A stretch of DNA of 10,623 nucleotides from contig CAZMMZ010000014.1 in assembly GCA_964567575.1 (NCBI GenBank), positions 1-10,623 on the forward strand. The letters are read 5' to 3'. Below, one piece after another: positions 1 through 10,623 of this stretch. The notes beneath the pieces are model-generated. The model was not told the origin of the DNA. It worked only from the letters and a program-made list of their open reading frames with translations, and did not search any database. Source of the DNA: Candidatus Undinarchaeota archaeon (GTDB lineage Archaea > Undinarchaeota > Undinarchaeia > Undinarchaeales > UBA543). The translations under genes and the position numbers were made by a program. The stretch's first letter is position 1, and every line of letters starts with the position of its first letter.

Positions 1-254
1 TCATAGCTTTTTTTGCGAGCATCTTCTTTATTTACAATTGATTTTATTAAATCGCGTTGCTCCAGTGTATCTAAGTGACTTGATATTGTTGATTTTGCTT
101 TTCCAATAAATGAAACAATTTCATCAAATTCTTTTGAAGCATCTGTAATAAAATGAATAATTCTCATTCGCGTTGGATCTCTTAATTCAATAATGTCTTT
201 AGAAGTTGCATATAATTCAAAATGGCTTTTTGGTTCTGCTGGTTCATGTTCCAT
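1..254 (-). CDS. ArsR-family winged-helix transcriptional regulator, N-terminal 84 aa only (runs off the left edge); resembles the N-terminus of MsvR-type ArsR-V4R proteins
   Basis: Not in the ORF track; translated by hand from ATG at 254: MEHEPAEPKSHFELYATSKDIIELRDPTRMRIIHFITDASKEFDEIVSFIGKAKSTISSHLDTLEQRDLIKSIVNKEDARKKSY, open to the edge. The pattern DPTR..I...I...FDEIV...GKAKSTISSHL..L....LI.....DARKK is typical of an ArsR HTH. The MsvR resemblance is recalled similarity; no V4R domain is visible in the window. Confidence 0.85.
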   Translation of the reverse strand, partial: MEHEPAEPKSHFELYATSKDIIELRDPTRMRIIHFITDASKEFDEIVSFIGKAKSTISSHLDTLEQRDLIKSIVNKEDARKKSY

Positions 255-276
255 GTTTTTGCGTTATCCTCTGTTG

Positions 277-284
277 TATTTAAG
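277..284 (-). promoter_or_regulatory. Candidate TATA box for the ArsR-type gene (leaderless geometry)
   Basis: CTTAAATA on the - strand with 22 nt between it and the ATG at 254, the same spacing seen for three other - strand genes here. Confidence 0.45.
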
Positions 285-315
285 CTTATTTATTCACTGT
301 TTAGTGGTAATATTT

Positions 316-333
316 GTTCGGTGATAGCCGAAC
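316..333. promoter_or_regulatory. Palindromic operator box 1 (GTTCGG-TGATAG-CCGAAC; core TTCG-N8-CGAA)
   Basis: Perfect 6-bp inverted repeat in the divergent intergenic region, with a near copy at 381-402. Confidence 0.7.
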
Positions 334-355
334 TATATTCTCTATTATACAAATG

Positions 356-363
356 TTTATAAG
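356..363. promoter_or_regulatory. Candidate TATA element (TTTATAAG on +, CTTATAAA on -), possibly bidirectional
   Basis: TATA-like on both strands and midway between the two palindromes. An alternative + strand TATA (ATTATAAT) lies at 374-381. Confidence 0.5.
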
Positions 364-380
364 CACTTTTGGCATTATAA

Positions 381-402
381 TTGTTCGGTGTTAATCGAAC
401 AA
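381..402. promoter_or_regulatory. Palindromic operator box 2 (TTGTTCG-GTGTTAAT-CGAACAA; core TTCG-N8-CGAA)
   Basis: Perfect 7-bp inverted repeat; its first 10 nt (TTGTTCGGTG) are identical to 314-323. It overlaps the expected nrdD transcription start region. Confidence 0.72.
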
Positions 403-425
403 ATATTAACTGTTCAGGAGTAAAA

Positions 426-2381
426 ATGGAAAAACCAACAACAGAAACCACAGATCTCGCATTATTTGTAAGAACTTCTAGTTTACAAATTGTTAAATGG
501 GATAAGCAGCGAATTGCTGAAGCTCTCATAAATGAAACAGATATTGACCCAAAAGTTGCGCAATTCATATGTGCAGAAGTTGAAAGTTTTGTTAAAAAAG
601 AACGCATAAAATTCATTACAGCACCACTTATTCGTGAACTTGTTAATGCAAAACTCATAGAATATGGGTATGAGAATATCAGAAAACAGCATACTCGTCT
701 TGGTTTTCCTATTTTTGATGTTGAGCAAATCATTACAGCACATAATAAAGAAAATGCAAATGTTCCTCATGGTCCAGAAGCAACAAATCTAACACTTGCT
801 GAAGGTGTGAAAAAAGAATATGCGCTTCTGAATGTTTTCAGTTCTGATGCTTCTGATGCTCATATGAATGGGGATATCCATATGCATGATCTTGGTTTTA
901 TTGACCGGCCATATTGTTCTGGAAACTCTCTTGAATATGTAAAGAAATACGGACTTTCTCTTCCAAATTCACTTTCAATTGCAAAACCAGCAAAACATCC
1001 TGAAGTTCTTATTGGTCAAGTTATCAAATTTAGTGCAGCATTGCAAGGAACTTTTGCAGGTGCTATTGGATGGGATGCTGTTAATCTTTTCCTAGCTCCA
1101 TATCTAAAAGGAAAAACCGACAAAGAATTAAAACAATATGCACAGATTCTTATTTTTGAATTTGCACAACAAGCAGTTGCTCGTGGTGGTCAAAGTATCT
1201 TTTCAGATTTGAATCTTTATTGGGAAGTTCCAAAACATTTTGCTGATGTTCCTGCAATCGGCCCTGGGGGAGAATTTACTGGATTAACTTATCAGGATTA
1301 TGGTGAGGATGCAAAACGTTTCATTAATGCTTTGTTTGATGTTTATATTGAGGGAGATGCTCGAGGAAGACCTTTCTTTTTCCCAAAACCAAATCTCCAC
1401 ATCACTGAGAAATTCTTTAAAACTGATGGTAATGAAGAGTTCCTAGAAAAAGCTGCGACTCTATCATCAGAAATGGGTAATACTTATTACTTATTAGATC
1501 GCGGAGACACTGCAAAGATTTCTGAATGTTGCAGATTGTCATTTAAATTAGAAGCTGATGATCTTGAAGATGCAAAAACTCCTTGGAAAATGCGATACAG
1601 TGCAATGCACATCGCAACAGTTAATCTTCCAAGACTTGCATATCAAGCAAAAGGTGATGATGATAAATTGTTTGAACTTTTAAGAGAACGTCTTCAATTA
1701 ATTTGTAAAGCACATTCACAAAAGAGAAAGTTTGTTAAGAAATTACTTGACATGGAACAAAAAGGACCTCTTGGCATGTTAACAATGAAAGAAGATGGTG
1801 AGAATTATTACCGATATCATAAGGCATCTTTCTTAATTGGAATGCTTGGTCTTAATGAACTTATACAATTCCACACTGGTCATCAACTTCATGATTCTGA
1901 TGATGCATTCAAATTTGGTTTGCGAGTTGTTGCAACTATGAAAAAAGAAATTGAAAAACTTATGGAAGAATATGATATGAAATTTGTTCTTGAACAAACT
2001 CCTGCTGAAAGCACTGCACATCGACTTGCGCGTCTTGACATGCAAATGTATCCTACTGAAACCAAGAGTGTTATTAAAGGTCATCCAGAATTAAATGAAA
2101 TTTATTACACAAACAGCACGCAGCTTAATATTTCTGTGCCAGTAAATCCTATCGAGCGCGTAAAGAAAGAAGGAATGTTCCATCCAATGATTGAAGCTGG
2201 GAGCATTTCTCACTTGTGGCTTGGCGAATCACGTCCTGATCCTAGTAGCATATCCAACTTTGTAAAGAAGGTTTTCAAAGAAACCTTGAACGATCAAATT
2301 GCGTTTAGTCCGGAATTCACGCATTGTTTGGGATGTGGAAAAACTACTAGAGGTATACCGGAAGATTTTGGAGGTATGTAA
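426..2381 (+). CDS. nrdD: Class III anaerobic ribonucleoside-triphosphate reductase, catalytic chain (651 aa), lacking the C-terminal glycyl-radical segment
   Basis: Start moved from TTG 381 to ATG 426 because AGGAG (416-420) precedes it. N-terminal ATP cone; HxHDL...RPYCSG (Cys codon 915); finger loop SECCRL (Cys-Cys at 1527-1532); VNLPRLA; EQTPAES; YYTNS; only one CxxC (CLGC, 2325-2336) before TAA. No RVxG motif. Confidence 0.95.
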   Translation: MEKPTTETTDLALFVRTSSLQIVKWDKQRIAEALINETDIDPKVAQFICAEVESFVKKERIKFITAPLIRELVNAKLIEYGYENIRKQHTRLGFPIFDVEQIITAHNKENANVPHGPEATNLTLAEGVKKEYALLNVFSSDASDAHMNGDIHMHDLGFIDRPYCSGNSLEYVKKYGLSLPNSLSIAKPAKHPEVLIGQVIKFSAALQGTFAGAIGWDAVNLFLAPYLKGKTDKELKQYAQILIFEFAQQAVARGGQSIFSDLNLYWEVPKHFADVPAIGPGGEFTGLTYQDYGEDAKRFINALFDVYIEGDARGRPFFFPKPNLHITEKFFKTDGNEEFLEKAATLSSEMGNTYYLLDRGDTAKISECCRLSFKLEADDLEDAKTPWKMRYSAMHIATVNLPRLAYQAKGDDDKLFELLRERLQLICKAHSQKRKFVKKLLDMEQKGPLGMLTMKEDGENYYRYHKASFLIGMLGLNELIQFHTGHQLHDSDDAFKFGLRVVATMKKEIEKLMEEYDMKFVLEQTPAESTAHRLARLDMQMYPTETKSVIKGHPELNEIYYTNSTQLNISVPVNPIERVKKEGMFHPMIEAGSISHLWLGESRPDPSSISNFVKKVFKETLNDQIAFSPEFTHCLGCGKTTRGIPEDFGGM

Positions 2382-2382
2382 A

Positions 2383-2583
2383 ATGACTGAAGAAGAAAAA
2401 GGAAAACCAGAAATGGGAACTTGCTTTAGTTGCGGTTCTGACAAAGTTGAAATAATGACAAGAGTTACTGGTTTTTTCTCTAAAGTAAATTCATGGAATA
2501 AGGGAAAAATTGGCGAACTCAAAAAAAGAAGAGATGCAATTAAAGGAAATAACCAAGCTCTAAAAATGAAAAATGAAACTTAA
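2383..2583 (+). CDS. nrdD: Stand-alone NrdD C-terminal module (66 aa): second Zn-binding CxxC plus glycyl-radical loop
   Basis: MTEEEKGKPEMGTCFSCGSDKVEIMTRVTGFFSKVNSWNKGKIGELKKRRDAIKGNNQALKMKNET. CFSC at 2422-2433; RVTGFF with the Gly codon at 2470; WNKGK..E...R tail typical of the NrdD C-terminus. GGAGGT (2370-2375) lies 7 nt before ATG 2383, so this start is preferred over the track's TTG at 2299. Confidence 0.88.
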   Translation: MTEEEKGKPEMGTCFSCGSDKVEIMTRVTGFFSKVNSWNKGKIGELKKRRDAIKGNNQALKMKNET

Positions 2584-2857
2584 AGTATTTACAAAAAAAG
2601 AGTGTCCAAATTGCCCAGCTGCGAAGAAATTGGTGAAAGAATTAGAGGAATCTGGAATTCCTGTTGAATATTATGATGTGGAAGATGTTGATGGTATGAC
2701 TGAAGGCAGCTTCCACATGGTAATGGCAACCCCAACAACCGTGCTTGTTAATGATTCTGGTGACGAAGTTGATTCTTGGCGTGGTGCAGTTCCTGATGCT
2801 GAAAAAATACGCGAATACTTTAGTGGTGGGGTAAAGGAACAAAAGGATGAAGTTTAA
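2573..2857 (+). CDS. nrdH: NrdH-like thioredoxin/glutaredoxin-fold protein (CPNC), probable electron donor to NrdD
   Basis: 94 aa; VFTKKECPNCP active site; ATPT cis-Pro motif; position between nrdD and nrdG. Confidence 0.85.
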   Translation: MKLKVFTKKECPNCPAAKKLVKELEESGIPVEYYDVEDVDGMTEGSFHMVMATPTTVLVNDSGDEVDSWRGAVPDAEKIREYFSGGVKEQKDEV

Positions 2858-3542
2858 AGGTTTTGCAGAAACAAGTTTTGTTGATTGGGATGGTAAAGTT
2901 AGTTCTGTTGTATTTACTCCTGGTTGTAATTTTCGATGCCCATTTTGTTTTAATAAAGATCTAGTGCTTAAACCAGAGACTCTTGAAGATGTTCCTGAAG
3001 AATTTATTTTTGATTTCTTAGAAAAGCAAAAAGATTTCATTGATGGTGTTAGTATCACGGGGGGGGAGCCAACAATGATGGTGGAGCTTCCTGGTTTTTG
3101 TGAGAAATTAAAAGAAAAAGGTTTTCTTGTAAAATTGGATACTAATGGTTCAAATTTTGAAATTTTAAAAGATTTAATTGAAAAGAAACTTATTGATTTT
3201 GTTGCAATGGATATTAAAGGTCCTTGGGATATTTATTCTAACTTTACTGGAGTTACAAAAGATGTGGAGTCCATTAAAAAAAGCGCCGAGTTTTTAATGA
3301 GTTCAGGAATTGATTATGAATTCCGAACAACTGTAATTCCTAGCTTACATTCTCTTGAAGTTTTTGAGAAAATGGTTACTCAAATTAAAGGCGCTAAGAA
3401 ATATTGCATACAAAAATTCCGACCTGGTATGTGTATTGATCCTTCATTTAATAGCGAAAAAGCTCAAACTGATGAAGAAATACAACCATATGTGGAAATA
3501 GCGAAAAAGTATGTTGACAAAGTAAAATTTAGAGGAAAATAA
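2847..3542 (+). CDS. nrdG: Anaerobic RNR activating enzyme (radical SAM)
   Basis: GCNFRCPFCFN (CxxxCxxC), SITGGEPT, KLDTNGS, DFVAMDIK, YEFRTTV; operon context. Confidence 0.93.
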   Translation: MKFKGFAETSFVDWDGKVSSVVFTPGCNFRCPFCFNKDLVLKPETLEDVPEEFIFDFLEKQKDFIDGVSITGGEPTMMVELPGFCEKLKEKGFLVKLDTNGSNFEILKDLIEKKLIDFVAMDIKGPWDIYSNFTGVTKDVESIKKSAEFLMSSGIDYEFRTTVIPSLHSLEVFEKMVTQIKGAKKYCIQKFRPGMCIDPSFNSEKAQTDEEIQPYVEIAKKYVDKVKFRGK

Positions 3543-4808
3543 TTACGCGCGGTTTCTTATTACCATAAATAGTCCTAAAGAACCTAATCCACCTATTATT
3601 GAACTTATTGTTGTGGCGATTGCTGCGCCTTCTATTCCATAAAGTGGTATCAACCTGAAATTTAAGAATAAATTAACAGTTGCTGCAGTGATAATTACAT
3701 ACATTGGTATTGATGGCCAACCAATTCCTTGGAAAGACCCAGAAAGAACAATATGTATGCTAATGAAGAAAGCTCCTATAATTAAAATTCTAAATGCAAA
3801 AGTTCCTGCCACATATGCTGGTCCAAATAATGTTCCAAGTATCCAGGGTGCTGCAAAGTAAAGAACAGTCATCAATGGAACTGCTGCAAGAATATAATAG
3901 AATAAAGATTGGTATGTGTGGTGTTTTATTTTCTCTTCATTATTTTGTGCGCGTTTCTCTGCTACAATTGGAAGTATTGTTGCCGAAATCGCAACTCCAA
4001 TCGCTATTGTTAATCTAGCTGTTGGAGATGCTGCTGCATAAATTCCAACTGCAGTTGTATCCATCAATTTTCCAATTAAGAAAATATCAGTAAATGCAAA
4101 AATAACTGTTGCTAAACCTGAGATTGAAGTTGGAATTGAGAATTTGAAAACTTCATAAAAAGTTTTGAATTTTGCTTTTGTATATTTAATATCTAATTTT
4201 CTAAATAATAAATATCCTACTAATACTCCAAAACCAAAAGCAAGCGTTGAACCTAGTATTGCTCCAATTACTTTATATCCTAACCAAACAAGAATCACTG
4301 CTAAAACTACTTTAAATAATTGGTGTGAAATTATTGTGTAGCTCATCCGATCCATTTTTTTGAATCCTTGGAAGAATCCTGTGAAAATAGATACAAAAAC
4401 TCCCAATGGAATTCCAATTGCAGTTATTTTTATTATCAATGCAAGTTCTGCTATATTAAAAAAGGAATAAGCAAGCCAATCAGATGCAAAGAATACAATT
4501 ACTCCTAACGCAGTTGCTCCAATCATGTAATAAAGCAGAGTTGATGAATACAGTTCTTCAAGTTTGTTTCTTTCACCACGACCAAGATGTCTTGCTGTAA
4601 AGCGTGCAATACTTGGTGCTATACCTATGGAGGTGAGCATAATTATTGTGAATTGAATTGGAAGCGCTAGATTAAGGATACCAAATTCTCCAATTGTCAG
4701 TGCGCGTCCCATAAGAACTCGATATAAATAATCTAAACCTCGCATTAACAAGTTACTTGCTAAAAGTATCAAACTCCCGCGCAAAAGAATATTCTTTGGT
4801 AATTTCAT
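3543..4808 (-). CDS. MOP-superfamily flippase (Wzx/AglR-like oligosaccharide or polysaccharide flippase)
   Basis: 421 aa polytopic membrane protein; YLYRVLMGRALTIGEFGI, GIAPSIARF, TDIFLIG...VGIYAAA, LIPLYGIEGAAIAT are characteristic of Wzx-type flippases. Confidence 0.85.
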   Translation of the reverse strand: MKLPKNILLRGSLILLASNLLMRGLDYLYRVLMGRALTIGEFGILNLALPIQFTIIMLTSIGIAPSIARFTARHLGRGERNKLEELYSSTLLYYMIGATALGVIVFFASDWLAYSFFNIAELALIIKITAIGIPLGVFVSIFTGFFQGFKKMDRMSYTIISHQLFKVVLAVILVWLGYKVIGAILGSTLAFGFGVLVGYLLFRKLDIKYTKAKFKTFYEVFKFSIPTSISGLATVIFAFTDIFLIGKLMDTTAVGIYAAASPTARLTIAIGVAISATILPIVAEKRAQNNEEKIKHHTYQSLFYYILAAVPLMTVLYFAAPWILGTLFGPAYVAGTFAFRILIIGAFFISIHIVLSGSFQGIGWPSIPMYVIITAATVNLFLNFRLIPLYGIEGAAIATTISSIIGGLGSLGLFMVIRNRA

Positions 4809-4830
4809 TAGAACTCAATTAAATTAAGGC

Positions 4831-4838
4831 TTTAAAAA
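4831..4838 (-). promoter_or_regulatory. Candidate TATA box for the flippase gene
   Basis: TTTTTAAA on the - strand, 22 nt before ATG 4808, in a 45-bp intergenic gap. Confidence 0.55.
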
Positions 4839-4853
4839 GTGTTTGAAACTTCC

Positions 4854-5657
4854 TTACTCCTCTGTTGGTTCCTGAACAACTCGTATTTTGTCGATTCTTT
4901 TCTCTAAATCTTTAACAAATGGTGCATTTTCTGTATGTTCAAGCTGATTACTACATTTCATACATCTAAATCCCATATCAGATGCTTCTTCAAAAACTAC
5001 TCGCGTGCATTTGCTTTTACACTGATAGAAATGGTTATTTTTTTCATATTCTAACATTTCCATTAATTCTTTGAGTTGTTTTTCTTTATCCTGATTTATT
5101 GCATTTGAAATTCTTTCTGGGTGTATTTTCCAATAATAAGTATACCAGCCTGTTTTTGATCTGTGTCTTCTGTAAGTTACAATCCCAGCTTCATACATTG
5201 CATACAAATGTTTACGGATGATGTTTGCTTTCAGTTCCATTTTCTCTGCAAGATCAACATCTGAGCGCTCTTTGCGAGAGATTTGATTCACAACTTGCAT
5301 TCCTTCTTCTCCAAGAAGGTTTTCTAAATATCCTGATAATTGTTTATCTTCTAAGAATGATACTTTTTTTCGAGAAACTCTTTTGGTTTTCTTTGCTGTG
5401 ACTTTCTTTCCTTTTGCTGTAATCTTTTTACCAGTTAATTTCTTTTTTACTACTTTGATTTTCTTTATAGCTTTTGGTTTAATCTTTGTAGATTTCTTTA
5501 CTACTCTTTTCTTAGAAATAGTCTTTTTTGTAACTGTTTTTTTTGTCTTCCTACCCAAGATTTTCTTGAGTAATGGTAATCGCTTTTTTGTAACTTTCTT
5601 AGAACTCTTTACGATTTTGGCGGTTTTTTTCTTGTTAGTTTTTACTTTACCCCTCAT
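4854..5657 (-). CDS. tfe: Archaeal transcription factor E (TFE alpha) with a ~100-aa lysine-rich N-terminal extension
   Basis: C-terminal ~165 aa: winged helix (DVDLAEKMELKANIIRKHLYAMYEAGIVTYRR..KTGWYTYYW) and Zn ribbon (FYQCKSKC...FRCMKC..L). ATG 5657 is preferred over GTG 5675 from TATA spacing; the start is uncertain by 6 codons. Confidence 0.92.
   Translation of the reverse strand: MRGKVKTNKKKTAKIVKSSKKVTKKRLPLLKKILGRKTKKTVTKKTISKKRVVKKSTKIKPKAIKKIKVVKKKLTGKKITAKGKKVTAKKTKRVSRKKVSFLEDKQLSGYLENLLGEEGMQVVNQISRKERSDVDLAEKMELKANIIRKHLYAMYEAGIVTYRRHRSKTGWYTYYWKIHPERISNAINQDKEKQLKELMEMLEYEKNNHFYQCKSKCTRVVFEEASDMGFRCMKCSNQLEHTENAPFVKDLEKRIDKIRVVQEPTEE
5392..5433. repeat. Imperfect 21-bp tandem duplication inside the TFE tail (KKITAKG / KKVTAKK)
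   Basis: tttgctgtgactttctttcct (5392-5412) versus tttgctgtaatctttttacca (5413-5433). Confidence 0.5.
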
Positions 5658-5680
5658 GACTTTACCCGTGTGCACCTTCT

Positions 5681-5688
5681 ATTATATA
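5681..5688 (-). promoter_or_regulatory. Candidate TATA box for tfe
   Basis: TATATAAT on the - strand, preceded by purine-rich GCAGTAAAG, 23 nt before ATG 5657. Confidence 0.55.
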
Positions 5689-5730
5689 CTTTACTGCTAT
5701 CGGTTTTAATGTCATTACTCAGTGGTAAAT

Positions 5731-6855
5731 TTATAAAATATATGGTCCAGCTAGATTAATTATTATCATTAAAAGAGAAATCGCACTCAAGCCTCTTACT
5801 AAAATTTTCGAAAGTGCTGGTGCTTTTCTTTTTGTTATTGCTTCAACCATCAACCCACCATCAAATGGTTTTAGTGGGAGTAAATTAAATAATCCAATTC
5901 CTAAATTCAAGATAACTATCCAATTGAATGCCCCTACTCCAAACCAAAATACGCTCTTTGGAACAAAAGAATGTGGTTTATAACAAAGTGGATTTACTAA
6001 AGTTTTTGAACAAATAACAGCTTGTATTCCTATGTATCCTCTGCCATTTTTTTCTCCTAATGTGATCGGGAAGGAACCTTGATCTGTATCTAGTGTTATT
6101 ACCTGTCCTGGTTTCAAATCCTTTGTAACCTCTGTAAACCCTTCAAGAGATTCTACTGGAGTTCCTGAAAAAGTAGTTAGCACTGCTCCGTCTTGTAAAC
6201 CAGCTATCTGCGCTGGTCCTCCGTCATCAACAGTTACAATATGTGCTCCTGGTATGAATGTTGTTAATGTTGGGACTAAAACAAAAATAAGTAAAAGGAA
6301 AGCAAGTATAGCGATTATGAAATTCATAAATGATCCTGCAACATACATCCGAAGTTGTGAAAGTGTTTTTGCGTTTTTTAGTTGTTTTTCATCAGGTTCA
6401 ACAAAAGCACCAATTGGTAAGAATCCAAGTGAAGCAAGACCAACTGATTTTAATTTTATTTTTTCTGTTTGAGCGATTATGCCATGTGACATTTCATGGA
6501 AAACAAGAACTGTAATTAATCCAATTATTCCAACCCAGAATGGGATTGTAACTCCTGGAATAACAGGAACTGCGCCTGCTACTGCTCCTTTGGTTGTAAA
6601 TATTAAGATAGTATTTTTTAAAAGCGCATAAAATATGTAAAACATTGCAATGAAACCAATTCCAATACCAAATGTTGAAAATCCTTTCCAAAAGCGTGGT
6701 GCTTTATTTGCAATTTTTTCTATTATTCTAATCCCCTGTTTTGTATGAAATAATGCTAAAGGTCCAGTGACTTTGAAATTTTTCTTTTTCCTAAGGACAA
6801 AAGTTCCGCTAATTACAAGCGCTAGTAATATTCCTATTACATAATATCCATTCAT
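5731..6855 (-). CDS. Site-2 protease (peptidase M50) with PDZ-like insert
   Basis: HEMSHG (HExxH), GAFVEPD, AGSFMN, NLLPLKPFDGG; PDZ-like segment (VTVDDGGPAQIAGLQDGAVL). ATG 6855 is preferred over TTG 6870 from TATA spacing. Confidence 0.92.
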   Translation of the reverse strand: MNGYYVIGILLALVISGTFVLRKKKNFKVTGPLALFHTKQGIRIIEKIANKAPRFWKGFSTFGIGIGFIAMFYIFYALLKNTILIFTTKGAVAGAVPVIPGVTIPFWVGIIGLITVLVFHEMSHGIIAQTEKIKLKSVGLASLGFLPIGAFVEPDEKQLKNAKTLSQLRMYVAGSFMNFIIAILAFLLLIFVLVPTLTTFIPGAHIVTVDDGGPAQIAGLQDGAVLTTFSGTPVESLEGFTEVTKDLKPGQVITLDTDQGSFPITLGEKNGRGYIGIQAVICSKTLVNPLCYKPHSFVPKSVFWFGVGAFNWIVILNLGIGLFNLLPLKPFDGGLMVEAITKRKAPALSKILVRGLSAISLLMIIINLAGPYIL

Positions 6856-6877
6856 ATCTCGTTTTAACAAATTGAAC

Positions 6878-6885
6878 TATATAAA
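6878..6885 (-). promoter_or_regulatory. Candidate TATA box for the M50 protease gene
   Basis: TTTATATA on the - strand, 22 nt before ATG 6855. Confidence 0.62.
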
Positions 6886-6891
6886 GTTGTC

Positions 6892-7809
6892 TTATAACAC
6901 GAAAGCAGCAATAATAAAGGCAATATAACCTGTTAAAAGAATCGCTCCTTGCCACATATGTATCTTTTTACGGTGCCATAAGAATACTAACATTAATGCA
7001 GTTACTCCAAGCATTATTGGCATATCAAATATAAACAGGCGTGGGATTGCTTTTATTGGACGAACAATTGCAGATAAACCAAGAACTGCTGAGATATTGA
7101 ACATATTGCTTCCAATAATATTTCCAATTGCAATTTCCTGCATTCCTTTCTTTGCAGCAACAATTGATGTGACAAGTTCTGGTAATGAAGTTCCTATTGC
7201 TACAATTGTCATTCCAATTACAATTTGTGAAATCCCTAAAAATTCAGCTATTGTTGTTGCTGACCTTACTAACAATGTACTACCAATAATTACTCCAACT
7301 AACCCGATAATACAAAATATTATACTTCTATGTATTGGTTCTTTTGTTATATTTTTTACATCTCTTTTATCTTTACTTAGAAGATGTTTTAGGTAGACTA
7401 TCAAACAAGCGAATAAAATTAATCCTTCAAATCGATTTATTCCACCCCACATCAAACCAAAACATAAAATCGAAACAAGAAACATTATCAAACCGTGTTT
7501 GAAATCTTCTCTTTTTATCTTTACTGTGAATAATAATCCGGTTACTCCTAAGACAAGTGCAATGTTTGCAATATTTGAACCCACAACGTTTCCTGCTGCA
7601 ATTTCACTGGCTTTTAGGAAAGAAGCAACAACTGAAACAGCCATTTCTGGCAAAGAAGTTCCAAAAGCAACGAGTGTGAAACCAATTACAAATTTGCTTA
7701 TTCCAAGTGTACTTGCTATTTTTGCTGAGCTTTCTACAAACCAATCAGCTCCTTTTAACAATAATGTAAATCCAACTAACAACAAAAGCACAGTTATCAT
7801 CATACTCAT
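6892..7809 (-). CDS. Calcium/sodium antiporter (CaCA family, YrbG-like)
   Basis: 305 aa with two alpha repeats (GTSLPEMAVS...GNVVGSN and GTSLPELVTS...GNIIGSN); ATGA overlap with the ATPase stop. Confidence 0.93.
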   Translation of the reverse strand: MSMMITVLLLLVGFTLLLKGADWFVESSAKIASTLGISKFVIGFTLVAFGTSLPEMAVSVVASFLKASEIAAGNVVGSNIANIALVLGVTGLLFTVKIKREDFKHGLIMFLVSILCFGLMWGGINRFEGLILFACLIVYLKHLLSKDKRDVKNITKEPIHRSIIFCIIGLVGVIIGSTLLVRSATTIAEFLGISQIVIGMTIVAIGTSLPELVTSIVAAKKGMQEIAIGNIIGSNMFNISAVLGLSAIVRPIKAIPRLFIFDMPIMLGVTALMLVFLWHRKKIHMWQGAILLTGYIAFIIAAFVL

Positions 7810-10493
7810 TTAGCAAACCTTCTTTCAATAATCTGCTTAATAATTATCACTATATAAACTATTGCGGATACTCCAAGGATCCAAGGCCAAATTGACAATG
7901 GTAGTGCTACTGTATGGAACAATGTCTGCAGTACTGGCAAATAAATTATAGCAATCATTAGTCCAAGTGATAGTAAAATAGCAAGCCATACCCACTTATT
8001 TGAGTTCCATTTTACATTGTAGCGTCCACGAACTATTTGCACACTAACCATTTCAAGTACAATCAGTGCAGCTAAAGCAACTGTTCTTGCTTGTGCTTCT
8101 GGCATTCCCGTGTACAACACCCACTTGAATAAGCCAAGAGTTGCAATACACATGAGTACAGATGCAAACAGGATGCTTTGTATCATTGATTTTGATATTG
8201 TATTCTCTTTTGACTTTCGTGGATTCCTGTTCATTATTCCAATAGCAGGCGGATCCAAAGCTAATGCTACTGCTGGCAAGCCATCCGTAAGCAAATTCAC
8301 CCACAATATTTGAACTGCAAGTAATGGGAGTGGCATTCCAATCAATGCTGCAATAAATATTATCAAAACTTCAGCTCCATTACTCATTAAAAGAAAATGC
8401 AAAAATTTCCGAATATTGTCATAAATTGAACGTCCTTCTTCAATTGCATGCACAATTGTTGCAAAATTATCATCCTCAAGAACCATGTCTGCTGCTCCTT
8501 TTGCAACATCTGTTCCTGTTATGCTCATTGACACTCCTATGTCCGAATTTTTCAATGCAGGTGCATCATTTACACCATCGCCGGTCATTGCAACTATGTG
8601 TCCTCTCCTTTGCAATGCTTTGAGTATTCTTACTTTGTGTTCTGGTGAAACTCTAGAGAAAATTGAAACTTTTTCTATTATTTTATTAAGTTTCTTTTCA
8701 CTCATCCGACTTAATTCTTCTCCATCAATTGCAAGATCCCCTTCTTTGAACAATCCAATTTCTTTTCCAATTGCCACAGCGGTTTCATGATGGTCTCCAG
8801 TCACCATTATCGTTCGTATGCCAGCAGTTTTGCATGTTTCAAGTGCTTCTTTTACTTCTTCACGCGGAGGATCTATCATCCCAACTAGTCCAACAAAAGT
8901 AAGTTTGTTCTCGATTTCATCTGCCTTGAACTTTGATTTTTTTGGCAGTTCTTTGTAAGCAAATGCAAGAACTCTAAGTGCTCGGCCAGCCATATCATTA
9001 ATATTTTTAAGTATCTCATCCTTTTTCTTTTTAGTCAGTCTTTTTTTCTTTCCCTCATCATAGTAAACGGAACATCTGCTCAAAATTATTTCAGGAGCAC
9101 CTTTTGAAAATGCAACAAGTTTATCCTTATGCTGATGTATTGTCGTCATTCTTTTTCTTATTGAATTGAATTCAAATTCATGCATTCTCAAATATTCTTT
9201 ATTAAGTTTTGACAAGTCAAATCCGCCTTTTACAGCAAGTGTAAGCAAGCAACCTTCAGTTGGGTCTCCATGCATTTCCCATTTTCCTTTAACTTCTTGC
9301 AAATATGAATCATTGCAAAGTGCACCGGTTTTCAAAAATAGTTTCAGATGCTCTTGTTCTTTCTTTGTTGTTTTTCCCAATAATTTTATTTTACCTGTTG
9401 GATTATATCCGGTTCCAGTAATCTCAACAGTTTTCCCATTCAAGTATGCTTCACGAACAGTCATCTGATTCTTTGTCAAGGTTCCTGTTTTGTCTGTGCA
9501 AATCACATTTGTTGAGCCTAGTGTTTCAACAGCTGGAAGCCGCTTTACAATCGCATTCCTGCGTGCCATTTTCTGCAAACCCATTGCCAGTGTTATTGTG
9601 ACAACTGCAGGCAGTCCTTCTGGAACAGCAGCAACTGCCAAGCTTACTGCTATCATAAATACTGGAATTAGTGCTCCTCCTCTTAGCATCTCAACACCAA
9701 AAACCAGTGTACAAACAATTAAAGTTGCAATTCCAAGGAATTTTCCAATTTCTCTCAACTTTTTCTGTAATGGTGTTTCTTTTTCAGGTGCTTTCTGAAT
9801 CATCTTTGCAATTGATCCGATTTGTGTTCTCATTCCAGTTTCAACAACAACTCCTATTGCGCGACCAGTTGCAATTGTTGTATTCATAAACACAATATTT
9901 GAAAGCTCAGCAATTGATGTAACATCTCTTGAAAGAATATGCGTATCTTTGTGCACAGGAACAGATTCTCCGGTTAGAGCTGATTCATCAACAGTAAGAT
10001 TTGCGCTTTCAATTAATCGAATGTCTGCAGGAATACGATCTCCTGCTGCAAGAACAACAATATCTCCTGGCACTAAACTTCTTGAAGAAATTCTTCCACG
10101 CAAATTATTTCTTATTATAGTTGCTTTTGGAGCTGACATTTTTTTCAAAGCTTCCATTGCTTTTTCAGCTCGGTATTCCTGCACAAAACCAAGAACTGAA
10201 TTGAGTAGAATGATTAGAACAATAACACTAGTGTCTATAATTCCTTCAGGATCTTTATTGTAAAAACCAACAGCTGCTGATACAATTGCTGCCACAATCA
10301 ATATTGCAACCAATGCACTTTTGAATTGTCTAAAAAAAATCTTAAGTTTTGTATCTTTTTTCCCTTCTTTTAATTCATTTAATCCATATTTTCTAAGCCT
10401 GTTTGTAGCTTCAAAATTAGATAGGCCATCTTTTGTTGTTTCAAATTTTTTTAAAACTTCTTCTATTGTTTTTGAACTGTACATATTCTTCAT
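7806..10493 (-). CDS. P-type II Ca2+-transporting ATPase (SERCA/PMR1-like)
   Basis: 895 aa; TGES, VPEGLP, DKTGTLT, KGAPE, TGD, GDGVNDAPAL, DDNF, and M6 WVNLLTDG. Confidence 0.93.
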   Translation of the reverse strand: MKNMYSSKTIEEVLKKFETTKDGLSNFEATNRLRKYGLNELKEGKKDTKLKIFFRQFKSALVAILIVAAIVSAAVGFYNKDPEGIIDTSVIVLIILLNSVLGFVQEYRAEKAMEALKKMSAPKATIIRNNLRGRISSRSLVPGDIVVLAAGDRIPADIRLIESANLTVDESALTGESVPVHKDTHILSRDVTSIAELSNIVFMNTTIATGRAIGVVVETGMRTQIGSIAKMIQKAPEKETPLQKKLREIGKFLGIATLIVCTLVFGVEMLRGGALIPVFMIAVSLAVAAVPEGLPAVVTITLAMGLQKMARRNAIVKRLPAVETLGSTNVICTDKTGTLTKNQMTVREAYLNGKTVEITGTGYNPTGKIKLLGKTTKKEQEHLKLFLKTGALCNDSYLQEVKGKWEMHGDPTEGCLLTLAVKGGFDLSKLNKEYLRMHEFEFNSIRKRMTTIHQHKDKLVAFSKGAPEIILSRCSVYYDEGKKKRLTKKKKDEILKNINDMAGRALRVLAFAYKELPKKSKFKADEIENKLTFVGLVGMIDPPREEVKEALETCKTAGIRTIMVTGDHHETAVAIGKEIGLFKEGDLAIDGEELSRMSEKKLNKIIEKVSIFSRVSPEHKVRILKALQRRGHIVAMTGDGVNDAPALKNSDIGVSMSITGTDVAKGAADMVLEDDNFATIVHAIEEGRSIYDNIRKFLHFLLMSNGAEVLIIFIAALIGMPLPLLAVQILWVNLLTDGLPAVALALDPPAIGIMNRNPRKSKENTISKSMIQSILFASVLMCIATLGLFKWVLYTGMPEAQARTVALAALIVLEMVSVQIVRGRYNVKWNSNKWVWLAILLSLGLMIAIIYLPVLQTLFHTVALPLSIWPWILGVSAIVYIVIIIKQIIERRFAK

Positions 10494-10591
10494 TTGCTAA
10501 ATTTTGTAATGACATATCTCAACATTATAGGTGCTATTATTACAGTTAGAATGATTGAAGATACAATTATTGTGTAAATATCTGCAGAAAT
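10490..10591 (-). pseudogene. Probable 3' remnant of a cation:proton antiporter (CPA2-like) gene
   Basis: Frame ISADIYTIIVSSIILTVIIAPIMLRYVITKFSK ends in a TGA overlapping the ATPase ATG (ATGA). It resembles the last helix of CPA2 antiporters (recalled). In-frame TAG codons lie upstream at 10592-10594 and 10619-10621, and there is no start codon. Confidence 0.4.
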
Positions 10592-10623
10592 CTAGTTTAA
10601 TGTTTTGAGAGTTACCCTCTACG

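Follow-up and report, generated by a model that had tools for sequence, protein, structure and literature searches.

A probable two-chain class III ribonucleotide reductase with a separately encoded glycyl-radical domain in a small-genome marine archaeon

Oxygen destroys glycyl-radical enzymes by cleaving the chain at the radical glycine. To our knowledge, every class III ribonucleotide reductase (RNR) of the NrdD type that has been solved or characterised carries this glycine on the catalytic chain, and the only known repair of such damage is the replacement of a part of pyruvate formate-lyase (PFL) by the spare part GrcA/YfiD. For PFL, GrcA/YfiD (E. coli) and Y06I (phage T4) act as autonomous glycyl-radical cofactors. 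According to a review published in June 2026, formate lyases are the only enzymes with known spare-part proteins, and the question is open for other glycyl-radical enzymes (PMC13450708; also PMC8683613). Split RNR subunits have been described elsewhere: NrdJa/NrdJb is a split class II RNR of Pseudomonas aeruginosa (PMC4520616), and the interruptions of phage nrdD genes that have appeared in print comprise introns, inteins, homing-endonuclease insertions and one unexplained fragmentation (PMC3653736). In the full-text literature that we searched, in which subscription journals are largely uncovered, a detached NrdD radical domain was not described; what turned up instead was split class II enzymes, intron- or intein-interrupted phage nrdD and the PFL spare parts.

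Here, we have analyzed a stretch of 10,623 nucleotides (the window) from a Candidatus Undinarchaeota archaeon (assembly GCA_964567575.1, contig CAZMMZ010000014.1, positions 1-10,623 of the forward strand). The source organism is a small-genome marine archaeon, whose nearest named relatives are Candidatus Undinarchaeales, and its own genome assembly comprises 745 kb (82% complete). A preliminary description of the window had proposed that nrdD is naturally split and that the radical carrier is supplied in trans. On the basis of the current results, the locus very probably encodes a conserved and genuine two-chain class III RNR.

The nrd operon and the two small-chain genes

The nrd operon consists of four tightly packed genes on the forward strand, in the order nrdD-large (426-2381), nrdD-small (2383-2583), a thioredoxin-like gene (2573-2857) and nrdG (2847-3542). 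The large and small nrdD genes are separated by a 1-nt gap, whereas 11-nt overlaps are found at both the small/thioredoxin-like and the thioredoxin-like/nrdG junctions. The large ORF extends from the ATG at 426 to the TAA stop at 2379-2381; a single spacer base (2382) follows, which completes the junction element at 2379-2382, and the small ORF starts at the ATG at 2383 in the +1 frame relative to the large ORF. These coordinates confirmed the layout claimed previously, that is, a 651-aa NrdD, one base and then a 66-aa ORF in the +1 frame with its own ribosome-binding site. The claimed GGAGGT site is indeed present before the small ORF, but this Shine-Dalgarno-like element lies at 2370-2375, one base off the place implied, within the final large-chain codons and 7 nt before the small-chain ATG. 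Upstream of nrdD, two operator-like palindromes of the TTGTTCG-N8-CGAAC type (314-335 and, 67 nt after it, 381-402) flank an A/T-rich, TATA-like stretch ahead of the nrdD start. Two matches to this palindrome type were observed against none expected; they are its sole copies in the 745-kb genome, and both congeners (L016 and L017) keep one copy, about 45 nt ahead of nrdD.

The 651-aa large chain, which contains the first half of the zinc ribbon besides the ATP-cone and the catalytic barrel, matches positions 1-517 of the 562 positions of the Pfam NRDD model (PF13597; E = 9e-128) and scores 389.6 bits on TIGR02487 (cut-off 326.35), which places it within the NrdD equivalog. It bears Cys164 and the finger-loop pair Cys368-Cys369, and the catalytic cysteines are invariant among relatives; the finger-loop CC motif aligns with that of T. 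maritima NrdD. The last conserved element is the first CxxC at 2325-2336, formed by Cys634 (2325-2327) and Cys637 (2334-2336), both of which are invariant across 57 relatives and align with the first of the two Cys pairs at the metal site in phage T4 NrdD (1H78). Only 14 residues remain beyond this motif, and the radical glycine is not on the polypeptide of the barrel: the RVxG[FY] loop is located on the 66-aa chain.

The small chain comprises an acidic leader, the second CxxC (Cys14 and Cys17, 2422-2433), the radical loop RVTGFF with Gly30 at 2470-2472, and WNKGK. It matches positions 520-560 of the NRDD model above the gathering score (E = 8e-10), so that on the model the second ORF takes over where the first leaves off, with neither overlap nor loss, and it aligns with residues 691-740 of P. 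copri NrdD (8P23). PF13597 is the only family that matches this chain, and homology to the PFL radical domain (PF01228 / IPR011140) was not detected. The putative four-Cys metal site is complete only across both chains (Cys634/Cys637 of the large and Cys14/Cys17 of the small chain), and all four residues are invariant and align with those of the solved NrdDs. Downstream, the 94-aa thioredoxin-fold protein with a CPNC site (Cys11 and Cys14; Thioredoxin_3, E = 2e-11) is the likely reductant for the RNR, and nrdG encodes a radical SAM protein with CxxxCxxC at residues 27-34, which scores 200.6 bits on TIGR02495 NrdG2 (cut-off 131.15) and is identified as a dedicated activase. Thus, all parts of the enzyme are present when the two chains are taken together. 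An identical 651-aa large-chain protein is already on record, and the guess that databases already hold short NrdD-like ORFs was right; these are labelled only as 'anaerobic ribonucleoside-triphosphate reductase'.

A second small-chain gene, which was out of view of the preliminary description, encodes 58 aa on another contig of the genome (G000 contig 8, about 49669-49845; L003 1495-1671). The unlinked chain shares 31 of 38 core residues with the adjacent one and retains half of the zinc site and an almost identical radical loop; each of the two stand-alone glycyl-radical-domain proteins has its own start and ribosome site. The gene adjoins a divergently transcribed, Cys-bearing HxlR-type regulator, with superoxide reductase and endonuclease III genes nearby. 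It is present in all three congeners, where the layout HxlR/small chain/Fe-S protein is conserved, and the Fe-S protein downstream matches only ferredoxin domains and the uncharacterised AF_0155 family. A conserved TATA-like element lies upstream of the unlinked copy; the palindrome of the nrd operon was not found before it. The dN/dS ratios were 0.13-0.15 for the unlinked copies and 0.07-0.14 for the adjacent small genes, the latter being rough values since dS was saturated.

Distribution and origin of the split

Examination of the 120 nearest large-chain clusters revealed 65 fused forms and 51 large chains that stop 1-14 residues past the first CxxC. Almost all of the split rows (49 of 51) fall into one clade that covers several archaeal phyla, and the trait needs only two changes on the tree; the tree was a FastTree run built without the columns of the split trait, and support for the split clade was 85, not 95. 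The break recurs at the same site in a large clade, and a ribosome site was seen before the small gene in the congeners as well as in other lineages; such recurrence was among the checks suggested in the preliminary description. In one relative on a complete contig, the large chain and its TAA are followed by a 16-nt spacer with GGAGGTG and then by a 49-aa small chain, and the linker residues (7 + 3) add up to the 10 of the fused forms. A small-chain search of 401 sampled archaeal genomes gave 19 best matches that were all located in small open frames, and at least 36 of the 401 genomes contain such a frame; this census of open-frame lengths was checked by eye at only 15 loci, and part of the small frames may represent fragments at contig ends. 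In two relatives, the small chain is fused to the thioredoxin-like protein. It is also found on viral contigs and, as proteins of about 100 aa, alongside a full-length NrdD in some genomes; G030 and G033 each encode an extra small protein besides the full-length enzyme.

The junction itself is flanked by TTTT and AAAA runs, as would suit a homopolymer in which sequencing or assembly had gone wrong by one base. However, the identical small-chain protein and the same junction occur on 23 contigs from at least eight independent assemblies, and the contigs of three other studies bridge 2360-2390 with zero differences and zero indels; in a fourth contig set (X10), a contig break at 2359-2376 leaves the junction unbridged. 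In three congeneric species the TAA stop is kept and is followed by A, AA or AAA ahead of the ATG, the 2- and 3-base spacers being those of G001 and G002, and the small gene lies in the +1, +2 and 0 frame, respectively. The GGAGGT site is kept in all three. Since the congeners keep the stop and GGAGGT with 2- and 3-base spacers, a one-base indel cannot account for the split. In addition, frame fusion would give 27 residues (14 + 13) between the CxxC pairs, in contrast with exactly 10 in the 65 nearest fused relatives, close to the earlier estimate of about 28 versus 10. The independent assemblies, together with the in-frame TAA that divides the two pieces in G002, refute the homopolymer error for practical purposes, and we regard its probability as negligible. 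Programmed recoding, by a frameshift at the stop or by stop read-through, could in principle read both ORFs as one chain, considering that a single base within an A-rich stretch lies between the stop and the ATG. Yet the mechanism would have to differ among the three congeners, with a shift of +1 in the first, of +2 or -1 in the second and read-through in the third. In other lineages the spacer measures about 12 to 16 nt (12, 13 and 16 nt) and in each case holds a ribosome site. Beyond the three congeners, five lineages have analogous GGAGG or GGGGT sites before the small gene, and a conserved ribosome site and ATG stand ahead of every small chain. In some relatives, moreover, the fusion partner of the small chain is the downstream thioredoxin gene. 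Recoding is thus very improbable. The claim of a natural split rather than a one-base error, with a radical carrier probably supplied in trans, is strongly supported by this sequence evidence.

It is also necessary to consider whether the split gene is functional and what its fixation means. The genome is small (745 kb at 82% completeness), and organisms of this archaeal group are often host-dependent, both of which would fit a decaying nrdD pseudogene in a reduced genome living on host deoxynucleotides. This reading is highly unlikely in view of the fact that both pieces are intact and under purifying selection, that all catalytic and metal-binding residues are retained, that nrdG and the reductant gene are intact and overlapping, and that the layout persists across phyla. 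A much more serious alternative, to which we give a somewhat less than even chance, is that the split is real and functional but neutral: the fission would have been fixed by drift and kept harmless by close gene coupling, with no saving after oxygen damage, and the unlinked copy would be a mere duplicate isoform. It should be noted that neutral fission opposes the adaptive part of the preliminary description and not the two-chain enzyme. In its favor, the simplest relatives have a stop, a ribosome site and a start inserted in the 10-residue linker with nothing else altered; fused and split forms coexist at 65-70% identity, each with the same operon; the break point moves by a few residues between subclades; and splits also occur at other positions and in other NrdD subclasses, as a permissive surface loop predicts. 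On the other hand, the split clade is old and seldom reverted, and passive fission does not predict the extra unlinked copies, the proteins of about 100 aa beside full-length NrdD or the copies on viral contigs. The position of the unlinked copy, beside the HxlR-type regulator and near superoxide reductase and endonuclease III, argues against neutrality as well.

Proposed working of the two-chain enzyme

We found no class I or II RNR in the archaeon's own genome (at 82% completeness, one could be missed), nor a full-length nrdD elsewhere in it, the latter being a check proposed before. The class III RNR is the organism's only detectable DNA-precursor enzyme; uptake of host deoxynucleotides by such an archaeon might weaken the argument that it must work. 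A second ATP-cone match lies on contig 4 of the genome. No PFL-type enzyme and no match to PF01228 or PF02901 was found anywhere in the genome.

In the two-chain enzyme that we propose, the large chain would provide two of the zinc ligands besides the barrel and the thiyl-radical finger loop, and the 66-aa chain would provide the remaining two ligands together with the glycine that NrdG turns into a radical. The small chain would initiate at its own ATG from the ribosome-binding site that lies within the final codons of nrdD-large, and thus both chains are probably made in about equal amounts. The small chain would then dock through strand pairing with the large-chain terminus, so that a Zn(Cys)4 site common to both chains is completed, and would insert the Gly loop into the barrel like the C-terminal domain of one-chain NrdDs. 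The thioredoxin-like protein would re-reduce the active-site cysteines. Modeling of the complex gave a score of 0.88 for the large and small chains compared with 0.01 for the best of three controls. Of 80 solved complexes, 58 attain this mark, and of 110 mismatched pairs, 2 do so. At least 85% of contacts were shared between the runs, the partner pLDDT was 76-77, and the predicted interface contained both CxxC pairs, with all four metal-site cysteines, and the Gly loop. The model supports docking, but it may recall the one-chain NrdD structures of T4, T. maritima and P. copri and would then reflect likeness rather than binding.

Because the large chain lacks its own radical domain, the adjacent small chain appears to be a regular and obligatory subunit, not a spare. 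The previous suggestion that oxygen damage would cost only a cheap, replaceable piece, as with GrcA, is therefore speculative for this chain. The feature that best fits the spare-part idea is the unlinked small-chain gene, which is new and belongs to an arrangement that we have not found described in print. This copy most likely acts as an alternative radical subunit under separate control, which docks on the same large chain. That it is a true spare, induced under oxidants by the HxlR-type regulator and replacing oxygen-cleaved small chains on an intact large chain, is a less probable extension, to which we would give about one chance in a handful. If true, a spare-part system would for the first time be known outside PFL among glycyl-radical enzymes, and it would be one built on an enzyme with a permanently detachable radical domain.

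An essential anaerobic RNR that naturally has its radical domain as a detachable 7.6-kDa protein, in a genus that also has a separately placed second copy, would offer a natural system for studying whether an activase can act on such a domain in its free state, by what route this domain moves into and out of the barrel, whether it is exchanged after oxygen damage and whether a two-chain zinc site serves as a latch. Annotation is affected too: the small gene is either labelled as a full reductase or not called, and large chains of 640-650 aa would look complete though unable to work alone.

Comparison with known systems

The locus belongs to the same HMM family as the one-chain NrdD enzymes with NrdG (phage T4, 1H78; Thermotoga maritima, 4COI/4U3E; Prevotella copri, 8P23) and has in common with them the finger-loop CC motif (T. 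maritima), the zinc-ribbon cysteines and the radical loop. An NrdG2-type activase is likewise encoded next door, and the reductant is of the thioredoxin type, as in the thioredoxin-dependent NrdD subclass. Unlike in these enzymes, the radical domain and half of the metal site reside on a separate 66-aa polypeptide, with the break inside the 10-residue linker between the CxxC pairs.

NrdJa/NrdJb and the split phage nrd genes resemble the locus in that one catalytic subunit comes from two consecutive ORFs that must assemble. However, they involve other classes and other break points, and the radical-bearing residue is never separated, so they are analogues and the present locus is not a member of their group. 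Similarly, none of the printed phage nrdD interruptions (PMC3653736) is a conserved stand-alone radical domain.

With GrcA/YfiD and Y06I, the small chain shares the form of a small, stand-alone glycyl-radical domain with a short, probably disordered leader; like GrcA/YfiD, it is presumably activated by the activase of its parent and inserted in the parent's barrel. It differs in being homologous to the radical domain of NrdD rather than that of PFL, and in carrying half of a zinc site. Coexistence of the GrcA type, with a parent that has its own radical domain, is seen in G030 and G033 and not here, where the parent chain is devoid of that domain and makes the adjacent small chain obligatory. 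The closest resemblance to GrcA/YfiD is shown by the unlinked 58-aa copy.

The nrdD gene pair and the nature of its split

Contig 14 of an 82%-complete genome of 745 kb contains the window, whose closest named proteins originate from Candidatus Undinarchaeales and whose DNA is present in seawater and hydrothermal-vent metagenomes. The large chain of NrdD (class III ribonucleotide reductase; 651 aa, 426-2381, plus strand) ends 14 residues past a CxxC (Cys634, Cys637), followed by TAA. One base past this stop, in the +1 frame relative to the large chain, starts the small chain (66 aa, 2383-2583, plus strand), 7 nt after a GGAGGT ribosome site (2370-2375, plus strand), and it carries the second CxxC (Cys14, Cys17), the RVTGFF radical loop with Gly30, and WNKGK. 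Positions 1-517 of the Pfam NRDD model were matched by the large chain and 520-560 by the small chain, and the large chain passed the NrdD equivalog cut-off on its own. The preliminary description had laid out both ORFs correctly, except that its ribosome site was offset by one base. Further along the plus strand, the gene for a thioredoxin-fold protein with a CPNC site (2573-2857) overlaps the small-chain gene by 11 nt and is itself overlapped, again by 11 nt, by that of an NrdG2-type activase (2847-3542). The minus strand from 3543 to 10493 looks ordinary, with non-nrd genes (polysaccharide/MatE-type flippase, TFIIE-alpha-like protein, M50 site-2 protease with PDZ, Na/Ca exchanger and P-type cation ATPase).

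Ahead of nrdD, two copies of the palindrome TTGTTCG-N8-CGAAC, 67 nt apart (314-335 and 381-402), flank a TATA-like stretch. The palindrome occurs nowhere else in the genome (745 kb), and both congeners keep one copy upstream of nrdD (L016 3557-3576; L017 85-104). The product of an ArsR/MarR-type HTH gene that is divergent from this region and runs off the window (3-254, minus strand) could be the matching regulator.

It is very probable that the two genes encode a natural two-chain class III enzyme, and the earlier preference for a natural split over a one-base error was borne out. Three species of the genus all keep the last-residue codons, the embedded GGAGGT and the TAA, yet have one, two or three A between TAA and ATG. 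Relative to the large gene, each therefore has its small gene in a different frame, one of them in frame behind the stop. Separate initiation accounts for all three, which neither one indel nor one recoding mechanism can do. Sequencing or assembly error is ruled out by this comparison together with the identical junction in independent assemblies: gene calls on 23 contigs, drawn from at least eight assemblies that differ in origin, give the exact 66-aa protein and one-base junction, and contigs from three further studies that span 2360-2390 show neither a difference nor an indel there. Programmed recoding is very unlikely, because the spacers of the three congeners need different mechanisms. 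Decay is opposed by the dN/dS of 0.07-0.14 among adjacent small genes, for which dS is saturated. A full-length nrdD, whose presence had been considered, was not found in the genome (82% complete), nor was any class I or II RNR catalytic subunit or PFL-type enzyme. Translation of the small chain and its cooperation with the reductant are independently supported by two relatives, in which it forms a single ORF of ~160-175 aa with the thioredoxin-like protein (L036 611-1138 in G203; L039 in G063); both domains were found by Pfam, and the large chain ahead stops past the first CxxC. A like fusion is suggested in six other census genomes by open frames of 135-201 aa.

Distribution and age of the split

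Recurrence of the break in archaeal relatives, with a ribosome site, was also seen. The best 120 clusters matching the large chain, at 65-100% identity, include 51 that end 1-14 residues past the first CxxC and 65 fused proteins (680-714 aa) whose CxxC pairs are separated by exactly 10 residues. On a tree whose columns were limited to the region up to the first CxxC, 49 split rows formed one clade (support 85) holding sequences labelled Hydrothermarchaeales, Methanobacteriota and Candidatus Pyrohabitans, and the trait requires two changes. Judged from these sequences, the split is old and widespread.

On a 1.9-Mb contig of GCA_002011125.2 (L027), a 643-aa large chain ends in TAA, and a 16-nt spacer that includes GGAGGTG leads to a 49-aa small chain (4450-4598). 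The linker residues of the two amount to 7 + 3 = 10, as in fused forms, so that the break is a clean fission within the zinc-ribbon linker; in the window's lineage both new ends were lengthened, to 14 + 13 residues. This small chain is absent from the record's called genes, so that the 643-aa large chain resembles a complete NrdD, and missing small-chain annotation is probably common. Short NrdD-like ORFs do exist in databases, as had been supposed, where they simply bear the full enzyme's name.

A small-chain profile was run over 401 archaeal genomes and 15 loci were inspected by eye. The 19 best matches all lay in small open frames, and at least 36 of the 401 genomes had such a frame. Another NrdD subclass is split at the same structural position, and yet another just past the metal site; in this second kind, the metal site (Cys, His, Cys, Cys) stays complete on the large chain, and only the radical loop comes from the separate ORF, which is 43-52 aa long and has a ribosome site of its own. 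Splits of the second kind were observed in G003 (L012 ~1380-1800), G027 (L007) and G081 (L047).

It should also be mentioned that NrdD-like ORFs in four genomes, G006 (L026), G009, G012 and G017 (G017:C57:37851-39251), match the model from ~4 to 500 only and have neither zinc ribbon nor radical loop. The one in G006 is directly upstream of a class II-like RNR ORF, and the profile search detected no small chain in these four genomes.

Catalytic residues and the predicted complex

The invariant Cys164 and finger-loop Cys368-Cys369 are present in the large chain. The latter pair aligns to the CC motif of T. maritima NrdD, whose subclass, shared with N. bacilliformis NrdD, is thioredoxin-dependent (PMC9669993), and this motif fits the CPNC protein encoded next door. 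Cys634 and Cys637 align to the first cysteine pair of the T4 NrdD metal site, and the small chain aligns to P. copri NrdD residues 691-740, which include the second Cys pair and the radical loop. When large-chain residues 100-651, the small chain and zinc were modeled together, the complex scored 0.88 versus 0.01 for the best of three controls; 58 of 80 solved complexes attained this mark, as did 2 of 110 mismatched pairs. The runs shared at least 85% of contacts (partner pLDDT 76-77), with small-chain residues 22-26 predicted to pair as a strand with large-chain 628-634 and an interface containing both CxxC pairs and the Gly loop. Since solved one-chain NrdD structures exist, the score may reflect memorised structures; the model shows that large and small chain can together form the known NrdD fold, rather than that they bind. 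In the mechanism we propose, both chains would be produced together, the small chain would latch via a Zn(Cys)4 site common to the two, Gly30 would be inserted beside the finger loop, NrdG would form the radical and the thioredoxin-like protein would recycle the active site.

The unlinked copy and possible spare radical parts

The preliminary description regarded the radical carrier as permanently supplied in trans, so that O2 damage would cost only a replaceable 66-aa piece. Supply in trans agrees with the separate 66-aa gene; the adjacent chain, however, is an obligatory subunit, and thus naming it spare is wrong, and the economy after O2 damage is hypothetical. A second small-chain gene (58 aa), preceded by a ribosome site of its own and a conserved TATA-like element, is found on contig 8 (L003 1495-1671; congeners L022 and L023). 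Its core is identical to the adjacent chain at 31 of 38 positions, including the CxxC and the entire radical loop, and its tail is different. Lineage-specific residues common to this copy and the genus's adjacent chains show that it arose by duplication within the lineage. All three congeners have it (dN/dS 0.13-0.15, dS unsaturated), each time divergent from the gene of an HxlR-family regulator whose N-terminus bears a cysteine and whose tail is Cys-rich. Downstream of the copy, each congener encodes a ferredoxin-domain member of AF_0155, an uncharacterised family; in the window's genome, endonuclease III and desulfoferrodoxin lie just beyond. Sensing of oxidants or electrophiles is common among HxlR-family regulators with such a cysteine, and weak matches of this regulator to RrpA and RrpB point in that direction. 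As the genome has no other glycyl-radical enzyme, the large NrdD is the only plausible partner of the 58-aa copy.

That this copy is a true spare radical part seems unlikely to us. Neutral fission in a permissive loop, with no cost benefit after oxygen damage, explains much of the data, but beyond its scope are the extra unlinked copy, the redox-flavoured neighbourhood of that copy, and radical-loop proteins of ~90-110 aa beside full-length NrdD (G030, G033, G157 and G383) and on viral contigs. These free-standing proteins (~87-112 aa; L020 941-1204 in G030, L021 792-1091 in G033, L045, L046 and viral contigs L052-L054) have an NrdD-type radical loop at the end and unrelated N-terminal parts; one has four cysteines of its own and the other ones have none.

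Other examples of split catalytic subunits come from class II (NrdJa/NrdJb, PMC4520616) and from class I genes of phages, and phage nrdD interrupted by introns, inteins or endonucleases has been described (PMC3653736). Spare radical domains are known for pyruvate formate-lyase only, and for no other glycyl-radical enzyme (PMC13450708, PMC8683613; 2026 and 2021); our full-text literature search, with subscription journals largely beyond its reach, turned up no description of a detached NrdD radical domain. The nearest parallel to GrcA is seen in G030 and G033, in which the free-standing protein is accompanied by a full-length NrdD with a near-identical loop.

Follow-up and report, generated by a model that had tools for sequence, protein, structure and literature searches.

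The window, a stretch of 10,623 nt, is contig 14 of a 745-kb archaeal genome (82% complete) whose close relatives are labelled Undinarchaeota or Undinarchaeales. Its + strand carries an nrd operon in which genes for a large chain and a small chain of NrdD, the oxygen-sensitive class III (anaerobic) ribonucleotide reductase that produces DNA building blocks, are followed by a thioredoxin-like gene and NrdG:

426-2381, + strand: NrdD large chain, 651 aa from the probable start at ATG 426 (open frame from TTG 381, 666 aa)
2325-2336, + strand: first Zn knuckle CLGC, codons TGT 2325-2327 and TGT 2334-2336, the last structured element of the large chain
2337-2378, + strand: large-chain tail GKTTRGIPEDFGGM, 14 residues after CLGC, the last residues forming the free end
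2370-2375, + strand: Shine-Dalgarno-like GGAGGT inside the large-chain Gly-Gly codons, 7 nt before the small-chain ATG
2379-2381, + strand: large-chain stop TAA, a single base (2382) before the next start codon
2383-2583, + strand: NrdD small chain, 66 aa from ATG 2383, in the +1 frame relative to the large chain, radical-bearing
2422-2433, + strand: second Zn knuckle CFSC, small-chain Cys14 (2422-2424) and Cys17 (2431-2433)
2458-2475, + strand: glycyl-radical loop T26-R-V-T-G30-F of the small chain
2573-2857, + strand: thioredoxin/NrdH-like redoxin (CPNC; Pfam Thioredoxin_3, 2.3e-11), overlapping the small-chain gene by 11 nt (2573-2583)
2847-3542, + strand: NrdG-type radical-SAM activase (CNFRCPFC, a CxxxCxxC motif; Pfam Radical_SAM 4.8e-20, Fer4_12 2.1e-10)

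Elsewhere in the window (4854-5675, - strand), a match to TFE (TFIIE-alpha) spans only residues 118-213 of a 273-aa open reading frame, which thus has a long N-terminal extension.

The Pfam NRDD profile (PF13597; gathering cut-off 26.2 bits) is divided between the two chains, with positions 1-517 of 562 matched by the large chain (8.8e-128, 427.8 bits) and positions 520-560 by the small chain (8.4e-10, 38.4 bits). The large chain, deposited in the protein database as P0045 (651 aa), comprises an ATP-cone (a weak Pfam match), a ten-stranded catalytic barrel with the finger-loop ECCRLS—aligned onto CCRL of Thermotoga maritima NrdD among the PDB NrdD matches—and an end just after the first Zn knuckle. 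CLGC occupies residues 634-637 counted from ATG 426 (649-652 of the 666-aa open frame), and the C-terminus reads ...FSPEFTHCLGCGKTTRGIPEDFGGM before the TAA. The small chain, which begins MTEEEKGKPEMGTCFSCGSDKVEIMTRVTGFF... and has 39 free-standing homologues, carries the glycyl-radical motif RVxG[FYW], so that this motif lies on a separate 66-aa chain and not on the polypeptide of the NrdD body; the T, R, V, T, G, and F of the loop are invariant in 32 small chains. The redoxin encoded at 2573-2857 is likely the reductant of this double-Cys finger-loop NrdD. No intact nrdD was found elsewhere in the 82%-complete assembly, which holds two small-chain copies only.

One-chain relatives in public genomes read FSPEFTSCLDCGKxxRGLxxxCxxCGSxxVEGITRVTGFF across this region, a C-x2-C-x10-C-x2-C pattern, and the split point was confirmed as the loop between the two CxxC pairs of the zinc ribbon. 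An earlier, sequence-only reading had placed the split between these halves, with CLGC on the large chain and CFSC (Cys14/Cys17) on the small, and this placement holds to the base: the interval 2325-2433 opens with the codon for the first Cys of CLGC and closes with that for the last Cys of CFSC. In an alignment of 45 sequences (44 one-chain relatives and the read-through of a same-genus relative), the invariant positions include C634/C637, C664/C667, the Arg-Gly following the first pair (R642 and G643, in the large-chain tail), and the radical Gly. Aligned with NrdD of Prevotella copri (8P23), the read-through places CLEC on CLDC, CTNC on CPKC, and RVTGF on RITGY, the last of which surrounds Gly711 in P. 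copri. In that enzyme, the glycyl-radical domain (GRD) spans residues 676-739 and includes a structural Zn site that precedes Gly711 (PMC11226230); published accounts treat the zinc site of NrdD as structure-forming, serving to orient the radical glycine (PMC5704485, PMC9669993). All four cysteines ahead of the radical loop are present at our locus and aligned to solved sites, divided 2+2 between the chains. As a separate observation, two one-chain relatives (P0092 and P0154) have a degenerate radical motif, with GITKLNGL and GILRMRSTPIGYW replacing ITRVTGF.

We scanned one genome per species and found, among the best matches, 62 one-chain, 20 split, and 3 free-standing NrdD cases, the split loci belonging to Undinarchaeota, Hydrothermarchaeota, Micrarchaeota, and others. 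All 20 split loci have the first CxxC on the large chain and the second on the small chain, with the large-chain stop 2-14 residues past the first CxxC and the small-chain start 4-19 residues ahead of the second. Other details vary from locus to locus—the frame offset is 0, +1, or +2, the stop codon TAA, TAG, or TGA, and the gap between the two genes -3 to 126 nt (mostly -3 to 18 nt). With few exceptions among the 20, the small-chain ATG has an SD-like GGAGG or GAGGTG 5-12 nt upstream. Within the window's genus alone, the gene pair is in frame in one genome and out of frame in two. Of the best 120 cluster representatives for the large chain in the protein database, 57 belong to the split type, and every one of them ends with CxxC. 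Conservation of the four cysteines in split homologues had been named beforehand as a check on a shared zinc site, and all four are kept in every split homologue examined (20/20 loci, with the large-chain pair also kept in 57/57 clusters); given this and their invariance in the 45 aligned sequences, the arrangement is not due to chance.

It is hardly credible that the split is unreal at the protein level, whether through an error in sequencing, a pseudogene, or recoding into one chain by programmed read-through or frameshifting. The stop and start are only 1 nt apart in the window and relatives have an in-frame stop, as a one-chain product would have it, but numerous independent assemblies repeat the same cut with every possible frame offset, three different stop codons, gaps of -3 to 126 nt, and, nearly always, an SD-like site ahead of the small-chain ATG; no intact nrdD was found in this 82%-complete genome; and small chains are also encoded at a distance from any nrdD. 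Compared across genomes, the sequences indicate that the split is a conserved two-gene layout and not an error. In a FastTree phylogeny of large chains from which the split region was left out, all 19 split large chains (19/19) formed one cluster with moderate support (74), compatible with a single old split that then spread through Undinarchaeota, Hydrothermarchaeota, Micrarchaeota, and others.

Two variants of the small chain were also observed. In Hydrothermarchaeota loci L031-L039 and L043, it continues in frame into the downstream thioredoxin-like domain (CPRC), and the fused proteins measure 156-169 aa (in L031 at about 2265-2771); in the window, the small chain and redoxin are separate, 11-nt-overlapping genes. 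At locus L108 (4001-4315; P0025, also P0026), the small chain has an extra N-terminal CxxC...CxxC zinc ribbon besides its half-site, in an operon with the same order as in the window: large chain, small chain, redoxin, NrdG.

For a structural view, we built an AlphaFold2 model of the in-frame relative G002, whose small chain is 79% identical to that of the window, using the 44 one-chain homologues as the alignment and reading through the TAA; the model is accordingly one artificial chain in which Gly stands for the stop codon, and AlphaFold places no metal in it. Mean pLDDT was 77.5 and pTM 0.78, with values of 82 and 77 for the blocks that bear the two knuckles. Values dropped below 50 only across residues 649-660, which comprise the large chain's final three residues, the read-through stop, and the small chain's initial eight residues; both knuckles are thus ordered, and disorder is confined to the free ends. 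Compared with solved NrdD structures, the model has the standard fold (Z 24-28). With GRD-ordered NrdD, the match extends as far as residue 703 (for 8p2s_B, Z is 28.4 and rmsd 3.6 Å across 514 residues), but with GRD-disordered NrdD it stops at residues 628-629, which correspond to P. copri 674-675. Because the match to GRD-disordered structures ends there, the model indicates that the first knuckle, retained here by the large chain, is part of the mobile rigid body in one-chain enzymes.

We regard the position of the split and its conservation, the invariance of the four cysteines, the separate translation of the chains, and the fit to the canonical fold as established. Together, sequence comparison and the model make it likely that the operon encodes a two-subunit class III ribonucleotide reductase with a cut zinc ribbon and a predicted 2+2 inter-chain Zn(Cys)4 site; as a prediction, this site is well supported by comparison. 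The cut would lie in the loop joining the two knuckles of the enzyme's C-terminal zinc ribbon, leaving the large chain with the catalytic barrel and the first CxxC; everything from the second CxxC onward, including the glycyl-radical loop and the C-terminal helix, would be supplied by the 66-residue small chain. On assembly of the chains, the usual Zn(Cys)4 site would be rebuilt with two ligands from each, the metal replacing the lost peptide bond and keeping the mobile radical domain tethered as its Gly loop moves back and forth from the barrel to the activase NrdG. Since the cut falls exactly between the two Cys pairs, one Zn ion probably staples the small chain to the large, and we infer that zinc bound 2+2 would add to the affinity between the chains. 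It is also a reasonable hypothesis that assembly may be sensitive to zinc supply and thiol oxidation and that the module may shuttle to NrdG. The sequence-only reading, which raised these points, had likewise proposed one Zn ion bound 2+2 as the tether; conservation of the cysteines, alignment to solved NrdDs, and the AlphaFold model all favor this, although the clasp is not the sole mode of docking (see below).

A site of another kind, in which two small chains share the zinc or the Cys pairs form redox-active disulfides, is highly unlikely. The Rad50 hook shows that a single CxxC is able to dimerise around Zn (PMC5093744), and a redoxin gene overlaps the small-chain gene here and is fused to it in some lineages; against this, the same four cysteines form one site in the ancestral one-chain enzymes, both knuckles are ordered in their canonical place in the model, and the large-chain pair would be left without a partner.

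Among the free-standing NrdD-type radical modules we looked at, half-sites occur where a partner half-site exists. Modules in the full-length-NrdD genomes looked at have either four cysteines of their own (L022, G030) or none (L023, G033), and a module on a metagenome contig outside these genomes (L109) has no Cys pair. As read from these sequences, the Cys pattern fits the predicted 2+2 site. A different NrdD subclass (CPxH...CxxC...C) is split after its CxxC at two further loci, L007 (G027:C22) and L012 (G003:C18), where the small chain begins M...R-T-[RK]-C-E-V-Y-S-R-[VP]-V-G-Y and has one Cys only, the CxxC staying on the large chain; this cut is a second, independent split just ahead of the radical loop. 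The existence of Cys-less modules and of a second split type with most ligands on the large chain implies that the clasp is not the only docking mode.

Several further features of these modules were recorded. The NrdD-type modules that lack a Cys pair (L109 4001-4306, L023 1598-1891, P0037, P0039, P0040, and P0043) are about 100 aa long and carry, at the N-terminus, an unrelated domain of about 60 aa; one is found among rubrerythrin, prismane, and desulfoferrodoxin genes, and another between two radical-SAM genes. A 48-aa small chain with one CxxC (P0034; L110 4001-4147), on a contig labelled Calditrichia, belongs to a series of short ORFs on one strand, one of them for a DUF7447 protein, and the region has a viral look.

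It is possible, if somewhat doubtful, that the Zn site is shared but merely a local structural element, with the small chain held mainly by insertion of the Gly loop and by the C-terminal helix and with no regulation by zinc or thiols. In the one-chain enzyme of P. copri, the Gly loop lies buried, none of its surface being accessible to solvent, and the tail runs over the top of the barrel (PMC11226230), so comparable docking could hold the small chain without Zn, and the Cys-less modules and the differently placed split point the same way. On the other hand, the whole GRD is disordered as a unit in one-chain enzymes, implying that a detached, untethered GRD would diffuse away, and both Cys pairs are fully kept in the 20 split loci and the 57 clusters. 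We retain the inter-chain Zn(Cys)4 tether as the preferred reading.

The second small-chain copy in the window's genome lies on contig 8:

G000:C8:49675-49803 (L003 1495-1671; L027 9694-9870): second small-chain paralogue, 58 aa, with CQEC and TRVTGFF

This paralogue is conserved in 3/3 genomes of the genus, where the truncated large chain is its only possible partner. In the window's genome, it follows genes for two rubrerythrins, desulfoferrodoxin, endonuclease III, and an HxlR regulator; in G002, the other genome with an annotated neighbourhood, HxlR precedes it and a 266-aa protein with 2x[4Fe-4S] follows. A 44%-identical Fe-S protein is encoded about 0.8 kb from a Cys-less radical module on an unrelated metagenome contig that also carries genes for rubrerythrin, prismane (hybrid-cluster) protein, and desulfoferrodoxin. 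These neighbourhoods suggest that the second paralogue is a stress-linked alternative subunit, and its position beside oxidative-stress genes hints that the small chain is exchangeable; the operon-adjacent small chain is the regular subunit and not a spare. More speculatively, and in our view improbably, the shared Zn site could be a reversible clasp through which one large chain exchanges radical subunits: the operon copy would serve normal conditions, the second paralogue would replace oxygen-cleaved subunits, and the Zn thiolates, by being oxidised or exchanged, would control when the stump is released. If exchange does take place, an O2-cleaved small chain would leave a 29-residue stump still on the zinc, so the clasp would have to open.

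The predicted two-subunit enzyme has several partial parallels. The fold (Z 26-28) is shared with one-chain NrdD, the partner of NrdG, from phage T4 (1H79), T. maritima (4U3E/4COI), P. copri (8P23/8P2S), and Streptococcus thermophilus (9D3X), and the four-Cys site, the Gly-radical loop, and the adjacent activase are as in one-chain NrdD, with the double-Cys finger loop as in T. maritima; the differences are that the chain is here cut within the zinc ribbon, with a predicted inter-subunit metal site, and that the radical is on a 66-residue protein of its own. Class II ribonucleotide reductase of Pseudomonas aeruginosa is also found in pieces, as NrdJa/NrdJb (PMC9669993), but NrdJb consists of whole folded domains including a complete zinc finger. 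Phage nrdD may be interrupted by introns, inteins, or homing endonucleases (PMC3653736), and thus is in pieces through mobile elements, whereas the present split contains no insert and runs through the middle of the metal site; a mobile element at the split was considered and rejected, the gap being 1 nt in the window and -3 to 18 nt in most loci.

As metal sites, both the Rad50 zinc hook and the Lck-CD4/CD8 clasp offer comparisons from proteins unrelated to NrdD. The likeness to the Rad50 hook drawn in the earlier reading is sound in that two cysteines come from each of two chains, but the hook is homotypic, and the heterotypic Zn(Cys)4 tether of Lck-CD4/CD8, again with two Cys per chain (Kim et al. 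2003, as cited in PMC5093744), is the closer analogue. Unlike clasp and hook, the NrdD halves would descend from one intramolecular zinc ribbon, and their shared site is a predicted one. Small free-standing glycyl-radical proteins resembling the small chain include GrcA/YfiD of Escherichia coli and Y06I of phage T4, autonomous cofactors for pyruvate formate-lyase, and cofactors of the GrcA/YfiD type accompany a full-length enzyme and rescue its oxygen-cleaved form; a 2026 review describes spare-part proteins as known only for formate lyases (PMC13450708). The present small chain differs from GrcA/YfiD in matching NRDD only (Pfam, E 0.01 or better) and not the PFL-type Gly_radical family, and in being, as the adjacent chain, the enzyme's only radical domain, with no full-length enzyme alongside and with the genome's sole NrdD body lacking a radical domain; GrcA, for its part, has no metal half-site.

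Class III ribonucleotide reductase is usually seen as a single catalytic chain in which the zinc ribbon and the radical loop move together. We found no description in the searchable literature of a class III enzyme whose zinc ribbon is cut, nor of a split or two-chain NrdD, of spare parts for a ribonucleotide reductase, or of NrdD from Undinarchaeota; split-type proteins are publicly deposited under the plain name anaerobic ribonucleoside-triphosphate reductase, and genes for the small radical subunit are easily overlooked or annotated as fragments in genome records. A natural cut of the zinc ribbon, kept across several archaeal phyla, is a ready experimental system, and it opens questions about the role of the zinc site, how the radical domain reaches its activase, and whether an O2-damaged radical domain can be swapped without remaking the 75-kDa enzyme. 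Natural heterotypic Zn(Cys)4 tethers are very few, and the split NrdD is a likely addition to them; if small chains are indeed exchanged, it would also be the first ribonucleotide reductase with a radical subunit that can be replaced.
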